Shown here: positions 1-64,000 of the stretch, piece by piece
Layout: each line of letters opens with the position of its first letter
How positions within the stretch are numbered: the stretch's first letter is position 1
Source: an uncultured Gemmatimonadales bacterium
GTDB lineage: Bacteria > Gemmatimonadota > Gemmatimonadetes > Gemmatimonadales > GWC2-71-9
Direction of reading: 5' to 3'
Assembly: GCA_963779755.1 (NCBI GenBank)
Contig: CAVZZO010000003.1
Coordinates: forward strand, 1,280,001 to 1,344,000
DNA length: 64,000 bases
Position numbers and translations under genes: made by a program
Notes under the pieces: generated by a model
What the model was told of the DNA's origin: nothing
The model's input: the letters and a program-made list of their open reading frames with translations, nothing else
The model's database searches: none

Positions 1-425
1 ACCAGAGGGAAGAGCAGAACCACCAGCGCCGCCCGCTTGCCCTGCTGCATGCCCTGGGGCACCGCCAGCACGGCCGCGGGGATCGAGATGAGGTTCCAGA
101 AGAGCGCGAAGATCCAGGCCATCGCCATCCCGCCGCGGCTGGCATCCTGGATCCGGCCTGCGGCCCAGTCTTCCCGCCACATCCAGGGCTCTTCCGGCTG
201 CCGGGCCTCTACGGCAGCCTGGCGGGCCTGAGCCCGCCGGCCCCGCACCGCGGCCGCCAGCAACCCGAACCCCGCTCCACCGAAGGTCAGCGCGAAGATG
301 GAGAAAAACCCCGCTTCGCTCCACTGCCCGTGCAGCGCGAACCAGATGGCGCCGGCAGCCGTTCCCACCCCTACGGCGCAGAATGGCAGGAGAAACAGTA
401 CTGTGCAGCCGAAGCCGGCGTTCAG
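1..425 (-). CDS. Putative multi-pass membrane protein, running off the window edge (3' part missing)
   Basis: Not in the ORF track; translated by hand: [19 protein letters not shown]...[16 protein letters not shown]...[12 protein letters not shown], open to position 1. Start uncertain: CTG at 425 (after GGAGG, overlapping the sseA stop) or in-frame ATG at 479. Confidence 0.75.
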
Positions 426-1285
426 TGATCCTCCCGCGCTGGTCCGGTCTCCACCGGAGTGTCGGGCCGGGCTCCCCATTCCGCCCAGGAGCCGTCGTAC
501 AGCTGCGCCGGGGGGAGGCCGAGGGTCTCCAGGGCGAGCAGGAGCGCACAGGCCGAGGTGCCCGACCCGCACAGGGCAATCATCGGCCGGCGCGCGTCCA
601 GCCCCCTGTCCGCCAGTAGTGCCCGCAGCTCGTCGGCTGACCGCAAGGTGCCGTGGGGAGAAACCAGGTCCGGGTAGGGCAGATTCCGGCTGCCGGGAAC
701 GTGGCCTCCTCGCACACCTTCCCGTGGCTCCGGTTCGGTGCCCGCAAAGCGTCCGGCACTCCGCAGGTCGACGATCTGCGTATCTCGGGTCTGCGCCGCC
801 CGCAGGACAGCGGCCAGGTCGGCAACGCGGCCCGGCTCCGGTCGGGCCGTGAAATCACCCCGGGGAGGAGCGATTTGCTCCGCCTGGACCGGGCGCCCTT
901 CCCGTCGCCACCGGCCAAACCCGCCGTCGAGCACCGCCACGGCCGGATGGCCAAAGACCCGGAACATCCACCAGACCCGCGCGGCGCTCAGATTGGTCCC
1001 CGAGCCATCGTAAACCACGATGCGGCTTGCGGCCCCTATGCCGAGGCTGCGGGCGGCGTCAGTAAACCGGTCGGGCCGGGGCAGCATGTGCGGCCGCGGA
1101 TCGGGAGCACTGACGGCGTCGAGATCGACGAAGACGGCTCCAGGAATATGGGCGGCCGCATACTCGGCCCGGGGATCGCGGCCGCTCGCGGGCAGGTACC
1201 AGGAAGCGTCCAGGACGACCAGGTCGGGCTCGCCCAGCCGGGCCTCCAGCCAGGCGGGCGAGACCAGCGGCGGCAACGTCGGCAC
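422..1285 (-). CDS. sseA: 3-mercaptopyruvate/thiosulfate sulfurtransferase (tandem rhodanese)
   Basis: [32 protein letters not shown], active-site [17 protein letters not shown]. Confidence 0.92.
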
Positions 1286-1475
1286 AGCGTCCAGAATCCC
1301 TCCAGGAAGAGGCGATTACCGGCGGGAAAAGGTGACCAGCCAATGTAAACGTCCTCTGGGAGTGCGGAAGAAGCGCAGATAGCTGCGCGATGAGTTATGT
1401 CAAGACGGTTTCCAGAATGAAATTGATGTGTAGTTTTAGAGTCCCCCCAACGCACCACCTTTGGAGATGCCGGCC

Positions 1476-2801
1476 ATGCCGATGTACCGGATCCGGCGGG
1501 CAGACGGCGGCGAGCTGGTCTGCCGGTCCTTCGACGAATTCCACCGGGCCGTCCATACCGGTCGGATCGACGAGGACGCAGAGGTGCTGCACGATCGTTC
1601 CGGCCGCTGGATGTCGGTACGCCTGCACCCCCATTTCAGCCGGGCACGTCACACCCCGCTGCCCAGCCGGCCGGCTCCACGCAAGGCTGCCGCTCCGGCT
1701 CCCGGCGCGCCGAGGCCCCGCACGCCGAAACCGGCGAGGCCGGCTCCGCCCCCGCCGCTGCCCGACCTCGAGTTCGAACTACTCGAGATCGAGCCGGAGC
1801 CGCCGCCATGCCCGCCAGCACCCAGGGAGCAACCGGTCGCTGCTCCATCTCCCCGCTCCGTGGTGGTTCCGCCGCCCCCGACGGAGAGCCCGGCCATGGT
1901 CAGGCCGGCGGGCGCGGCCCCACCGGCGCCGCCGGTCGAGGCCCGGGAACCGCCGGGGAGAGCGGCGGACACGCCGCGCGTCCGGGCTGCCCGCGCCATG
2001 AATTCCGCCCGGCGCCGCGGGCGGAAGCAGCCGCCGCCGGTCAATTTCCGCTGGGTGCTCCCGCTCCTCGGGGCCGGCCTGCTCGCCGCCTGGCTGCTGC
2101 AGTCGCCCGAACCCCTGCTCTTCCACGGCAGCGAGGCGGCGCGCGGGTCGGCGCCCGGGGTGTTTCACCACCATCGCCCGTCCGCACCCGGCCGCCGGCC
2201 GGCGCCGGAGGCCTCGGTAGCGTTCGGCGAGCGGTCTTCCCTTGCCAGCCTGACGCAGCGATATCAGGATGCCTATGGCGGGGCGCAGCGCGAGGTTTCC
2301 GATGCGCTCGGGCTGGTGGATTTCCCCGGACTGTTCTCCCCCGGCCGCCTCGCCCCCGCGCGGTTGCGGGCGACCCGGCGCGCACTCACGGAGGCGGCCA
2401 ACATCCTCAGGGACTACCGTAACCGGCAGATCCGGATCGAGCAGACCTATGCCGCCACCGCCCTGGGGCTCACCCGCGCCGGGGCGTGGCCGGCCGGGCA
2501 GGATCGGGAGTGGCGCCACCATCCGGTCCTGCGCGAATCCTTCGAAACGGGGCAGCGGATGGACGATCTGCTGAACGGCGCGGACAGCCTGCTGGCCTTT
2601 CTGGCCGGGCAGGCGGGCGGCTATCGTGTCGAGGCGGCGCGGCTGGTCTTTGCCGACCCGGCCGCCGCGCGCCGCTACCGCACCCAGCGCGCGAGCCTGA
2701 TCCAGGAGGCCGGGGCCGGGGGCGGCGATCGCGCGCCCTTCAGCCTGCGGGTCCTGGCCGCGGGGCTGCGCGACCCGCTGCCGCCAGAGGGCATGCCCTG
2801 A
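1476..2801 (+). CDS. Uncharacterised bitopic protein: short N-terminal domain, Pro-rich linker, one TM helix, helical C-terminal domain (paralog of 10646..12580)
   Basis: MYRIRRADG...RWMSVRLHPHF N-terminus; TM WVLPLLGAGLLAAWLL; GGAG SD at 1463; start could be 1467, 1476 or 1482. Confidence 0.75.
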   Translation: MPMYRIRRADGGELVCRSFDEFHRAVHTGRIDEDAEVLHDRSGRWMSVRLHPHFSRARHTPLPSRPAPRKAAAPAPGAPRPRTPKPARPAPPPPLPDLEFELLEIEPEPPPCPPAPREQPVAAPSPRSVVVPPPPTESPAMVRPAGAAPPAPPVEAREPPGRAADTPRVRAARAMNSARRRGRKQPPPVNFRWVLPLLGAGLLAAWLLQSPEPLLFHGSEAARGSAPGVFHHHRPSAPGRRPAPEASVAFGERSSLASLTQRYQDAYGGAQREVSDALGLVDFPGLFSPGRLAPARLRATRRALTEAANILRDYRNRQIRIEQTYAATALGLTRAGAWPAGQDREWRHHPVLRESFETGQRMDDLLNGADSLLAFLAGQAGGYRVEAARLVFADPAAARRYRTQRASLIQEAGAGGGDRAPFSLRVLAAGLRDPLPPEGMP

Positions 2802-3790
2802 TGCAGGCGATGGTGCTCGAAGCTCCGGGCACCCCGCTGCGACAGCTCGAACGGCCGAAGCCCGCGGCCGCCCCGGGCCAGGTGGTGCTGCGCGTGCTGG
2901 CCTGTGGCGTCTGCCGCACCGACCTGCACGTGGTGGACGGCGAACTTCCCCATCCCGCCCTGCCGCTCATTCCCGGCCATGAGATCGTCGGTCGGGTCGA
3001 AGCCTGCGGGCCCGGCGTCGACCAGCTCGAGCCCGGCCAGCTGGTCGGCGTGCCCTGGCTGGGGTGGACCTGCGGCGTCTGCGAGTACTGCCGCTCGGGT
3101 CGGGAGAATCTCTGCCGCCGGGCCCGCTTTACCGGATATCAGATCGACGGCGGCTATGCCGAATACACCGCGGCAGACGCGCGCTACTGCTTCCCGATAC
3201 CGCAAGGGTACGATCCCGTCACGGCGGCTCCGCTGCTCTGCGCCGGAATGATCGGCCATCGTTCGCTGCGAGCGGCGGGTGACGCGAACCGGCTCGGCCT
3301 CTATGGTTTCGGAGCGGCGGCACACATCGTCGCCCAGGTGGCCCGCCACCAAGGGCGGCGGGTCTTTGCCTTTACCCGCGCGGGCGATCACGAGGCCCAG
3401 GCATTCGCGCGCTCGCTGGGCGCCGAGTGGGCGGGCCCGTCCGACGGGCTCCCGCCGGAGCCGCTGGATGCCGCGATCATCTTCGCGCCGGTGGGCGCGC
3501 TGGTACCCGCCGCCCTGCGCGCCATCCGCCCTGGCGGCACGCTCGTCTGCGCCGGAATCCACATGTCCGACATTCCGTCCTTTCCCTACCGCATTCTCTG
3601 GGAAGAGCGGGTCATTCGCTCCGTCGCCAACCTGACGCGGGCGGACGGCCGCGAGTTCCTCCGGCTGGCTCCGCAGGTACCGGTGCGGACGGAAACCGTC
3701 ACCTTCCCGCTGGCGCAGGCCAACCAGGCGCTGGCGCGGTTGCGCGAGGGGCGGCTGCGCGGCGCCGCGGTGCTGATCCCGCCGGGATGA
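2801..3790 (+). CDS. Zinc-dependent alcohol dehydrogenase (AdhP-like)
   Basis: CGVCRTDLH, GHEIVG, structural Zn CGVCEYC..C, GLYGFGAAA; ATG overlaps the upstream stop (TGATG). Confidence 0.93.
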   Translation: MQAMVLEAPGTPLRQLERPKPAAAPGQVVLRVLACGVCRTDLHVVDGELPHPALPLIPGHEIVGRVEACGPGVDQLEPGQLVGVPWLGWTCGVCEYCRSGRENLCRRARFTGYQIDGGYAEYTAADARYCFPIPQGYDPVTAAPLLCAGMIGHRSLRAAGDANRLGLYGFGAAAHIVAQVARHQGRRVFAFTRAGDHEAQAFARSLGAEWAGPSDGLPPEPLDAAIIFAPVGALVPAALRAIRPGGTLVCAGIHMSDIPSFPYRILWEERVIRSVANLTRADGREFLRLAPQVPVRTETVTFPLAQANQALARLREGRLRGAAVLIPPG

Positions 3791-4818
3791 TTGTGAGCCA
3801 GGTCATGGCCATCCGCGGCCCCTGGCAGCCACCCATGGGCATGCGGGCGAAGACGTTCTGGGAACTGATCAAGACAACGCTGGCAGGATACGACAGCGAT
3901 GACATTCCGCGGCACGGGGCGGCGTTGTCGTTCTACACGCTGTTTTCCATCGCACCGCTGCTGATGATCGTGATCGCCATTGCCGGCGCCCTCTTCGGCG
4001 AGCAGGCGGCCCAGGGGCGTATCGTCACGGAGATCCACAACCTGGTGGGTGACGGCGGCGCACGGGCGGTCCAGTCCATTCTGGCCAACGCCTCGGTTTC
4101 GACGCGGAGCATCCCCGCCGCCATCATCGGGATCGTCACCTTCTTCATGGGCGCAACCGCGGCGTTCACCGCGTTGCAGGGAGCGCTCAACGCGGTGTGG
4201 AACGTTCGGCCCCATCCCAAGAGCCCGGTGCGGAGCTTTCTCAAGAACCGGCTGCTGTCCTTCGGGATGGTGCTGGGGATCGGCTTCCTGCTGCTGGTGA
4301 GCCTGCTGATCAGCGCCGCCATCAACGCCTTGTCCGGCTATCTGGGCGACGCCTTCCCGGGGGCGCCGCTCCTGTGGCAGGGAGTGAACTCCCTCCTCTC
4401 GTTCGTGGTCACAACCACGCTGTTCGCGATGATCTTCATCGTGCTGCCGGACGTGGTGCTCAAGTGGCGGGATGTCTGGCGGGGCGCCGCGATTACGGCC
4501 CTCTTCTTTACCATCGGAAAATTTCTGATCGGGCTCTATCTGGGCCGCAGTTCGATCGCCTCCAGCTACGGCGCCGCCGGCTCGCTGGTGGTCATCCTGT
4601 TCTGGGTCTATTACTCCTCGCAGATCATGCTGCTGGGCGCGGAGTTCACCCAGGCCTATGTGAACCGCTTCGGGGCCCGTATCCGTCCGGCCCCCTACGC
4701 CGTCCTGCTGGAGACCGGCCCCAGCGATCCGATGCCGGACCCGCCCGAGCCGGGACACGATGGGGCCGGGGCGGGCGCCGACCAGCCGGAAGCACACCCC
4801 CGGACCCGCCCAGTCTGA
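3787..4818 (+). CDS. YihY/virulence factor BrkB family membrane protein
   Basis: GAALSFYTLFSIAPLL, LQGALNAVW, YGAAGSLVVILFWVYYSSQIMLLGAEF; start may be 3787 or 3835. Confidence 0.9.
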   Translation: MIVSQVMAIRGPWQPPMGMRAKTFWELIKTTLAGYDSDDIPRHGAALSFYTLFSIAPLLMIVIAIAGALFGEQAAQGRIVTEIHNLVGDGGARAVQSILANASVSTRSIPAAIIGIVTFFMGATAAFTALQGALNAVWNVRPHPKSPVRSFLKNRLLSFGMVLGIGFLLLVSLLISAAINALSGYLGDAFPGAPLLWQGVNSLLSFVVTTTLFAMIFIVLPDVVLKWRDVWRGAAITALFFTIGKFLIGLYLGRSSIASSYGAAGSLVVILFWVYYSSQIMLLGAEFTQAYVNRFGARIRPAPYAVLLETGPSDPMPDPPEPGHDGAGAGADQPEAHPRTRPV

Positions 4819-4864
4819 ACCCCGGGTGAATGCGGTCCGACCGGGGGCCGCTATGTTCCCCTGC

Positions 4865-5281
4865 ATGTCCGCGCCACCCGGCCATCCCGGCCCATCCCGG
4901 CCGCAACCCATGCGGCTCTTCCCCCGTGCCGGGCGGCTCTTCTGGCGCGCCGCCCGGCTGCGCTGTCCCGTCTGTGGCAGCGGCGGCCTCTTCGCCTCGT
5001 GGTTCCGCATGCGCCAGCACTGCCCCCGCTGCGGCCTGCCCCTGCATCGGTCGGAGCCCGGCTACCAGGTGGGCTCCTACATGTTCAACATCATTGCGGC
5101 CGAGCTGATCTTCGTGGCGCTGTTCGTGGGGGCGCTGCTGGCGACCTGGCCCTCCCCGCCCTGGCGGTGGCTGCAGTACGGCGGTGCGGCGCTGATGGTC
5201 GCGGCCCCGGCCGTGTTCTATCCCTACCGCAAGACGCTGTTTCTCGCCTTCGACCTGCTCTTCCGCCCCGAGCACCAGTAG
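4865..5281 (+). CDS. DUF983-like Zn-ribbon membrane protein
   Basis: RCPVCGSGGLF...CPRCGL followed by two TM helices; TATGTT 7 nt before ATG 4865. Confidence 0.8.
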   Translation: MSAPPGHPGPSRPQPMRLFPRAGRLFWRAARLRCPVCGSGGLFASWFRMRQHCPRCGLPLHRSEPGYQVGSYMFNIIAAELIFVALFVGALLATWPSPPWRWLQYGGAALMVAAPAVFYPYRKTLFLAFDLLFRPEHQ

Positions 5282-5346
5282 CAGGCACCTCAGGTCGCAT
5301 TCATGCCCCGGGGCTGCTCGAGAGCCTCCTGAACGGATTGGCACAG

Positions 5347-5382
5347 GCCGGAGCCCCGGGGGACCGTCCCCGGGGCTCCGGT
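5347..5382. terminator. Strong GC hairpin between convergent genes (probable bidirectional terminator)
   Basis: GCCGGAGCCCCGGGG-gaccgt-CCCCGGGGCTCCGGT. Confidence 0.6.
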
Positions 5383-5404
5383 GTGCGCTTCCGCGCGATC
5401 CCGT

Positions 5405-5863
5405 CTACTTGATCAGGATCTTGCTGGAGGGTTCGGGTTTGTCCTTGGGCAGATGCACCACCAGGATGCCGTCCTGATAGGAAGCTTCGATCTTGCCCGG
5501 GATCACCGGGGTCGGAAGCCGCACGCTGCGGACGAACCGGCCGAGCTCGCGTTCCCGCCAGAGATAGGTTTCGCCTTCCTTCTCTTTCAGCATGTCCCGC
5601 TTACCGGTGATGGTCAGGATATCACCGGTGTAGTTGAGATCGAGGTTCTCCTTGTGGATGCCCGGCGCCTCGAGGCGCACGACATACTCCTTGTCGTTCT
5701 CGCTCAGATCGAATGCCGGGACCCATTCCGTCATGGGCGTAGCGGCTTCGAACGGTGAGAACATCGGTTCATTGAAGAATGGGGTGCTGAAGAACCGATC
5801 GAAAGCCCGATCGATATCCTCTTTCACCCGGCCCAGTGCGGGGGCGGCCTTGACGAGTTTCAT
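5405..5863 (-). CDS. Hsp20/alpha-crystallin small heat-shock protein
   Basis: WVPAFDLSE, EAPGI, ERELGRFVRSVRLP, ASYQDGILVVHLPK; GGAGG SD before ATG 5863. Confidence 0.93.
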   Translation of the reverse strand: MKLVKAAPALGRVKEDIDRAFDRFFSTPFFNEPMFSPFEAATPMTEWVPAFDLSENDKEYVVRLEAPGIHKENLDLNYTGDILTITGKRDMLKEKEGETYLWRERELGRFVRSVRLPTPVIPGKIEASYQDGILVVHLPKDKPEPSSKILIK

Positions 5864-6035
5864 ACCCACCTCCTGTGAGAGCGTACTCCGCCAGCACCAC
5901 TACTGTAACAGCGAGGGCGTGAACCGGGGTTGAAGGCGCCGTGAAACCCGGCGCCATCCGCCCGCATGTCTGACCCGCCGCCCAGATACCGTTATGTTGT
6001 GTAGGGATATTGACGACGCATAGCGAGGAGGCTCC

Positions 6036-6332
6036 ATGGCAACCAAGAGACAGAAAGTCGCAAAGAAGGCAAAGAAGGTCGCCCGGAAGACGGCGACGAA
6101 GGCAGCCCGGAAGACGGGCAAGACGGCGCGCACGATAGCCCGGAAGGCGGGCAAGGCCATCGGCACCGCCCGGAAGAAGCTGGAACAGGCGGCGGCGCGG
6201 CGGCGGCGGAAGCAGAAACTGCAGAAAGCCGGCAAGGCGCTGAAGAAGGCGGGCAAGGCCGCCGCAGTGGCCGGCGCGGCGGCCGCCGCGGTGGTGGCCG
6301 CGCGCCAGGTTGCCAGGAAGCGGCGCGGCTAG
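6036..6332 (+). CDS. Lys/Ala/Arg-rich histone H1-like basic protein with a hydrophobic C-terminal stretch
   Basis: KVAKKAKKVARKTATKAARK repeats; GAGGAGG SD. Confidence 0.7.
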   Translation: MATKRQKVAKKAKKVARKTATKAARKTGKTARTIARKAGKAIGTARKKLEQAAARRRRKQKLQKAGKALKKAGKAAAVAGAAAAAVVAARQVARKRRG

Positions 6333-6338
6333 CGGGAC

Positions 6339-7415
6339 ATGCAGTTCCTGGACTATCCATTTTACGGCAACACGCTGCGGGCCTGGGCCATCGCGCTGGC
6401 GGTGGGCCTGGGCACGCTGCTGGTCCTCCGGCTCATTCTGCAGATCCTGCGCAACCGGATCGGCGCCTGGTCCAAACGCACCGCGACCCGGTACGACGAC
6501 CTGGTCGCCTATGTGCTGAGCCGGACCCGGATCTTCTTCCTGCTGATGCTGGGGCTCGACGCCGGCTCCTTCTTTCTCCACCTGGCGGCGCGCGACCGCA
6601 AACTCATCGGCACCGTCAGCGCCCTGGCGTTCATTCTCCAGGGTGGGCTGTGGGCCTCCGCGGCCCTCGCCTTTCTGGTTTCGGACTACCGCCGCCGCAA
6701 GCTGGAGGAAGACCGCGCAACCGTCACCATGGTGGGCGCGATCAACTTTCTGCTGCAGCTGGTGCTCTGGTCGGCCGTGCTGCTCATCGCGCTGCAGAAC
6801 ATGGGGATCGAAGTCACCACCCTCATTACCGGCCTGGGCGTGGGCGGCGTGGCGGTGGCCCTGGCGGTGCAGAACATCCTGGGCGATCTCTTCGCCTCGC
6901 TCGCCATTGTGCTGGACAAGCCCTTCGTCATCGGCGATTTCATCATCGTCGACGATTGCCTGGGATCGGTGGAACGGGTCGGCCTCAAGACCACCCGGGT
7001 GCGCAGCCTGGGCGGCGAGCAGATCATCTTCTCCAACGCCGACCTGCTGAAGAGCCGCATCCGGAATTACGGCCGGATGATGGAGCGGCGCGTGGTGTTC
7101 GCCCTCGGCGTCACCTACCAGACGCCCCGGGAGAAGCTCAAGATCATCCCGGGCATCATCCGCGAGGCCATCGAGGCACAGGACAAGACCCGGTTCGACC
7201 GCTCACATTTCCTCAAGTACGGCGACTTCTCGCTGGATTTCGAGTCGGTGTACTACGTGCTGAGCCCGGACTACAACGTGTACATGGACCGGCAGCAGGC
7301 CATCAACCTGCACATTCACGAGCGGTTCGAGGCCGAAGGCATCGAGTTCGCCTATCCGACCCAGACGCTCTATCTCATGCAGGAAGACCGGGAGGCGGCG
7401 CCCGCCGCGCCCTGA
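6339..7415 (+). CDS. MscS family mechanosensitive channel
   Basis: LGVGGVAVALAVQNILGDLFAS, DKPFVIGDFI, VGLKTTRVRSLGGE, GIEFAYPT. Confidence 0.93.
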   Translation: MQFLDYPFYGNTLRAWAIALAVGLGTLLVLRLILQILRNRIGAWSKRTATRYDDLVAYVLSRTRIFFLLMLGLDAGSFFLHLAARDRKLIGTVSALAFILQGGLWASAALAFLVSDYRRRKLEEDRATVTMVGAINFLLQLVLWSAVLLIALQNMGIEVTTLITGLGVGGVAVALAVQNILGDLFASLAIVLDKPFVIGDFIIVDDCLGSVERVGLKTTRVRSLGGEQIIFSNADLLKSRIRNYGRMMERRVVFALGVTYQTPREKLKIIPGIIREAIEAQDKTRFDRSHFLKYGDFSLDFESVYYVLSPDYNVYMDRQQAINLHIHERFEAEGIEFAYPTQTLYLMQEDREAAPAAP

Positions 7416-7430
7416 TCGCTCCAGCCGACC

Positions 7431-8156
7431 ATGACACCGGAGGGGGCCGGCGGGGCTGCCGCCCGCTGGTTCGAGGCGGCCGCGCGCCGGCTCCACAGCA
7501 CCGCCACGGCCGCCGGCCTGCTGCTGCTGACGGCGTTTCTGCTCACGCTGGCCGGGCTGCTGCTGTTCGGCTGGATCGCTGTGGAGGTCCACAGCCACCG
7601 CGCGGACCCGCTGGACGTTCGCATCCTGGTGGCGGCCCAGGCCGCCCGCCGCCCCGCGCTCACGCTGGCGATGCGGGGTGCCTCCCTGGTCGGCTCCGGG
7701 ACTATCGCCATCCCCGCCGCCCTGGCCCTCATGGGGTGGCTGTTCTACCGCCGGCGCCGCCGGGCCGCCCTGCTCTACCTCGGCGCGTGCCTCACCGGCT
7801 GGGCGCTGAACGGCATCACCAAGGAACTCTTCCGGCGCGCCCGGCCTGCCATGGTGACTCATATCGGTCCCGCCGGCTGGTACTCCTTCCCTTCCGGACA
7901 CGCCATGCTGGCGCCGCTGGTGTTCGGCCTGGGAGCGCTGCTGCTGCTGCGGCGCTCGTCCCCCGCCCGGCGAGTCGCCGCTCTGGTGGTAGTCTCCGCG
8001 CTCATCCTGCTCATCGCCTGCTCCCGGGTGTATCTGGGCGCCCACTATCCCAGCGACGTGCTGGCGGCGCTGGCCGCGGGGACCGGGTGGGGAGCGCTCT
8101 GGGTGCTGGTGGCCGAGGGAGTGGGCAGGGCGGGCAGAACGGGCGAAGTGGACTGA
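7431..8156 (+). CDS. PAP2 family membrane phosphatase
   Basis: K..FRRARP, SFPSGHA, SRVYLGAHYPSDV motifs. Confidence 0.92.
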   Translation: MTPEGAGGAAARWFEAAARRLHSTATAAGLLLLTAFLLTLAGLLLFGWIAVEVHSHRADPLDVRILVAAQAARRPALTLAMRGASLVGSGTIAIPAALALMGWLFYRRRRRAALLYLGACLTGWALNGITKELFRRARPAMVTHIGPAGWYSFPSGHAMLAPLVFGLGALLLLRRSSPARRVAALVVVSALILLIACSRVYLGAHYPSDVLAALAAGTGWGALWVLVAEGVGRAGRTGEVD

Positions 8157-8307
8157 ACGCCGAGAACCAGGACACTGACCGTGCGTCCCGTGCGATCCTG
8201 CCCTGTGACACGCGCCACCTCGAACCCCGCGCTCATGCCCTATCCTGTCCGACGCGGTCGCGCCGGTCGCGTCGTTCATTCAGGATGACGGAAGGAGTGT
8301 ACCACAT

Positions 8308-8865
8308 ATGGCTGACCTGAAAGATTTCCGCGTCGCTATTCTGGCGACGGATGGCTTCGAGGAATCCGAGCTGACCGAGCCGATGCAGGCGTTGCGGAAT
8401 GCCGGCGCCCGGGTGGATGTCGTCGCGCCGAAGCAGGGCCGGATCCAGGCCTTCCGGCACCACGACAAGAGCATCACGGTGCCGGTGGACCGCACCCTGG
8501 AGGAGGCACACGCCGACGAATACGACGCCATCATGCTGCCCGGCGGCGCGCTCAATGCCGATGCCCTGCGGGTAAACCAGAGGGCGCTGGCATTCATCCG
8601 GGAGACCGACAGCGTCGGCAAGCCGGTGGCGGCGATCTGCCATGCGCCCTGGGAACTGGTATCAGCCGGGCTCGCCGGCAACCGGACCCTGACCAGCTAC
8701 TTCACCATCCAGGACGACCTGCGCAATGCCGGGGCCAACTGGAAGGACCAGGAAGTGGTCAACGACCGGAACTGGGTCACCAGCCGCCAGCCGGACGACC
8801 TGCCCGCCTTCAACCGGGAGATGATCCGGGTGTTCGGCGAGAGCCGCAAGGAAGCCCATAAGTAA
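8308..8865 (+). CDS. PfpI/DJ-1 family (YhbO-like) protein
   Basis: DGFEESEL, LPGGALNAD, AAICHAPW, VTSRQPDDLPAF. Confidence 0.93.
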   Translation: MADLKDFRVAILATDGFEESELTEPMQALRNAGARVDVVAPKQGRIQAFRHHDKSITVPVDRTLEEAHADEYDAIMLPGGALNADALRVNQRALAFIRETDSVGKPVAAICHAPWELVSAGLAGNRTLTSYFTIQDDLRNAGANWKDQEVVNDRNWVTSRQPDDLPAFNREMIRVFGESRKEAHK

Positions 8866-8885
8866 CAGGAAGGGGCCAGGCATAA

Positions 8886-8925
8886 GGGACAGGGGACGGG
8901 AAGTACGTCCCCGTCCCCTGTCCCC
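8886..8925. terminator. Heptamer-built inverted repeat between convergent genes
   Basis: GGGACAGGGGACGGG-aagtacgt-CCCCGTCCCCTGTCCC. Confidence 0.55.
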
Positions 8926-8942
8926 CTCGGATGTGGCTTCCG

Positions 8943-9239
8943 CTATTCCTTTTGGCGGATAGCCTGCACCAGCTCGTCCTTGTTCATCTTGCTGCGGCCG
9001 TGGATGTTCAGCTCCGCGGCCCGATTCTGCAGTTCATCCACGCTGCGGTCCTCCAGCGAATGGCTGGGGTTGCCGGTTCCTTCGGAGCTCTTGTTGGGCG
9101 TGCGGCCTTCCTCCCGGCGGTGCTTGTTTACCGTCCGCGCCGCGATTTCCTCGGCACGACCCTCCTTCACGCCCCGGTCCTCCGAGCTGTCCTTGATGTG
9201 CTCGTACATCCGCTCATCCTTCTTGCTCCATGATGGCAT
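8943..9239 (-). CDS. Small stress-associated protein with a C-terminal Rho-N-like domain
   Basis: WSKKDERMYEHIKDS, AEEIAARTVNK, ELQNRAAELNIHGRSKMNKDEL. Confidence 0.8.
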   Translation of the reverse strand: MPSWSKKDERMYEHIKDSSEDRGVKEGRAEEIAARTVNKHRREEGRTPNKSSEGTGNPSHSLEDRSVDELQNRAAELNIHGRSKMNKDELVQAIRQKE

Positions 9240-9254
9240 AGGTACCTCCGCAAA

Positions 9255-9460
9255 TCACGTGGTTTCGGTATCGTGGTCTTCCCCCTGCGCCTCATCCCGG
9301 TCCCGGCCCATTTTCGCCGCAAGGTCCTCGCGGCCTGGCGGCGCCGCGGCCTCCGACTGCGCCAATCGGCGTTTCTGCCGCCGGGTCAGGGTTTCGTCGC
9401 CCGGCTGCGCGAGCCGCACACCTTGTAGAAATCCTGGTTGTAGTTGCGTCGTTGACTCAT
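9255..9460 (-). pseudogene. Small ORF apparently split by a one-base frameshift
   Basis: AGGAG SD and ATG 9460 give MSQRRNYNQDFYKVCG, then a stop near 9386; the shifted frame continues LAQPGDETLTRRQKRRLAQSE...DTETT* to 9255 with host-like codons. Confidence 0.45.
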
Positions 9461-9515
9461 GGCATCTCCTTCAACCTCTGAGTGCCTAACCTAGCTACCG
9501 CTCAGGGCTTAGCGG

Positions 9516-9531
9516 TGTGATGCCCGGCACA
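9516..9531. promoter_or_regulatory. CRP/FNR-family-like box
   Basis: TGTGA-TGCCCG-GCACA (9/10 match to TGTGA-N6-TCACA), between divergent genes. Confidence 0.5.
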
Positions 9532-9597
9532 CGGCGGCGTTGACAGCGCCAGCGCCCGGCGACAGCTTAGCCCAACTCCTCACTCAGGCGGCACGCC

Positions 9598-10470
9598 ATG
9601 CGCGAGACCGGCACGGTGGTCATCACCGGAGCCTCGAAGGGCATCGGCCGCTCGGCGGCGCTGCGGCTCGATGAACAGGGCTGGCGGGTGTTCGCGGGCG
9701 TCCGGCGGGATGACGACGGCGATGCGCTCCGCGCCGAGGCCTCGGCCCGCCTGACGCCGCTGCTGCTGGATGTGGCCAGCCGGTCGTCGCTGCAGGCGGC
9801 GGTAGCACTCGTGGAACAGGCGGTGGGTCAGGAGGGACTGCAGGGCCTGGTCAACAATGCCGGGATCGTCGTTCCGGGCCCGCTCGAGTTCCTGCCGGTG
9901 GACGATCTCCGGCTGCAGCTGGAGGTGAACGTGATCGGGCTCGCCGCCACGACCCAGGCCTTCCTGCCGGCGCTGCGGCGCGGCAAGGGCCGCATCGTGA
10001 ATGTGGGCTCGATCAACGGCCGGTTGGCGGTACCGTTCACCGGCGCCTATTGCGCCTCCAAGCATGCGCTCGAAGCCTACAGCGACAGCCTCCGCATGGA
10101 GCTGCGGCCCTGGGCCATCGACGTCTCCCTGATTCAGCCCGGCGCCGTGGCCACGCCTATCTGGGACACCTCGCGGGCGCGCGTACGCGAGATCGCCCGG
10201 CAGATGCCGGAAGCCGCCACGCGACTCTACGGACGCATCATCGAGCGAGCACTCCGGGATCAGGGCCCCCCGGCCCACGCCGTGCCTCCTGAAGCCGTGG
10301 CCCGGGTCATCGAACGGGCGCTGCTGAGCCCCCGCCCCCGGGCGCGCTATCCGCTGGGACGGGACACCCGGCTGGGGCTCCTGCTGGCGCGGTTGCCCGA
10401 CCGGCTCCGCGACTTCATCCTGGTCCGCCGTCGCCGCGGCTGGCGCCACCCGGAGCCCCCCGGGGCGTGA
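9598..10470 (+). CDS. Short-chain dehydrogenase/reductase (SDR)
   Basis: TGASKGIG, LVNNAG, YCASK. Confidence 0.93.
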   Translation: MRETGTVVITGASKGIGRSAALRLDEQGWRVFAGVRRDDDGDALRAEASARLTPLLLDVASRSSLQAAVALVEQAVGQEGLQGLVNNAGIVVPGPLEFLPVDDLRLQLEVNVIGLAATTQAFLPALRRGKGRIVNVGSINGRLAVPFTGAYCASKHALEAYSDSLRMELRPWAIDVSLIQPGAVATPIWDTSRARVREIARQMPEAATRLYGRIIERALRDQGPPAHAVPPEAVARVIERALLSPRPRARYPLGRDTRLGLLLARLPDRLRDFILVRRRRGWRHPEPPGA

Positions 10471-10561
10471 CCATCGCCAGACCTGCTGCAACTTGCGGGG
10501 TGGCCGGGCGGTCGCCCCGTTTTTCTTGTCCGTAAGCTGCGCTCCTGCAATGCGTTATCCA

Positions 10562-10577
10562 TGGCCCGCCAGTTGCT
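10562..10577 (+). promoter_or_regulatory. Sigma54 (-24/-12) promoter candidate
   Basis: TGGCCC-GCCAG-TTGCT, GG-N10-GC spacing, about 70 bp upstream of ATG 10646. Confidence 0.6.
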
Positions 10578-10645
10578 CAGAAACGGGGTAGAACAACCGC
10601 CGCCAAGCGGTGGCCTTCTGCCTCACGGCCGTGGATGGAGCCGCC

Positions 10646-12580
<1,935 letters not shown>

Positions 12581-12603
12581 CCCGTCAGTCGAACGGACGC
12601 ACC

Positions 12604-12635
12604 CGAGGGCGGCCTTGCGGCCGCCCTCGTCTTTT
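12604..12635 (+). terminator. Rho-independent terminator
   Basis: CGAGGGCGGCC-ttgc-GGCCGCCCTCG-TCTTTT. Confidence 0.8.
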
Positions 12636-12652
12636 GTGGCGTCGGCGAAGCG

Positions 12653-12668
12653 CGTGACAGGCCTCACG
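12653..12668. promoter_or_regulatory. CRP-like palindrome upstream of the csbD-like gene
   Basis: CGTGA-CAGGCC-TCACG (8/10 match, symmetric). Confidence 0.4.
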
Positions 12669-12735
12669 GCACCGGCGCGATCGGAACGGTTATCGAGAAG
12701 GGAGCTTCGAGTACACTTTAGAGGAGGTTACGCCC

Positions 12736-12933
12736 ATGAACTGGGATAAGATCGAAGGCAACTGGAAGCAGGTCAAAGGTAAAGCTCGCGAGCGCTGGGG
12801 CAAGCTCACCGACGACGACCTCGACGTCGTGGGCGGCAAGAAGGATCAGCTGGTGGGACGCCTCCAGGAGCGGTACGGCATCGCCAAGGACGAGGCTGAG
12901 CGGCAGGTCGACGAGTTCCAGCGCGAGGTGTAG
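12736..12933 (+). CDS. CsbD/YjbJ family stress protein
   Basis: MNWDKIEGNWKQVKGKARERWGKLTDDDL. Confidence 0.95.
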   Translation: MNWDKIEGNWKQVKGKARERWGKLTDDDLDVVGGKKDQLVGRLQERYGIAKDEAERQVDEFQREV

Positions 12934-13014
12934 TTCCCGGCAGTCTGCTCCCCCTGGATTCCAGACCTGGGTCCGCCGGCCGACCGGCAGGACCCGCAAC
13001 ACTCGGAGGTGCGT

Positions 13015-13188
13015 ATGCTGGGCTGGGCTTTCTTCTTTCTGATCATTGCGCTGGTCGCGGCGCTGTTCGGCTTCGGCGGGATCGCCGTGGCCGCCGCGGG
13101 AATCGCAAAGGTGCTGTTCTGGATATTCCTGGTGATCTTCGTGCTGATGCTGATCTTCGGCTTGAGCTCGAGGCGAAAGATCACCTAG
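13015..13188 (+). CDS. DUF1328 (YtjA-like) small membrane protein, 57 aa
   Basis: Below the ORF-track cutoff; [46 protein letters not shown]. Confidence 0.93.
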
Positions 13189-13207
13189 ACGGGCCCGGAA
13201 CACCCCC

Positions 13208-13284
13208 CTCGGCCCCCTCGACCGTCTCAACCCTCCCGACTGCGCAGCTATGTCGAGGGAGTCGGGACGGCTGAGGGGGCCGAG
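13208..13284. repeat. REP-like long imperfect hairpin between convergent genes
   Basis: CTCGGCCCCCTC...GAGGGGGCCGAG; the first 16 nt (CTCGGCCCCCTCGACC) are identical to 47420-47435. Confidence 0.65.
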
Positions 13285-13295
13285 TTCCAGCGCGC

Positions 13296-14750
13296 CTACA
13301 GATACGGCGCCGCCAACCGCGCCAGGCCGTCTCGGAGACGGATCAGCAGGCTTCGCGCATCCAGCTCCGCCAGGCTGACGCGACGGCCCTTGCGGATGCG
13401 CTGCTCCACCAGCTGCTCCAGGCCGGCCGCGAAGGCCGGGTCGTGGCATTCGATGTCGAACTCGAAGTTGAGCCGCAGGCTCCGCGCATCCCAGTTACTG
13501 GACCCGATCATGCACCAGGCGCCGTCAACCACCATCAGCTTGGTATGGTCGAACGGCGGCTGACTGTAGAAGATCCGGCAGCCGTGTTCCAGCACCTGCC
13601 ACAGCTGGGCGGTGGAGGCCCACTGCACCAGGGCCAGATTGTTCTTCTCGGGCAGAACGATATCGATCCGGACGCCGCGCATGGCGGCAATACCCAGGGC
13701 CGAGACCAGCGCCGCATCCGGCAGAAAATAGGGCGTGACGATGCGCACCGAGTCGCGCGCGCAGGCGAGGGCGCCGAGCAGGGTGTGCCGCGCCTTGTCG
13801 AAATCTTCGTCCGGGCCGTCGGTAATCCCCCGCGCCAGCACCGGACCGCGAGGCTCCAGCGCGGGATACCACTCCGGTCCCGCCAGCACTTCTCGCCGGG
13901 CGAACAACCAGTCCTCGGCAAATGCCTGCATCAGGTGCGCCACGACCGGCCCGTCGATCCGGAAGTGCAGGTCCTGGATGGGATGGGGCGGCCGGCTCTC
14001 CAGCAGGCAGCCCTCCCGGATGTTCATCCCCCCGGCAAAGCCGATCCTGCCATCCACCACCAGCAGTTTCCGATGGTTGCGCAGGTTCATGTACGGCATG
14101 CGCCAGGGCAGCAGTGTCGGGCCGAAGCGCGCCACCGGAATCCCCCGCCGGTGCAGCGTGCGCACCATCGAGGGAAAGGAGTATCGCGCCCCGACCGCAT
14201 CCACCAGCACCCGGACCGTCACACCCCGCTCGACCGCGGCGGAAAGCGCCTGTTCGAAGAGCCGGCCGGCCCGGTCATGGCCAATGATGTAGGTGCTGAG
14301 CGCCACGGTGCGTTGCGCAGCCGCGATGGCCTCCACCATGGCCGGATACGCGGCATCGCCGTTCACCAGGGGCTGGATCCGGTTTCCGCGCAGCAAGGGG
14401 CGCCCGGAGGCACGCTCCACCAGCCGGGCCAGCGCACGCAGGTGCTCCGGCTGGTCCGGCAGCACGGCCGCACCCTCCGGCGGCGCGGGCAGACGGAACT
14501 CCCCGGTTGCCCCCATCCGGAGCCGCCGCCCACCGGCCGCCCGCCGGCGTACCCGGTTGATTCCGAAGATCAGGTACAGAAACGCGCCCAGCACCGGTGC
14601 CAGGATGATCAGGCCGGCCCAGGCCACCGCGGCCCGGCTGTCGCGCTTGTAGAGCACCACATGGCCGACGGCGAGCCCCGCCAGCACCAGGCTGAGCGAG
14701 GCGGCAACATAGGGCCAGATATCGGCCAGCAGGATCAGGAGGGTGTCCAC
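13296..14750 (-). CDS. cls: Cardiolipin synthase (PLD family)
   Basis: Two HKD motifs (NHRKLLVVDG, HTKLMVVDG), N-terminal TM hairpin, GSSNWDARSLRLNFE. Confidence 0.92.
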   Translation of the reverse strand: MDTLLILLADIWPYVAASLSLVLAGLAVGHVVLYKRDSRAAVAWAGLIILAPVLGAFLYLIFGINRVRRRAAGGRRLRMGATGEFRLPAPPEGAAVLPDQPEHLRALARLVERASGRPLLRGNRIQPLVNGDAAYPAMVEAIAAAQRTVALSTYIIGHDRAGRLFEQALSAAVERGVTVRVLVDAVGARYSFPSMVRTLHRRGIPVARFGPTLLPWRMPYMNLRNHRKLLVVDGRIGFAGGMNIREGCLLESRPPHPIQDLHFRIDGPVVAHLMQAFAEDWLFARREVLAGPEWYPALEPRGPVLARGITDGPDEDFDKARHTLLGALACARDSVRIVTPYFLPDAALVSALGIAAMRGVRIDIVLPEKNNLALVQWASTAQLWQVLEHGCRIFYSQPPFDHTKLMVVDGAWCMIGSSNWDARSLRLNFEFDIECHDPAFAAGLEQLVEQRIRKGRRVSLAELDARSLLIRLRDGLARLAAPYL

Positions 14751-14789
14751 TGAGCGTCAAAGATAGCGCCGACACCGGGGGAGGGACGC

Positions 14790-15775
14790 TCAGAGCCGGA
14801 GGGTTTCACCATGACGCAGCACCCGCAACCGGCCTGGGTCATGGCCCAGCGCCTGCCATGCCTGCCGCACCCGGCGGGGGGGCTCGTCCATCGGCTCGTC
14901 GGTCAGGCGGAAGGTGCCCCAGTGGATCGGCAGCATCACTGGTATCTCTCCACTCCCGGCGGCCAGCGCGGTACAGGCCTGCACCGCCTCGTCCGGGTCC
15001 ATGTGCACCGGCCGCATGAACCAGCGGGGCTCATAGGCTCCGATCGGCAGCAGCGCCAGGTCGAAGGGGCCCGCGCGCGCCGCGACCCGCGGAAATTCCG
15101 GATACCAGCCGCTGTCGCCCGCAAAGAAGACCCGGTAGCCCGCGACGGCGAGCGCCCAGCCCGACCACAACGAGCGGTTGCGGTCGAACGGCGTCCGGGC
15201 GCTGAAGTGGGCCGCCGGCGTGCAGGTCAGCTGCGCTCCCGCCACTGAGCGGCTCTCCCACCAGTCGCATTCTTCCACCAGCGTCACCCCCAGCTTCCGC
15301 AGCAGGGCGCCCAGCCCCAGCGGTACCATCCAGGTGGCCGCGGGCCAGCGCCGCACCAGCCCGCGCACGCTGGGCGCGTCGAGATGGTCGTAATGGTTGT
15401 GCGACAGAAGCACCAGATCGAGCGGGGGGACTTCGCCCATCCGGATGCCCGGCGGTACCCAGCGCCGGGGCCCCAGGAACGATACCGGTGAGGCCCGGTC
15501 GCTGAAGATCGGATCGGTCAGGATGTTGAGGCCACCGACCTGGAGTAGCACGGTCGAATGCCCCACCCAGGTGGCCAGCAACTCGCCTGCCGGCGCCCGG
15601 GGCGAGGCCACCGCCGGCGCCACCCGCTCGAATACGGAAGGGTCGGGCTGCGTGGGCTGCGGCCGGGTGAGCCGTTGCCAGGTCCAGCGCACCATGCCGC
15701 CGCCCCGCTGCTCGCTCCGGAACCAGGGATTGCGGAAGGTCCCGTCCGCCGTTCGATGATTGCCTCCCGCTTCGC

Positions 15776-15779
<4 letters not shown>
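14790..15779 (-). CDS. MBL-fold metallohydrolase (NAPE-PLD-like)
   Basis: [51 protein letters not shown] overlaps the upstream stop. Confidence 0.88.
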
Positions 15780-16768
<989 letters not shown>

Positions 16769-16831
16769 ATGTGGAACTCCTTTCCATTCTCGACCCCTCT
16801 TCGACCGGCCGAGTGGCGGAGGGGTCAAGGA

Positions 16832-18082
16832 TCAAGTCATGACAATTTCCAGTCTCCCGTGCGCGGCACGAAGCGCGTCCTCCACCTCATCCGCGGTGTC
16901 GCCCCGCGCAAAGATGAAGCCGAGGTACTTCGATTCCTCGGGCAGAGTGGCGAAGCGCTGGCCCGGGTGCGCGGTCATGGTCACGCCCCTGATGCGCGGT
17001 ACCTCCAGCGCGGCCGCCACCCCGCGCGCCTCCCGGAACACCCCGGGGCGGGGGATGGGGATCATCATCACGCCGGAGGCCACGGCTTCGCGCTCCGGAA
17101 CCCGGGGCAAGCGGCCCAGCGCGGCGGCGAGCACCACCTCTTCCAGCGACTGCTCGCCCCCCGGCCCGAAGCGGAGGCTCTCGCCGCAGCGTCCGCCGAT
17201 CGGCCGGGCCGCGAGCTCGATCAGCCAGGGCCCGGCACGGTGCCAGCGCAGCTCGGCATGGACCGGCCCGTCCCGCAGGCCCAGTACCGCCGCGGCCCGC
17301 GCCGCGCAGGCGAGGATCGCCTCCTGGACGGCCGGTGGATGCCGCGACGGGGTGACGTAAATGGTCTCTTCGAAGAACGGGCCCGACATGTCGTCCGGCT
17401 TGTCGAAGAGGGCGAGCAGGTGCAGGCGCTCCTCCAGCAGCAGCCCCTCGAGCGCCACTTCGAAGCCGGGCACGTAGCGTTCGATCAGGAGGTCGTGCCG
17501 GAGCCCGTGCCGCCGGCGCAAGTCGGGACTGTCCAGAATGCGCCGGGCGCGCTGCACCGCGGCCGACAGTTCGGCCGGCGTGTCCGCCCGGATAACCCCG
17601 CGGCTGGCCGAGAGTTCCACCGGCTTCACCACACAGGGATATTCGGCAGCGGCGGCGATCGCTTCAACGTCCTCCGTCACACCCAGCAGGGTGAAATCCG
17701 GCACCGGCACGGCCGCTTCGCGCAGGAGACGGCGCTGCAGCAGCTTGTCCCCCGCCGCGCGCATCGCCTCCACCGGGTTGTGCGGCAGGCCCAGCGCCGC
17801 CGCGATCCGCGCCGCCAGCAGCGCCGTTTCGTCGTCCACGCCCACGACCGCCGCGATGGGATATTGCGCGGCGAAGCGGCGAGCCTGGGCTTCCGCCCGG
17901 CCGGGATTCCCGAAGTCGAGGGTCAGCAGATTGGCGGGCTGGGCCTGGAGCAGCGCGCTATCGTGCTCGGAGGCGACGGTGAGCTCGGCGCCCAGGCGGC
18001 GCGCGCCGTCAACAAACGCGGCCGCCCGGTAGGTGGTGGTGGGGAGGACGAGGAGAAGACGCGGAACCGGCACGGACCGCAT
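16832..18082 (-). CDS. ATP-grasp domain ligase (amino-acid/peptide ligase-like)
   Basis: GDKLLQRR, YPCVVKP..LSASRGVIRA, LIERYVPGFEVALEG, GPVHAELR, IELAARPIGG. Confidence 0.88.
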   Translation of the reverse strand: MRSVPVPRLLLVLPTTTYRAAAFVDGARRLGAELTVASEHDSALLQAQPANLLTLDFGNPGRAEAQARRFAAQYPIAAVVGVDDETALLAARIAAALGLPHNPVEAMRAAGDKLLQRRLLREAAVPVPDFTLLGVTEDVEAIAAAAEYPCVVKPVELSASRGVIRADTPAELSAAVQRARRILDSPDLRRRHGLRHDLLIERYVPGFEVALEGLLLEERLHLLALFDKPDDMSGPFFEETIYVTPSRHPPAVQEAILACAARAAAVLGLRDGPVHAELRWHRAGPWLIELAARPIGGRCGESLRFGPGGEQSLEEVVLAAALGRLPRVPEREAVASGVMMIPIPRPGVFREARGVAAALEVPRIRGVTMTAHPGQRFATLPEESKYLGFIFARGDTADEVEDALRAAHGRLEIVMT

Positions 18083-18093
18083 CCGGGAGGGCG

Positions 18094-18687
18094 CTACTTG
18101 GTGGCGGCGCTGAAGAAGGGGCGCGTCCCCGAGGCGTGGTCGGTGAGATCGGTGAGCCCCCGCAGCGATGGAATCACCCGGCGGAGGGAGGCCTCGATGC
18201 CCTGCCGCAGCGTCACCGAGGCCATGCCGCAGCCCTGGCAACCGCCGCTCAGCCGTACCAGCACGTTACCCTCCTGCACGTCCACCAGCTCGACGGCCCC
18301 GCCGTGGCGCGCGACCGCCGGGTTGATTTCCCGCTCCAGCAGGAGAGAGACCTGTTCGTACATGGCGTCGTCGTCCAGCGTGGCCGGTGCCGGCGGGGGC
18401 GGCGGCGCCTCCTGCCGGGCCAGCGCCATGCCCAGGGCATAGCGCACCCGCGGCTCCAGCACCACCCACGAAGGAGCCCCCTCGCTCTTCCGGATCATCA
18501 AGGCGCCGTCCTCGAGGCTGATCTCGCAGACGCCGGGCACGCTGAACACCGCCTCGGCGAGCGGGAAACCGGCGGCCTCATCAGGATGACTGAAGCGGCG
18601 GGGCGGCCCGGCGAGCGGAGGAGTCACGAAGAAGCGGCAGCGATGCTCGTCCAGCGGCTCGGCGACAATGGTGAGATCCTGCGTCAT
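18094..18687 (-). CDS. NifU/NfuA-like Fe-S carrier protein
   Basis: N-terminal scaffold-like domain, INPAVARHGG, GGCQGCG, DLTDHASG..PF. Confidence 0.88.
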   Translation of the reverse strand: MTQDLTIVAEPLDEHRCRFFVTPPLAGPPRRFSHPDEAAGFPLAEAVFSVPGVCEISLEDGALMIRKSEGAPSWVVLEPRVRYALGMALARQEAPPPPPAPATLDDDAMYEQVSLLLEREINPAVARHGGAVELVDVQEGNVLVRLSGGCQGCGMASVTLRQGIEASLRRVIPSLRGLTDLTDHASGTRPFFSAATK

Positions 18688-18717
18688 GGCAGGAGTCTAA
18701 CGGCGGGTGACGGCAGA

Positions 18718-19395
18718 TCAAGCATGGATCACCCGTTCCAGCCAGTCGCTCACGGTGTCCAGCACCTCGGTGCGCACCTCCGCGCCGGTGCGGCCGGACC
18801 GCTTGCGCACGCCGAAGCCGTGGTCGGCCTCGTCCACCTGGTGCAGGGTACAGGACGGGCCCAGGTGCCAGCAGACCCGCTGGATCAGCGCCAGGTCGGC
18901 CAGTGCATCGCGGGTGCCCTGTATGAAGAGCATCGGCAGGCCCACCCGGGGCAGGTGCTCCGCCCGGCTGTCGCCCGGTTTGCCGGCCTGGTGCAGCGGA
19001 AAGCCGAGAAACACGAGCCCCCGCACTTCAGGCAGCGGGTCGGTGGCCGCCGCCAGCGAGGTCATCCGTCCGCCCATGGACTTGCCGCCGGCGATCAGCG
19101 GCAGCCCGGGCCAGCCCGTCCGGGCGATTTGTGCGACCGCCCGCACGGTGGCCTGCAGCACCGGGGCGGGGTCGGGCCGGCGGCGCCCCTGCTCGACGTA
19201 GGGGAACTGGTAGCGCAGGGTGGCGATCCGCCGCTCCGCCAGTCCTTCGGCCATGGCGGTCATGAACGGGTGCTCCATACCGGCGCCCGCCCCCGGAGCC
19301 AGGAGGTACAGCGCCCGGCTTCTCTCCGGCAGGAACAGCAGGCCGGAGACCTCATGGGTTTCGCGCACGACAAAGCGGAGACGCTCCTGGTGCAT
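18718..19395 (-). CDS. Alpha/beta hydrolase (KANL3/Tex30-like)
   Basis: GAGAGM, GGKSMGGR, LGFPLH, QGTRD, ADHGF. Confidence 0.88.
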   Translation of the reverse strand: MHQERLRFVVRETHEVSGLLFLPERSRALYLLAPGAGAGMEHPFMTAMAEGLAERRIATLRYQFPYVEQGRRRPDPAPVLQATVRAVAQIARTGWPGLPLIAGGKSMGGRMTSLAAATDPLPEVRGLVFLGFPLHQAGKPGDSRAEHLPRVGLPMLFIQGTRDALADLALIQRVCWHLGPSCTLHQVDEADHGFGVRKRSGRTGAEVRTEVLDTVSDWLERVIHA

Positions 19396-19584
19396 CGCTC
19401 CCGGGCAGGATAGCAGGGTGGCGCAACCTGGCGGCCTGCAAGGGCCGGCCTGCGGCATCGGCTGCTGGAAAGTATACCCCTGTGAGATGTGCGAGGAGGT
19501 CGGCCGGCAGGGCGCTGCGCAGAGGCAGGCCGCGCCGAGGTTGTCGTCGAGGTGGAAGCGTTGGGGGGTGCGCCTGAGAGAAGC

Positions 19585-20148
19585 TCAGACCCACCAGCTT
19601 ACATCCGCCACCGGCTTGCGGCGCCGCGGCTCGTTCGCGCCCTCGGGATACCCCAGCGAGACGACGGCCACGATCCGGGTTGCCTCCGGCATCCGCACCA
19701 GCTCCTGCAGGTCCGGTTCCCGCAGGATGCCGCCGGTCCGCAGATAGGTCGCCAGGCCTTCGGACTCGGCGGCCAGCAGCAGGTTCTCCAGCGCCATCAT
19801 GGTGGCGGCGTAATCTTCCTCACGCTGGATTTCGTCTTCGCTCAGCTGGCACATGGCCGTGATGAACACCGGCGTATCTCGCGCCTCCTGGCGGACACGC
19901 TCGATGACCTTGCTCGCCTCCGGCGACGCCGGATCGTCGAAGCGCTTCGCCCGGTGGGCCGCCCGGATATCGGCAAAGCGGTCACGCGACTTGCCGGTCA
20001 GCACGGCAAAGCGCCAGGGCTCGGTCAGCTTGTGGTTGGGAGCGCGCACGGCGCAGCCCAGCAGGCGCTCGACCAGCTCGCGGGGAACAGGCTCGGGCCG
20101 GAAACGGCGAACGGAGGTCCGGTGCTCGATGGCGGAGATGGTATCCAT
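19585..20148 (-). CDS. Nitroreductase family protein (YdjA-like)
   Basis: RTSVRRF, RAPNHKLTEPWRF, ENLLLAA..EGL. Confidence 0.9.
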   Translation of the reverse strand: MDTISAIEHRTSVRRFRPEPVPRELVERLLGCAVRAPNHKLTEPWRFAVLTGKSRDRFADIRAAHRAKRFDDPASPEASKVIERVRQEARDTPVFITAMCQLSEDEIQREEDYAATMMALENLLLAAESEGLATYLRTGGILREPDLQELVRMPEATRIVAVVSLGYPEGANEPRRRKPVADVSWWV

Positions 20149-20160
20149 GGGTGGAATGTA

Positions 20161-20218
20161 AGGGACCAGGAACCAGGAATAAGGAATCAGGGTCCCTGGT
20201 CCCTGGTCCCTGGTGCCT
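20161..20218. repeat. Heptamer repeat cassette between divergent promoters
   Basis: GGGACCA/GGAACCA/GGAATAA/GGAATCA followed by (CCCTGGT)x3 in inverted orientation. Confidence 0.75.
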
Positions 20219-20236
20219 GCTTCTATATTTCCCAAG

Positions 20237-23200
20237 ATGGCCCCTGAGCTCTTCCACCCCGCCGTCTCCCGCTGGTTCTCCCGCCGGTTCGGCGCGCCCA
20301 CTCCCGCGCAGCAGCGCGGCTGGGAGGCGATCCGCTCAGGAAGGCACACACTGATCGCCGCCCCGACCGGCTCGGGCAAGACCCTCGCCGCCTTCCTGAG
20401 CGCGCTGGACGATCTCCTGCGCGAGGGGCAGGACGGTCCGCTAGCGGATGAGACCCGGGTGCTCTATGTCTCTCCGCTCAAGGCCCTGACGGCGGATATC
20501 CACTACAACCTGACGGAACCGCGCCGCGAGATCCGCCAGGTGGCCGAGGAGATGGGCGCCGAGCCCGTCCGGATTACCGCCGCCATGCGCACCGGCGACA
20601 CGCCTTCCGCCGCGCGCGCGGCGATGCTGCGCACGCCCCCCCATATCCTGGTCACCACGCCCGAGTCGCTCTACCTGCTGCTCACCGCCGAGCGCAGCCG
20701 CGAAATGCTGCGGACGGTGCGGACCGTCATCGTCGATGAGATCCATGCGGTGATCGAGTCGCGCCGGGGCGCGCATCTGGCCCTTTCGCTCGAACGCCTG
20801 GGCCACATCACGGGACGGGAGCCGCAGCGCATCGGCCTTTCGGCCACGCAGAAGCCCATCGAAGCCGTCGCCGCGTGGCTCACCGGCACCGACGATCCCG
20901 CCGCCTGCGCCATCGTCGACGAAGGGCACCGCCGCGCCCTGGACCTGGGCCTGGAGGTTCCCGGCGCGCCGCTCGAGGCCGTGATGTCCGCCGAGGTGTG
21001 GGAGGAGGTGTATGCCCGGCTGGCCGAGCTGATCGACCAGCACCGGACCACCCTCGTCTTCGTCAACACGCGGCGGCTGGCCGAGCGGGCGGCGCGCCAT
21101 CTGGCCGAACGGCTGGGCGAAGAGGCGGTGACGGCCCACCACGGCAGCCTGTCGAAGGACGTCCGGCTCGACGCGGAGGAGCGGCTCAAGAGCGGCAAGC
21201 TGCGGGCCCTGGTGGCCACCGCTTCGCTGGAACTGGGCATCGACATCGGGCATGTGGACCTGGTCTGCCAGCTGGGCTCGCCCCGGAGGATCTCGACCTT
21301 TCTTCAGCGCGTCGGCCGGGCGGGGCACACCGTGCATGGCACCCCGAAAGGCCGGCTCTTCCCCCTCTCGCGCGACGAGCTGGTGGAATGCACCGCCCTG
21401 CTCCGGGCAACAGGGCGGGGAGACCTGGACCGGCTGGTGATCCCGCCCAAACCCTTCGACGTGCTGGCCCAGCAAGTGGTGGCGGAGACCGCCTGCGAGG
21501 ACTGGCAGGAAGAAGACCTGTTCCAGCTGGCCCGGCGGGCCTGGCCGTATCGCACGCTCACTCGCGAGGAGTTCGCCGAAACGGTGGAGATGACGGCCCA
21601 GGGCTTCTCCACCCGGCGCGGCCGCCGGGGAGCGCTGGTGCATCACGACGCCGTGCATCACCGGCTGCGTGGGCGGCGGGGCGCCAGGCTGCTGGCCCTG
21701 ACCTCGGGCGGAGCCATCCCCGACAACGCCGACTACCGCGTGGTGCTGGAGCCGGAAGGCACCTTCCTCGGCACGCTGAACGAAGACTTCGCCGTGGAAA
21801 GCATGGCCGGCGACGTGTTCCAGCTTGGTAATACCTCGTGGCGCATCCTCCGGATCGAAAGCGGTGTGGTGCGGGTGGAGGATGCCAGGGGCGAGCCGCC
21901 CAGCATTCCCTTCTGGCTGGGCGAGGCACCGGGCCGGAGCGATGAGCTGAGCCTGGAGGTCTCGAGGCTTCGAGCCGACCTGGAGCCCCTGCTGGCCGAT
22001 GAGGAGGCCGCCATCGCATGGCTGCTGGCCGAAACCGGCATCGGGCGGCCGGCGGCGGCGCAGCTGGTGCGCTACCTGGCCGAGGCGCGCCGGCTGCTGG
22101 GAGCCCTGCCGACGCAGGATTGCCTGGTGGCGGAACGGTTCTTCGATGAGGCGGGCGGCATGCAGCTCATCGTACATTCGCCCTTCGGCAGCCGGATGAA
22201 CCGCGCGTGGGGCCTGGCATTACGGAAGCGGTTCTGCCGGCAATTCAATTTCGAGTTGCAGGCGGCCGCCACCGAAGACGGCATCCTGCTGTCACTGGGC
22301 CCGCAGCACTCGTTCCCGCTGGAGGATGTGTTCCGCTTCCTGCAGCCCGAATCGGCCGAGAACATTCTGGTGCAGGCCCTGCTCGACGCCCCCATGTTCG
22401 GGACCCACTGGCGCTGGAATGCGACCATCGCGCTGGCGATCGCCCGCAACCGGGGCGGCCGCAAGGTGGCACCCCAGCTGCAGCGGATGCAGGCGGAAGA
22501 TCTGCTCGCGGCCGTCTTTCCCGACGCCGCCGCCTGCCTGGAGAACATCGCCGGCGACCGCGAGGTGCCCGACCATCTGCTGGCCCGGCAGACCATTGCC
22601 GACTGCCTGCATGAGGTGATGGACATCGACGGCCTTCGCACGGTGCTCGAACGGATCCGCTCGGGCAATGTCCGGCTGGTGGCGCGCGACCTGCCCGAGC
22701 CCTCCACGCTTGCGAGTGAAGTGGTCAATGCCCGGGTGTATGCCTTCCTCGATGACGCGCCGCTGGAAGAGCGCCGGACCCAGGCGGTCTATACCCGGCG
22801 GGCACTGGAGCCCTCGAGCGCGGGCGACCTGGGCGCGCTGGACGTCGCGGCCATCGAGCGCGTGCGGGGTGAAGCGTGGCCCGATCCGCGGGATGCGGAC
22901 GAGATGCACGATGCGTTGCTCACGAGCGGGATCCTCACGACGGCAGGACGGCAGGACGGCAGGGCGGCAGGCGAAGACTGGGCTGCCCTGCTCCAGGAGC
23001 TGCTCGCGACCGGGCGTGCAGGCAGGATGGGCGATCGCTGGTTCGCCACCGAGCGGGTGGAAGAGATCCGTGCGGTGTTTCCGGACGCGGTGATCGAGCC
23101 GCCGGGCCTCACGGCGCCGGGGGACGTGCCCCGGCCCGACCGGCAGTCCGCCGTCAAGGAGTTGGTACGGGGGCAGCTGGAGATCCTGGGCCCGGTAACG

Positions 23201-24586
23201 GCGGCGAGCCTGGCAGACACGCTGGGCATCGCCGCCGGCGATGCCGCTATCGCGCTGGCGGAGCTGGAGGCCGAAGGCACCGTGCTGCGCGGCTATTTCA
23301 CCCCCGATGCCGGTGTGCTCGAGTGGTGCCACCGACGGCTGCTGGCCCGCATCCATCGCTACACCCTCACCCGGCTCCGCACCGAGATCGAGCCGGTGAA
23401 TGCCGCCGATTTCATGCGGTTCCTCTTCACCTGGCAGCGGGTCGAGCCGGAAACCCGGGCCAGCGGTCTGGAGGGCCTCTCGGCGGTGCTGGATCAACTG
23501 GACGGGTACGAGCTGCCCTCGGGCGCCTGGGAGAGCGATGTGCTGGCTCTGCGGATCAACGAATACGACCCTGCGCTGCTCGACACGCTCTGCCTCACCG
23601 GGCGGGTGGCCTGGGGACGGCTCTCCGAGGCCCGGCAGCCGGAGGGCCAGGGCGCGCCGGGCCGCCCCATCCGCTCGACCCCGGTGGCGCTGTTCCGCCG
23701 CGACCACGCCAATCTCTGGCGCGCCCTGGCACCGGCTCCCCAACCGCCGGCGCTCTCGACCTATGCCGCCCTGGTCAGCGAAGCGCTGGAACGGCGGGGA
23801 GCTTCGTTCTTCCAGGAGATCGTCGCCGCCTCGGGGCTCCTGGCAACCCAGGTCGAGGAGGCCCTGGGCGAGCTCGCCTCGCTGGGCCGGGTCACCTCGG
23901 ACGGCTTCACCGGCCTGCGGGCGCTGGTTACGCCGGCCGACCGCCGGCCTCCGGTGGGCGCCCGGCGCCGGGCCCGGGCGGCGGTTCCGGCCGGGGTGGA
24001 AACGGCGGGGCGATGGGCGCTGATCGAGGGCGGCAGGACGGCAGGACGGCAGGACGGCAGGCAGGATGACCCGCCGGGAAAGCCGGACGACCGCGGGCAG
24101 CCGATCGAGGCCTTTGCCTGGACGCTGTTGCGGCGGTATGGCGTGGTCTTTCGCAGGCTGCTCGCGCCCGAAGCGCTGGCGCCCGCCTGGCGCGAGCTGG
24201 TGATGGTCTATCGCCGGCTGGAGGCTCGGGGAGAGATCCGGGGCGGCCGTTTCGTGGCCGGCGTCTCGGGCGAGCAGTTCGCCCTGCCGGAGGCGGTGGG
24301 GTCGCTGCGTTCGGCCCGGCGCCGGGAGCCGACCGGCCGCCTGCTCAGCATCAGCGCAGCCGATCCCCTGAACCTCACCGGCATCGTCACGCCGGGGCCG
24401 CGGGTGCCCGCCCTCGCGTCATACCGGATTATCTACCAGGACGGCGTCCCCCTCGCCTCGCGGGAGGGAGGCCAGATCCGGCCGCTGGCGCTGATCCCGC
24501 CGGAACGGACGCACGAGATCGAGCGGGCGCTGGTGCGGAAACGGCCGATAGAAGCGCGGAGCGGGGCGGTCGGAAAGGTGGGATAA
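20237..24586 (+). CDS. lhr: Lhr-family ATP-dependent DExH helicase with extended C-terminal domain
   Basis: APTGSGKT, TTPESLYLLL, DEIH, LSAT, ATASLELGIDIG, QRVGRAGH; C-terminal LLRRYGVVF, GEIRGGRFV..GEQFA, AADPLNL. Confidence 0.93.
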   Translation: MAPELFHPAVSRWFSRRFGAPTPAQQRGWEAIRSGRHTLIAAPTGSGKTLAAFLSALDDLLREGQDGPLADETRVLYVSPLKALTADIHYNLTEPRREIRQVAEEMGAEPVRITAAMRTGDTPSAARAAMLRTPPHILVTTPESLYLLLTAERSREMLRTVRTVIVDEIHAVIESRRGAHLALSLERLGHITGREPQRIGLSATQKPIEAVAAWLTGTDDPAACAIVDEGHRRALDLGLEVPGAPLEAVMSAEVWEEVYARLAELIDQHRTTLVFVNTRRLAERAARHLAERLGEEAVTAHHGSLSKDVRLDAEERLKSGKLRALVATASLELGIDIGHVDLVCQLGSPRRISTFLQRVGRAGHTVHGTPKGRLFPLSRDELVECTALLRATGRGDLDRLVIPPKPFDVLAQQVVAETACEDWQEEDLFQLARRAWPYRTLTREEFAETVEMTAQGFSTRRGRRGALVHHDAVHHRLRGRRGARLLALTSGGAIPDNADYRVVLEPEGTFLGTLNEDFAVESMAGDVFQLGNTSWRILRIESGVVRVEDARGEPPSIPFWLGEAPGRSDELSLEVSRLRADLEPLLADEEAAIAWLLAETGIGRPAAAQLVRYLAEARRLLGALPTQDCLVAERFFDEAGGMQLIVHSPFGSRMNRAWGLALRKRFCRQFNFELQAAATEDGILLSLGPQHSFPLEDVFRFLQPESAENILVQALLDAPMFGTHWRWNATIALAIARNRGGRKVAPQLQRMQAEDLLAAVFPDAAACLENIAGDREVPDHLLARQTIADCLHEVMDIDGLRTVLERIRSGNVRLVARDLPEPSTLASEVVNARVYAFLDDAPLEERRTQAVYTRRALEPSSAGDLGALDVAAIERVRGEAWPDPRDADEMHDALLTSGILTTAGRQDGRAAGEDWAALLQELLATGRAGRMGDRWFATERVEEIRAVFPDAVIEPPGLTAPGDVPRPDRQSAVKELVRGQLEILGPVTAASLADTLGIAAGDAAIALAELEAEGTVLRGYFTPDAGVLEWCHRRLLARIHRYTLTRLRTEIEPVNAADFMRFLFTWQRVEPETRASGLEGLSAVLDQLDGYELPSGAWESDVLALRINEYDPALLDTLCLTGRVAWGRLSEARQPEGQGAPGRPIRSTPVALFRRDHANLWRALAPAPQPPALSTYAALVSEALERRGASFFQEIVAASGLLATQVEEALGELASLGRVTSDGFTGLRALVTPADRRPPVGARRRARAAVPAGVETAGRWALIEGGRTAGRQDGRQDDPPGKPDDRGQPIEAFAWTLLRRYGVVFRRLLAPEALAPAWRELVMVYRRLEARGEIRGGRFVAGVSGEQFALPEAVGSLRSARRREPTGRLLSISAADPLNLTGIVTPGPRVPALASYRIIYQDGVPLASREGGQIRPLALIPPERTHEIERALVRKRPIEARSGAVGKVG
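22939..22971 (+). repeat. GACGGCAG octamer array inside lhr
   Basis: About 4 units, encoding TAGRQDGRAAG. Confidence 0.85.
24029..24066 (+). repeat. GACGGCAG octamer array inside lhr
   Basis: 4 units plus a partial unit, encoding GGRTAGRQDGRQD. Confidence 0.85.
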
Positions 24587-24590
24587 CGAC

Positions 24591-24650
24591 GGGAAACGGG
24601 AAGAGGGAAAGGATATTGTATCTCTCCCCTTTCCCTTTTCCCCATTCCCG
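24591..24650. repeat. Purine/pyrimidine heptamer inverted repeat between convergent genes
   Basis: GGGAAACGGGAAGAGGGAAAGG...CCCCTTTCCCTTTTCCCCATTCCCG; relatives at about 29980, 53550 and 56795. Confidence 0.7.
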
Positions 24651-24659
24651 CAGTTGAGT

Positions 24660-25244
24660 TCAGCTCTGGTTCCCCGCAAACAGCACGTTGTACAACACCA
24701 GCCCGTGGTGCACGGCCGTCGCGATCAGCTCGGCTTCGTAGTACGGCATGGAACCGAGCTGGTCCTTGAGCCCGTCCAGGGCCCCCGCCACCTGCTCCCC
24801 CGAGCGCATCCCCTTGAAGCGCTGCAGCAGACCGGTGCGCAGCGCCTCTTCGACCCACGGCTTGGTCTCCACGGTGGCCACCGTCGCCACCACGTCGGCG
24901 ATGGAGCCGTCGGGGTTCATGGTCAGGCCCACTTCCAGCGGCCCATGGACCGTGTTCACCTGGGGGAAGAAGACCACCCCCTGCAGCTCGCCCCCGGCAT
25001 TCTTCCCGAGATAGAACTTCATGTCGGGATCCTGCGGGTTCCAGTCCACTTTCGCCTGAATGGCGTCGAGGTCGTTCTTTCCGATGGTCACGTCACGGAC
25101 GAAGAACCGCGTGGCGCCGGGCAGCGTCTGGCGGATGACGTCCACCTGTTTCGCCAGCACCACCTTGGGGGTGGGGTGCGCCCGCGGAACGAGCAACAGC
25201 GGCAGGGCCAGCGCGGCGCCGGCCAGTCGGGACAACCCTCGCAT
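24660..25244 (-). CDS. Exported protein, FMN-binding-domain-like (RnfG/NqrC-type fold), lacking a clear flavinylation motif
   Basis: Signal peptide MRGLSRLAGAALALPLLLVPRA; TVHGPLEVGLTMNPDGSIADV; LLQRFKG; no SGAT motif. Confidence 0.65.
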   Translation of the reverse strand: MRGLSRLAGAALALPLLLVPRAHPTPKVVLAKQVDVIRQTLPGATRFFVRDVTIGKNDLDAIQAKVDWNPQDPDMKFYLGKNAGGELQGVVFFPQVNTVHGPLEVGLTMNPDGSIADVVATVATVETKPWVEEALRTGLLQRFKGMRSGEQVAGALDGLKDQLGSMPYYEAELIATAVHHGLVLYNVLFAGNQS

Positions 25245-25246
25245 GT

Positions 25247-25801
25247 TCAGACCTCCTGTCCGGTCCGGCGCGCCGTCACGGCGCGCAGGGTTCCGATGAG
25301 TACGATAAGATAGACCAGCGACATCCCCCAGCCGGATACGATCGTCAGCCAGGCGAAGCCGGGAATGCCGAAGTTCATCAGCCACTGTCCGGCAAAGTCC
25401 AGTGCTCCGAACCCGAAGGCGCCGAGGATCATCAGCTCGCGAAATCCGCGGGACCACCCCAGGCCAAGAATGATGAGCGTCTCCAGGGCCGCCACGATGG
25501 AGTAGATCATGATGTGAATATGGCTGTCCTGGACCAGCAGCTGGGTATCCACGGTATGCTGCATTTCCGGCACCTTGCCCAGATCGAGCGGCTGGGTCAT
25601 GGACATCGACGTATCGGGCATGCCCGATTCCTTGACGGCCGGCGGGGGCACGTAGGTCGCCTGCACCTTGGCCGGCGTCAGCCCGGACCAGGTCTTCACC
25701 ATGAAGAAGGCGAAGATGTAGGCGTAGCCCAGCACCAGCAGAAACAGCACGGCGGCCAGTTTGACCGAGCGGTCGGCGTCCCGGAGACGATAGAGACCCA
25801 T
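25247..25801 (-). CDS. Four-TM membrane protein with a Met-rich loop and HxH motif
   Basis: Loop GMPDTSMSMTQ...EMQH; DSHIHIM at the start of TM2. Confidence 0.75.
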   Translation of the reverse strand: MGLYRLRDADRSVKLAAVLFLLVLGYAYIFAFFMVKTWSGLTPAKVQATYVPPPAVKESGMPDTSMSMTQPLDLGKVPEMQHTVDTQLLVQDSHIHIMIYSIVAALETLIILGLGWSRGFRELMILGAFGFGALDFAGQWLMNFGIPGFAWLTIVSGWGMSLVYLIVLIGTLRAVTARRTGQEV

Positions 25802-25809
25802 GGATGCTC

Positions 25810-26976
25810 CTAGAAGAACGTCACCACCGTCTGCAGCCGGTATTCGATGTTCCAGTTGTCCAGGCCGCTACTGGTTTCGAAGACCGGCTCGGTGGAGTGG
25901 TTGACCCGCACTTCCGCCCGAAACTGCAGCTGGGGAATGCGATAGGTGGTGTGCTGCACGTTGGCGAAGATGCCCTCGCGCCCCACGCCCAGCGAATACA
26001 CCGGCGCAAAGGTGTAGGACGTCAGGGTCTGCGCCGTGCCGGTGCGCATCCCGTCGCCGTCGTGGAATACCTCGGCCCGGCCGGCCAGCCCGAAATGGCG
26101 GCTCAACTGGTGGAAGACGGTCAGCATGGCGCCCGCCCAGGTGGCATCGCCACCGCCCGCCAGCACCTTCCGGTCGCCGCCGTAGTTGGCCTCGCCGGCG
26201 ATGATCCAGTTCCAGGTGGGCTGCAGCGCGTAGTCGAAGGTGAGGAGGTAGCGGTTATTGGTCATGCCCTGGTCGCCCTCGACGCCGTAGAGGCCGCTCA
26301 GGCCCAGACTGACCCCGTCGGCCGGCAGCAGCCCCAGCCGGGCGCCGCCGCTCTTCCCCTTGTTGGGATCGATATCGCTATCCCAGCCGTTGAACACAAA
26401 GGCGGAGACGTCCACCCGCGGAGTGGCAGCCCAGAAGCTCATGACGCCCACCATCTTGACCGGCCGCGCCAGCTCGAAGTTGTAGCTGGGCGAGGCCAGC
26501 AGGTTCAGAGGCTCGTCGTCGCGCTCGAACCCGATCGGCAGGTCCACCTTCCCGAAGTTGAACAGGAGATTGCTCGCGCCCGGCACGGTCACGCTCACCA
26601 GCAGATTATCGATCTCGGTCTCGGTGACCGGCTCGCCGCCGGGTGTCTCCGGCGCGCCCAGGGCCGTGGTGAGCTGGCCGAAGAAATAGCTGTAGTCGGT
26701 GATCGGCTTGAAGACGCCGACTGCGACCTTGCTGGCTTCGAAAGTGTTGGTTCCGGTGCGGCCGTCATAGTTGTAGTTCCCGACCCCGAACCCGGTCACC
26801 TGCAGCGCGTTCTGGTCGCCGCTGGAGAGGTTCAGTGACTGGTCGCCTCCCTCGAGACTGATGGGGTGGTCGCCCGAATCCGGGACCTGAGCCCGCGCCG
26901 TGCCGGTCAAGCCGGCCAGGGCGGCCAGGGCCAGCAGCATGGCTCCCACCCGGGGGGTGATCGGTGAGATATGCAT
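25810..26976 (-). CDS. Outer-membrane beta-barrel porin
   Basis: Signal peptide ending ARAQ, alternating amphipathic strands, FGKVDLPIGFE, FNGWD, terminal Phe (TVVTFF); GCGGAGG SD. Confidence 0.85.
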   Translation of the reverse strand: MHISPITPRVGAMLLALAALAGLTGTARAQVPDSGDHPISLEGGDQSLNLSSGDQNALQVTGFGVGNYNYDGRTGTNTFEASKVAVGVFKPITDYSYFFGQLTTALGAPETPGGEPVTETEIDNLLVSVTVPGASNLLFNFGKVDLPIGFERDDEPLNLLASPSYNFELARPVKMVGVMSFWAATPRVDVSAFVFNGWDSDIDPNKGKSGGARLGLLPADGVSLGLSGLYGVEGDQGMTNNRYLLTFDYALQPTWNWIIAGEANYGGDRKVLAGGGDATWAGAMLTVFHQLSRHFGLAGRAEVFHDGDGMRTGTAQTLTSYTFAPVYSLGVGREGIFANVQHTTYRIPQLQFRAEVRVNHSTEPVFETSSGLDNWNIEYRLQTVVTFF

Positions 26977-27076
26977 GGTCCTCCGCAGAGTTCGCAGCCA
27001 ATAGTCCGCGCCGCCGGACCATGGCGGCCGCGGGCGTGCAGGGTGCACGTCGCCTTGAGCAGTCAGGGGAAGCGCG

Positions 27077-27430
27077 TCAGGCGAGGCGCGGAGGCGGCGG
27101 ATCGGCGGAGAGGGTGTGCCGGGTCTGGAGCTGCGGCAGAAATACCGGCTCCTCCGACAGGAGGCGGCCAGCCGGCAAGGCTGCGACCGGCTCGGCCTGC
27201 AACATGGGCGAGAGCCCCTGCTGCATCAGGGGCGTGTGCGCTGCTACACCTTCGGTGTGGCAGGCCGCGCCGTGCATGGCCATCGGCATTTCGCCGGCGC
27301 CGGTATGAGGCGTTTCGGCCCGTGGAGCGCCGCCGGCGCTCAGGCAGATTACCGCGCAGACCACCCACGCCTGGGCCGCCACAAAGGCGGCCAGGACGGC
27401 GAGTGCGGAGAGGCGGCGGCGCAGCGGCAT
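27077..27430 (-). CDS. CutF/CruR(DUF2946)-like leader peptide, 117 aa
   Basis: Signal/TM N-terminus, CAVIC, EMPMAMHGAACH, C-terminal DPPPPRLA; C-terminal part of track ORF 27077..28192, restarted at ATG 27430. Confidence 0.78.
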   Translation of the reverse strand: MPLRRRLSALAVLAAFVAAQAWVVCAVICLSAGGAPRAETPHTGAGEMPMAMHGAACHTEGVAAHTPLMQQGLSPMLQAEPVAALPAGRLLSEEPVFLPQLQTRHTLSADPPPPRLA

Positions 27431-27553
27431 CAGGTCGAAAATCCCCGAAAGTGTGGGAGGTTTAAGGTAACACTGGTCCGGAGGACAGGGTACCCGCTTG
27501 GCCCCGGGCCCGCAGTGGTCTATGCTCAGCGCATCGTTCTGCCAGGAGGAGAC

Positions 27554-28273
27554 ATGCGGCTCCGGGTCGGCACCAGCGGCTACGCGTACAAGGAATGGAA
27601 GGGCTCGTTCTACCCGGCCGACCTGAAGCCGGAGCGGATGCTCGCCCATTACGCGTCGCGGCTCGACACGGTCGAGATCAACAACACCTTCTACCGCATG
27701 CCGTCGGAGACGGTGCTGCTGGGGTGGGCCGGCCAGGTGCCGGCGGAGTTCCGCTTCGTGCTGAAGGCGCCGCGCCGGCTGACCCATATCCAGCGGCTGA
27801 CCATCGAAGACGACAGCCTGGAGTACTTCCTGCGCACGGCCGGGGTGCTGGGGGAGCGGCTGGGCGCCGCCCTCTTTCAGCTTCCTCCCACCCTCAAGAA
27901 GGACACCGGCCGCCTGGCCGGATTCCTCGCCCGGCTTCCCCGTACGTGGCGCAGCGCCTTCGAGTTCCGCCATGCCTCCTGGCTGGACGATGACGTTCTG
28001 GCGCTGCTGCGTGAGCACAACGCCGCCCTCTGCCTGGCCGATACCGACGAAGCTCCGGCCTCGCCCCTGGTGACGGCGGACTGGGGCTATCTCCGGCTGC
28101 GCCGCTCCGGCTATTCCCGCGAAGATCTGGCGGCCTGGGCCCGGCGCATCCGGGAGCAGCCCTGGACGGCGGCGTACGTTTTCCTCAAGCACGAGGACAC
28201 CGGCGCCGGACCGGAACTGGCCGAAGCGCTGCTCGAGCTGGCGGGCGGGACGGGCGAGGCTACTTCATCTTGA
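27554..28273 (+). CDS. DUF72 (YecE-like) protein
   Basis: VGTSGYAYKEWKGSFYP, VEINNTFY, LFQLPP, AFEFRHASW, YLRLR. Confidence 0.93.
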   Translation: MRLRVGTSGYAYKEWKGSFYPADLKPERMLAHYASRLDTVEINNTFYRMPSETVLLGWAGQVPAEFRFVLKAPRRLTHIQRLTIEDDSLEYFLRTAGVLGERLGAALFQLPPTLKKDTGRLAGFLARLPRTWRSAFEFRHASWLDDDVLALLREHNAALCLADTDEAPASPLVTADWGYLRLRRSGYSREDLAAWARRIREQPWTAAYVFLKHEDTGAGPELAEALLELAGGTGEATSS

Positions 28274-28823
28274 GCACACCCCGCCACCCGGTGGCGTGCG
28301 GGAGCGGGGTTGCGCTGGTCTCCGAGAAACGCTCCACCGCAAAGGTCAGGGACGGGTCCACCGCGCGGGCCCGCCGGATCAGGTCCGCCAGATCGCGCCG
28401 CAGCGAGGTGGTGTAGATCAGAGTGCGGGGACCCGATGCCCCCTGGCCGGCAAATGTCGTGACATCATGCCCCGCCGAGCGGAGCGCGGCGGCAATCGCC
28501 TCCGGCTGGGTGGCGGTGATGATCCGGACCACGCAGGATCCCAGGCGCAGCCGCCGCTCCAGCAGGATGCCGACTGCGTTGCCGGCCGCGAACCCCGCCG
28601 GATAGGCCAGCACCAGCAGCGGGCTCTGGTTGATCCTGGTGATCACCTGGGAGACAGCGGTGATCCAGACCAGCACCTCGAAGAAGCCCAGGACGACCGA
28701 CAGCCGGACGCGTCCGTGCACCACGGAGATCGTACGCAGGGTTCCGAAGGACACGTCGACGATGCGAAGACAGAAGATGAGCCCCGCGACCGTAGCGACG
28801 GGGAGCGCGTCCAGCCATGCCAT
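28260..28823 (-). CDS. DUF5698/DUF2179 (UPF0316) membrane protein
   Basis: IFCLRIVDVSFGTLR, LGFFEVLVW, AYPAGFAAGNAVG. Confidence 0.88.
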   Translation of the reverse strand: MAWLDALPVATVAGLIFCLRIVDVSFGTLRTISVVHGRVRLSVVLGFFEVLVWITAVSQVITRINQSPLLVLAYPAGFAAGNAVGILLERRLRLGSCVVRIITATQPEAIAAALRSAGHDVTTFAGQGASGPRTLIYTTSLRRDLADLIRRARAVDPSLTFAVERFSETSATPLPHATGWRGVLKMK

Positions 28824-28889
28824 GGCAGATACCTCTCCTTGGGGAAATCCTGCAGAAGGTAGGCTCAACCGGCGCCCGGCGCCAAAGAG

Positions 28890-28939
28890 TGTGACCTGGA
28901 TCACACCCCGGCGGGGGTGATTGTGTGATATGGGTCACA
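28890..28939. promoter_or_regulatory. Two perfect CRP-consensus boxes in a divergent promoter
   Basis: TGTGA-CCTGGA-TCACA (28890-28905) and TGTGA-TATGGG-TCACA (28924-28939). Confidence 0.75.
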
Positions 28940-29060
28940 CCGGCCGTTTGGCCTCTTGGCGCACACTACCGGGGCCATATATTGGGGCCGCGCGCGGACG
29001 CCACAGGTGGCCGTCCGGCGCTTCCCGGATGCAGGGTTGCCGACCTACTAAGGAGAAGGC

Positions 29061-29972
29061 ATGCGCACGTTCGCGAGAGGGAGCGCGTTGCTGGTCATCG
29101 CGCTCGCGGGACTGGCCGGTTGCGACAGCAAGGTCAAGCAGGAGAACGCGGAGCTGAAACAGCAGGTCCAGCAGATGGCTGCGGTTTCCGCCGAGAAGGA
29201 CAGCCTGATGGGACTGGTGGTGGAAAACACCCAGATGGTGAACGACATCAACGCCCAGCTCAGCAAGGTGAAGAACCTGAAGAGCGGCGTCCTGCCGGTC
29301 ACCGCTCCCGAGACGGGCCAGCCGGACACGGTGAACGCCCGGACCTACCTGCTCGCGCGGGTGAAGGAAGTCACCGAACGGGTGAACAAGGCGGAGGACC
29401 GGCTGCGAGGCACTCAGCAGCGGCTGGCCCGGCTCTCGCGCGCGAACGATACGCTGAAGACCGCGCTGACCAACTTTGAGGAGACGGTTCAGAAATTCCA
29501 GGCGATCATCGATACCCAGAAGGTGACGATCGCCAGCATGACCGATCAGATCAACCAGCTGCAGGAACAGAACGTCCAGCTCGTGGCCGAGAAGCAGGCA
29601 CTGACCGATACGGTCAGCAACCTGACCGCCCAGAAAAACACGGTCTACTACGCCATCGGCACCAAGGACTCCCTGCGCAATGAAGGCATCGTGCGGCAGG
29701 AGGGCAGCAAGTTCCTCATTTTCGGCGGCCACACGCTGCAGCCCGCCCGCGATCTGCCGGTGGACGAGTTCACCGCGGTGGACATGCGGGAGGCGACCAC
29801 CATTCCGCTGCCCGATTCGACCCACTGGTACAAAATCGTCTCGCGGCAGAACCTGACCGGCCTCGCCACGCCGCCCGACGACAAGGGCCGGGTGAAAGGC
29901 AGCACCATCGAGATCGCCCAGCCGGCGGTATTCTGGGGGCCCAGCCGGTATCTGATTGTGGTGCGGGACTGA
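29061..29972 (+). CDS. Coiled-coil lipoprotein with a globular C-terminal domain (resembles Bacteroidota Cbp1-type proteins)
   Basis: Lipobox LAGC; long heptad region; NTVYYAIGTK..L...GI and FW..SRYLIV; family assignment from memory. Confidence 0.7.
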   Translation: MRTFARGSALLVIALAGLAGCDSKVKQENAELKQQVQQMAAVSAEKDSLMGLVVENTQMVNDINAQLSKVKNLKSGVLPVTAPETGQPDTVNARTYLLARVKEVTERVNKAEDRLRGTQQRLARLSRANDTLKTALTNFEETVQKFQAIIDTQKVTIASMTDQINQLQEQNVQLVAEKQALTDTVSNLTAQKNTVYYAIGTKDSLRNEGIVRQEGSKFLIFGGHTLQPARDLPVDEFTAVDMREATTIPLPDSTHWYKIVSRQNLTGLATPPDDKGRVKGSTIEIAQPAVFWGPSRYLIVVRD

Positions 29973-30065
29973 AATAACGGTGGGAAACGGCGAAGAGGGA
30001 AAGGGGAAACGGACAGCCACCGTTTCCCCTTTCCCTTTTCCCGCTTCCCATGGACGCCAGGCCGC

Positions 30066-31997
30066 TCAGCCGGTGTTCAGGGCCTCGTCTGCCGCTCTCC
30101 GCAGCGCCTCGATAAATCCCCGGACATGATCGGGCGCCGGCGGAGGATCCAGCAGGAACGGGTCCATGACCGTCGAGCGCAACACCACCAGGCCCTCCGC
30201 GCCGCTGGATTTCCACTCCGCCGGACTCGCCACGCCCAGGTCCGCCAGGATGGGGTCCACCGCCCCGTCGTACATGGGGCTCTGGAACCGGGTGCGGGTG
30301 ATGATGTACTCCGGCGCCGCGGAGGCCGACGGCTTGCTCATGAGGCCGTAGATGCGCTCGTTGAAGGCGTTCACCGCCTCGAGGGTGGTCTGCGAGGGGT
30401 GCTGCAGCAGATAGCAGACGATGTTGATATCGGGTTCGGGAAGCAGGATCACCCGATAGGGCCCCAGGTCCGCCGAGCGCAATGAGGCGTGCAGCCGCCG
30501 GGCTCCCAGCACGGTCCGCTCCACCAGGTATCCGTACCCGCGCTCGTTCAACGGCAGCACCTTGTGGCTGAGCCAGACCGATGCCGCCGCGGCCCCCGGC
30601 TTGGAACCCTCGAAGATGTACCGCCCGATATAGTCCTCTTCCCGCCCGGCGGCCTCCTCGGCCGGCAACAGATAAGCCGGGTCTACCGCGACCAGCTCGC
30701 GGGCACGACGGTCCCGTACCAGGATGGCGCCGGCGGGATAGGGGATGTAGCCCAGCTTGTGGGGATCGATACTCACCGAGTCGGCCGCCGCCAGCGCTTC
30801 CATGGCGCCAACCCACTCCTCCGCCGGCCAGTCGCTGCCGGTGGAGGCCCGGATGTCGGCGGCCCGGCGCCGTTGCCCATCCAGCCGCCAGGTGACGCTG
30901 GCCGCATACCCGCCGTAACACGCATCCGAGTGCAGGTGAAAGGCGATGCCCAGCTCGCGGCCGGCGCGCTCCCGTACCTGCTGCACCAGATCGAGCCGGT
31001 CCACCGCGCTCTCTTCGGTGGTGCCGCAGACGCTGACGCAGGCGATGGCCGGCCGGTGGTCCGCCGCCTGGCGGCGCAGCCGCTCCCACAGAGCATCCGG
31101 ATCCAGCCGGAAGTGCCGGTCGACCGGGACGAACACCAGCTGGTTGGAACCGATCCCCAGCGCCCGGACGATCTTCTCCCAGGAGTAGTGGGCCGTCGCC
31201 GCCACCATGACCACCGCATCGGGCAACGGGTCGCCGAAGGCCTCGGACAGGCGCCGGTGATAGGTCTGGTATCCCGCGTTGGCCAGGGAGTGCCGGCTCA
31301 GCGCCCGGGCCATGTCGGGACGCGGGGCCGCTTCCCACAAATGCTGCCAGAGATCCAGCGCCGCCCGGGGCGTGATGTTGAGCAGCTCCCAGAGTCCCAG
31401 CCGCCGGAGCGACGTCCGGTCGCCACCCGGAACTTCGATATCCAGATCGATGCCCAGCTCGCTGCACGCCCCCGCGGCCGCCAGCGGCAGGTAGTGCACG
31501 TTCCGCGCAATCCACAGGGCCTCGAAGTTGGCCACCGTCCCGCCCGAGGTCAGATGACCCCAGGCCCGGTCCGGGTCGTACCCCAGCATGCCGGCCAGCT
31601 GGGCGGAGGCCTCCAGTTCGAGCCGGGTGGTCGTGGGCGACGCCTCGGTCGAGACGTTGTTGGGGTTGTAGAGCATCGCCGCGAAGTAACCGACCTGCGC
31701 GGCGATGGTCTGCTCGAAGTTCATGTGCCCCTTGTAGCGTCCGCTGAAGAACGGGACCTCGCTCTTGAGGCGCGCCAGCAGCCCCATCAGCTCCTGCGTC
31801 AGGGTGGCCACCGCCTCCTCGTAGCCTTCCGTGCGGCGGTCGGTCTCGCGGATACTGAAGCCGTCTTCGGGATGATAGTTCCGGCGCCAGAAGACGTGGT
31901 CCCGCAGCGCCTCGGTTATCAGGCGTTCCAGCAGGTCGGCGTTCTCGGCGCGGGGGCCCAGAAACCAGGCGCGGAGTGCGTCGCGGGGAGTCGGCAT
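30066..31997 (-). CDS. Group II PLP-dependent amino-acid decarboxylase (TyrDC-like)
   Basis: WFLGPRAEN, AMLYNPNN, GHLTSGGTVANFEALW, HYSWEK, HSDACYGGY, SIDPHKLGY, EGSKPG. Confidence 0.9.
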   Translation of the reverse strand: MPTPRDALRAWFLGPRAENADLLERLITEALRDHVFWRRNYHPEDGFSIRETDRRTEGYEEAVATLTQELMGLLARLKSEVPFFSGRYKGHMNFEQTIAAQVGYFAAMLYNPNNVSTEASPTTTRLELEASAQLAGMLGYDPDRAWGHLTSGGTVANFEALWIARNVHYLPLAAAGACSELGIDLDIEVPGGDRTSLRRLGLWELLNITPRAALDLWQHLWEAAPRPDMARALSRHSLANAGYQTYHRRLSEAFGDPLPDAVVMVAATAHYSWEKIVRALGIGSNQLVFVPVDRHFRLDPDALWERLRRQAADHRPAIACVSVCGTTEESAVDRLDLVQQVRERAGRELGIAFHLHSDACYGGYAASVTWRLDGQRRRAADIRASTGSDWPAEEWVGAMEALAAADSVSIDPHKLGYIPYPAGAILVRDRRARELVAVDPAYLLPAEEAAGREEDYIGRYIFEGSKPGAAAASVWLSHKVLPLNERGYGYLVERTVLGARRLHASLRSADLGPYRVILLPEPDINIVCYLLQHPSQTTLEAVNAFNERIYGLMSKPSASAAPEYIITRTRFQSPMYDGAVDPILADLGVASPAEWKSSGAEGLVVLRSTVMDPFLLDPPPAPDHVRGFIEALRRAADEALNTG

Positions 31998-32083
31998 CGG
32001 CGAGTGGGCAGAGGGGGCGGAAATAAGAAGAGGGCGGCAGATGGTAAATCTACCGCCCTCCCCCTCTCTGCCGCCTGCGGGCC

Positions 32084-33010
32084 CTAGTTCGCCGCGGTCA
32101 GGCTCAGATCGGTCGTGACCGACTGGCCGCTCACCACCGTGACGGTGGCGGGCAGCGCCGGATCGGTGGTCACCGAGGTGACGCCCGCCGGCAGGGCCAG
32201 ATCCAGCGAATAGTCGCCCGAGGGCTTGAAGCCGAACGAGGCTTCGAAAGTCCCGTCCTGATTGTCGTCGCTGAACCGGACGGTATCGGCGGTATTGTCG
32301 CCCGCAGTGAGCACCGCGGCGAGGTCCGAGAGCAACGCCCCGCCGGGCAGGGTGACGCCGGAAGCGGCCGTCAGGGTGACGGTAGCGCTTCCGGTGGTGG
32401 TGAAATCGGCCCCGGTGATGACCGGGTGCATCACCCACATGCCCGACTGCCCCGCCTGGTGGCCGAAGCTCTGAGCCACGTTGAAATCCACCAGCAGAAT
32501 GCGGGTGCCGCCGTCGGGCACCGTCAGTGCATCGCCGGGCAGCGTGACCTTGAGCCCCGACTGGCCCAGACTGGGGGCCTGGAGCGTGCCGTCCACCTGG
32601 GCGCCCGGCGGCAGGCCCTCATAGGTGGGGCTGGTGGCATAAAGGCTGGACGTGCCGTCACCGTTATCCACCTGGAGGTAGGCGCCGGTGACCACGAAAC
32701 GCAGCTGGCTGTAACTGCCGGCGGGCACCACGACATCTTCGACCAAGCTGCCGGTGCTGTCGGCCAGCGTGAGCAGGTCGGTCGTCACGGCGGTGTCACT
32801 CAGCACCACCTGGCCGCTGTCGCCCTGCAGATAGATCTTCGAAATGGTCACCACCGCCGCCTGGACGTCGCCCGGCGCATCGGTCAGGAGCACGGAGACC
32901 TTCCCGCTGCCGGACGGAGCGGTGCTGTCGCTGCTGCTGCAGCCCGAGAGGAGCGCGGCGGCGCCAACCAGTAACGCGCTCCAGGTTCGAAGCGTTCCAA
33001 TCATTCGCAT
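32084..33010 (-). CDS. DUF4382 domain lipoprotein
   Basis: Lipobox LSGC, LLTDAP, DLLTL, PAGSYSQLRF, PSLGQSGLKV, LVDFNVAQS. Confidence 0.85.
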   Translation of the reverse strand: MRMIGTLRTWSALLVGAAALLSGCSSSDSTAPSGSGKVSVLLTDAPGDVQAAVVTISKIYLQGDSGQVVLSDTAVTTDLLTLADSTGSLVEDVVVPAGSYSQLRFVVTGAYLQVDNGDGTSSLYATSPTYEGLPPGAQVDGTLQAPSLGQSGLKVTLPGDALTVPDGGTRILLVDFNVAQSFGHQAGQSGMWVMHPVITGADFTTTGSATVTLTAASGVTLPGGALLSDLAAVLTAGDNTADTVRFSDDNQDGTFEASFGFKPSGDYSLDLALPAGVTSVTTDPALPATVTVVSGQSVTTDLSLTAAN

Positions 33011-33101
33011 GGTAGTCCTGAGCTGAGGTAAGGTGTCAGAGATTGCCACGCCACGGATGCCGCGGCGTTCGATACCTTACTCTCCCGCCGGGGCGCGCCA
33101 C

Positions 33102-33117
33102 TGTGACGAATCCCACA
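33102..33117. promoter_or_regulatory. CRP-like box
   Basis: TGTGA-CGAATC-CCACA (9/10), about 90 bp upstream of the DUF4382 gene starting at 33010. Confidence 0.5.
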
Positions 33118-33240
33118 CCCGGAAGCGCAAGTTGTTGCGTGATTGTCCAGAAAATGTCGGCGCGACGTGGCACGCGGCCGCGGCAACCGCAGTGTATCGC
33201 GTGTGCCGCGGCCTCGAGCTCTCCACTGCAGCTTTCCGCG

Positions 33241-34158
33241 CTAGTTGGCGCCGGTCAGGCCGAATGACGCGGTGGACGACTGCCCGCTCACGATCGTGAG
33301 CGTGGCGGGGAGCGCCGGGCTGGTGGTCACGGCGGTGAGCCCTTCGGGCAGTTTCAGGTCGAGCGAGTAGTTGCCCGGGGGGAGGTAGGGGAAGGTCGCC
33401 TCGAACGTCCCGTCCTGGTTGGCGTCGCTGAACGCGGCGGAGGATGTCGTGCTGTCGCCGGCTGTCAGCACCGCCTGCAGATCGGTCATGCCGGCGCCGC
33501 CGGGAAGCACCACGCCCGAGTCGGGCGTGACGGTTACCTTCGCGTTCCCCGTCAGTGTCATGTCCGAGCCCTTGATCACCGGGAGCAGGACCCACTGTCC
33601 CGAGCCGGTCTGGTGGCCGAAGCTCTGGGAGACGTCGAAGTCCACCAGCAGGATCCGGGCACCTCCCTCTGGCACGGCCAGGGAATCGTCGGGCATCAGG
33701 ACCTTGAGCCCGGATTCGGTCAGGCTGGGCGCCAGCAGCGTGCCGTCCACCTGGGCGCCGGGCGGCAGCCCGGCATAGCCGGCGCTGGTGGCGTAGATGC
33801 TGGAGGTGCCGTCGCCGTTATCCACCCTGATGTAAGCGCCCGTGATCACGAAACGGAGCTGCTCATACACGCCGGCGGGAATATCGACCTCATGGACCAG
33901 GTTCTGGGTGGTGTGGGAAAGCGTGATGAGATCGGTGGTGACCGCCTGGTTTCGCAGCATCGCCTGGGTGATCTCGGATTGCAGATAGATCCTCGAAATG
34001 GTGACCACTGCCGCCTGAACGTCGCCCGGCGCATCGGTCAGGAGCAACGAAATCTTGCCGGTGCCGGCGGTCCCCGTGCTGTCGCTGCAGCCGGAGAGCA
34101 GAACCAGGACCGCGCCCAGCAGCGCCGTCCGGCTCCGGAAGAGTTGACTCAGTCGCAT
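33241..34158 (-). CDS. DUF4382 domain lipoprotein (tandem paralog)
   Basis: LSGC, LLTDAPGDVQAAVVTISRIYLQ nearly identical to the neighbour. Confidence 0.85.
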   Translation of the reverse strand: MRLSQLFRSRTALLGAVLVLLSGCSDSTGTAGTGKISLLLTDAPGDVQAAVVTISRIYLQSEITQAMLRNQAVTTDLITLSHTTQNLVHEVDIPAGVYEQLRFVITGAYIRVDNGDGTSSIYATSAGYAGLPPGAQVDGTLLAPSLTESGLKVLMPDDSLAVPEGGARILLVDFDVSQSFGHQTGSGQWVLLPVIKGSDMTLTGNAKVTVTPDSGVVLPGGAGMTDLQAVLTAGDSTTSSAAFSDANQDGTFEATFPYLPPGNYSLDLKLPEGLTAVTTSPALPATLTIVSGQSSTASFGLTGAN

Positions 34159-34329
34159 ATAAGCCGTCCCTGCTGGGGTGATCCCTGTGACCGCGCCTCC
34201 GCTGGCATGGAAGGGCGCATGGGTCAAGCTAGGATTTACACCCGGAAGAACCGGGAACGATTCGCATGAAACCGTTCTTGGGACCGGCTCACCTTTCCCT
34301 CAGAGTATCCTCCCCGGGCCGGCCCGGCC

Positions 34330-34602
34330 TCAGCCCTCCACGCTTCTCCCCGCCGCCAGGTTGTAGACCCAGGCGAGCACCACCCCGGCGACCGCCCCGT
34401 CCACCAGGGCGTAGAGAGTCACGACAATCACCGAGCCAAAGCCGGCGCCGGGGCCCTGGTATCCGGGATAGAGGGACTGGCCCAACTGCAGCCAGGCGGC
34501 ACCGTAGCCCGGCCAGATCAGGTTGGCGATGCCGGTCAGAAAGAAACAGCCGCCCCATAGAATGGCGGCGGCCCACGCAGCACCTCGGATGCTCAATCTC
34601 AT
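34330..34602 (-). CDS. Small 2-TM membrane protein (family often annotated holin-like)
   Basis: AAAILWG, SLYPGY, DGAVAGVVLAWVYN; GGAGG SD. Confidence 0.75.
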   Translation of the reverse strand: MRLSIRGAAWAAAILWGGCFFLTGIANLIWPGYGAAWLQLGQSLYPGYQGPGAGFGSVIVVTLYALVDGAVAGVVLAWVYNLAAGRSVEG

Positions 34603-34617
34603 GAGTTCCTCCCTCAA

Positions 34618-34681
34618 GACGGTAGGACGGCAAGGCGGCAAGGCGGCAAGACGGCCAGACGGCAGGGCAGCAGGGCGGCAA
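34618..34681 (+). repeat. Degenerate GRCGGCAR octamer array (8 units)
   Basis: GACGGTAG GACGGCAA GGCGGCAA GGCGGCAA GACGGCCA GACGGCAG GGCAGCAG GGCGGCAA. Confidence 0.85.
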
Positions 34682-34721
34682 GCAAGGGAGAAGGTTTCCT
34701 GATCCGCACAGTCGGCAGTCC

Positions 34722-36227
34722 TCAGTCCTTTACAATCTGCCCGCCGATCCATCCGGCGGCTGTCGTCTCACCTGAGTGCTCCACCAGCCGCCGCAGCTCA
34801 CGGACGCCGCCCTCGAAGGCGTACGCCTCGTAACCATCCCGTTGCATCAGCTCGGCCACCAGCGCCGACTGCACGCCGAAGCTGCAGTAGAGCACATAGC
34901 GCGCCGACTTCTCCAGCTTGCGGAAGTGGGTGGCCAGTTCGCTCAGGTCCCGGCGGACCGCCCCGGGATAGTGCCAGTTCTGGAAGTAGTGCGGCTCCCG
35001 GCAATCCAGCACTACCGTATCGCCTCCGAGCTCATGGGTGAAGAGATAGGGCCGCACCAGGTCGGACGGCTGGAGCGCGCGGAGATCCAGCACCCGGAGG
35101 CCGGCCAGTGCCTCCTGGAGCGGCGCGGGGTCCATGCACGCGTCCTGCTCCTCGGCCGCCTCGGGGGTACAGCGGGTGACCGGTCGGTCGCGGCCCAGAG
35201 CGCAGTACTCCCGGATGTGGGCGCTCAGGGCGGCGGTGCCCACCTGCCCGGCGCGCTCGATGATCTCGTTCTTGTCCAGCCCCACCAGCGGCCGCAGCAG
35301 CGGCAGCGAGACGCTGGTTTCGATGGCCCGCAGGTTGTGCAGCGTCTGCGAGCTGACCTGCCCCAGCGACTCGCCGGTGACAATCGCCTCGGCGCCGAGC
35401 GCGGTGGCCACGGATTCGGCGGCGCGATAGAAAAGCCGCTTCAGCACCACCTGCCAGAAGCGCGGCTCCACGGTACGGCGCAGCTCGTCCACCACCGGGC
35501 CGAACTCCAGCACGCGAATGGCCGGCCGGTAGCCGAACGACCAGCGTTCCGCCAGGACCTTCGCCACCGAAACGACCGACCGCTCGTAGGCTTCGCCGCC
35601 GAGATTGCAGAAGACGTATTCCAGCGCGACGCCGCGCTTGAGCATGAGCCAGGCCGCCACGGCGGAATCGAACCCGCCGGAGATGAGACAGACCGCCCTG
35701 CCCTCCACGCCCAGCGGCAGCCCCCCCGGTCCGGGGACCCTGGTGCTGTAGAACAGCGCCTCCTGCCCCCGCAGCTCCACGGTGACGGTGACATCCGGAT
35801 GGTCCAGATCGACGTCGCCGTAACGATCCAGCGCCGCCCCCAGCTGAACCATGATCTCGGTGGTGCCGAAGCCATAGCGCCCGTCGCGCCGGGCCCGCAC
35901 CGCGAACATGCGGTCGCGCACCCGCTCCGCGTACAGCGCTTCGCCCGTCCGTACGATCTCTTCCAGCACCGGCGCGCAGCGGGCTTCCACCACCGAAAGC
36001 GAGGACACCCCGAAGACCGCCCGCAGGTGCTGGGCGGCGGTTTCGGGATCCGGAGTCTCCACCATGATCCGGCTCCAGCGGTCCTCGATATGGGCCGGAA
36101 TACCGGCCGAGGCCAGGCAGTCCCGCAGGTTGGCGGCGAGCCGCTCCTGAAACCGGCGGCGGGTCCGGCGGCTCTTGGTGGCGATTTCGGGTGCCACCCG
36201 GATGAGGAGAAGGCCGGGCGAGGGCAT
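34722..36227 (-). CDS. thiI: tRNA 4-thiouridine synthase ThiI with C-terminal rhodanese domain
   Basis: THUMP domain, GPGGLPLGVEG, PP-loop SGGFDS, GESLGQVSSQT, LRPLVG, YCSFGVQS. Confidence 0.95.
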   Translation of the reverse strand: MPSPGLLLIRVAPEIATKSRRTRRRFQERLAANLRDCLASAGIPAHIEDRWSRIMVETPDPETAAQHLRAVFGVSSLSVVEARCAPVLEEIVRTGEALYAERVRDRMFAVRARRDGRYGFGTTEIMVQLGAALDRYGDVDLDHPDVTVTVELRGQEALFYSTRVPGPGGLPLGVEGRAVCLISGGFDSAVAAWLMLKRGVALEYVFCNLGGEAYERSVVSVAKVLAERWSFGYRPAIRVLEFGPVVDELRRTVEPRFWQVVLKRLFYRAAESVATALGAEAIVTGESLGQVSSQTLHNLRAIETSVSLPLLRPLVGLDKNEIIERAGQVGTAALSAHIREYCALGRDRPVTRCTPEAAEEQDACMDPAPLQEALAGLRVLDLRALQPSDLVRPYLFTHELGGDTVVLDCREPHYFQNWHYPGAVRRDLSELATHFRKLEKSARYVLYCSFGVQSALVAELMQRDGYEAYAFEGGVRELRRLVEHSGETTAAGWIGGQIVKD

Positions 36228-36238
36228 AAAGGAAAGAA

Positions 36239-36300
36239 GGCGGCAGGACGGCAGGACGGCAAGACGGCAGGACGGCAGGACGGCAGGACGGCAGGACGGT
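36239..36300 (+). repeat. GACGGCAG octamer array (about 7.5 units)
   Basis: Directly visible, immediately upstream of the thiI start. Confidence 0.9.
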
Positions 36301-36400
36301 CGCGCGGGAGGGGCCGACTGCCTATCTTTCGCGCCCTTGGCAGGGATCGCCGGTGCGCGGTCCCTCGACACTCGATCCTTTCGACCCTCACGACGACCGA

Positions 36401-36958
36401 ATGAAAGCTTCCGATATCCGCCGCGGACATGTGATCATGTTCGGTGGTCATCCCTGCCGCGTGATGGACTTTACCCATCGCACCCCGGGCAACCTGCGCG
36501 CGTTCGTGCAGGCCCGGATGCGGGACCTGACCACCGGGAACACCTTCGACCACCGCTTCAGCGCCACCGAGTTCGTCGACGAGGCACGGCTGGACACCAA
36601 GGAGCTGCAGGTGCTCTACCGTGACGCCTCCGGCGTGCATGTCATGGACCAGCAGACCTTCGACCAGTACATGCTGGACGAAGAGACCACCGGCGACCAG
36701 GGCACCTGGCTGGAGCCGGGGATGAACTTCCAGGCCGAGTTCCTGGAGGGGCGGCCCATCGCCATCATGCTGCCCTCGGTCATCGAGCTGGAAGTGGTGG
36801 AGACGGCGCCGGTCATGAAGACCGCCACCAAGACGGCCAGCACCAAGCCGGCCAAGCTGAGCAACGGCGTCACCGTCCAGGTGCCGGAGTTCATTCCCGA
36901 AGGCGAGCGTGTCCGGGTGAACCCGGCCACGGGCGAGTATCTGGAGCGGGCCAAGTAG
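36401..36958 (+). CDS. efp: Elongation factor P
   Basis: KOW loop HRTPGNLRAFVQ, MDQQTFDQ, TKPAKLSNGVTVQVPEFI..GE.VRV....GEYLERA. Confidence 0.93.
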   Translation: MKASDIRRGHVIMFGGHPCRVMDFTHRTPGNLRAFVQARMRDLTTGNTFDHRFSATEFVDEARLDTKELQVLYRDASGVHVMDQQTFDQYMLDEETTGDQGTWLEPGMNFQAEFLEGRPIAIMLPSVIELEVVETAPVMKTATKTASTKPAKLSNGVTVQVPEFIPEGERVRVNPATGEYLERAK

Positions 36959-37000
36959 GAGTGGGCAGAGTGGGCAGAATGGACAGAACAGAAGGTGCAC

Positions 37001-37036
37001 AAAAAGCGACCGCCCGGCTCCTCGAGTCGGGCGGTC
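37001..37036 (-). terminator. Rho-independent terminator
   Basis: Minus strand GACCGCCCGACTC-gag-GAGCCGGGCGGTC-gc-TTTTT. Confidence 0.75.
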
Positions 37037-37146
37037 TGGCATCGGGCGAATGGACTTTGGCGTCCACTCTCAGGAGGCCGGCTTGTTGCCGAGCCCCGTA
37101 GGTCCAGACTTCCCCCTACTAACTGCCCGGTGCCGTAGCTCACCTG
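37001..37146 (-). ncRNA. Unassigned structured small RNA candidate
   Basis: Closing stem 37125-37134/37038-37047, internal hairpins, own promoter and terminator, no convincing ORF. Confidence 0.6.
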
Positions 37147-37152
37147 AAAAGA

Positions 37153-37181
37153 AAGGTATTATCCACTGCATGAAGCGGCAA
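37153..37181 (-). promoter_or_regulatory. Sigma70-type promoter for the candidate sRNA
   Basis: TTGCCG-N17-TACCTT. Confidence 0.6.
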
Positions 37182-37209
37182 GGAAGCGCGAATGAAAAGA
37201 CGCCACACC

Positions 37210-38448
37210 CTAGGTCTTCCCACTCTGCCCACTCTGCGAAAGAATGGTCGCCGCCACCATCGTGCCCGTCACATTAGCCGTGGTTCGGAACATGTCGGGG
37301 ATGGTATCCACGCCCAGCAGGATACCCAGCCCCTGCGCCGGAATGCCGACCGAGCTGAGCAGCGGCAGCATGATGAGAATGCTCCCGCCCGGGACGCCGG
37401 GGATGCTGAAGGTGAGGAGAATGGTCGTGATCCCCACGGTCAGCAGCTGCGCCGCCGAGAGCTCGATCCCGTAGAGCCGCGCCAGGAACAGGATGCCCAC
37501 CGGCAGCCCTACCGTGCCGCCCAGCCGGAAGGTAGAAGCGGAGATGGGCAGGAAGAGATCGCGAATGGCCGGGGGGAAGCCCAGCTGCCGCTCCCCCTCC
37601 TCCATCATGGTGGGAAGCGCCGCCAGGGATGAGCGCCCGCTGAAGGCGATCGCCTGGGCGGGCGCGGCGCCCCGCGCAAACCGGACGGGCGAGACCCGCG
37701 CCGCCAGGGCCACCACCGGATAGAGCAGCACGAGAATGAGCATGGTCAGCCCAACCACCACGCCGATATACCAGGCGACCGCCTCGAGCGTGCGGAAGCC
37801 CAGGTGAGCCGCGAGGGGCAACGCCAGGGCAAAGACGCCGATCGGCGCCAGCTCGAGCAGCCAGCGTACCAGCGTCAGCATGGCGGTGAACACGGCGCGG
37901 GTGAACCGGATCACCAGCTCCGACTGCTCGGCGGGGATGCGGCTCACGGCCAGGCCGGCGGCGATGGAGAACACGATGAGCGGGAGCAGCGCACCATCCG
38001 CCGCCGATTTCACCACGTTGGTGGGAATGAGGGCTACCAGCCACTGGCGCAGATCGGGCAGGCCGGTGGCCGGCGGTGCGGCGGCCGCGCCGGCGCTGGC
38101 GCGCAGGGCCTGGGCCGCCTCGGGCACCAGATGGAACCCGCGGAGCAGCAGGGGGCCCAGCGTCAGAGTGAGAGCCGTCCCGCCGGCAAGAAGCAGGACG
38201 AAAATCGCCAGGCTCTGCCAGCCGAGCCGGCCCAGCTGCCGGCTCTCCCGGCTGGAGCCGGCGCCGGCAATGAGGCCCGAGACCACCAGCGGGATGATGG
38301 TCATGCGCAGCGCATTGATCCAGAGCGTGCCCAGCGGCTCGATCCAGCGCACGGCGCCGTCCAGCGCGGGCTGATGGGCCAGCGAGACCAGGATACCTGC
38401 CACCAGTCCGGCGACCAGGCCCAGCACCACACGCACGGTAAGGGACAT
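37210..38448 (-). CDS. Dicarboxylate/amino acid:cation symporter (DAACS)
   Basis: ALRMTIIPLV, IPTN, APIGVFAL, AFSGRSSLAALP, PGVPG, VDTIPDMFRTTANVTG. Confidence 0.92.
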   Translation of the reverse strand: MSLTVRVVLGLVAGLVAGILVSLAHQPALDGAVRWIEPLGTLWINALRMTIIPLVVSGLIAGAGSSRESRQLGRLGWQSLAIFVLLLAGGTALTLTLGPLLLRGFHLVPEAAQALRASAGAAAAPPATGLPDLRQWLVALIPTNVVKSAADGALLPLIVFSIAAGLAVSRIPAEQSELVIRFTRAVFTAMLTLVRWLLELAPIGVFALALPLAAHLGFRTLEAVAWYIGVVVGLTMLILVLLYPVVALAARVSPVRFARGAAPAQAIAFSGRSSLAALPTMMEEGERQLGFPPAIRDLFLPISASTFRLGGTVGLPVGILFLARLYGIELSAAQLLTVGITTILLTFSIPGVPGGSILIMLPLLSSVGIPAQGLGILLGVDTIPDMFRTTANVTGTMVAATILSQSGQSGKT

Positions 38449-38459
38449 GGAGGCGCGCC

Positions 38460-39233
38460 TCAGCGCTCGCCCAGGATCGGCTGGCGTCTGGGCCCGCGGG
38501 CGAAATCGGGCGCATGGACCTCGGCGCTGTGCCGGATAGCTTCGATTGCCAGATCGCAGGAATCGGTGGCCGTGAGCAGACCGATATCGTCTTCGCCGAT
38601 GGTAGCTTCGGGCACCAGGCTGCGCTCCAGGAAATCGAGCATCGGCCGCCAGTAGTCCACACCCATCAGGATGATGGGAAAGACTTTCATCTTGCCGGTC
38701 TGCGCCAGCGTGAGCGATTCGAACAGCTCATCCAGCGTCCCGAAGCCGCCGGGCATGACCACGAAGGCGATGCTGTACTTGACCAGCATCACCTTGCGCA
38801 CGAAGAAGTGCCGGAAGGTGATGAACCGGTCCACGTAGGGATTGGGCTTCTGCTCCTGGGGCAGCTCGATGTTGCAGCCGAGGGACCGGCCTCCGGCCTC
38901 CTGCGCCCCGCGGTTGGCCGCCTCCATGATGCCGGGACCGCCGCCGGTCATGACGGTCAGGCCGGTGCCCGCAATGCGGCCGCCCATCTCGCGGGCCAGC
39001 TGATAATAGCGATGGCCTTCCTGAAAGCGCGCGCTGCCGAACACGGTAACGCAGGGCCCCACGAAATGCAGCGCCCGGAAGCCGTGAATGAACTCCCGGG
39101 CGATTCGGCCGACGTGGCCGAGCTCGCTGAGCCGCGAACGCGGCCCCACCAGCCAGTCGCGCACCTCGTCGGTGAGGGGCTCGGGCACGAGGCGGTCCAG
39201 CAGCGAGCCCGGTTCCGGCTCGGGATTGCTCAT
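38460..39233 (-). CDS. LOG family (TIGR00730) nucleotide phosphoribohydrolase
   Basis: VTVFGSAR, TGGGPGIMEAANRGA, FFVRKVM, PGGFGTLDE; ATGA overlap with the addA-like stop. Confidence 0.92.
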   Translation of the reverse strand: MSNPEPEPGSLLDRLVPEPLTDEVRDWLVGPRSRLSELGHVGRIAREFIHGFRALHFVGPCVTVFGSARFQEGHRYYQLAREMGGRIAGTGLTVMTGGGPGIMEAANRGAQEAGGRSLGCNIELPQEQKPNPYVDRFITFRHFFVRKVMLVKYSIAFVVMPGGFGTLDELFESLTLAQTGKMKVFPIILMGVDYWRPMLDFLERSLVPEATIGEDDIGLLTATDSCDLAIEAIRHSAEVHAPDFARGPRRQPILGER

Positions 39234-42200
39234 GCGGGGCTCTCCCCTTTCCGGACGGCACCGGGGCACCATCCCGGCCGGCGATAGCCGCAGAAACGGC
39301 ACTCGTGCGGGTGGTCCGTCAGGGCCGGTGCTCCCCCACCCAGCCGCTCCAGCCAGGTCCGGAGGCGCGCCGCCATCTCCCCACGCGCCGCAGCGTCGAG
39401 CTCCTCGGAGACCTGCACCCCGGCGCGCGAGAACTGAAAAGCGAACCGGCCCACCGGCAGGCCCGCCAGGGCCTGGGCGCTGCTGACGTAGACGTCCCGC
39501 TGCGGCGCATACTGGCGCGCCTTCGCCGCCGCCCCCGTCTCATCGCAACGGCTGGTCTTCACGTCGAGCAACACCAGATGGTCGCCCTCGGGGGCCGCCA
39601 GGTCGATGGCCCCCTGAAAGACGATCGCGGGCCCGTCCAGCCGCAAGAAGGGAAGCTCCCGCCGGCTGCCCGGCAGATCGTCCACCGCCCGGTAGGCCGG
39701 GTTCTCCGATACCAGGGTGATCTCTTCCCGTAACGCGCGGCGGGACGCCTCGCCCTGGGGACTGTCGGGCGGCGGATGATCTTCATCCCACCGGCCGATG
39801 GCGTCTGCCAGCAGCTGGTCCAGCTCGTCCTCCACCCGCAGGTGCTCCAGCACATCGTGCACGATGAGGCCGCGGGTCACCGCATCCAGGAACTCCGGCG
39901 TGCCCCGGTCCACCTCCGGCTCGCGCACGCCGAGGACGTACTTGAACCAGTGGCGGGTCTGGCAGCGGCTCCACACCAGGAATTCGCTGGCGGAATGGCG
40001 GCCGCGGCCCACGGGTCCCGCGACTGGCTCCAGCGGGCCCGCCAGGCTCGCGGGGTCGCCCAGCGGGGCCGGCTCCGGCTCAGCCCCGGCCTTCGCGGCC
40101 GCGCCTCGAGCCAGGTGCACCACCGCCTGAACCGGGCTGGCTCCCAGCCCGACGCTGAGCGCCTGGCCGTCTTCCCACGGCGTCCCGGGAAGTACCGACA
40201 GCAGCTGCCTGGAGGGGTCGGTTCCCCCGCCCTTCCGCTTGCCGAGGGCCAGGCCGGAAATCACCAGCCGGCGCCGGGCACGGGTCGCCGCCACGTACCA
40301 CAGACGCCGCGCCTCGGCCTGCTCCTCGGCTTCGATAGCCTGCTGGATGTCCTGCCACTCCTGGGGCGCGTCGCGGGACCGGACCTCGGGCGACTTGAGC
40401 GCCAGACGGTCGCGTCCCACCAGCAGGTCCTGCCGCGAGGAGACGCCGACCTGCCGGGTGAGATCGCACCAGAAGACGACGTCCCACTCCAGTCCCTTGG
40501 CCGAATGAATGGACGTGAGGGTGACGACGTCGTCTCTGTCGCCGTGCAGCGGCGCGTCGCCCACGCGATCGTGACGCCCCCGCATGTCGCGGATCGCCTG
40601 CAGAAACTCTCCCAGGCCGCCCTGGCGCGCCCCCCGCGCCATCCGCACGAACTTGCGCAGGTTGGCGATCGCCTGCGCCCGGCCCTCGCCCAGCAGCGCC
40701 AGGTGGGCGACGTAGCCGCTGGCGTCCAGCAGCGCCTGCAGCAGCTCGTCCGGCGGCAGCCGGTCGCGCAGCGCGGCGAACTGTTCCAGCAAGGCGGTAC
40801 CTTCCCGGAGCCGCTCCGCCTCGCCCACCGTAACCGCGCCCAGGTGGCGCCACACCGGCGAGCGCGCCTGGCGGGCGATATCCAGCAGGGTCTCGTCCCG
40901 CAGGCCCACGAAGGGGCTGCGGAGAAAGCCCATGACCGCCCGGTCGTCGGACGGGTCGCGGATGGCCTCGAGCGCCACGATTAGATCGACGACCTCGCGC
41001 CGCTGGAAAAACCCTTCGGTCCGCAGGAGGTAGGTGCGCGCCCCTACCCGTTGGAGCGCCTCCTGGAAGAGGTCCACCGATCCCCAGCTGGTAAAGAGCA
41101 GCGCCATGTCGCCCCAGCGCACGCCTTCTTCGTGGTGCAGCGCACGGGCGCGCCGCGCCACGGCCTCGGCTTCGATCATCCGGACGACGTCGGTGCGGGG
41201 CGCCTCACCCTCGGCATCGGGCGGCACGGCGATGAGCTCCACCGGAAGGCCGCCCTGCTGTTCGCTGGTGCCGGGATGCAGGGGCTCGAACGGGACTTCG
41301 AAGTCGCGCAGGGCCTCGCCCTCCAGCGGGCGGTCCAGCAGCCGGCCCAGGGTGCTCTCTACAAACCCGAGGATGGATGCGGTGCTCCGGAAGTTCTCGG
41401 TCAGCGGCAGCACCAGGCCCGTCTCGTCCTGCCGGAAATCCCGCTCCACCGCGCGCCACACGGTGACATCGGCCCGGCGGAACCGGTAAATGCTCTGCTT
41501 GGCGTCCCCCACCAGGAGCAGCCGGGTCGTGTCGGCCCGGCGGGAGGCGGGTTCGCCGAGCAGGTAGGCGATCTCGCGCTGCACCGGGTCGACGTCCTGG
41601 AACTCGTCCACGATGAGCGTATGAATCCGGCGCTGCAGCATGCGGCGCGCCGCGATATCGTCGCGCAGCAGGTCGCGGGTCCAGACGATCATCCGGTCGA
41701 AGTCCACCGCGCCGCGCTCTTCCAGGCGGGTGATCAGCCGGCCCACCGCCTCGCGGGCCAGCGCCAGCAGCGCCTGGGCGCCTTCGTCGCCGGCGCTCGC
41801 CGGCTGGAGCTGCTGCAGCCGGTCCGATTCGGCGAGCAGCGCGGCCACATAGTCCAGCACCTTCGACACGGGATGCTCGGCCAGCAGGGCGCCGAGTCCC
41901 GGCGTGGTGTCGCTGTCCAGGGCGTCCAGCAGCGTCTCCCGGGCCACGTCCGAGGCCAGCGCCGCCGCGATCCCCTCCTCCAGTACCTCACCCACCGGCG
42001 GCCGCCCCCGCCGCAGCGCGAACTCCCGCAGCACCTCGCCGCAGAAACGGTGGATGGTACCGATCCGGGCGGTATCCACCTCCCAGGCCACCTCCGGCCG
42101 GCCGGCCTGGCGCAGCGCGTCGCGCAGTTTTTCCTGGAGGTCGGCCGCCGCGCGGTTGGTAAAGGTGATGGCCGCCAGCCGGCGGAGCGGGAGCGGCTGG

Positions 42201-42349
42201 GCGATGACCGAACCGCTGATTTCGCACCCCAGCAGGTACAGGGTGCGGGCGACGACGGTGCGGGTCTTGCCCGTACCGGCGCCGGCCGAGACCAGCACGT
42301 GCCGGTCGGCGGCCAGCGCGATGGCCAACTGCTCCGGGGTCAGGTTCAT
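39230..42349 (-). CDS. addA: AddA-like UvrD helicase-nuclease
   Basis: AGAGTGKT, ITFTNRAA, TIHRFC, VDEFQD, VGDAKQSIYRFRRAD, ENFRS, SIHSAKGLE, YVAATRAR; nuclease GAIDL..LLDVKT. Confidence 0.88.
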   Translation of the reverse strand: MNLTPEQLAIALAADRHVLVSAGAGTGKTRTVVARTLYLLGCEISGSVIAQPLPLRRLAAITFTNRAAADLQEKLRDALRQAGRPEVAWEVDTARIGTIHRFCGEVLREFALRRGRPPVGEVLEEGIAAALASDVARETLLDALDSDTTPGLGALLAEHPVSKVLDYVAALLAESDRLQQLQPASAGDEGAQALLALAREAVGRLITRLEERGAVDFDRMIVWTRDLLRDDIAARRMLQRRIHTLIVDEFQDVDPVQREIAYLLGEPASRRADTTRLLLVGDAKQSIYRFRRADVTVWRAVERDFRQDETGLVLPLTENFRSTASILGFVESTLGRLLDRPLEGEALRDFEVPFEPLHPGTSEQQGGLPVELIAVPPDAEGEAPRTDVVRMIEAEAVARRARALHHEEGVRWGDMALLFTSWGSVDLFQEALQRVGARTYLLRTEGFFQRREVVDLIVALEAIRDPSDDRAVMGFLRSPFVGLRDETLLDIARQARSPVWRHLGAVTVGEAERLREGTALLEQFAALRDRLPPDELLQALLDASGYVAHLALLGEGRAQAIANLRKFVRMARGARQGGLGEFLQAIRDMRGRHDRVGDAPLHGDRDDVVTLTSIHSAKGLEWDVVFWCDLTRQVGVSSRQDLLVGRDRLALKSPEVRSRDAPQEWQDIQQAIEAEEQAEARRLWYVAATRARRRLVISGLALGKRKGGGTDPSRQLLSVLPGTPWEDGQALSVGLGASPVQAVVHLARGAAAKAGAEPEPAPLGDPASLAGPLEPVAGPVGRGRHSASEFLVWSRCQTRHWFKYVLGVREPEVDRGTPEFLDAVTRGLIVHDVLEHLRVEDELDQLLADAIGRWDEDHPPPDSPQGEASRRALREEITLVSENPAYRAVDDLPGSRRELPFLRLDGPAIVFQGAIDLAAPEGDHLVLLDVKTSRCDETGAAAKARQYAPQRDVYVSSAQALAGLPVGRFAFQFSRAGVQVSEELDAAARGEMAARLRTWLERLGGGAPALTDHPHECRFCGYRRPGWCPGAVRKGESPA

Positions 42350-45300
42350 CGGAACTTGTCCACCGGGCCGCCCTTCACCCGGCAAATGTCGCGGGCGTGG
42401 CAGAAGGGGGGGCAGCCGCAGGATGGGGCGGGATCGGCGGGGTACTCGCCCGCGCGGACCCGCTGCACGTGCCGGACCGCGGCATCGAGGGCGTGCTCCA
42501 GGCGCTCGGCACCCTCGCGACAATGCACCAGGGCCCGGCTCTTCGCGTCGATCTCGTAGAGTTGCAGTGTGTGCACCGCCTCGCCCTGTTTCAGGGCGCG
42601 GTATTCCACCCGGGAGACCTTGCGGCCCGCCTCCAGGCGGGTGAGCGCATGGGCATAGAGCGGCACCTGCAGCACGACGTCATCCTCCCAGCCCTTCTTG
42701 TCTCCTCCCGCAGTCGCGCCGTACTTGCTGGTCTTGTAGTCGACCGCCGCGACGAATGCATCGGGGTCGGCCACGCGGTCGTCGATGCCGTGCTCCACCC
42801 GGTCGATGGAGCCGCGATAGCGGAACCGCACGCCGTTGCGCTCCAGCTCGATTCCATCGAAAACCAGCTCGTGCCCGGTGACGGCGGTCCGCAGGATCCG
42901 CGGCGCGTTCCGCTTGCTCCGGGCGAACATGTCCTCGTGCTCCGCCGCCTCGGCGCGGAGGTGGCGCGCCAGAATGCGGGCCAGCTCATCGCGCTTGGGG
43001 CCGCGGAGGGGGGCGGTGCCCAGCCAGTGGCCCGGCTCGGCCGCGGCGAGCGCGGCATCGAGGGACTGCTCCAGGAGCGGGAGCGCCCATTCCAGATCGG
43101 CATCGCGCAGGAAGACCGGCCCGCCCCCGCGGGCCTCCGCCGCGGCAAAGAAGCGCGCCAGCGCGTCGTGCAGCACGCTCCCCCCGGTGGCGGGGTCCAT
43201 TTCGTCATCCGGGTCTTCCAGCAGCTCGAGGCGGAGCAGGCGCTGGGAAAACCATGCCCAGGGGCACTTGGCGAAGGACTCGAGCTGGGTCGGACTCCAG
43301 AGATAGTCGTCGCCGTAGCGCTCTTCCAGCCAGGCGCGCAGCAGCGGATCGGCCACCTGGCCGTTCCAGGGGCTCAGGCGTCCGGTCTCCCGCTCGCGCT
43401 CGACGGCGGCGCCGTGCGCCGCCCGCTCGCGAGCCGCGGCGTCCTGAAAGAGGGGCACCCCGGGCGTCAGAATGCGGTAGGCCTCGATCTCTTCCTGATC
43501 GATCTCCGCGGCATCGCGGATCGCCTCGACAAAGGCGGAGCCCAGAACTTCGGCCCCGCGGTCGTCCAGCCGGGCATAGCTCAGGGTGAGCCGCTCGCGG
43601 GCGCCGGCCACCAGCAGGCGGAAGAGGCTCCGCTCCCGCGCGTCCCAGGCCTCCGCCGGATCGAGCGGCAGCCCGGCCTCCCGCAGCAGGGCCCGGTCGG
43701 GCTCGTCCAGGATGGGCGACTGCGGCACGCGCGCGGGGAACTGGCCCGACTCCATGCCGACCAGAAAGATGTGATCGAACTCGCGGTAGGCCGCGGCAAG
43801 TCCTTCCAGCACCGTCACCCCGCGCGCGGCCGTGGTCCAAAGCGCGGCATCGCCGGCCAGCAGCTCGCGCAGCCGCTCGTTGAACCGGGCGGCATCGAGC
43901 CGTTCGCCGCCGTCGCCCCACCGCTCCAGGGCGGTGTGCCACTCGCCCACGATCTGGCTCAGGCCGCGCCAGCCGGTCGCGTCGCGGCGGGCGAGCAGCC
44001 AGGCTCCGGCCGGGACGTCGTAGATCCGCCGGCGGGCAATGCTCCAGGGATCGTCCTCGAGAAATCGCGCCAGCCAGCCGACCCAATCCTTGAGAGTCCG
44101 CGCGCTATCCAGCTCGCGTACCTGGGCGGCAAACCGCGTGAAGCGGGTGCGCGCCTCGGCGATCCACTCGGCCGGCGGGAGGGGCCGGCGGTGCCGGTCC
44201 GCGTCGTCGGGCTCCGCCTCGCGCGCCCGGGCTTCCGACTCCAGGGCGGACAGGGCGCGTTCCCAGCCGTCCAGACCGGAGACGCGCCGGCGGTACCCGA
44301 TGGTATTGAGAATCCGGGGATCGAGGCCGATGCGGATGTAGGGATGCTCGGCCAGTTCCAGCAGCACCCGGCGCGACCACCCGCCCGCGGCCGCGCTGAA
44401 CAGGGCCGCCACCGCGCGCACCACGGGGATCTCGGCGAAGGGCAGGCGCTGCCGGGCGGTGACGGGCAGGCCCAGCCGCCCCAGCGCCGCGGCGGCGAGA
44501 TCCACATGGGGCCGGGCCTTGCGGCTGACCACGGCGATCCGGTGCGGCGCCACGCCGCCATCCACCAGCGCCCGAATGCGACGCGCTACTTCTTCCGCCT
44601 CGCGTTCGGGATCGGGCGCGATAATGAGCCCGACACGCTCGCCGCCGCGCGGTGCGGGCGTGAACAGCCGGGACGCGAGCCGTTGGTCGTCCGGGAGGCG
44701 CGTGATCTTCGCGCCCAGGTCCTGCTCCTCCAGCAGCTCGTCGCCGGCGTAGACCAGGACGCGGTCCAGGGCGGGCGACGCGGCCAGGGCGCGAAGCAGC
44801 AGGCGCCAGCCGCCGCGCAGGTCGTGCAGGCCCACGATCCGGATCTCCCGCCTGCCGCCCAGGCTCGCCGCCAGGCTGCCGGGATCGGCGGCGATGCGGC
44901 GGGCGCAGTCGACCAGGCCGTCGCGGCCGTCCCGCCGGGTGTGTCCGCGCTCGTCGGGCTGGTCCAGGGCGGCGCAATAGCGGCGGTAGGCCTCGACCAG
45001 CTCCCGGTCGCGCCGGTGCTCGAAGGCGTCGCGGCGGGGCATCCGCGCCACGGCCGTCTGATAGTCGGCGGGCCGCACCCCCTCGACGATGAGCTCGCCG
45101 AACCAGCGGTCGACCGCCTCGACAAAATCGGCGACCCGCGCCACCCGGCCGAAGATCTCGCCCTTCTGGCCGCGGAGAACGTGATCAAGCAGGACCAGGC
45201 GCTCGTAGTCGCCCAGCGGCACCCGCTCCGAATGTCCCAGGCGGTCGGGTAGCTCGTGAAAAACACAGAGCGGCGGGTCGAACCAGCCCGGCACCCCGCG

Positions 45301-45480
45301 CGCAGCCGCCAGGGCGTAGAGGTCGTCGCGCAATCCGCCCTGCCGCAGCACCAGGAGGGAGGACGGAGAAGGAAACGGCTGCCCGGCAGTGCGCGGCAGG
45401 GCGCGCAGAAACTCCAGGGCGGCGTGCTCCAGCAGTCGCGCGGGCTCTGCCCCGATGACGAACACCAGGCGTTCAGTCAT
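42346..45480 (-). CDS. addB: AddB-like inactive helicase / PD-(D/E)XK nuclease
   Basis: EREAEEVARRI, SPTQLESFAKCPW, GSVLHDAL, GSIDRVE, VDYKT, LQVPLY, C-terminal Cys cluster; coupled to the addA-like gene. Confidence 0.82.
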   Translation of the reverse strand: MTERLVFVIGAEPARLLEHAALEFLRALPRTAGQPFPSPSSLLVLRQGGLRDDLYALAAARGVPGWFDPPLCVFHELPDRLGHSERVPLGDYERLVLLDHVLRGQKGEIFGRVARVADFVEAVDRWFGELIVEGVRPADYQTAVARMPRRDAFEHRRDRELVEAYRRYCAALDQPDERGHTRRDGRDGLVDCARRIAADPGSLAASLGGRREIRIVGLHDLRGGWRLLLRALAASPALDRVLVYAGDELLEEQDLGAKITRLPDDQRLASRLFTPAPRGGERVGLIIAPDPEREAEEVARRIRALVDGGVAPHRIAVVSRKARPHVDLAAAALGRLGLPVTARQRLPFAEIPVVRAVAALFSAAAGGWSRRVLLELAEHPYIRIGLDPRILNTIGYRRRVSGLDGWERALSALESEARAREAEPDDADRHRRPLPPAEWIAEARTRFTRFAAQVRELDSARTLKDWVGWLARFLEDDPWSIARRRIYDVPAGAWLLARRDATGWRGLSQIVGEWHTALERWGDGGERLDAARFNERLRELLAGDAALWTTAARGVTVLEGLAAAYREFDHIFLVGMESGQFPARVPQSPILDEPDRALLREAGLPLDPAEAWDARERSLFRLLVAGARERLTLSYARLDDRGAEVLGSAFVEAIRDAAEIDQEEIEAYRILTPGVPLFQDAAARERAAHGAAVERERETGRLSPWNGQVADPLLRAWLEERYGDDYLWSPTQLESFAKCPWAWFSQRLLRLELLEDPDDEMDPATGGSVLHDALARFFAAAEARGGGPVFLRDADLEWALPLLEQSLDAALAAAEPGHWLGTAPLRGPKRDELARILARHLRAEAAEHEDMFARSKRNAPRILRTAVTGHELVFDGIELERNGVRFRYRGSIDRVEHGIDDRVADPDAFVAAVDYKTSKYGATAGGDKKGWEDDVVLQVPLYAHALTRLEAGRKVSRVEYRALKQGEAVHTLQLYEIDAKSRALVHCREGAERLEHALDAAVRHVQRVRAGEYPADPAPSCGCPPFCHARDICRVKGGPVDKFR

Positions 45481-45596
45481 GGGGGGAAAATCGCGCGGGG
45501 ATGTGACAGTTGGAGACGAGCCGAAGAGGTCGAATTGCATACGCTGGAAAGGTAAGGCGTACGGCGCGGGGCGTAAGGCTGACCGGTCCCGGTACA

Positions 45597-45670
45597 CCTC
45601 ACGCCTCACGGCCTACGCCTTACGCCTCACGCCTCACGCCTCACCCCTCACCCTTCACCCCTCACTCCCC
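45597..45670 (+). repeat. CGCCTCA/CCCCTCA heptamer array
   Basis: cctcacg cctcacg gcctacg ccttacg cctcacg cctcacg cctcacc cctcacc; inverted partial arm at about 45555-45580; same unit at 59077-59115. Confidence 0.85.
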
Positions 45671-45683
45671 TCCATCCGGCCTC

Positions 45684-47318
45684 TCATTCGTAGGCCGGCA
45701 CATACATCCGCTCCTCCACCCACGCCTCCAGATCGTCCGGCAATGCCAGATCGCTGAGCCCATCATTGATGGCCTCGCGTATCACGGCCGCCGCGATCCG
45801 GCGGGAGATGGGGCGGATCTGCACCAGCGGCGGCAGCACGGCGCCCGCGCGCAAGTCCTCTTCCGAAACCGCGCTGGCAAGCACCCGGGCGGCGGCATGG
45901 AACATGGCATCGGTGACTCGCCGAGCCCCCGCCAGAGTGACTCCCAGGCCGAGACCGGGGAAGATATAGGCATTGTTGGCCTGGCGAGGCTCGAACCGGC
46001 GCCCGTCGAACTGTACCGGATCGAAGGGGCTGCCGGAGGCGAAGATCGCCCGGCCGCCGGACCATTGGTACGCCTGTGCCGCGGTGCATTCCGCGCGCGA
46101 AGTAGGATTGGAAAGCGCGAAGATGCCGGGCCGTTCCTGAATTGAGGCCAGGGTCTCGATCACCGGCTGGCTGAAGCTCCCGGCCTGGGTGGACAGGCCG
46201 ATCAGGGTGGTCGGCCGGAGCTCCCTGATGGCGTCGCCCAGATCCGTAAGCGGCGAGTGGCCATGCGCGAAGGGCCGTTTATGCGGCGCCAGGTCGGTCC
46301 GCTCGGCCGTGACCAGCCCATGGGAGTCCATGAACCAGCAGCGGCTCAGCGCTTCCCCACCCGAGAGGCCGGCGTCCTGCATGGCCGAGACGATCAGCGA
46401 GGCGACGCCGGTGGCGGAGGCGCCCGCGCCGTAGAACAGGAGGGTCTGCCGGTCGAGCGACAGGCCCGAAATACGCCCGGAGGCGAGCAGCGCCGAGAGG
46501 ACGACGGCGGCGGTGCCCTGGACGTCGTCGTTGAAGGTGCAGATCCGGTCGCGATAGCGCCGGAGCAGCTGGAAGGCGTTCTCGGTGGCGAAGTCCTCGA
46601 ACTGGAGCAGCACTCCGGGCCAGGCGGCCTGCACCGCCTCGACGAACTCGTCCAGGAGCGACTCGTAGGCCTCGCCGCGGAGCCGCTCGCGCCGCAACCC
46701 GGTGTACAGCGGATCGGCCAGCAGCTCGCGGTTGTTGGTGCCCACGTCCAGCATGATCGGCAGACAGCCCGCGGGCGGCACTCCGGCGCAGGCGGTGTAG
46801 AGCGCCAGCTTGCCGATGGGGATGCCCATGCCGTATGCCCCCAGATCACCCAGCCCCAGGATCCGCTCGCCGTCGGTCACCACGATGACCCGGACCTCTT
46901 CCTCCGGCCAGTTCTCCAGCACCCGGGCGATGCGACCGCGGTCTTCGACCGAGAGATAGAGTCCTCGCGGGCGGCGGAAAATATGCCCGAACCTGGCGCA
47001 GGCTTCGCCCACCGTCGGGGTATAGATGATGGGCATCAGCCCGGTGAGATTGTCCATTACGAAGCGATAGAACAGCGTCTCGTTCCGGTCCTGCAGGCCC
47101 ACCAGAAAGATGTATTTCTCGAGATCGTTGGGCTTGGCTTCGAAGTTCCGCCGGATGCGCGCCAGCTGTTCTTCGATCGTAAACACCCGGGGTGGGAGCA
47201 GGCCGCGCAGGCCGTACGCGTCCCGCTCCTCCTCGGTGAATGCGGTGCCCTTGTTATGCCGGGGGTCGTGCAGGAGGTCGGGCCCGAGGAGAACGGGCGC
47301 GGTGCGATGCATAGTCAT
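45684..47318 (-). CDS. maeA: NAD-dependent malic enzyme
   Basis: NKGTAF, PIIYTPTVG, VTDGERILGLGDLG, QFEDF, FNDDVQGT, GAGASA, LSNPTS, QANNAYIFPG. Confidence 0.93.
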   Translation of the reverse strand: MTMHRTAPVLLGPDLLHDPRHNKGTAFTEEERDAYGLRGLLPPRVFTIEEQLARIRRNFEAKPNDLEKYIFLVGLQDRNETLFYRFVMDNLTGLMPIIYTPTVGEACARFGHIFRRPRGLYLSVEDRGRIARVLENWPEEEVRVIVVTDGERILGLGDLGAYGMGIPIGKLALYTACAGVPPAGCLPIMLDVGTNNRELLADPLYTGLRRERLRGEAYESLLDEFVEAVQAAWPGVLLQFEDFATENAFQLLRRYRDRICTFNDDVQGTAAVVLSALLASGRISGLSLDRQTLLFYGAGASATGVASLIVSAMQDAGLSGGEALSRCWFMDSHGLVTAERTDLAPHKRPFAHGHSPLTDLGDAIRELRPTTLIGLSTQAGSFSQPVIETLASIQERPGIFALSNPTSRAECTAAQAYQWSGGRAIFASGSPFDPVQFDGRRFEPRQANNAYIFPGLGLGVTLAGARRVTDAMFHAAARVLASAVSEEDLRAGAVLPPLVQIRPISRRIAAAVIREAINDGLSDLALPDDLEAWVEERMYVPAYE

Positions 47319-47345
47319 ACTGGGATCGTAGCCGACCGGTTCTGA

Positions 47346-47379
47346 CCGCTTCATGAAGCGGACCTGAAGCGATCTTCAG
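47346..47379. promoter_or_regulatory. Two adjacent palindromes over the maeA promoter (operator candidates)
   Basis: CCGCTTCATGAAGCGG (perfect, 16 bp) and CTGAAG-CGAT-CTTCAG. Confidence 0.5.
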
Positions 47380-47475
47380 AATGGACGGCGCTCGAGGCGG
47401 GAGCCGGCCCCGCGACACGCTCGGCCCCCTCGACCACGGGTGAGTGGTCGAGAGGGTCGAGGGGGGCGAGGCCCG

Positions 47476-48309
47476 CTACAGCTTCTTCGGCGGGCCCGCC
47501 GGCTGCGCGGGCATCGGGGCGGCGTGCCAGCTCATGAAGCTGGGCCGGTGCGCGGTCCAGGAGAGCGCGACCTTCTTCTGCTTCCGCATGACCTGGGCCG
47601 TGACCTTCTCACCCTCGGCGTAAGAGGCGAGGATGCGGTTGGCGTGATCCACCGACTGGACGGTGCGCCCGTCAATGGAAAGGATGACGTCGCCCGCCTT
47701 GAGAGGCAGGGTCGAATCGGGCGGGGTGGCGAGCACCAGCACACCCTGGTCGGTGCCGAAGTACTGCCCCAGGTCGGCGTTCATGCCGGCCAGCTCCAGG
47801 CCGCCCATCCGGCGCATCAGCATGCCGAACGCGCCCGGCAGTTCGCCCGACATGCCGGGCTCGGGAGTCCGCATCTGAAACCGTTGCATCTCGGGCATGC
47901 GGAAGGTGAACGTGCCGGGCAGCTCGCGAGCCACCACCACGGCGGTGCCGCTCTTGCCGTCGCGCCGGTACTCCAGCCGGGCGGTATCGCCCACTTCGAG
48001 CTGCTGCGCCAGCTCGACCAGTTTCTGGCCCGGCCCGCCCTCGGCGCCGGCCAGGGGAGTGCCGTTGAAGCGGGTGATGATGTCGCCCGCCTGGAGCCCG
48101 GCCTCATCGGCGGGGCTGTCCGGCAGGACCGAGGCGATTTCGGCGCCCAGCGAATCGCGGCCGGCCTGGGGACGCATGTTGACCGTCACACCCAGCCGCG
48201 GATGGCCGGCCGCCTGGTACATCATTCGCATCTGTCCCTGCTGGGCGGCGAGCCCGGCAGGGACGGCAAACAGAGCCGCGGTCGCGGCCAGCAGCAGTGA
48301 ACGTCGCAT
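47476..48309 (-). CDS. Exported tandem-PDZ protein without a protease domain
   Basis: Signal peptide; RLGV..SPADEAGLQAGDIITRFNG; GVLVL..LKAGDVILSIDG. Confidence 0.85.
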   Translation of the reverse strand: MRRSLLLAATAALFAVPAGLAAQQGQMRMMYQAAGHPRLGVTVNMRPQAGRDSLGAEIASVLPDSPADEAGLQAGDIITRFNGTPLAGAEGGPGQKLVELAQQLEVGDTARLEYRRDGKSGTAVVVARELPGTFTFRMPEMQRFQMRTPEPGMSGELPGAFGMLMRRMGGLELAGMNADLGQYFGTDQGVLVLATPPDSTLPLKAGDVILSIDGRTVQSVDHANRILASYAEGEKVTAQVMRKQKKVALSWTAHRPSFMSWHAAPMPAQPAGPPKKL

Positions 48310-48536
48310 AACATGTCGCTCCCGGAGGGGTTCATCTGGGAGGATGCCGGGGCCGGAGCGAGGGTCGCATGAGCCCGGGTTCCACGCGCAGCGGGTAGAC
48401 TATCCGGAGCGTACCCGGAAGTCGGTGGTGCGCCGGGGCTGCACCCGCCGGTCGGGTGGAGACGATGCGGGAACGGGGAGTGCCGGAGCGGCGCGCCACG
48501 CCTGGCAGAGCTCCGCGGCAAGGTGGGGATGAAAGG

Positions 48537-48575
48537 AAAAGCGTCGCCGGCGACCGGGGCCGGTCACCAGCGACG
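48537..48575 (-). terminator. Terminator after rpsU
   Basis: Minus strand CGTCGCTGGTGACCGG...CCGGTCGCCGGCGACG-CTTTT. Confidence 0.75.
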
Positions 48576-48595
48576 GAGCAGATCCGGGACTGCGG

Positions 48596-48787
48596 CTACT
48601 TCTTTCGCGCGGGCTTGCGGCGGCGCCGGGCGGCGGCGGCTTCCTTGGCCTTCCGTGCCTCGCTGGGCTTCAGATAGTAGCGCTTCTGCCGCAGATCGCG
48701 GAGGATGCCGGACTTCTGGACCTTGCGCTTGAACGCGCGCAGCGCGGCATCGAAGCGATCGCCCTCGTGGATTTCGATCTCGGCCAT
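48596..48787 (-). CDS. rpsU: 30S ribosomal protein S21
   Basis: FDAALRAFKRKVQKSGIL, YLKPSEARK. Confidence 0.93.
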   Translation of the reverse strand: MAEIEIHEGDRFDAALRAFKRKVQKSGILRDLRQKRYYLKPSEARKAKEAAAARRRRKPARKK

Positions 48788-48893
48788 AACTCTTCCTGGG
48801 ATATTTGGGGGATCTCCCCGTCCTGACCCTGCCGGGGCCGTCCCGTGCGAAGCTCCGGACGGCCCCGCGTTCCGGCGTCGCGAACCGCGGCGC

Positions 48894-49106
48894 TCAGGCG
48901 CCGACTTTCACCACGTTCTGCGCGGCCGGGCCCTTCTGCCCCTGTACGATGTCGAATTCGACCTTGTCGCCCTCTGCCAGCGACTTGAAGCCCGTGCCCT
49001 GGATGGCGCTGTGATGAACGAAGCAGTCCTTCGAGCCGTCCTCCGGAGTGATGAACCCGAAGCCCTTGGCGTCATTGAACCACTTCACGGTGCCGGTGGT
49101 ACGCAT
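48894..49106 (-). CDS. csp: Cold-shock protein
   Basis: [35 protein letters not shown]. Confidence 0.96.
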
Positions 49107-49302
49107 GTTTCCTGCTCCTTACTCGTGTTCCTGCCGGGGGAGTGCGGACACGCGCCGTACCGGCCGGGAGATCTCCGCGGCTCATGCGCCCCCGCGTCGG
49201 GCGTGCTGCATATGCTACGGGGACCGTGACAATTGCCACGGTCCCCGTGGTGTCCGCTGTCCCTGAAAGGCGCACAATGGGGCGCGCATTTTACTGGCCC
49301 CA

Positions 49303-49331
49303 ACGGTAGCTTCCGGCCTCTCAACTGTCAA
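49303..49331 (-). promoter_or_regulatory. Sigma70 promoter of csp-rpsU, implying a ~190-nt 5' UTR
   Basis: TTGACA-N17-TACCGT. Confidence 0.75.
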
Positions 49332-49349
49332 GCTGGCACCCGTTTATGG

Positions 49350-51341
49350 TCACACCGACTGGAGGGTCAGCACCTGGAATGGGGCCAGCTCGAAGGGATG
49401 GGGTGTCCCCGCCTCCAGGGTGATCTCCAGCCTCCCCCTCTCGCCGTGCCAGGGGCTGCGGAAGCGGCAGTGGCAGGGAGCCTCCTGGGGCAGTTCCAGC
49501 GCGGTCTCGAGGTCGATCGCCAGGGTCTGCGGCCGGTCCGACGGGTTGCGCAGCACCAGAATACTGCGTCCGGGAGACCAGGCTGCATGCCCGTAGGGCT
49601 CGAGCCGGGCGGGGTCGCCGCCTACCCAGTGGCTGTCCAGCAGGGTTCCCGCGTTGGCCCGGGCCCAGCGGGCTCCCTCCGCCAGGACGTCCCAGTCGGA
49701 CTGGCCCAGCAGCGAGGGGGTGATATACATCTCCTGCAACTGGGTCCCGGTGCCGAAATAGGCCCGCACCTCGTCGGCAAAATCGTGGGCTGGGTCGGTG
49801 CTCAGGTTGTGGGCCGACCGGGCGAATATGAGCCCGTGCAGCATCAGGGAATTGAGGGGGAAGAGCGGCCCCTTCTGGACGATGCCGGCCCAGGTGTCGG
49901 CATCGCGATAGGTAATCCAGCGCTGCCGGTCGGTGCCGACCCCGGCAAAATCGTGATCTTCCCCGCCCCGCCAGATGGAATCCGCCGAGCGCAGGAAGAA
50001 GGGGGAGGGGTAGGTGCCGGTCGTGAGGTTGATGTAGATGTCCGGCTTCTGACGCCGGAGATCGGCGATCAGGGCCAGCATGGCGTCGAAGTCGCTGTCG
50101 AAGGCGCTCCCCGGGATCACGTGGGAGGCATTGCCCGTCCCGTCGAACTTGAACTGATTGACGCCATACTGCCGGATCATGTCCAGGCAGGTCTGGTGGA
50201 ACCGCTCGTAATAGCGGGGCCCCGAGAGGGCGAAGCCGCCGTTGATGACTTCGTAGCCCTGGGCCTGTCCGGCAGCGACGCGTTCCTGCCGCGGCTTGCC
50301 GTAACCGCCCCAGGGCGACAGCCACACCCCGGGGGCCGCCCCGTAGCTGGCCGCCGCCCGCTGCACCTTCTCAAAGCCGTCGGGGAAGCCGGCATGGAAA
50401 TGCCAGAGCGAGGCGGGATCGTCCCACCCGTCGTCAAAAAGGAAAGAGTCGAGCACGACGTTCCGCCGCCGGTGCAGCTCGGTGCCGAAAGCCGCAATCA
50501 CCGCCAGCGCCGCGACCTCGTCGTACTTGCTGAAGTATCCCAGGTCGTACCACGAGTTGTAGTGCAGGAAAGGCCGGTAGGGATGGGCGCGCTCCCGTTC
50601 GAGGTAGCCCAGGAAGTCCCGCCGCTGCTGCCCCGAACGCGCCACTCCGATCACCGACGAAAGAACCGCGGGCGCACCGGGCCGGAGCGGCAGCTCACGG
50701 GGCAGGAAGCAGCGGACCCGTCCCGTTTCCACGGTACTGGTACTGAGAGGATGTTCCATGCCAAGAAACCAGGAGCCGGCGACGACGGGGGACCCGCGCA
50801 CGCTACCGGCAACGGACGCACCCTCCACCTGGGCGTCGACCAGCACGATCTCCCGCACCGGGAGCTGGCCGGCGACCGCCTCCAGCCTCACCTCCTGCCG
50901 CAGGTAGCGAGATCCCCGCCGGAGTATCGCCCGCCACTCGGCCTGGAGCCGGCCCTCCCGGTCCGCCAAGGTGAGCGCCACGCCGCGGCCCGGCAGTTGT
51001 TCCGCGTAACGGGACGCGCGGGGATCGCCCTCCAGGGCGAAGACCCGGGGTTCTCCCTGCGCCTGCATCTCCGAAGAGACAATGCGCCCGCCATCCGGCA
51101 GCACGACCTGGAACGCGTCGCGCGGTAGCGGGAGCGCCACCGCTCCCGGCTTGTCCAGGATGCGACCACCGGTGAGCCTCCCGCCCGGGAAATCCCAGGA
51201 AGCACGGATCAGGTCGTTTTCCAGCGCCAGCAGTCCGTCCCGGCTCACCCGAATGCCCGGGGACCGGGTGAGCGCGGAATACCCCAGCGCGACAGCGCCG
51301 ATACTCGTCTGGTGGAGGAATTCCCGGCGGGAAAGATCCAT
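49350..51341 (-). CDS. Tat-exported glycoside hydrolase (alpha-galactosidase-like, clan GH-D TIM barrel)
   Basis: SRREFL Tat motif; YNSWYD, FLFDDGWD, GVWLSPWGGY, FKFDG. Confidence 0.78.
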   Translation of the reverse strand: MDLSRREFLHQTSIGAVALGYSALTRSPGIRVSRDGLLALENDLIRASWDFPGGRLTGGRILDKPGAVALPLPRDAFQVVLPDGGRIVSSEMQAQGEPRVFALEGDPRASRYAEQLPGRGVALTLADREGRLQAEWRAILRRGSRYLRQEVRLEAVAGQLPVREIVLVDAQVEGASVAGSVRGSPVVAGSWFLGMEHPLSTSTVETGRVRCFLPRELPLRPGAPAVLSSVIGVARSGQQRRDFLGYLERERAHPYRPFLHYNSWYDLGYFSKYDEVAALAVIAAFGTELHRRRNVVLDSFLFDDGWDDPASLWHFHAGFPDGFEKVQRAAASYGAAPGVWLSPWGGYGKPRQERVAAGQAQGYEVINGGFALSGPRYYERFHQTCLDMIRQYGVNQFKFDGTGNASHVIPGSAFDSDFDAMLALIADLRRQKPDIYINLTTGTYPSPFFLRSADSIWRGGEDHDFAGVGTDRQRWITYRDADTWAGIVQKGPLFPLNSLMLHGLIFARSAHNLSTDPAHDFADEVRAYFGTGTQLQEMYITPSLLGQSDWDVLAEGARWARANAGTLLDSHWVGGDPARLEPYGHAAWSPGRSILVLRNPSDRPQTLAIDLETALELPQEAPCHCRFRSPWHGERGRLEITLEAGTPHPFELAPFQVLTLQSV

Positions 51342-51492
51342 GGCGATGGCAGTCTGCGAGTGAAGCGAATGGCACGGGTGCGGGTGCGGCAATCCCGGCA
51401 TGCAACTTATCACACCCAGGGCTTCAGGGCAGGCGGGACAGGCTGGCACATCACGTGGCGAGACTGCACGAATCGTTACGCCTGCGCGCCAA

Positions 51493-51508
51493 CGTGACCT
51501 GGATCACA
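51493..51508. promoter_or_regulatory. CRP-like box
   Basis: CGTGA-CCTGGA-TCACA; GTGACCTGGATCACAC is identical to the box at 28891-28906. Confidence 0.65.
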
Positions 51509-51552
51509 CGCCATAAGTGCAAGCCACGGAATGGGCTGTCGGTGGCGCAACC

Positions 51553-51567
51553 GGGCACCTGTCTTGC
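51553..51567 (+). promoter_or_regulatory. Sigma54 promoter candidate
   Basis: GGGCAC-CTGTC-TTGC. Confidence 0.6.
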
Positions 51568-51606
51568 GGCGGGACGGGGTCCGAACGGATTTCGTCAGGG
51601 GGGTTC

Positions 51607-52755
51607 GTGCCGAGCAGCCAGTTGTTCCGGGTCTGCGGACTCGCTCTCATGGTCGGGGTTCCCACGTCTCTGTCCGCCCAGGTGCAGGGGAGTCTCGCGG
51701 TAGCCGGCGGCAACGCCAGCGACATTACCGGCGCCTCATTCGCCGCCCTTTCACTCAACCCCGCCCTGCAGTTCCAGGCCGGCCGCGGCCTGGTCCTCGG
51801 ATTGCGCGCAAGCGGCACCCGCTACGAGAACGGGCAATGGGCCCTGGGCGGCACCGGGCAACTGAGCGCCGCCACCTTGGCGGCGCCCTGGCTTCGGCTG
51901 GCGGTGGACGCTAACGCCGGGGTGACCACGACGTCCTTCTCCTACGACGCTGTGTCTGCGGAGGCCGTTCCCCGTTTCGACCTGCTTGCCGGACCCGTCA
52001 CCATCTTCGGCGGCTTCGGCGGCGCGGCGGCGCGCTTCAGTACGCTCGCCTTCAGCCAGCGTCCGTTTGGCCCACTCGCCGGCAATCTCAACAGCACGTA
52101 CGAGTCGCGCCAGAGCCAGGGCCCGCTCTTCGGCGCGACAGTGCGCCTCACCCCGCAGTTTGCGCGGGTGGCGGCATTGCTGACCGGCCGGGAAGATGAT
52201 CGCTGGATCACCGGGCAGCGGTTCACCGACCGCGCCGTCGTGCTGACGCTGGCGGGGAGCCCGGTACTGCTGGGCGGACGCTTGGGACACCGGGACGGGC
52301 CCAACGAGCAGCGGACCTATGGCGGAGTGTCGCTCAGCGTGGCGCTCACTCCCCAGGTCGCCCTGGCAGCCGCGGCCGAGAGCTATCCATCGAACCCCCT
52401 GACCGGCACAGCGGCAGGGCGCTCGATCACGGCGGGGATCGTTCTTCGATTCGGCCCTCATCGGTCGGTGCCGGTGCGGGTGCGCGGGGTCGCCCCGGCA
52501 GCGGCATCCTCCACCCGATTGGCCATTGCCGCACCCGATGCTCGCCGGGTGGAAATCGCCGGCGACTGGAACGGCTGGCATACCCAGCCGGCCCGGCCGG
52601 CGCAGAACGGTGTGTGGTATCTGGACGTTCCCCTCGCACCGGGCGAGTACCGCTATGCGTTTCGAATCGATGGCAAGGAATGGCGGATCCCCGGAGGCGT
52701 ATCCGCCATTGATGACGGCTTCGGAGGCAAAGCCGCGATTGTGGTCGTGAAGTGA
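51607..52755 (+). CDS. Exported beta-strand-rich (barrel-like) protein with C-terminal CBM48/AMPK-type glycogen-binding domain
   Basis: Signal ending LSAQ; amphipathic strands; APDARRVEIAGDWNGW...LAPGEYRYAFRIDGKEW...DDGFGG. Confidence 0.82.
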   Translation: MPSSQLFRVCGLALMVGVPTSLSAQVQGSLAVAGGNASDITGASFAALSLNPALQFQAGRGLVLGLRASGTRYENGQWALGGTGQLSAATLAAPWLRLAVDANAGVTTTSFSYDAVSAEAVPRFDLLAGPVTIFGGFGGAAARFSTLAFSQRPFGPLAGNLNSTYESRQSQGPLFGATVRLTPQFARVAALLTGREDDRWITGQRFTDRAVVLTLAGSPVLLGGRLGHRDGPNEQRTYGGVSLSVALTPQVALAAAAESYPSNPLTGTAAGRSITAGIVLRFGPHRSVPVRVRGVAPAAASSTRLAIAAPDARRVEIAGDWNGWHTQPARPAQNGVWYLDVPLAPGEYRYAFRIDGKEWRIPGGVSAIDDGFGGKAAIVVVK

Positions 52756-52816
52756 GCCGTCAGGCCTCAGGAGTGTGTGGCAGGATCAGTGTGACCCCAA
52801 CCCGAGGAGTTACGGT

Positions 52817-53527
52817 ATGCGTGTGAAATCACTGCTGTTCACCCTCGCGCTGGTGCCGGGTGTGGCCATGGCGCAGACGCAGTCACAGGCCCAGGGCTCT
52901 GCCCGGGCCGAAGCGGGGCTGGATCGGGCCGCCGTGCTGGCCCACATGTCGGCCGAAGGCCGGGCGCAGATGCAGGCCGTGCTGGACCGGTCCCAGGCGC
53001 AGCATCTGCCGAGCGAGGTTCTGCTCAATCTGGTAGCCGAGGGCCAGGTAAAAGGCGCAGCGGAGACGGCGATTCTCGCTGCGGCCGACCGGATGGAAAC
53101 GCAGCTCTCGATGGTGCAACAGACCATGATCCAGGCCGGGCGCCCTGCTCCCACGGATGCAGAGATCACCCAGGGACAGCATGCCGTAGCACAGGGGGTG
53201 AGCGGGGAGCAGCTGGCGGCGGTGGTGCGCAGCGCCCCGAAGGATCGTCCCCTCACGGTGGCTTTTGCGGCCCTGACGGAGTTGCAGGCCCAGGGGCTCC
53301 CGGTGGACCAGGCCGTGGCCCGGGTTCAGGGACGCCTGCAGAGCGGCGTGCCCGATGCCCAGCTCGGCGCGGGCGCCACCGGTAGCGGGGCGGGCGCCGT
53401 CAACGCGGCGTCCGGCCTGGAGACCGCCACCGGCGCCTCGGCGGGAGCGGGGGCCAGCAGCGCAGGGCTCACCACGGCCGGCAACGCGGCGGCAGGGGTG
53501 GGTGCCACGGTGCACGGCCGGCCGTAA
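52817..53527 (+). CDS. Exported hypothetical protein: helical domain plus Gly/Ala-rich tail
   Basis: GAGGAG SD; signal MRVKSLLFTLALVPGVAMAQ. Confidence 0.75.
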   Translation: MRVKSLLFTLALVPGVAMAQTQSQAQGSARAEAGLDRAAVLAHMSAEGRAQMQAVLDRSQAQHLPSEVLLNLVAEGQVKGAAETAILAAADRMETQLSMVQQTMIQAGRPAPTDAEITQGQHAVAQGVSGEQLAAVVRSAPKDRPLTVAFAALTELQAQGLPVDQAVARVQGRLQSGVPDAQLGAGATGSGAGAVNAASGLETATGASAGAGASSAGLTTAGNAAAGVGATVHGRP

Positions 53528-53642
53528 CCGGCAGGAAGGACGGAGAGCAGGGGGGAACGGGCCGGAGGCCCGTTCCCCCTTTCTCTTTGCCCCTTTCCCT
53601 TTTCTCTTTTCTCTCGTCTCTTCCTGAATCAGGGAGCACCCC

Positions 53643-55490
53643 ATGTTCCGCGCCCTGTCCCGCGGCGCCGCAGCCGCCGTACTACTCGCCGCCGCGTCAC
53701 CGGCCCGCGCCCAGACGGCCGCTCCCACGGTGGCCTACGATTCCACGGTCGTGATGATCCCCATGCGGGACGGGGTGAAGCTGCATACCCTGGTATATAC
53801 GCCGCGCGACGCGGCCGGCGACCTGCCGGTCATTCTGGAGCGGACCCCCTACGGCATCGACGGCAGGTTCCCCCGCGACCTGACCGGTTATTTCCAGTCA
53901 CTCGCCGCCGACGGGTACATCTTCGCCTACCAGGATATCCGGGGGCGCTACGGCAGCGAAGGGAGCTTCGTGATGCAGCGCCCGCCGGCGCACGTGCGCG
54001 ATTCCGCCGCGGTGGACGAGAGCACCGATGCGTGGGACACCATCGACTGGCTGGTGCGACACGTGCCGCGGAACAACGGCCGTGTGGGCATGCTGGGGAC
54101 CTCCTACCCGGGCTGGCTCACCGCGATGGCGCTGATCGATCCGCATCCGGCACTGCGCGCCGCCTCGCCCCAGGCCTCGCCGGCGGACATGTGGATGGGC
54201 GACGACTTCCACCACCAGGGCGCCTTCCGGCTGAGCTACGGCTTCGAGTACGCCGTGCTCACCGAGGCCGCCGACACCAACAGCGACTTCGCTTTCGACC
54301 GGTACGATACCTACGACTGGTACCTCGGCCTGGGCCCGCTGCGCAACGTGAACGCGAAGATCCTGCACGGCTCGCTCCCCACCTGGAACGACTTCGTGGC
54401 CCATCCGGATTACGATGCGTTCTGGCAGCGGCAGACGATCGCGCGCTATCTCGACCGGGTGACGGTCCCCACGCTCAATGTGGCCGGCTGGTGGGACCAG
54501 GAAGACTTCTACGGGCCGGTGCGCATCTACGAGGCCATGGAGCCGCACGACTCGCTGCACCTGAGCCGGCTGGTGGTGGGCCCGTGGAACCACGGCGGCT
54601 GGAGCCGCGGCCCGGGCCGGACGCTGGGCGGGATCGACTTCGGTAGCGCGACCGGCCAGTACTTTCGCGACAGCGTGCAGGCGCCGTTTTTCGCGTTCTA
54701 TCTGAAAGACCAAGGGACGATGACCCTGCCGGAGGCGCTGACCTGGGAATCGGGCGCCAACCGCTGGGTGCGGAACGACGCCTGGCCGCCGCGCGCCGGC
54801 GTCCAGCGGCAAAACCTCTACTTCCACGCCGGCGGCACCCTGTCGTTCGAGCCCCCTCGCGACAGCTCGGCCTTCGACAGCTATCGCTCCGACCCGGCGC
54901 ACCCGGTGCCCTACCGCCGGCGGCCCATCGAGCCGACCTACTATCCCCGCGGCTCCGGCTGGTACACCTGGCTGCTGCAGGACCAGCGCTTCGCCGAGTC
55001 ACGGCCCGATGTGGCGACCTGGGAGACGGAGCCGCTGGACAGTGACATTGTCGTGCGCGGCGGCATCTCCGCCCACCTCTTCGCCAGCACCACGGGCCGC
55101 GATGCCGACTGGGTGGTGAAGCTGATCGACGTGTATCCGGAGGATTACCCGGCCGATCCGGCGAAGGGCGGTTACCAGCTCATGGTGGCAAACGACGTGC
55201 TGCGTGGACGGTATCGCAAGAGCTTCGAGCACCCCTCGCCCATACCCCCCAATACCGTGCGGCCGTACACCGTGGACCTGCATACCCAGGATTACCGGTT
55301 CCTCAGGGGCCACCGCATCATGGTACAGGTGCAGAGCAGCTGGTTTCCCATCATCGACCGGAACCCGCAGACCTGGGTCCCCAATATCTTCAAGGCCAAG
55401 GCGAGCGACTTCCAGGCGGCTACGCAGCGGATCTACCGATCCGCGCGCTATCCGTCGCATGTGGCGTTGCAGATCGTGGCGGGCGAGTAA
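53643..55490 (+). CDS. CocE/NonD family hydrolase (alpha-amino acid ester hydrolase-like)
   Basis: IPMRDGVKL, RTPYG, QDIRGRYGSEG, GTSYPG, GWWDQED, GPWNHG. Confidence 0.93.
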   Translation: MFRALSRGAAAAVLLAAASPARAQTAAPTVAYDSTVVMIPMRDGVKLHTLVYTPRDAAGDLPVILERTPYGIDGRFPRDLTGYFQSLAADGYIFAYQDIRGRYGSEGSFVMQRPPAHVRDSAAVDESTDAWDTIDWLVRHVPRNNGRVGMLGTSYPGWLTAMALIDPHPALRAASPQASPADMWMGDDFHHQGAFRLSYGFEYAVLTEAADTNSDFAFDRYDTYDWYLGLGPLRNVNAKILHGSLPTWNDFVAHPDYDAFWQRQTIARYLDRVTVPTLNVAGWWDQEDFYGPVRIYEAMEPHDSLHLSRLVVGPWNHGGWSRGPGRTLGGIDFGSATGQYFRDSVQAPFFAFYLKDQGTMTLPEALTWESGANRWVRNDAWPPRAGVQRQNLYFHAGGTLSFEPPRDSSAFDSYRSDPAHPVPYRRRPIEPTYYPRGSGWYTWLLQDQRFAESRPDVATWETEPLDSDIVVRGGISAHLFASTTGRDADWVVKLIDVYPEDYPADPAKGGYQLMVANDVLRGRYRKSFEHPSPIPPNTVRPYTVDLHTQDYRFLRGHRIMVQVQSSWFPIIDRNPQTWVPNIFKAKASDFQAATQRIYRSARYPSHVALQIVAGE

Positions 55491-55705
55491 GGCCGGATAT
55501 CGCCTGGGCTCGGGATGGGCCGCGGCAACGATGAGCCCGGCGGGAGAAGGTGAGCCTGCAGGTTTGACGGAAGGTGCCATCGGTTCAAGAACGCTCCGGG
55601 CGTACAAGCATTCCGGCGATGGCCCTTACACTGATTGCGTCATTGGCTGCAACCAATCACCCCTGGGTCGCGTCGTGCCCTGCACCCCCTCCCCGAGGAC
55701 CCTTC

Positions 55706-56776
55706 ATGCGCGTGTCATCGCTTCGTTCTGATCATGTGTTGCGGTTGCTGCCGGTTCTCCTGCTGACACTGCTACTCCCCCGGGCTGCCCGGGCCCAGGG
55801 CCGCTTCCCACCCGACTCCTTCACCAATCTGAAGGTGCTGCCGAAGGACATCAGTCCCCGGGAGTTGATCGGGACCATGCGCGGCTTCGCTCTGGGCCTG
55901 GGGGTACGCTGCACCTTCTGCCATGTGGGCGAAGAAGGGAAACCCCTCAGCACCTATCACTTCGCCAGTGACGAGAAGCCGACCAAGCGCAAGGCGAGAG
56001 TCATGCTCCGGATGGTGCAGGCCATCAACGACGAGTACCTCCCCAAGGTCCACGAGATCGGCGAGGCCGATAACGACCATGAGCACGGCGACAGCATGGC
56101 GGCGGGGCACGAACACGAAGCCATGGAGGGCGGCGGCCATCAGCACGTGCGCGTGGTCTGCGCTACCTGCCACCGCGGGCTGCAGCGTCCCCAGATGCTC
56201 CAGGACGTCCTGCTGGCGGCCGACGAGGCGGGCGGTGCGGACAGTGCCGTGCGGGCGTACCAGAATCTGCGGGACAGGTACTACGGCAGCTACTCCTATG
56301 ATTTTACCGAGCGCCCGCTGATCGAAACCGCTCAGGCGCTGCAGGCGCAGCAGCGGCCCGACGACGCCATCCGCATCCTGCGGCTCGGCGTGGAAAACCC
56401 GCCGGTCACACCGCTGGCGAAGCGAGTCTATGCCGCGGCCCTGGTGGACCGTGCCGCCACGGTGTCCGCCGATTCGGCCGTCGCCCAGGTCCGCGCGGTC
56501 GAGCAGCAGTATGGCGCGGATGTCTTCAATGAAGAGGGCCTGAACCAGGTCGCCTACGGACTTCTCAACCGCCGTCAGACCGCCGCCGCGGTGGCGCTCT
56601 TCCGTCTCAATGCGGAGCGGCATCCGGACAGCTGGAATGTCTACGACAGCCTGGGCGAAGGACTGCTGGCCGCCGGCGACACCAGCTCGGCGGTGACAGC
56701 CTACCGGAAGTCGCTCCAGCTCAATCCGCAGAACAGCGGGGCGGCAGAGACCCTGAAGAAGCTGGAAAAGCCCTGA
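55706..56776 (+). CDS. Exported diheme c-type cytochrome with C-terminal TPR
   Basis: NLKVLP, CTFCH and CATCH heme motifs, KARVMLRMV..IN; TPR NVYDSLGEGLLAAGD..A..AYRKSLQLNP; start may be 55706 or 55736. Confidence 0.85.
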   Translation: MRVSSLRSDHVLRLLPVLLLTLLLPRAARAQGRFPPDSFTNLKVLPKDISPRELIGTMRGFALGLGVRCTFCHVGEEGKPLSTYHFASDEKPTKRKARVMLRMVQAINDEYLPKVHEIGEADNDHEHGDSMAAGHEHEAMEGGGHQHVRVVCATCHRGLQRPQMLQDVLLAADEAGGADSAVRAYQNLRDRYYGSYSYDFTERPLIETAQALQAQQRPDDAIRILRLGVENPPVTPLAKRVYAAALVDRAATVSADSAVAQVRAVEQQYGADVFNEEGLNQVAYGLLNRRQTAAAVALFRLNAERHPDSWNVYDSLGEGLLAAGDTSSAVTAYRKSLQLNPQNSGAAETLKKLEKP

Positions 56777-56862
56777 GAGCCACAGAACCAGAGAAACGGG
56801 AAAGGGGAAGCGCGTGGCGGCCGTTTCCCCTTTCTCCATTTCCCCCTTCTCCCAGTTCCGCC

Positions 56863-56990
56863 TGTCCGCTTCCGGGATTCCTCCATCCCGCATCCGCACA
56901 CCTTCGCCCCCGTACGGCCCACCGGAACAACCCCTAACTCCATTCGCCACAACACTTTCTATCCAGTCGTCACCACGGTACGGTCTCTGC
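56863..56990 (+). promoter_or_regulatory. Sigma54 promoter with paired upstream activator-like sites
   Basis: TGTCCG-CTTC-CGGGAT (56863-78), ATCCCG-CATC-CGCACA (56885-900), CGGTAC-GGTCT-CTGC (56976-90). Confidence 0.55.
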
Positions 56991-57041
56991 CCGTAATATG
57001 TGGGAGATTCCGTTACTACTAACCGAGGAAGCCCGGTCCGA

Positions 57042-58286
57042 GTGGATATTCCGCGCCCGAAACAGAAGAGCCGCAAGCCTTTCATCTATGGCGGTGCCGC
57101 GCTCGCGGTCCTGGTGATCGTGACGGTGGCCGTGAGCCGGCTGCAGCCGGCCGCTCCCGTGGTGGACCGCGGAACCATCTATCCCGACACGGTCCGGCGT
57201 GGCACCATGCTGGTGGAGGTACATGGCCCGGGCACCCTGGTGCCGGAGCAGATCCGCTGGGTGTCCGCACTGACGGCCGGCCGGGTCGAGAAGAAGCTGG
57301 TGCAACCGGGGACCACGGTGGATTCCGGCACCGTCCTGCTGGAGCTCAGCAACCCCGACGTCCAGCTCGAGGCGCTCGAGGCCGAGCGCCAGCTGACCCA
57401 GGCCGAGGCCGACCGGGTCAATCTCCGCTCGACGCTGGAGAATCAGCGTCTCAATCAGGAGGCCGCCGTGGCCAATGCCCAGGCGGCACAGGCCGACGCG
57501 GCGCGGAAATCGGAACAGGCGTCGGCGCTGGCGGGCGACAGTCTGATCTCAACGTCCGATGTGGCCGCGGCGCACGAGAGGGGCGAGGCGGCGACGACGC
57601 AACTTCGCGTGGAACGGCAGCGGCTCAAGGTCATGACCGAATCCATGAAGGCCCAGCTGGCCACCGCCGACAGCCAGGTGGCGCGCATGCAGTCGATCGT
57701 GCAGTTCCAGCGGCACCGGCTGGCCTCGATGCGGGTCCGGGCGGGAGCGCAGGGGGTGCTGCAGGATCTGCCCCTGGAGGAGGGCCAGTGGGTGACACCC
57801 GGCGCCACGCTGGCGAAGGTGGTGCAGCCGGCCCGGCTCAAGGCGGTGCTCCGCATTCCCGAGGTGCCGGCGCGTGATGTGGCCCTGGGTCAGCAGGCGA
57901 TGATCGACCTGCGCAGCGACACGGTGCAGGGCCAGGTGGTCCGCATCGACCCCGCCGCGCAGAACGGCACCGTGACGGTCGACGTGGCGCTGCCCACCCC
58001 CCTGCCCCGCGGCGCGCGCCCCGACCTCACCGTGGACGGCACCATCCAGATCGCCAAGCTGGACAACGTGCTCCACGTGGGGCGGCCGGCCTACGGGCAG
58101 GAGAACGGCACGGTGGGGATGTTCAAGCTGGTGGACGGCGGCGATGCCGCGGTGCGCGTGCCGGTGCACCTGGGCCGCGCGTCGGTGAACGCGGTGGAGA
58201 TCAAGGACGGACTCCAGGCGGGAGACGTCGTGATCCTCTCCGACATGTCTCAATGGGACGCGGTGGACCGCGTCCGTATCAAGTAG
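57042..58286 (+). CDS. MacA-like periplasmic adaptor (membrane fusion protein)
   Basis: N-terminal TM, GPGTLVPE, GRVEKKLVQPG, coiled hairpin, GQVVRIDP, GLQAGDVVILS. Confidence 0.9.
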   Translation: MDIPRPKQKSRKPFIYGGAALAVLVIVTVAVSRLQPAAPVVDRGTIYPDTVRRGTMLVEVHGPGTLVPEQIRWVSALTAGRVEKKLVQPGTTVDSGTVLLELSNPDVQLEALEAERQLTQAEADRVNLRSTLENQRLNQEAAVANAQAAQADAARKSEQASALAGDSLISTSDVAAAHERGEAATTQLRVERQRLKVMTESMKAQLATADSQVARMQSIVQFQRHRLASMRVRAGAQGVLQDLPLEEGQWVTPGATLAKVVQPARLKAVLRIPEVPARDVALGQQAMIDLRSDTVQGQVVRIDPAAQNGTVTVDVALPTPLPRGARPDLTVDGTIQIAKLDNVLHVGRPAYGQENGTVGMFKLVDGGDAAVRVPVHLGRASVNAVEIKDGLQAGDVVILSDMSQWDAVDRVRIK

Positions 58287-58305
58287 CCTTACTCCGGGAG
58301 CTGCC

Positions 58306-59040
<735 letters not shown>

Positions 59041-59129
59041 GAGGTGAGACGCAACGGGTAAGGCGCAGGGGATAATCACGCCTCACGCCTCGCGCCTCAC
59101 GTCTTACGCCTCACGAGTTACGGAGCCCG

Positions 59130-61586
59130 ATGACCGCATTGATGGCAGATGTCCGCTACGCCCTCCGCGGAATTCGCCGCAGCCCCGGCTTTGCGCTGGT
59201 GGTGGTGCTGACGCTCGCGCTGGGGATCGGGGCGAACACCACCATCTTCTCCCTGATCAACGCGGTCCTGCTGCGGCCGCCGGCCGGGGTGACCGATCCG
59301 GGGCGGCTGGTTGCCGTGAGCACGGTCGGTCACTGCGCCGGAGGCTGCCTCGGCACGTCCTCCTACCCGGACTATCTCGATTTCGCGGCCTATGACAGCC
59401 GGCTGACCGGGCTGGCGGCGTTCGAGCCGAGGCCGTTCACCCTCTCGGCCGGCGACGAAACCTTCCAGGCATTCGGCGAATACGCGAGCCCCGACTACTT
59501 CGGGGTGCTGGGCGTGACGCCGGCGCTGGGCCGGACCTTCCGCCCGGAAGACGGCGTACCCGGCGCCACGCCGGTGGCAGTGATCGGCCATGGGCTATGG
59601 CAGCAACGCTTCGGCGGCCAGCGGGATGTGATCGGACGCACGGTTCGCGTGCGCGGTGCGGCAGTCACCATCGTGGGCGTGGCACCGGCCGGATTCATCG
59701 GCACGCTCACCGGCATCGGTGTCGGCCTCTGGGTTCCCTTTGCTGCCAGGACGGTCCTCGAGCCGGGCTCGGCATCCGACCTCACGGACCGCGGCAATCA
59801 CAGCCTCTTTCTGGTGGGCCGGCTGGCGGCGTCAGCAACCGCAGCGGAAGTGCAGGCGCGTTTTGACGTGCTCACCCCGCAGATGCAGTCGGCGCACCCG
59901 GAATGGCAGGGACATCGGGGGCCGGGGTCGCGGATTGCGGTCGCCTCCGAGCGGGAGGCGGCGCTCCTCGCGCCGATGCGCACGGTGGTGGTGAGCTTCT
60001 TCGGGGTGCTCGCGGCGGTCGCCGCCCTGGTGCTCCTCATCTGCTGCGCCAATCTCGCGAACCTGCTCCTGGCGCGGGGAAGCACCCGCGCGCGGGACAT
60101 CGGGGTGCGCCTCGCCCTGGGCGCAAGCCGGAGCCGGGTGGTGCGCCAGATGCTCACCGAAAGCGTGCTGCTCGCGCTGGCCGGCGGCATCGGAGGCGTC
60201 CTGCTCGCCACCGCGGCGGGGAGCCTGATCGTCCGGATCCAGCTGCCCCTGCCGGTCCCCGTCGCCCTGGACCTGTCGCTCGACTGGCGGGTATTCGGCT
60301 TCGCGGCAGTGGTGGCGGCGGTAACCGGCATCGTTTTCGGCGTGCTCCCCGCGCTGCGATTCACCGCCGCGGGCGTGGTGCAGCGACTGCACGGCGACGC
60401 GGCCGGCGAACGCCCACAGCGGCGCCGGTTCACTCTTCGCGACGCGCTGGTGGTGAGCCAGGTGGCGGTCTCGGCGATTCTGCTGATAGTAGCGGGGCTG
60501 TTCGTGAACAGCCTGCGGCACGCGCAGGACCTCGACCTCGGGTTCGATCCCGATCATGTCGCCATGGCCACCGTGGACCTGGACTCGCAAGGCTACCCCA
60601 CCGAGCGGATGCTGCAGTTCTATCAACAACTCGAGACCCGGGCGCGGGCGCTACCCGGCGTCGGCTCGGCGACGCTCGCGGCGTATGCGCCGCTGGGGCT
60701 CGATTACTCGTCCGTCTCCGTGCAGATCGAGGACTATCAGCCGGGCCCGCACGAAGACAACATGGCCGGCGTCAACCGGGTGGATGACGAGTACTTCACC
60801 ACGCTCGGCATCCCCGTGCTCCAGGGCCGGGGGTTCACCGCCCAGGACCGGATGGATACGCCGCGCGCGGCGGTGGTAAACCAGGCCTTTGTCCGGCGGT
60901 ACTGGCCCGACGGCAAGGCTCTGGGGAGACACATCGCCTGTTGCGGCGGTCCCGCCGAGGTGGTCGGCGTGGTGCCGGACGCGAAGATGCGGTCGCTGGG
61001 GGAAGGTCCGACGCCGTACCTCTACCTCCCGCTGCGGCAGAATCCGGTCGGCTCGGCGGTGCTGGAGGTGCGGACCGCGGGAGATCCGTCGGCCATGCTG
61101 CCCATGCTCCGGAGCACTATCAGCGGCATCGACCCCGACCTTCCGGTCCAGCTCAGTACCATGCACGGCTACCTGGGGATCGCGATGGTGCCGCAGCGCC
61201 TGGGCGCGATTCTCCTCAGCGTGTTCGGCGGGCTGGGCATGCTGCTCGCGGCGCTGGGACTCTACGGCGTGCTGGCCTATCTGGTGGCGCGGCGCACCCG
61301 GGAGATCGGTATCCGGATGGCGCTCGGCTCCGAGCCTGCCGCGGTGATGCACATGGTGCTCTGGCAGGCGCTGCGGCTCGTCGCGGCCGGCCTGGCGATC
61401 GGGCTGTTGCTGGGCCTCCTCGCCGGCCATCTGATTCGCGGGTTCCTCTTCGGGGTGGGCGCCGGCGACCCGGCGACGTTTGCCGGCGTGTTGCTGATCT
61501 TTACCCTGGTGACCCTGGTGGCGGGCTACGGCCCCGCGCGTCGCGCCACACGGGTCGATCCGGTGAGGGCGCTGCGGAGCGAATAG
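59130..61586 (+). CDS. ABC permease, duplicated MacB/FtsX (ADOP) type
   Basis: [64 protein letters not shown]. Confidence 0.93.
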
Positions 61587-61593
61587 CCCGGCC

Positions 61594-64000
61594 ATGAACG
61601 CACTCCTTTCCGACCTCCGCTACGCTCTCCGCGGCGCGCGACGCAGCCCGGGCCTTGCCGCCCTGGTCGTGCTCACGCTGGGGCTCGGCATCGGCGCCAA
61701 CACAGCGATCTTCAGCGTGGTGGACGCAGTGCTGCTCCGCCCGCTGCCGTACCGCGAGGCGGACCGGCTGGTGACGGTCGGATCGAGCGTGGACCTGCGC
61801 GGGCGCCCGAATGCGGCCATGGGGCTTTCGTATCCGGACTATCAGGACATCGGGAAGCTCCACGATGCCGTCTCCGGCATCGCCGCGTATTCCTCCGACC
61901 GCTACAACTTCCTCAATACCGACCAGCCGCGCGAGGTGCAGGTCACCCGGACGACCGCGGATCTCTTCCCGGTGCTCGGAGTGTCGCCGGCCATCGGGCG
62001 CGCGTTCAACGCGGGCGAGACGCACGATCCCGTCGCGATCATCTCCCACGGGCTCTGGATCTCCAGCTTCAACGGAGACAGGAGCGCCCTTGGGCGCACG
62101 ATCTCGCTCGACGACACGGCCTTCACCATTGTCGGCATCATGCCGGCGGGGTTCGCGTTCCCCGACGCGGGCACGGACGCCTGGATCCCGATCAATTTCG
62201 CGTTTGCCGACCCCGCGATGGCGGAGATGCGGATGTTCCGCGCACTCTCCACGGTCGCGCGCCTCGCGCCGGATGCTTCGCTCGACCGGCTGCGCGGAGA
62301 TCTCGATCTCCTGGGCAAGCGCATCACGGCTTCGGGGCAGCAGACCTCGAAATTCGGGAGCGGGGAGACCTTCGCGGCAACCCTGCTGCGCGATCAGCTC
62401 GTAGGCGACGCGCGGCAGCCGCTCCTGATACTCTTGGGCGCGGTGGCACTGGTGCTGCTCATTGCATGCGTCAACGCGGCGAACCTCCTGGTGGCGCGCG
62501 CGAACGCGCGCGAGAAGGAGTTCGCCGTGCGCCGCGCCATCGGCGCAGGGCGCTGGGTGATCGTCCGTCAACTCCTGGTCGAGAGCGTACTGCTCGCGCT
62601 GGGCGCCGCCGCGGTGGGGCTCGTGCTCGCGGCCGTGGGCCTCGATCTCCTCGCCGCGCAGCTGCCGCACGGGTACGTGGTCGGGATCGACGGCACGGTG
62701 CTCGGGTTCACCATTATCCTCGCCGTCGCGACGGGTCTGGGCTTCGGCATCGTGCCCGCGCTGCGCGCCTCGGCGCCCGCGCTGGAGCAGTCACTGCGCG
62801 ACAGCGCGGGCGCGAGCGCAGGTCGGCAGCGGCGCCGAGCGCGCGACGTGCTGGTCGTGAGCGAGGTGGCGCTCGCCCTGGTACTGCTCGTGGGCTCGGC
62901 GCTGCTGGTGCGGAGCTTCATCAGCGTAAACGCGGTCGACCCGGGGTTCGACCCGCACGGAGTCCTCGCGGCGCGGATACGCCTCACGCCGGCCAGGTAC
63001 TCCGCGACGAGCCAGAAGCGCAGCTTCTTCGACCAGCTGGTCCGGCGGCTCGGGACGCAGCCGGGAGTCGGCGCGATCACCGTCGCCGACGGGCTGCCGC
63101 TCGCCGGGGTCAACCGGGTGGGGATGGATCCTCAGCAGATCAACCCCGACGATCCCAACCAGTTCCTGGAGATCGCGGCGATGGCCGTGGGGCCCGACTA
63201 CTTCTCGACCATGCACATCCCCATTCTCCAGGGGCGCGCGATCACCGCCGACGACCGCGCGGGCTCGAGTCACGTTTGCGTGGTGAACCAGGCTCTCGCG
63301 CGCGAGCTCTGGCCGAACAGGAACCCGATCGGCCAGGGCGGGATGGGGCGAGACGGCGACGCCATCGTCGTAGGCGTCGTGGCCGACGTGCGCGACGAAT
63401 CGCTCGAGCACGAGGGGAAGGGCGCTGTCTACATCCCGCTCACGCAGGCGCGGAGCAGGAGCTACGATGAGATGTGGGTCATAGTGCGCTCGGCGCACCC
63501 GCTGCGCGTCGCGCCCGCCCTGCGACAGGTGGTGCACACCGAAGACGCCGCTCAGCCGATCGCGGAGATCACCACCTACAACGCGATCATCCAGCAGCGC
63601 TACGCGAGCCTCAGGCTCATCGCGGCGCTCATCACGCTCTTTGCGGGACTGGCCCTCGTGCTCGCCGTGATCGGCATCGCCGGCGTGACCGCCTACGCCG
63701 TCTCGCAGCGCAGGCGGGAGCTGGGGATTCGCCTCGCGATGGGCGCCCGCGCGATTGACGTGATCGCCCTCTTGTTGGGCGAGACCGCGGTGCTGGTGGG
63801 GATCGGTCTCGCCATCGGACTCGCGGCGGCGTTCGGCGTGACACGCACGCTGCGCTCGTTGCTTTACGGGGTGACGAGCACCGATCTCGTGACGTTCGGC
63901 GGGGCGGCGCTCGCGCTCGGGCTGGTGGCGCTGGCGGCCACGTACGTCCCGGCGCGGCGGGCCGGGCGGGTGGATCCGGTGGAGGCACTGCGCAGTGAGT
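61594..64000 (+). CDS. Second ADOP-type ABC permease; the stop codon probably begins at the last base of the window
   Basis: Not in the ORF track (no stop inside the window); [20 protein letters not shown]...[15 protein letters not shown]. Confidence 0.92.

Follow-up and report, generated by a model that had tools for sequence, protein, structure and literature searches.

The window, that is, the whole stretch of 64,000 nucleotides analyzed, contains an operon in which a short leader gene precedes genes for a BBP2-family porin, an Aq_1264-type membrane protein and an FMN-bind-like protein, a combination that is fixed in Gemmatimonadota. The leader is very likely a cis-acting translational switch, and copper is its probable signal. 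The chances are about even that the operon as a whole represents a metal-responsive translational switch over a three-protein envelope module, with copper import as its most likely role. Ribosomes translating the short leader probably stall depending on how much metal is available, and this would turn expression of the porin together with the two-protein membrane module on or off. Such a switch is already known from CutF and CruR; the module under its control is undescribed, and it might constitute a new copper-uptake route in soil bacteria. The features are as follows (positions within the window):

27077..27430, minus strand: leader ORF, 117 aa, with basic N-terminus, hydrophobic segment, C25xxxC29, His/Met-rich loop, C57-H58, low-conservation spacer and PPPPR tail
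27344..27358, minus strand: CxxxC codons of the leader, directly after the hydrophobic segment
27257..27262, minus strand: Cys57-His58 of the leader, 59 residues (both ends counted) to the Arg of the proline tail
27105..27111, minus strand: second pyrimidine tract just 5′ of the proline codons, pairing with the porin Shine-Dalgarno (SD) sequence in the window's minimum-energy fold (z -2.41)
27086..27100, minus strand: PPPPR codons of the leader, predicted pause site, with the anti-SD CCUCC at 27090-27094
26977..27076, minus strand: structured leader-porin intergenic region, 100 nt
26980-26984, minus strand: porin SD GGAGG, within this intergenic region
25810..26976, minus strand: BBP2-family outer-membrane porin, 388 aa
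25247..25801, minus strand: Aq_1264_TM-type four-helix inner-membrane protein, 184 aa
24660..25244, minus strand: FMN-bind/RnfG-like protein, exported or anchored, 194 aa, lacking the flavinylation motif
24585..24655, no strand assigned: strong hairpin between the operon end and a convergent Lhr helicase gene (-38.3 kcal/mol, z -3.78, 0/200 shuffles), a possible terminator

All four genes are co-oriented, with gaps of 100, 8 and 2 nt along the operon, which confirmed the tight spacing of the last three described in an earlier reading made from the letters alone (the sequence-only reading). The gene order, whose conservation that reading had proposed to check, was fixed: the porin gene was located upstream at 120/120 and the FMN-like gene downstream at 125/125 assessable Gemmatimonadota loci. 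A search for longer protein forms gave four proteins, three of which were joins of the porin and the membrane protein. A promoter scan revealed no sigma-70 consensus site, inspection of the upstream regions by eye gave no evident metal-regulator box, and a plasmid search queried with a distant homolog gave no match.

Judged from its sequence, the leader is a real, conserved coding gene under purifying selection. It was kept at 48 of 50 assessable loci, in agreement with the conservation on which the sequence-only reading depended, and dN/dS was 0.25-0.53 in 11/11 disjoint pairs. A basic start and a hydrophobic segment were recognized by eye in all leaders inspected. Across 43 leader sequences, C25, C29, P112-P114 and R115 were invariant and C57 and H58 were conserved at 90% or more. 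The distance from the Cys of the Cys-His pair to the tail Arg was 59.3 ± 1.0 residues (range 55-62, n = 48), its standard deviation of 1.0 comparing with 6.0 for the loop between CxxxC and this Cys, and His directly followed the Cys in 44/48 leaders. The motifs quoted earlier for the leader and the membrane protein are present; of the metal ligands suggested for the leader, CxxxC stood and is joined by the conserved CH pair, but the Met stretch was not the conserved part. The tail has the pattern [DE]xPPPR, with runs of 3-4 Pro in 46/47 leaders and RAPP/RGPP in 1/47. The anticipated match to DUF2946 (PF11162) was obtained neither for the window's leader nor for any of the 43 leaders at E ≤ 1, and a PF11162 search of the genome matched a different leader only. 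A second clade carries the same cargo behind two other leader types; in each of the three types on this one cargo, the ligand-to-arrest distance is fixed at values of its own (59, 57-58 and 52-54).

The anti-SD sequence CCUCC was located inside the proline run of the leader at 41/48 loci (expected 4.1-9.8), compared to 40/233 for genome-wide PPP+ runs, and it was likewise found in 21/26 and 11/11 leaders of the two other types. Cognate leader/RBS duplexes reached -14.2, compared to -13.3 after permutation (p 0.001); resampling the Pro codons gave -11.9 (0/200). With a ribosome footprint on the last Pro, the cost of opening the porin RBS decreased from 13.75 to 11.1 kcal/mol (32 lower, 2 higher, n = 48), whereas it stayed at 13.7 kcal/mol with the footprint 27 codons upstream; in the second clade it decreased from 14.75 to 12.17. 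The mean accessibility gain from the paused footprint was only 2.6 kcal/mol. In a narrower test with a weaker outcome, base pairing directly between the Pro run and the SD reached 4 bp in only 21/47 loci (null 10/47); for the window the value was 0.1 bp, the neighboring tract pairing instead. These predictions suggest that the last codons of the leader can sequester the porin RBS and that a ribosome on those codons frees it, so that pausing would mean ON. The proposal of a CutF/CruR-like cis-acting leader with a new cargo is well supported by conservation, purifying selection, the fixed ligand-to-arrest distance and the anti-SD in the proline codons.

A close comparison for the leader is provided by CutF, which heads the cutO operon of Rhodobacter capsulatus and whose tail (PPP then R) acts in an EF-P-dependent manner, copper inducing the stall and turning the genes ON (PMC9973294; bioRxiv 10.1101/2025.02.05.636593). 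Both are first genes of their operons and share a length of about 118 aa, a CxxxC motif, a PPPR C-terminus and structure, here predicted, over the next RBS; the export signal of CutF has a putative counterpart here. In contrast to CutF, CxxxC here comes right after the putative signal segment, some 90 residues before the C-terminus, the constant spacing is 59 to a Cys-His pair rather than 45 (C73 to R117), the anti-SD lies inside the proline codons, and the cargo is a porin module rather than a multicopper oxidase. By the published rule for CutF-like proteins (under 150 aa, PP in the last 15 residues; PMC9973294), the leader qualifies with 117 aa and PPPP at residues 111-114; it also has a Cys/His metal motif, placed differently from that of CutF, and an RNA predicted to mask the next RBS until opened by a paused ribosome, with a weaker signal in the narrow pairing test. 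With CruR-bfrG of Bordetella pertussis (DUF2946/PF11162; PMC9426467), whose arrest has been demonstrated (PMC12992588), it shares an upstream ORF, a conserved ligand-to-arrest spacing and a position before a gene for outer-membrane entry, with SCO, CopC and YcnI as partners of relatives. It differs in lacking the PF11162 match and CxxC-RAPP and having CxxxC plus CH with a spacing of 59 instead of 45. Cu-triggered Rho-dependent termination characterizes CruR; the evidence here points to SD masking.

The porin was correctly recognized as a beta-barrel in the sequence-only reading, and the HMM search it recommended assigned it to PF07642 BBP2 (E 1.4e-29, 103.9 bits vs. a curated cut-off of 26.2). 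Its family has an invariant acidic GFERDDE-type loop, and no invariant His, Met or Cys was found in the porin alignment. The ORF has another possible start at 26941. For the membrane protein, the expected four helices were predicted (pLDDT 89; single-sequence model 64), and PF27139 Aq_1264_TM was assigned to all 120 homologs among the matches listed (Atlas 0.96); DUF2946, FMN_bind and NCBIfam scans gave no match for the leader, the membrane protein or the FMN-like protein. M34, H82, D92, H94, H96 and M160 were invariant in the operon clade, which bears out the His/Met conservation that the sequence-only reading relied on. Met accounts for 13.6% of the loop compared to 3.4% elsewhere in the protein, and this Met-rich loop was conserved within the operon clade in composition, not in position. 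It was not conserved in the wide alignment, where HxH is the sole invariant. Retention of H94/H96 in 11/11 ApbE-linked paralogs means that these residues do not specify copper. In fold searches, the higher-quality model matched generic four-helix bundles only (best Z 8.8), with MAPEG/NOR matches at Z about 5 only; Foldseek gave no match at E ≤ 0.001, and PDB sequence searches with the porin and the membrane protein found nothing. For a reading as heme-copper-oxidase unit or related trimer of the styrene oxide isomerase or MAPEG type, prompted by HxH, hhalign scores of 13-18 against oxidase helices 9-12 fell inside or at the upper end of the range of shuffled controls (8.6-17.5).

The last protein had been described as periplasmic and FMN-bind-like. 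The second part stood, with a weak profile match of its family to RnfG (9eri_G, E 0.0068) and the Atlas label FMN-binding family (0.95), although the Pfam scan gave no hit at all for it, including the predicted one to PF04205 FMN_bind. The periplasmic location became uncertain: the hydrophobic N-terminus is often without an A-x-A cleavage site, and the protein may therefore stay membrane-anchored. H23, H100 and E126 are invariant. H23 was also considered as a histidine brace, but the residue preceding it is often Leu or Arg, which does not form a cleavage site, and this reading was abandoned. Complex prediction for the membrane protein and the FMN-like protein gave 0.48 compared to 0.05 for the best control, hinting at an interaction; the mark applied was reached by 116/157 solved and 2/215 mismatched pairs, with only 18 solved pairs and both mismatches at 0.60 or under. 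At least 56% of contacts were common to the runs, and the pLDDT of the partners was at least 80.

The statement that the cargo is not a described system holds insofar as the module is undescribed, but it had overlooked the homology to ApbE-linked flavin redox operons. Flavinylation clusters that combine ApbE with FMN_bind proteins (PMC8238504, PMC11334425) share a porin, an FMN-bind-fold protein and a small membrane protein with the operon, and paralogs of the same phylum are organized as porin-FMN_bind-Aq_1264_TM-ApbE at 14/14 loci. In contrast, apbE was found in 0/133 operon loci (of which 78 had at least 1500 nt of downstream sequence), the [ST]GA[ST] motif occurred anywhere in only 3/110 FMN-like proteins and not in that of the window, the order is porin-TM-FMN-like, the porin family is different and a leader is added. 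The electron-transfer classes in the available parts of PMC8238504 and PMC11334425 do not include the Aq_1264-type membrane family. A functional likeness to CopC/CopD and the YobA-YebZ-YebY import system of E. coli (PMC11923076) is proposed: the division of labor would in both be that of an exported His protein and an inner-membrane protein having two conserved His. Their distributions are largely complementary. There is no sequence or Pfam relation, four helices plus an FMN-bind fold standing against CopD plus a cupredoxin-like CopC; PF04234 and PF05425 were not matched by the operon proteins. The likeness would be one of working alike, not of family membership.

Copper as the signal is suggested indirectly, by the Met enrichment of the membrane-protein loop and by genomic context. 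In one genome, a sibling leader with the same spacing of 59 heads a TBDR-CopC/CopD-DUF1775 (YcnI) cluster, and SCO1 follows the operon at four loci of one subclade. In the window's family, CopD (counted as PF05425 matches, which may include non-importers) occurred in 3/24 operon carriers vs. 38/72 non-carriers; at the genus level the exclusion was not significant (2/9 vs. 17/28, p 0.06). Most operon flanks lack metal genes, which, like the porin's lack of invariant His, Met or Cys, speaks against copper.

Uptake with relief of the pause, which overall we regard as evenly balanced, might proceed as follows. The leader would be exported co-translationally, and by the time the ribosome arrives at the proline run, CxxxC would already be outside and Cys-His, at a distance of 59 residues from the active site, would lie close to where SecY opens to the periplasm. 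Cu(I) might then bridge CxxxC and Cys-His, closing a loop and shortening the pause; the anti-SD would re-pair and the operon would be off, so that expression would peak when copper is scarce. Copper could enter via the acidic porin; the Met-rich loop and a putative His/Glu site on the FMN-bind-like protein would capture it and hand it to a putative Met/His site of the membrane protein, the module doing the job of CopC/CopD in relatives. More tentatively, and at less than even chances, a module for extracytosolic electron transfer by flavin (porin, FMN_bind, Aq_1264, ApbE) may have turned into a copper importer by losing ApbE and the flavinylation site, gaining Met/His/Asp ligands on both partners and acquiring an arrest-peptide copper sensor with anti-SD, and may replace CopCD in much of one Gemmatimonadota family. 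If so, it would define a new class of copper importer in bacteria and provide the first function for the Aq_1264_TM family. Bacterial copper import is still poorly known, and the operon, found in an abundant soil phylum, is a compact candidate built on two function-less families that is testable in E. coli. The leader family also offers a natural experiment on arrest-peptide sensors, since three types with their own fixed distances on the same cargo make the reason for the opposite copper responses of CutF and CruR directly testable.

The same switch might work in the reverse direction, as in CutF: copper would prolong the pause, free the SD and induce an operon that sequesters, exports or redox-changes periplasmic copper. 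The resemblance of [DE]xPPPR to the P109-L118 tail of CutF, where copper induces the stall, and weak leader relatives near a CusA/CzcA RND system (L209, E 0.004) speak for it. CopC/CopD and Met-rich loops are known from resistance systems, too. We nevertheless consider this direction rather unlikely: the first gene after each of the eight further leaders examined codes for a protein with an export signal, which is a TonB receptor or outer-membrane barrel wherever a family was assigned, none of 133 loci had an oxidase or efflux pump within the operon, and SCO1, TBDR and YcnI form the CruR-type uptake set according to the available part of PMC9426467.

It is also unlikely that the signal or substrate of a real switch is not copper but Zn, Ni, Co, Fe, heme or the thiol redox state, the membrane pair still being a redox module, e.g., a four-helix protein binding heme via H94/H96 with a non-covalent cofactor in its FMN-bind-like partner. 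The leader loops contain more His (12.3%) than Met (8.0%), HxH alone is invariant across the wide family, an Atlas cluster contains PF27139 along with the heme-binding trimer styrene oxide isomerase, and some CutF-like proteins are not copper-specific (PMC9973294); the ApbE operons of the paralogs point the same way. Against this stand the absence of ApbE and the rarity of the flavinylation motif, the restriction of M34, H82, D92 and the Met-rich loop to the operon clade, and the finding that in this genome zinc uptake (ZnuA operon), like RND efflux, has its own, different RAPP-type leader.

Compared to the preferred cis-acting switch, a secreted metal chaperone of the usual sort that acts in trans, its proline tail and codon bias being irrelevant to regulation, is very improbable: it would account for the putative export signal and the conserved ligands, and CutF was initially proposed to be a chaperone (PMC8456105), but it leaves unexplained the fixed 59-residue spacer of free sequence, the choice of rare CCU codons at one site and the covariation with the SD of the next gene, all of which recur in three leader types.

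On re-reading of the window, the four minus-strand ORFs, their gaps of 100, 8 and 2 nt and the motifs quoted in the sequence-only reading were borne out. The operon is real and conserved. A query with the membrane protein yielded 53 genome loci, which with few exceptions carry Gemmatimonadota titles; metagenome relatives were taken as the best 80 of 586 matches, from a second clade about 40% identical. Among the matches listed, and wherever the sequence extends far enough, the membrane-protein gene has the porin gene upstream (120 of 120 loci) and the FMN-like gene downstream (125 of 125). In a sample of the phylum, a wide profile matched 39 of 201 genomes, 25 with close members and the remainder with distant paralogs. 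The literature search found no paper on this leader-porin-membrane-FMN-like operon. The terms "Porin" and "Gemmatimonad" are absent from the main texts of PMC9973294 and PMC9426467, and the neighbour table of PMC9973294 (File S1) could list such loci. The regulation is of a known kind and the envelope module it controls is undescribed.

The leader ORF proved to be conserved as a coding gene. It is present in 48 of 50 assessable loci, the window counted and four incomplete or porin-less loci left out, and missing from L019 and L027; its dN/dS across eleven disjoint pairs is 0.25-0.53, a value biased low by the protein-guided alignment. The leader filter demanded Cys and PP patterns, so these motifs are partly built into the set; dN/dS and spacing were not filtered on. 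In 44 of 48 leaders the third Cys is followed by His. The distance from this Cys to the terminal Arg is 59.3 ± 1.0 residues, the loop between CxxxC and the third Cys varies in length from 16 to 49, and the spacer sequence between third Cys and tail is hardly conserved. Membrane insertion is described as starting 45-50 residues from the active site, and folding in the periplasm at about 70 (bioRxiv 2021.02.06.430026); at a spacing of 59 the Cys-His pair may thus sit close to the translocon's periplasmic side. Among the matches listed, leaders of the second clade fall into two types that look unrelated, one with a spacing of 57-58 (26 sequences) and one with 52-54 (11 sequences).

The DUF2946 profile, named in the sequence-only reading, gave no match in 43 leader sequences, and a RAPP/RGPP tail occurs in 1 of 47. 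The leader shares a fixed ligand-to-arrest distance with CruR, which is 45 residues there and 59 here (PMC9426467). Its tail resembles that of CutF, for which EF-P dependence and stalling upon copper binding are described (bioRxiv 2025.02.05.636593; PMC8456105). It also fits the rule-based description of CutF-like proteins (PMC9973294), but the placement of the motifs differs. Judged by its sequence, the leader is not a PF11162 member and, by analogy, would work like CutF/CruR.

At the RNA level, CCU accounts for 31% of the tail Pro codons compared to 3-8% elsewhere, and CCUCC is found in 41 of 48 leaders (4.1-9.8 expected; 40 of 233 for PPP+ runs of the genome). Cognate duplexes of leader end and RBS were stronger than permuted pairs (p 0.001, from related loci that are not independent) and beat codon-resampled versions (0 of 200). 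When the last Pro was covered by a ribosome footprint, opening the RBS cost 11.1 instead of 13.75 kcal/mol (of 48 cases, 32 dropped and 2 rose), and 7.7 instead of 11.2 in the window; a control footprint 27 codons upstream left the cost unaffected. Moving the footprint to as far as 4 codons before or 3 codons after the last Pro made no difference to the effect, and thus dwell time near the leader end would be what matters. Counting against the pairing claim, in a narrow test the pairing of Pro run and SD reached 4 bp at 21 loci out of 47, with a null of 10; in the window the run falls short of 4 bp, and the tract just before it pairs with the SD instead. Among the matches listed, the second-clade leader types carry CCUCC in 21 of 26 and 11 of 11 cases, with a comparable drop in opening cost (22 lower, 3 higher, n = 36).

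By eye, many leaders of the loci L001-L052 have a TAnnnT -10-like hexamer 6-8 nt ahead of the ATG and no SD, which suggests leaderless transcripts for many of these genes. In the window, a -10-like hexamer lies about 35 nt upstream of the leader (27464-27472).

Among the cargo proteins, the window porin matched BBP2 (Pfam), in line with its initial assignment. The membrane protein belongs to Aq_1264_TM (PF27139), with a predicted fold of four helices (pLDDT 89). For the last protein, described as FMN-bind-like, Pfam gave no match, and the likeness stands only through a weak match of its family profile to RnfG (E 0.0068). The flavin connection is clearer in a distant paralog:

L135-L148 (14 Gemmatimonadota genomes): operon of the paralog, with the order porin - FMN_bind - Aq_1264_TM - ApbE

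All four genes are present in each of the 14 loci, three or four of which had supplied the queries; the FMN_bind protein has [ST]GA[ST], L141 holds the membrane gene twice, and tig-clpP-clpX is often adjacent. The arrangement seems to be a class of flavinylation cluster that has not been listed; the accessible text of PMC8238504 and PMC11334425 does not name the Aq_1264_TM family. In the operon under study, among the matches listed, apbE was found in 0 of 133 loci and [ST]GA[ST] in 3 of 110 FMN-like proteins. His and Met residues are indeed conserved within the operon clade: M34, H82, H94, H96 and M160, as well as D92, are invariant in 89 operon-clade membrane proteins, whose loop contains 13.6% Met. 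The ApbE-linked paralogs retain H94, H96 and mostly M160, but lack M34, H82 and D92. We infer that the operon may have derived from the flavin module and not the reverse.

In the FMN-like partner, H23, H100 and E126 are invariant, and its gene often overlaps the stop of the membrane gene. Complex prediction for the two proteins scored 0.48 (best control 0.05). Of 157 solved pairs, 116 attained the mark, as did 2 of 215 mismatched ones, but those at 0.60 or under comprise just 18 solved pairs and both mismatches. Between runs, at least 56% of contacts are shared, and partner pLDDT is at least 80. This lends weak support to a possible complex, and homologous redox complexes may have raised the score.

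The leader profile matched 23 of 201 genomes, and eight further leader loci, all with CCUCC, were examined. In one (L203:1026-1763) the leader is intact, and behind it the first half of the porin is fused in frame to the end of the FMN-like protein, the membrane gene being missing; it is a deletion or misassembly of the operon under study. Four (L204:6879-7685, L205:7198-8004, L206:983-1786, L207:970-1773) encode a single PF13557-type outer-membrane barrel of 268 aa with a conserved His-rich N-terminus. In L208:538-8502 the leader, with a spacing also of 59, precedes a TonB receptor, a protein without family, a CopC-CopD fusion, a DUF1775 protein and another exported protein. Two weak matches head exported proteins without family assignment.

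In the window's genome (G000), the ZnuA and RND operons have their own, separate leaders:

G000:C1:383110-383574 (L134:1492-1956), minus strand: His/Cys-rich leader ending RAPP, heading an OEP-CusB-like-CusA/CzcA RND operon
G000:C1:376947-377309, minus strand: His/Cys-rich leader ending RAPP, heading a barrel-ZnuA operon

A heavy-metal P-type ATPase gene lies just past these two operons.

SCO1 is located directly downstream of the operon under study in three loci and, in a fourth, downstream of an inserted TonB receptor; all four belong to one subclade. The partner set listed for CruR homologs includes these SCO1, TBDR, CopC-CopD and DUF1775 partners (PMC9426467, section 10). The E. coli CopD homolog is described to take up copper via two His (PMC11923076). 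In the window's family, CopD occurs in 3 of 24 carriers versus 38 of 72 non-carriers (Fisher p 0.0006, for related, not independent genomes), and by genus in 2 of 9 versus 17 of 28 (p 0.06). None was found in the window's genome, and the genus of the deleted copy L203 has CopD in 7 of 7 genomes. Taken together, the leader partners, SCO1, the CopD distribution and the separate Zn and RND leaders favour copper uptake as the putative function. The opposite direction, in which copper binding prolongs the stall and turns the operon on as in CutF, has the CutF-like leader tail as its main argument. The envelope module would most likely be a copper importer. COX1 (PF00115) gave six matches in G000, five in the range of strong hits and the most among the 26 genomes searched, implying a probably high copper demand of this organism.

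The genes flanking the operon differ between loci, and most are without relation to metals. In 25 second-clade loci (L108:7159-7599 and 24 others), a 147-aa lipoprotein-like gene without a Pfam match follows on the same strand. In the window, a divergent DUF72 gene lies on one side and a convergent Lhr helicase gene on the other, with the following element at the operon end:

24585-24655: strong purine/pyrimidine-rich hairpin between the convergent genes

Similar tracts are found near 28950 and 30030, and two DUF4382 lipoprotein paralogs are encoded in tandem at 32084-33049 and 33241-34227.

Follow-up and report, generated by a model that had tools for sequence, protein, structure and literature searches.

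Proline codons at the end of a CutF-like leader gene as a candidate anti-Shine-Dalgarno sequence for a BBP2 porin gene in Gemmatimonadota

In a 64,000-nucleotide stretch of an uncultured Gemmatimonadales genome (contig CAVZZO010000003.1; the window), a small open reading frame ending in a run of proline codons precedes a porin gene of the same strand and is separated from it by 100 nt. An earlier note on this DNA proposed that the codons CCG CCG CCT CCG CGC (27100-27086, minus strand) act as an anti-Shine-Dalgarno (anti-SD) sequence for the porin gene, so that stalling on the polyproline would place a ribosome over the anti-SD and switch porin translation. The locus raises the question of whether the codons of a putative arrest motif can also control access to the next gene. 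We consider it probable (roughly 0.6) that a CutF-like leader carries, in its 3' end, an anti-SD that masks the SD of the BBP2 porin gene and from which ribosome arrest frees that SD, and we find the earlier interpretation of leader-porin control partly supported.

The translated leader product, P0001, has a hydrophobic N-terminus (MPLRRRLSALAVLAAFVAAQAWVV, basic then hydrophobic as judged by eye), a C25xxxC29 motif, H53, a C57-H58 pair and the C-terminus DPPPPRLA, with C57 located 54 residues before the proline run. C29 and the PPP motif are invariant in the leader alignment (A2), and C25, C29, C57 and PPPR are invariant among 13 leaders of the subfamily (alignment A6). P0001 agrees with three of the filters for CutF-like proteins given in PMC9973294, with 117 aa (limit <150 aa), the C-terminal DPPPPRLA and 100 nt to the porin ATG, while the criteria for CruR-type DUF2946 proteins place it outside, with PPPPR and CxxxC in place of the CruR motifs. 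The Pfam model DUF2946 (PF11162) scores P0001 at 10 bits (E = 1.5), below its gathering cut-off of 23.7, matches none of 15 other leaders and misses the leader locus in a whole-genome scan; Pfam and NCBIfam searches of the leader gave nothing significant. In a single-sequence homologue search P0004 and P0005 were the only close relatives, neither of them carrying a Pfam domain, and metagenome scans with P0001 and with leader alignment A7 found no relative.

PF07642 places the downstream gene among the OmpL-like BBP2 porins (residues 105-387; 103.9 bits, gathering cut-off 26.2), and its orthologues share 37-70% identity. The gene 3' of it, which probably belongs to the same operon, encodes a 184-aa membrane protein with an Atlas feature score of 0.96 to PF27139 clusters and a weak match to DUF2484 (E = 0.0029); the longer ORF of the protein that follows, P0006, has no Pfam or NCBIfam match. 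Searches turned up neither a terminator-like site within the spacer nor a sigma-70-like promoter between 25600 and 27700, and an Rfam search of 26700-27700 gave no match with E < 0.37. The features are collected in Table 1.

Table 1. Coordinates of the leader, the porin gene and the candidate pairing elements in the window.
Feature	Position	Strand	Basis or remark
Leader ORF P0001, CutF-like	27077..27430	-	117 aa + stop; from translation
CxxxC codons of leader (C25 A V I C29)	27344..27358	-	Translation and leader alignments
UCUCCGC, alternative anti-SD in T-L-S-A codons	27105..27111	-	Folding; SD partner, P = 0.93
Terminal proline run CCG CCG CCT CCG (P111-P114), putative arrest motif	27089..27100	-	Sequence
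CCUCCGC, anti-SD candidate in Pro-Pro-Arg codons	27088..27094	-	Exact complement of GCGGAGG 26986-26980
Leader-porin spacer, 100 nt, internal GC-rich hairpins	26977..27076	-	Folding
CAUGGUCC, 5' arm of second element	27016..27023	-	Predicted local hairpin with CGGACUAU instead
Porin Shine-Dalgarno region GCGGAGG	26980..26986	-	Sequence; P(paired) = 0.97 in free mRNA, predicted
GGACCAUG, 3' arm of second element, contains porin ATG 26976-26974	26974..26981	-	Sequence
BBP2 (OmpL-like) beta-barrel porin gene P0002	25810..26976	-	388 aa + stop; PF07642
Conserved membrane protein 3' of porin, 184 aa, Aq_1264_TM-like	25247..25801	-	Follows porin in most loci
Conserved secreted-looking protein P0006, 194 aa	24660..25244	-	Conserved downstream; no family match

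The exact complementarity of CCUCCGC and GCGGAGG that the earlier note described is present in the sequence. The note also cautioned about chance: when the final 60 nt and the stop of the leader were shuffled with dinucleotides preserved, an exact complement of GCGGAGG turned up in 906 of 5000 cases (18%), so that by itself the 7-bp match could be a chance product of this C-rich leader tail. In folding of the region the SD is predicted to be paired, but its partner in both the minimum free energy structure and the ensemble is the upstream UCUCCGC at 27111-27105 (P = 0.93) and not the proline codons (P = 0.011), whose helix costs 3.2 kcal/mol when forced (-84.5 vs -87.7). UCUCCGC lies 11-17 nt upstream of the proline-codon anti-SD, where it too would be under a stalled ribosome, and was not seen in the leader tails of the nearest relatives (loci L024-L033). 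The predicted cost of opening the SD at this locus is 10.7 kcal/mol in free mRNA, 6.4 with a stalled and 8.1 with a terminating ribosome; blocking of the stall footprint still leaves a predicted pairing of the SD (P = 0.78) with a weaker site in the spacer.

A second element in the earlier note, an 8-bp helix of CAUGGUCC with GGACCAUG over the start codon, is likewise exact in sequence but is neither conserved nor predicted to form. Its pairing probability is 0.000-0.005, forcing it costs 11.3 kcal/mol (-76.4 vs -87.7), and an exact helix of at least 6 bp over the start codon occurs in only two of 84 loci (8 bp here and 7 bp in L083). Spacer shuffles produced an exact start-codon helix of 8 bp or more in only 14 of 5000 cases, a frequency to be read in light of the post hoc choice of the element. 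The two proposed helices could not fully form together, because their 3' arms overlap at 26981-26980. Given its low pairing probability, its energy cost and its lack of conservation, the second element was rejected as a structure.

The proline-codon pairing, by contrast with the second element, recurs in homologs. The leader-porin pair is kept in six of six loci of relatives and in 78 of 80 loci on genome contigs, nearly all from Gemmatimonadota, and among 84 homologous loci CCUCC lies inside the terminal proline run in 71, against 9.5-17.3 expected by resampling and a maximum of 30 in 2000 draws. In the 13 loci whose run lacks CCUCC, an alternative anti-SD is often present, either shortly upstream or immediately after the stop. 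CCT makes up 34.8% of the 293 run codons, compared with 8.9% elsewhere in the leaders and 4.7% for the porins, and its use depends sharply on position: 6% at the last proline, 69% at -2 (the penultimate proline codon, CCU at this locus as in 58 of the 84 loci), 39% at -3 and 21% at -4, against a background of 5-9%. The third positions next to the CCU codon vary freely across loci. In this genome CCT accounts for 6.2% of proline codons and 7.9% of codons in runs of three or more prolines, and CCTCC is found in 73 of its 409 such runs.

Structure prediction across the loci is consistent with a role of these codons in pairing. CCUCC:GGAGG was the only consensus helix obtained with RNAalifold from 27 short-spacer loci. 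Of 81 loci, 46 have the SD core predicted to be paired with the proline run at P > 0.5, and 54 reach this level when the stall footprint is taken as the partner; for the other 35 of 81, the run is not the main predicted partner of the SD. Some partner is predicted for the SD in all 81, and for GC-rich RNA such predictions yield pairing almost everywhere. When the native proline codons were compared with synonymous recodings (five per comparison, in shortened sequence context), the predicted cost of opening the SD..AUG region was higher by a mean of 2.24 kcal/mol with the native codons, which exceeded the recoded ones in 70 of 81 loci. When the stall footprint was blocked, the predicted opening cost fell by a mean of 3.53 kcal/mol, as against 0.54 for a control footprint 33 nt upstream, and the drop was larger for the stall footprint in 66 of 81 loci, although the mean cost over loci is still 10.3 kcal/mol with the stall footprint blocked. 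Sequestration of the SD and its relief by a ribosome at the arrest site, the hallmark of SecM/CutF-type systems, are thus predicted here in silico.

Compensatory change lends the pairing no significant support. The base 3' of CCUCC and the base 5' of GGAGG form 34 Watson-Crick and four G-U pairs in 57 cases, whereas slid registers give 6-15 Watson-Crick pairs, and A:U, G:C, C:G and G:U all occur at this synonymous site; on the outer side, complementarity is no better than in a slid register (27 vs 26). Duplexes of leader tails with their cognate SDs average -17.7 kcal/mol against -15.6 for non-cognate combinations. Wilcoxon and permutation p-values overstate such differences because the homologous loci are kin, and the tests for covariation that respect relatedness were not significant: independent pairs gave three to four concordant and no opposite changes among six for A-versus-G (p = 0.125) and one concordant of five to six for C-versus-G (p = 1). 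In a model-fitted alignment of 26 loci, which contains one double-sided change in the outer helix, the covariation score was reached by 205 of 500 shuffles and is no excess, and the RNAalifold alignment of 27 short-spacer loci has no pair with changes on both sides. The central proposal of the earlier note, a proline-codon anti-SD under a stalled ribosome, consequently stands on the conservation of CCUCC, the positional bias of CCU, the consensus helix and the predicted footprint effect, and is weakened by the neighbouring anti-SD preferred at this locus and by the covariation tests.

Taken as a model, these results suggest that the 3' end of an exported CxxxC leader gene (PPPPR-x-x-stop) may form the anti-SD arm of a long-range helix masking the porin SD. 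Across the family the anti-SD would be the proline codons themselves, CCU followed by CCN giving CCUCC opposite GGAGG, and this locus would have two copies, CCUCCGC and UCUCCGC, both within the ~30 nt that a polyproline-arrested ribosome would hold. A ribosome on the polyproline would block the helix, and a second ribosome may then start the porin; once the leader ribosome terminates and departs, the helix would re-form and close the porin site. We infer that arrest on the polyproline occurs, and the logic of the RNA suggests that a stall turns the porin on. By analogy with CutF and CruR, a metal bound to the exported nascent chain through its CxxxC/His motif may modulate the arrest.

A simpler account is plain translational coupling, in which the porin needs any ribosome that passes the leader end and the prolines only extend the open time, with no sensing. 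Sensing by the leader is indeed putative, the stop codon follows the proline run by three to five codons in all homologous loci, and a terminating ribosome also cuts the predicted opening cost at this locus (10.7 to 8.1 kcal/mol). The export-type N-terminus and the invariant Cys/His residues ~55 positions before the run would, however, be superfluous for simple coupling, and such features are described as required for copper control in CutF (PMC9973294) and CruR (PMC9426467), making coupling without sensing unlikely in our estimation. Somewhat harder to sustain is the view that the CCU bias serves to set how the arrest site is decoded or how strongly ribosomes pause there, either because the codon is slow or rare or by way of which tRNA occupies the P site, and that SD complementarity is a by-product, since any CCU-CCN opposes GGAGG. 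CCU is reported to slow diproline synthesis and to increase pausing in E. coli reporters (PMC8129111), the other rare codon, CCA, likewise rises about twofold within the runs (11.9% vs 5%), and formal covariation is weak. Against this, CCC, given as the slowest E. coli codon in the same source, is depleted in the runs (19.5% vs 36%); CCU is at background at the last proline codon, where CCUCC would not result; flank complementarity is greater in register than in slid registers; loci without CCUCC often carry the nearby alternative anti-SDs; and the RAPP motif of CruR is described as written in frequent codons (PMC9426467).

The output could also lie in transcription, as described for CruR upstream of an outer-membrane transporter (PMC9426467), with an arrested ribosome mainly blocking Rho loading on the spacer, read-through as the result and the helix secondary. 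The spacer here is C-rich, 100 nt long and has no intrinsic terminator that we could find; many homologous spacers, though, are only 35-50 nt, short for a Rho entry site, and the codon bias indicates RNA pairing with the SD, so that we regard a mainly Rho-based output as improbable. We assign the lowest likelihood of all to the notion that both complementarities at this locus arose by chance in a 68.5% GC genome and that the leader exerts no control over the porin. The frequency of the 7-mer in shuffles and the absence of both claimed helices from the minimum free energy fold speak for chance, whereas dozens of diverged loci share both the gene pair and the CCUCC/GGAGG pairing, and CCU is kept here at the penultimate proline.

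Arrest-controlled unmasking of an SD is already known from systems of the CutF and SecM type; what is new is that arrest codons would double as the anti-SD. The closest comparison is CutF-cutO of Rhodobacter capsulatus (PMC9973294; bioRxiv 10.1101/2025.02.05.636593), where, as here, a small CxxxC protein with a C-terminal proline repeat is encoded just upstream in cis, an mRNA structure shields the downstream SD and is proposed to be opened when the ribosome arrests on the prolines (PMC9973294). CutF is described as Sec-exported (PMC9973294), whereas export of the present leader is putative; the controlled gene is a multicopper oxidase there (PMC9973294) and a BBP2 porin here; and cutF-cutO has its anti-SD (CTTC, changed to AAAA by mutation) in a stem-loop between the genes (PMC9973294; bioRxiv 10.1101/2025.02.05.636593) rather than among the arrest codons or final codons of the leader. 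The leader here also differs from the CutF comparison in falling below the Pfam DUF2946 threshold and in its phylum, Gemmatimonadota, and neither "porin" nor "Gemmatimonad" occurs in the main text of PMC9973294.

The likeness to the stem-loop models of both cutF-cutO and cruR-bfrG that the earlier note drew is loose in its second part. CruR (Bp2923)-bfrG of Bordetella pertussis resembles the present locus in its upstream ORF with an export signal and a Cys motif, its outer-membrane transporter operon and a proline-containing arrest motif three residues from the C-terminus, but the CruR motifs are RAPP and CXXC, as opposed to PPPPR and CxxxC, its output is Rho-dependent termination with copper relieving the arrest, and its RAPP codons are frequent ones where CCU is strongly favoured here (all as described in PMC9426467). 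In SecM-secA, MifM-yidC2, VemP-secDF2 and the newer Sec/YidC monitoring substrates, arrest near the end of an exported leader opens an SD stem-loop; SecM, MifM and VemP monitor the translocation machinery with other arrest sequences, and arrest codons serving also as anti-SD are not among the features given for such leaders in passages of PMC10987492. The mgtL/mgtP leaders of Salmonella (PMC3641672), in which translation of proline codons selects the mRNA structure, act by transcription attenuation in response to cytoplasmic signals and are not known to have an export signal or SD masking by proline codons.

For the studied cases of arrest that opens a masked SD, these sources describe the masking sequence as a stem-loop, which either sets the two genes apart or sequesters the SD, whereas here the same few nucleotides appear to encode an arrest motif and to mask the next gene, a dual role visible as a sharp synonymous signal at one codon position. 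The arrangement also allows a clean genetic test, since synonymous and compensatory changes separate the roles of RNA and peptide, and it yields a search rule: switches of this kind should have CCU-CCN a few codons ahead of the leader's stop and GGAGG after it. It would, moreover, extend putative CutF-like sensing to a poorly studied phylum and a porin operon, through a leader family that Pfam does not recognize.

In E. coli, CCU-C is described as disfavoured by selection in proline pairs (PMC8129111), and dual coding, if it is a general design, would be strong enough to outweigh this usual avoidance of a frameshift-prone sequence. A programmed +1 frameshift at CCU-C was considered and rejected: among 71 loci the position of the first +1 stop varies widely, from -241 to beyond +399, and in 22 of them +1 coincides with the frame of the porin, about as expected by chance. 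At this locus the +1 frame happens to be the porin frame and is open across the spacer.

That proline arrest motifs in general contain a built-in anti-SD, with dual coding in CutF-like and other polyproline leaders beyond this Gemmatimonadota family, is a tentative extension to which we give a rather low probability. On this reading CCU-CCN would both stall the ribosome and mask GGAGG, because CCN opposes GG, and the stalled ribosome would be the only "anti-anti-SD" needed. A hint in its favor comes from the sequences of another leader type in the same class, ending in RAPPLPISL*, whose last codons CCAUCUCUC oppose the GAGAGAUGG of the next gene; among 14 RAPP-type leaders of this class, the proline pair begins with CCU in five.

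The candidate leader, a CutF-like ORF, has a basic and then hydrophobic N-terminus, the motif C25-A-V-I-C29, a His/Met-rich stretch containing C57-H58, and the C-terminus D-P-P-P-P-R-L-A. It heads its transcription unit, since the upstream gene (DUF72, + strand, divergent) points away. The two genes that follow the BBP2 porin gene are kept 3' of it in most homologous loci, which suggests a four-gene operon of leader, porin and these two genes. The genome has a GC content of 68.5% and an EF-P gene was found in it.

Features of the leader-porin locus and its surroundings (positions within the window; SD, Shine-Dalgarno sequence)
Feature	Position	Strand	Remarks
Leader ORF	ATG 27430 to TGA 27079-27077	-	117 residues, translated
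UCUCCGC	27111-27105	-	T-L-S-A codons of leader
CCUCCGC	27094-27088	-	Pro-Pro-Arg codons of leader
Porin SD, GCGGAGG	26986-26980	-	
BBP2 beta-barrel porin gene	ATG 26976	-	100 nt 3' of leader; PF07642, 103.9 bits vs cut-off 26.2
Four-helix membrane protein	25801-25247	-	184 aa; close to Aq_1264_TM (PF27139) clusters
Secreted-looking protein	25244-24660	-	194 aa; without family match
Elongation factor P C-terminal domain	36782-36949	+	~10 kb from leader, same window

Six porin orthologues were found among 61 related genomes, and all six have an upstream ORF of 112-121 aa that has a hydrophobic N-terminal segment and Cys/His motifs and carries PPP at a distance of 3-5 residues from the stop. A leader-type ORF is present in 78 of the 80 loci fetched using the porin alignment; among the homologous loci from relatives (L-numbers), L053 and L067 yielded none under the filter used, doubtful leader picks include L064, L083, L091 and L095, and L045 is identical to L009. 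Subfamilies of the leader end in PPPPR-x-x, (S/T)PPPR-x, PPPPN-x-x-x or APP(L/R/Q/H)-x-x-x, with spacers of 35 to ~280 nt. Because none of the leaders tested reached the Pfam DUF2946 threshold (10 bits, E = 1.5, for the leader of this locus), the family is CutF-like by architecture, not by profile.

The earlier note had proposed that CCUCCGC in the Pro-Pro-Arg codons pairs with the porin SD and that a second, 8-bp helix covers the porin start codon; all coordinates and complementarities of both elements proved correct. From this locus alone their weight is small, and dinucleotide shuffling of the final 60 nt of the leader and its stop yields an exact GCGGAGG complement in 906 of 5000 cases. 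The start-codon helix, rare in shuffles (14/5000), did not survive folding: its predicted probability is 0.000-0.005, forcing it costs +11.3 kcal/mol, it shares two bases with the first helix, a counterpart of at least 6 bp exists at only one other locus among 84 homologous loci, and its 5' arm, CAUGGUCC, is predicted to form a local hairpin in its place. Inside that arm lies an out-of-frame AUG (27020-27022, minus strand; GCCGCCAUGG), which begins an ORF of 85 codons that overlaps the start of the porin gene; no SD was seen ahead of this AUG.

Over the 171-nt range proposed for folding, the predicted fold has -68.5 kcal/mol (z = -2.2), with the SD paired at P = 0.97 both there and in a 211-nt context. 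The complementarity of the first element stood and its predicted pairing with the SD did not (P = 0.011), the predicted partner being UCUCCGC (P = 0.93); for the Pro-Pro-Arg codons the predicted partner is a G-rich part of the spacer. Forcing the CCUCCGC:SD helix costs +3.2 kcal/mol, a difference no larger than the error of models of this kind. If a bacterial ribosome covers positions -15 to +17 relative to the P-site, CCUCCGC and UCUCCGC both lie under it when the second or third Pro codon occupies the P-site. The porin frame is here the leader's +1 frame, and from 5' of the Pro run to the end of the spacer it has no stop (26977-27100, minus strand). The arrangement is not conserved: of 71 loci, 22 have the porin in the +1 frame, and in 10 of these that frame stays open as far as the porin start.

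Codon usage provides the strongest result of the analysis. CCT accounts for 34.8% of the 293 terminal-run Pro codons at 84 loci; elsewhere in the leaders its share is 8.9%, and in the porin genes 4.7%. A reading of the match as chance has the shuffles at this locus on its side and the homologs against it, CCTCC lying inside the terminal run at 71 of 84 loci where resampling from background usage gave expectations of 9.5 or 17.3 and a maximum of 30. By run position, CCT occupies 6% of last, 69% of penultimate, 39% of -3 and 21% of -4 positions. There are 46 distinct run strings, and because the third positions beside CCT vary over all four bases, shared ancestry by itself does not account for the signal. 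In E. coli, CCU followed by C is reported as a sequon under negative selection because it promotes +1 frameshifting (PMC8129111). Across the genome of this locus CCT makes up 6.2% of Pro codons; within PPP+ runs its share is 7.9%, and CCTCC occurs in 73 of 409 such runs. A further rival is that decoding kinetics causes the use of CCU.

Across loci, CCUCC:GGAGG is the sole RNAalifold consensus helix in 27 short-spacer loci. In single-sequence partition functions for 81 loci (three without an SD core at the chosen start were excluded), the SD core is paired with something in all 81, and at P > 0.5 with the Pro run in 46 and with the stall footprint, the mRNA under a ribosome arrested on that run, in 54. 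With the native Pro codons, opening SD..AUG is predicted to cost a mean of +2.24 kcal/mol more than with synonymous recodings (higher in 70/81). Blocking the stall footprint changes this cost by -3.53 kcal/mol, and blocking a footprint of the same size placed 33 nt further upstream changes it by -0.54 (the stall footprint gives the larger drop in 66/81). Where the run lacks CCUCC or the SD is GGGAG-like, the anti-SD often lies just upstream of the run or, at other such loci, directly 3' of the stop (e.g. UGA-UCUCCCUCC or UGA-CCUCCUCC), in either case still within the footprint. In the long-spacer (S/T)PPPR-x subclade (L043, L049, L054, L062, L063), anti-SD-like UCUCCCUCC or CCUCCUCC begins right after the leader stop, opposing GGGAG- or GGAGG-type porin SDs.

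Helix extension from the anchors CCUCC and GGAGG was assessed at 58 loci. Loop-side extension averaged 1.33 pairs versus 0.74 with permuted partners (0/5000 permutations reached 1.33), and other-side extension 0.83 versus 0.57 (p = 0.008). The synonymous base 3' of CCUCC and the base 5' of GGAGG form A:U in 7/9, C:G in 5/10 and G:C in 23/38 cases, and within clades of the porin tree L079 has A:U amid G:C and G:U relatives, L039 A:U versus G:C in L035, and L046 G:C amid C:G relatives. The inner side in register has 34 Watson-Crick and 4 G-U pairs of 57 (slid registers, 6-15 Watson-Crick); in-register complementarity of the outer side is no better than slid (27 vs 26). With relatedness respected, 3-4 of the 6 independent pairs for A-versus-G were concordant and none was discordant (p = 0.125), and for C-versus-G 1 of 5-6 independent pairs was concordant. 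Two alignments of PPPPN-type loci, one of 11 and one of 26, have 95-97% pairing in the helix against 27-53% in slid registers; covariation does not rise above that of shuffles, 400/500 and 205/500 of which, respectively, reach its score. The covariation in homologs that the earlier note had looked to was thus not significant in relatedness-aware tests; the CCUCC:GGAGG helix is conserved but not demonstrably covarying. Columns 23-27 with 42-46 of the PPPPN-type alignment (A4) may form an inner hairpin, AACGGG/CCCGUU, with the leader UGA in its loop, stacked under the CCUCCGA:UCGGAGG helix (76% of cells paired, no double-sided changes).

On the best reading, ribosome arrest would unmask the porin SD in the manner of CutF and SecM: the anti-SD would be formed by the arrest codons or by the last codons of the leader, and a stall would turn the porin on. 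A metal signal, which could act in either direction, can be inferred only from conserved Cys/His positions. Plain translational coupling is a rival in which leader translation as such would open the porin start. At this locus opening SD..AUG is predicted to cost 10.7 kcal/mol in free mRNA, 8.1 with a terminating ribosome and 6.4 with the stall footprint blocked, where the SD still stays partly paired (P = 0.78) to a weaker spacer site. Rho-dependent control, also a rival, has a parallel in CruR, for which a RAPP arrest relieved by copper, with Rho terminating, is described (PMC9426467). In the CutF reports (PMC9973294; bioRxiv 10.1101/2025.02.05.636593), the anti-SD CTTC that was mutated belongs to an intergenic stem-loop, whereas here it would lie in the arrest or last leader codons. 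Cu on the exported CxxxC is proposed there to prolong an arrest on polyproline that resists relief by EF-P. Porins and Gemmatimonadota go unmentioned in the CutF main text (PMC9973294), and its supplementary lists may include such neighbours. No paper came up in a full-text search combining DUF2946 with Gemmatimonad, and the arrangement is not stated in titles or abstract openings, among the matches listed, on anti-SD, proline codons, leader peptides and ribosome stalling. Mechanisms of this class are already known. What is new is the apparent double role of the arrest codons, together with an unrecognised family of leaders and the operon of the porin.

A CruR-type second leader of the same genome, outside the window (contig C1, ~382939-383450, minus strand), ends RAPPAV-stop, is the genome's best DUF2946 match (15.3 bits, below cut-off), and lies 170 nt 5' of a TolC-like outer-membrane efflux gene, its Pro pair again being CCT CCC. 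Among DUF2946-type leaders, L109, L110, L115 and L123 end RAPPLP(I/V)SL-stop and L113 ends RAPPLFISL-stop. The 3' ends of these leaders, too, oppose a downstream ribosome site by complementarity: their final codons, for example CCAUCUCUC, complement GAGAGAUGG just 5' of the ATG of a following gene that resembles one for an ABC ATPase.

Follow-up and report, generated by a model that had tools for sequence, protein, structure and literature searches.

FnrS and OmrA/OmrB, the small RNAs of anaerobic or envelope two-component regulons in Enterobacteria, depend on Hfq and pair with their targets through conserved single-stranded seeds. The element analysed here shares with them a transcription-factor regulon that includes one sRNA gene with its own terminator, but it differs in the lack of a detectable Hfq and in a conservation located in the core of a four-way junction, not in a seed. 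DosR is a NarL-type regulator that binds a palindromic box, in contrast to the three direct repeats 11 nt apart found here, which are typical of the OmpR family. The regulon described below includes Usp, Hsp20/alpha-crystallin, nitroreductase and CBS proteins and phosphoribosyltransferases, which we take to resemble the DosR set. The M. tuberculosis sRNA DrrS (MTS1338) is activated by DosR (PMC5360333); the likeness lies in a stand-alone sRNA with its core promoter in a dormancy/hypoxia-type regulon of a two-component regulator, the regulator being a candidate in the present case. The two RNAs are unrelated in sequence and structure, and the RNA described here has no Rfam match and comes from another phylum. 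ArcA of E. coli, a member of the OmpR family that PMC3798270 describes chiefly as controlling carbon oxidation on a global scale, binds direct repeats, often 3–5, with an 11-bp centre-to-centre spacing. The same spacing was found here, and the redox/oxygen-limitation physiology of ArcA fits the gene content of the regulon; different are the CTTCA core and the fixed distance of the putative sites before the -10, which is activator-like.

Position and architecture of the RNA

The window, i.e., the whole 64-kb stretch of DNA that was analysed, carries the element between efp and a DAACS gene, as proposed in an earlier sequence-only reading, and Pfam assigned both of these neighbours (Table 1). 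The element occurs once in the window's genome. The SDF/DAACS gene is located upstream on the same strand and efp is the convergent downstream neighbour, neither of them being part of the RNA, and the claimed absence of a same-strand gene after the RNA also held. In the four soil sequencing runs that were mapped (word share of 0.05 each), coverage originating from relatives was present on efp and on a short part of the SDF gene, with zero coverage at 36968-37261.

Table 1. Features of the locus on the window coordinates
Feature	Position	Strand	Description
SDF/DAACS gene (sodium:dicarboxylate symporter family)	37210-38448	minus	Pfam PF00375, E = 2.3e-87
Three phased repeats	37171-37196	minus	TTCA 37196-37193, TTCC 37185-37182, TTCA 37174-37171; starts 11 nt apart; putative response-regulator sites
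-10 hexamer	37153-37158	minus	TACCTT (TAnnnT type), 12 nt past the third repeat; -10 role inferred
Predicted transcript, ~146 nt	37001-37146	minus	inferred from promoter and terminator positions
Conserved core, four-way junction, 102 nt	37036-37137	minus	covariance-model match
P1 5' strand	37125-37134	minus	GGCACCGGGC; inner CGGGC nearly invariant
J1/2	37124-37120	minus	AGUUA, directly after the P1 5' strand
P2 hairpin (helix 2)	37098-37119	minus	GUAGG, 12-nt loop, CCUAC; covariation
P3 hairpin (helix 3)	37074-37097	minus	GGGGC-U-CGGC, loop AACAA, GCCG-GCCUC; covariation
J3/4	37073-37070	minus	CUGA, directly after P3
P4 hairpin (helix 4)	37048-37069	minus	GAGUGGAC, loop GCCAAA, GUCCAUUC; covariation and RNAalifold
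P1 3' strand	37038-37047	minus	GCCCGAUGCC; fold, RNAalifold and covariation
Intrinsic terminator	37001-37036	minus	stem GACCGCCCG (37036-37028) / CGGGCGGUC (37016-37008), GC, U5 37005-37001
efp (elongation factor P)	36353-36958	plus	Pfam EFP_N, EFP, Elong-fact-P_C

On the minus strand, a four-way junction composed of P1 and three hairpins (37134-37038) is followed by the intrinsic terminator. The transcript would start at about 37147-37145, 6–8 nt past the -10 hexamer, and end within the U-tract. Most of the fold drawn in the sequence-only reading was recovered: the closing stem P1 formed by GGCACCGGGC and GCCCGAUGCC, the CGGC-AACAA-GCCG hairpin (37091-37079), the GAGUGGAC-GCCAAA-GUCCAUUC hairpin and the terminator with its U5 tract (stem 37036-37008) are all present as described. 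The exception was the AGGGGG/CCUCCU helix, complementary in the sequence of the window only and pairing 53.4% of the alignment cells vs. 53.8% in shuffles; covariation favoured GUAGG/CCUAC (P2) and GGGGC/GCCUC (base of P3) in its place. In other genomes P2 is a longer hairpin of variable length. The hairpin-scoring script gave -21.3 kcal/mol for the terminator hairpin, followed by TTTTT, and a simple terminator scan of the window did not list it.

No known RNA family could be assigned, since the Infernal search with the 4227 models of Rfam 15 produced no matches at the gathering score in the 64-kb window; the 20 homologous loci (60 kb) were likewise negative. Relaxed searching of 36850-37350 returned chance-level matches only (E of 2.3 or worse). 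The previous failure to match the element to tRNA, SRP, 6S or tmRNA was borne out by Rfam, ARAGORN and genome-wide checks. ARAGORN detected no tRNA or tmRNA genes in 36000-38000, the loops are not conserved, and the junction, with spacings of 5, 0, 4 and 0 nt, bears only a loose resemblance to that of a tRNA. The SRP RNA (bacterial type, RF00169) of the same genome is encoded elsewhere (G000:C3:588093-588192; 45 bits, above the cut-off). The conservation centred on the junction, with variable outer loops, resembles that of SAM-I-type four-way-junction riboswitches, 6S RNA and Y RNA and is typical of shape-recognised RNAs, but none of these families gave a match. The 6S model (RF00013) had no match in the genome, although this model is weak, its control being detected in 5 of 14 known genomes; the supported fold is a four-way junction rather than the long bubble-bearing hairpin of ~180 nt that 6S RNA forms. 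A bacterial Y RNA of the YrlA type, which accompanies a Ro/Rsr (TROVE) protein and is usually encoded beside it, was rejected, as the genome contains no Ro/TROVE domain protein and the neighbouring genes are unrelated.

It is very improbable that the four-way junction forms the basis of a catalytic RNA, be it a small self-cleaving ribozyme or one of another kind. The junction purines are conserved and the top relaxed Rfam match was Twister-sister (RF02681), but this match, at 15.2 bits (E = 2.3), fell short of the gathering score of 34 and lay mostly over the terminator. Conserved internal loops of the ribozyme kind were not seen, and no ribozyme family matched the 20 homologous loci.

In the literature library searched, no paper was found on small or structured RNAs or on gene regulation in Gemmatimonadota, or on the regulon described below. 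The element is apparently an undescribed cloverleaf-shaped sRNA gene of some soil Gemmatimonadaceae. The phylum Gemmatimonadota is abundant in soil and difficult to bring into culture.

Homologues, covariation and gene context

With covariance models the RNA was detected in 27 other genomes, each with a single copy and each from the family of the window's genome. The single-sequence model R1 had full-length matches in six further genera of this family (39–65 bits), and the models R2 and R3 together gave one match per genome in 25 of the 150 other family genomes, so that 19 of 78 genera, the window's own included, had the RNA. Two divergent members of the RNA family are represented by loci L164 and L165. 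The core in the window itself scored 130.8, 104.9 and 87.4 bits with R1, R2 and R3, respectively. By blastn of the 181-nt element against 60 relatives no real match was obtained, the sole match being 24 nt of the terminator, and the RNA was not detected adjoining efp in 29 related loci (R1) or in 80 named Gemmatimonadales loci (R2). Three weak R1 matches (L041, L042 and L043; 22–28 bits) were located inside long ORFs, disappeared with R2 or R3 and were discarded. The only match outside the family, L061 (31 bits), was left out of R3 because it lacked both the promoter site and a terminator. Four of five congeners of positive genomes gave no match even with a laxer search, and from this patchy detection it follows that the RNA is either dispensable or diverged beyond the reach of the model.

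In alignment A8 (28 sequences), 87.7% of the cells were paired, and double-sided changes were present at 23 of 31 pairs (128 double-sided cells); these pair counts come from alignments fitted to the covariance model, which favours the structure. None of 500 shuffles reached any of the five measures, and the covariation score was 0.438 as compared to at most 0.114 with the partners slid. MAFFT alignment unguided by the model, combined with RNAalifold, recovered P1 and P4 as well as part of P3; of the 20 pairs, 16 were compensatory. Among the individual helices in A8, P1 (9 pairs) had 8 double-sided pairs and 92.1% of cells paired, P4 (8 pairs) had 7 and 89.3%, P3 (9 pairs) had 6 and 85.3%, and P2 (5 pairs) was the weakest with 2 and 81.5%. 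The second pair of P3 is a G-U wobble, and across 24 sequences this position was occupied by GU (11), AC (5), AU (3), GC (3) and UU (2). The near-invariant pairs are situated beside the junction and the junction A15 was kept in 22 of 24 sequences, while the loop columns varied. We regard the element as almost certainly a real conserved structured RNA gene, which provides a new RNA family, supported by covariation, whose conservation is unusually placed, in the junction core instead of a seed.

The genes around the RNA differ between genomes. In at least eight loci, including the window, the RNA is followed by a convergent gene. A same-strand gene follows in eight loci, where it encodes, in mutually unrelated families, an ABC ATPase, a histidine kinase, DUF5916, CheR, a glucose/sorbosone dehydrogenase, a CLC channel, a PALP enzyme and GGACT. 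Of 26 loci, 16 have a terminator-like hairpin with a U-run 3' of the RNA on the RNA strand and 1 has such a site on the opposite strand, and 10 lack a terminator by the criteria used; L164 and L165 added two further terminators, identified by eye. The homologues, the conserved promoter and these downstream terminators support the central proposal that the minus strand encodes a stand-alone structured RNA of ~145 nt, which has a promoter and a terminator of its own.

Since the neighbours vary and the downstream gene is often convergent, the RNA is considered a stand-alone gene and not a cis riboswitch, in agreement with the initial judgement on this point. A cis-acting leader, riboswitch-like or protein-dependent, in which a terminator switch would control read-through or a ligand aptamer would end transcription, is accordingly improbable. 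Such a leader would be consistent with the aptamer-like, junction-centred conservation and with the same-strand genes in the eight loci, but these genes have no family in common, and a conserved downstream gene, as expected of a riboswitch, is absent. The motif CGCCCGR of the P1 3' strand also recurs in the 5' arm of the terminator, which makes alternative pairings possible, and GCCCG was present in 7 of 16 RNA terminators, read by eye, vs. 8 of 75 terminator-like sites genome-wide. This enrichment, however, is also explicable by relatedness of the terminators, and the shared motif would exchange one terminator arm for another directly ahead of an unchanged U-tract, an arrangement in which no antiterminator is obvious.

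Folding of the 150-nt minus-strand RNA gave -76.2 kcal/mol (z = -4.43), a stability reached by none of 200 shuffles. The plus strand of the element folds equally well (z = -5.53), and therefore the folding energy cannot choose the strand; the G-U asymmetry was also mixed between the strands, as noted before, with 50 G-U/U-G cells vs. 37 A-C/C-A cells. The equal folding of the plus strand, together with a simple terminator scan that listed none from the SDF stop codon (37210) to the RNA, would suit a structure associated with the 3' UTR or the terminator of the SDF gene, or else a chance fold of GC-rich intergenic DNA without a function of its own. This highly improbable reading is already contradicted by the conservation data: the homologues carry a conserved promoter of their own and are surrounded by unrelated genes, the SDF gene adjoining the RNA shares only 30% identity between the window's genome and genus g18 and also differs in orientation, and the compensatory changes given above argue against chance folding.

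The gene neighbourhood points to no partner protein or ligand. Apart from the SDF genes, which were discarded as a partner clue on account of the differences just mentioned, L035 and L056 have an orthologous ABC ATPase (78% identity) beside the RNA, and L057 has an ABC_tran gene at this position; relative to the RNA, the gene is oriented differently in L035 than in L056/L057, and it was not retained as a clue. A Lactamase_B_3 gene was discarded too, as it precedes the RNA only in genus g18.

Promoter signal and regulon

The promoter first proposed for the RNA, TTGCCG (37181-37176)-N17-TACCTT, is present letter by letter, and TACCTT was retained as the -10 hexamer. TTGCCG was not retained as the -35 element: the conserved upstream signal consists of three TTCA-type repeats 11 nt apart, N12 and TAnnnT. 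Upstream of the homologues the same layout was found, with the repeats starting 38, 27 and 16 nt ahead of the -10. Of the 27 other genomes, 25 retain this promoter ahead of the RNA (21 proximal and 4 ~100 nt upstream), and in the remaining two it is weak. In 21 of the 27 the -10 ended 2–13 nt ahead of the modelled core, which therefore leaves only a short 5' tail.

The promoter matrix was seeded by our own rule for choosing the -10 and repeat positions. When built from 15 RNA promoters of other genera, i.e., trained without the window's own RNA promoter, it marked 40 positions at ≥18 bits in the window's genome and none in 6 Mb of shuffled sequence. A matrix built from 31 of these genome sites, from which the promoter of the RNA was also excluded, scored this promoter at 30.7 bits, the best non-training site of 74. 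Applied to the 3-kb loci of 25 other genomes, the 31-site matrix placed the best site 2–13 nt before the RNA in 19 and 98–116 nt upstream (26–37 bits) in 4 more; in the divergent L164 and L165 the promoter site was also present, 9 nt upstream. In silico, the RNA thus has what characterizes an sRNA embedded in a regulon: its own promoter with an operator signal and its own Rho-independent terminator.

The signal marks ~40–70 promoters in the window's genome, and the RNA very probably belongs to this promoter regulon. Pfam analysis of the first ORF after 40 sites identified universal stress proteins (Usp), CBS proteins, Hsp20 and nitroreductase, as well as pyruvate:ferredoxin oxidoreductase (PFOR), a PEP synthase/PPDK-type enzyme, malic enzyme, the small subunit of a NiFe-hydrogenase, cytochromes, peroxiredoxin and flavodoxin. 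The signal therefore defines a regulon of survival genes which looks like a counterpart of the actinobacterial dormancy regulons. Because the RNA has its promoter signal in common with genes of likely low-oxygen or starvation survival, it is probably the RNA arm of a stress response. Judged by gene content alone, the regulon would, with somewhat better than even chances, answer hypoxia or energy limitation; an OmpR-type response regulator would bind the TTCA-type repeats, and, with the regulon responding to oxygen or energy limitation, the RNA would be produced under such stress.

A candidate sensor kinase and regulator can be named for the regulon. Divergent from the top-ranked Usp promoter, and inside the regulon, a GAF-HisKA-HATPase kinase and a Response_reg/Trans_reg_C regulator are encoded at G000:C3:716179-718253 of the window's genome, the regulator gene occupying 717513-718253. 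The identification of this GAF-kinase/OmpR-type pair as the regulator is tentative: the site ahead of the OmpR-type regulator gene is weak (15.4 bits), and other regulators are present near regulon sites, such as a GerE/sigma-70-region-4 protein in L168.

Mode of action

The best overall explanation of these data is an independent stress-regulon RNA gene of ~146 nt that acts through its folded core, to which we assign a probability of about 0.5. For the mode of action taken separately, a function via the folded core rather than via seed pairing is a plausible but slightly less than even proposition. It is suggested by the conservation of junction-proximal pairs and junction purines, the variation of the loops and the near absence of a single-stranded tail. 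The core would then serve as a platform for a protein, as decoy or scaffold, or for a small ligand, which would add a novel kind of stress RNA to a lineage without the usual RNA chaperones: Hfq, ProQ and CsrA had no Pfam match in the 97%-complete genome of the window. A more specific version, in which the RNA would represent a new class of stand-alone shape-recognised regulatory RNA with its invariant core, in which a G-U/A-C wobble position is retained, acting either as an aptamer for a metabolite or second messenger of oxygen/energy limitation or as a dock for a regulon protein (Usp, CBS or similar), is speculative and rather unlikely. If true, it would imply an RNA sensor or sponge in an undescribed GAF-kinase/OmpR-type persistence regulon of a phylum without Hfq, ProQ and CsrA.

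The alternative to action through the folded core is a classical trans-acting base-pairing sRNA, forming the repressor arm of the regulon, in which a loop or a junction strand would pair with mRNAs and the fold would serve only for stability. This is doubtful. A conserved single-stranded stretch is missing, the three loops varying in sequence and length next to near-invariant junction-proximal helices, the transcript is predicted to begin at or near P1 in most genomes, and neither Hfq nor ProQ was found in the genome. Hfq-independent base-pairing sRNAs exist, however, and loops may pair with targets despite variation between genera. The regulon-type promoter and the Rho-independent terminator of the RNA are also what a base-pairing sRNA would have, and stress regulons with an embedded sRNA are common, as exemplified by DrrS (PMC5360333); FnrS and OmrA/OmrB are further cases. 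Finally, a few members of the RNA family share a stretch of the P2 loop (GAAGUC/GAUGUC), which speaks in favour of pairing.

The RNA family and its distribution

The stand-alone structured RNA gene proposed from sequence alone is real and conserved, as seen from its homologues, covariation, promoter and terminator, and comparative sequence analysis identifies it as the member of a conserved family of structured small RNAs. The elements of the locus are listed in the table, together with a kinase–regulator pair encoded elsewhere in the same genome (G000).

Features of the RNA locus (window positions) and of the kinase–regulator pair (contig C3 of G000)
Feature	Coordinates	Strand	Source	Remark
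SDF/DAACS symporter gene, stop codon	37210	minus	sequence reading	
Promoter repeats TTCA, TTCC, TTCA	37196-37193, 37185-37182, 37174-37171	minus	sequence reading	
TACCTT hexamer	37158-37153	minus	sequence reading	
Structured core	37134-37038	minus	sequence reading	
Terminator hairpin	37036-37008	minus		followed by GC and U5 (37005-37001)
efp	36353-36958		Pfam	next gene, convergent to the RNA
GAF-HisKA-HATPase kinase	G000:C3:716179-717453			precedes the OmpR-type regulator
OmpR-type response regulator	G000:C3:717513-718253			follows the GAF kinase

The earlier failure to match the RNA to a known class held up: Rfam 15 gave no matches at gathering score in the window and chance-level matches only in a relaxed search at the RNA, while no Rfam family matched 20 homologous loci and ARAGORN returned nothing at the RNA locus. 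An identity with SRP RNA was rejected, the SRP RNA being located elsewhere in the genome, where neither an Rfam match to 6S RNA nor a Ro protein was found. A literature search covering few subscription journals yielded no paper dealing with small RNAs of Gemmatimonadota or with the promoter regulon described below, although supplements of motif screens may list the motif under another name. The family is apparently undescribed so far.

The RNA is single-copy in its genome, and blastn detected no homologue in 60 relatives, all from genera different from that of the window. With the window sequence alone and its minimum-energy fold as input, a covariance model (R1) produced full-length matches (39–65 bits) in six further genera of the family; three weaker matches were dropped as lying inside ORFs. 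The successive models R2 (7 sequences) and R3 (24 sequences) found one match each in 22 and 25, respectively, of 150 other family genomes, the latter bringing the distribution to 19 of 78 genera, including the window's own. A sample of the phylum comprised 71 genomes of the window's family, of which R3 matched 10, and 79 genomes from eleven other families, none of which it matched; R2, applied to a sample of the order, matched 8/61, 1/62 and 0/27 genomes in the three families. The single match outside the family (L061) was judged false, because both a promoter site and a terminator were missing. Two matches of 36–38 bits (L164 and L165) are true but divergent members: the promoter precedes them by 9 nt, and a terminator is plainly present. 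All homologue counts are lower bounds, the large searches having been strictly filtered with 25 candidates scored per genome. Four of five congeners of RNA-positive genomes gave no match even in a laxer search scoring 150 candidates; in part, absence of the RNA is real. One unpublished genome (G014) contributed negatives only (efp locus, blastn, R1, R2 and R3). So far the family is confined to part of one Gemmatimonadales family.

Fold, possible action and genomic setting

The core folds into a four-way junction of a closing stem (P1) and three hairpins (P2–P4). In an alignment of 28 sequences, which was model-fitted and hence biased towards the structure, standard pairs occupied 87.7% of 863 cells compared to 72.3% in shuffles, both-side changes were present in 23 of 31 pairs (128 cells), and none of five measures was reached by any of 500 shuffles. 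The covariation score of 0.438 compared to 0.059–0.114 when the 3' partners were slid by 1–3 columns. By stem, paired cells and pairs with both-side changes amounted to 92.1% and 8/9 in P1, 81.5% and 2/5 in P2, 85.3% and 6/9 in P3, and 89.3% and 7/8 in P4. As a control, 26 raw sequences were aligned with MAFFT and folded with RNAalifold; this recovered P1, P4 and a portion of P3, and 16 of the 20 pairs predicted were compensatory. The AGGGGG/CCUCCU helix of the sequence-only reading found no support, its pairing (53.4%) being at shuffle level.

Conservation among 24 sequences clustered at the junction: the inner P1 pairs CGGGC/GCCCG were retained in 22–24 sequences and A15 in 22, and the opening pairs of P2, P3 and P4 were also conserved, while the loops of these hairpins varied in sequence and length. 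The P1-P2 linker (5 nt) is A- and G-rich with a purine at its end, the P3-P4 linker (4 nt) mostly ends in GA, and P2-P3 and P4-P1 are joined directly. G-U and A-C pairs can share one wobble shape, and the second P3 pair next to the junction (window 37096 with 37075) was of such a type in 16 of the 24 sequences (G-U 11, A-C 5, A-U 3, G-C 3, U-U 2), which hints that a wobble at this position may be functionally important.

The fold, conservation, promoter class and terminator are established in silico, whereas the way in which the RNA acts is inferred. Recognition of the folded core is tentatively favored over seed pairing, because conservation resides in the core rather than the variable loops, because the predicted transcript comprises hardly more than the junction and the terminator, and because a Pfam search of the genome (rated 97% complete) yielded neither Hfq nor ProQ/FinO nor CsrA. 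Pairing through a loop has a lower, though not negligible, probability. In its logic, the system closest to the window RNA is DrrS of M. tuberculosis (PMC5360333), to which it is related neither in sequence nor in structure.

The 150-nt RNA folded with -76.2 kcal/mol (z = -4.43) on the minus strand, but the plus strand folded as well (z = -5.53), so that folding energy is no arbiter of the strand. The G-U asymmetry was mixed (50 G-U against 37 A-C cells), as previously noted; the strand assignment therefore rests on the promoter and the terminator, both now supported by conservation. Downstream of the RNA, 16 of 26 loci have a terminator-like hairpin with a U-run, compared to 1/26 in the mirror test on the opposite strand. 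GCCCG was present in 7 of 16 RNA terminators (hairpins read by eye), compared to 8 of 75 terminator-like sites in the genome as a whole. The motif (C)CGCCCGR of the P1 3' strand recurs in the terminator 5' arm in the window (37036-37028 versus 37048-37042) and in L035, L053, L055, L056, L057 and L166, which may reflect either alternative pairing or common descent. In L054, a run of seven U follows straight after P1 without a separate terminator hairpin, and P1 may double as the terminator stem.

The genes flanking the RNA vary between genomes. The next gene downstream converges on the RNA in the window, L038, L045, L052, L053, L056, L058 and L163, and in eight loci it lies on the same strand and belongs to unrelated families. 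A cis-acting switch, already considered improbable from the sequence, is unlikely in these contexts. None of 29 + 80 related loci adjoining efp contained the RNA. A LOG-like gene (Lysine_decarbox/SLOG) is located near the RNA in the window (38460-39302, minus), with the SDF gene between them, and directly adjoins it in the closest homologue (L035:1656-2495), being the sole trace of synteny common to both. A MacB/LolD-like ABC ATPase adjoins the RNA in three genera (L035:621-1367, L056:1708-2418, L057:1708-2418), on the same strand and downstream in L035 and divergently in the other two; the L035 and L056 proteins are orthologous (78% identity).

The promoter and its putative regulon

Most homologues are preceded by a TAnnnT hexamer with three repeats ahead of it, whose starts lie 38, 27 and 16 nt before the hexamer. 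A first matrix, based on 15 RNA promoters of other genera with the window's own excluded, scored the latter at 19.1 bits; 40 positions of the genome reached 18 bits or more, compared to none in 6 Mb of shuffled sequence. From 31 of these genomic sites, without the RNA promoter, a second matrix was made (consensus CTTCA-N6-CTTCA-N7-TTCA-N12-TAnnnT), which ranked that promoter as the top non-training site (30.7 bits) and scored 74 sites at 14 bits or higher, compared to 6 in 6 Mb of shuffled sequence. The top site of the second matrix on either strand of the whole 3-kb locus was 2–13 nt before the RNA in 19 of 25 other genomes, 18 of them scoring 19–34 bits and L044 9 bits; L040 has a 22-bit site at the same distance, and the sites of L052 and L044 are weak. 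In L050, L055, L058 and L163 the top site (26–37 bits) is 98–116 nt upstream of the core. These four loci belong to genus g18 and the genus of L050. The leader in between, closed by GCGUC...GRCGC, is conserved and folds strongly (-45 to -58 kcal/mol), so that the RNA seems to exist also in a two-domain form with a length of about 250 nt.

The first ORF after each of 40 genomic sites was scanned with Pfam. Among the first 20 sites, 16 had a family: Usp, CBS and phosphoribosyltransferase (two each), Hsp20, nitroreductase, pyruvate:ferredoxin oxidoreductase, malic enzyme, molybdopterin oxidoreductase, a PLP enzyme, a di-haem cytochrome c peroxidase, a cbb3-type cytochrome c domain, an ArsA-like ATPase and a helix-hairpin-helix protein. 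The next 20 sites (13 with a family) included flavodoxin, GGDEF, a PPDK/PEP-synthase-type enzyme, multihaem cytochrome c, 1-Cys peroxiredoxin, P-type ATPase, the NiFe-hydrogenase small subunit, a CLC-CBS channel, TonB_C, an outer-membrane beta-barrel, a hydrolase and others. Jointly, the 74 sites outline a putative Usp/CBS/Hsp20/nitroreductase/PFOR/hydrogenase regulon. The set of families found resembles the content of hypoxia/dormancy regulons, e.g., mycobacterial DosR. Judging from gene content alone, the stimulus would be of this type. Its promoter ties the RNA family to this regulon of putative survival genes, which is newly outlined here. In PMC2682197, rv2623, a Usp gene, is counted among the genes most induced by hypoxia and nitrosative stress. 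In other genomes the RNA sometimes adjoins genes of these kinds: in L052 those for a CBS protein and a hibernation factor, in L036 those for a BON protein and a GAF kinase, and in L054 that for a PLP enzyme. The window itself has two further promoters of the RNA promoter's class, with three TTCA-type repeats and TAnnnT, at ~5902 (minus) before Hsp20 and at ~47325 (minus) before the malic-enzyme gene.

A candidate regulator

Direct repeats phased by 11 bp are the binding mode of the OmpR family: ArcA has three to five repeats with 11-bp centre-to-centre spacing at most sites, and multiple repeats are noted for OmpR and PhoB too (PMC3798270). Five clear OmpR-type regulators are encoded in the genome. 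One of them forms, with a GAF kinase (table), a pair arranged divergently to the top-ranked Usp promoter and adjoining the nitroreductase promoter, and a weak promoter site (15.4 bits) ends at the start of its gene; this pair may be considered a candidate controller of the regulon. Kinase, regulator and a P-type ATPase make up an operon (G000:C3:716179-720082; L167:80-3983). A small GerE/sigma-70-region-4 protein is also encoded within a regulon cluster.
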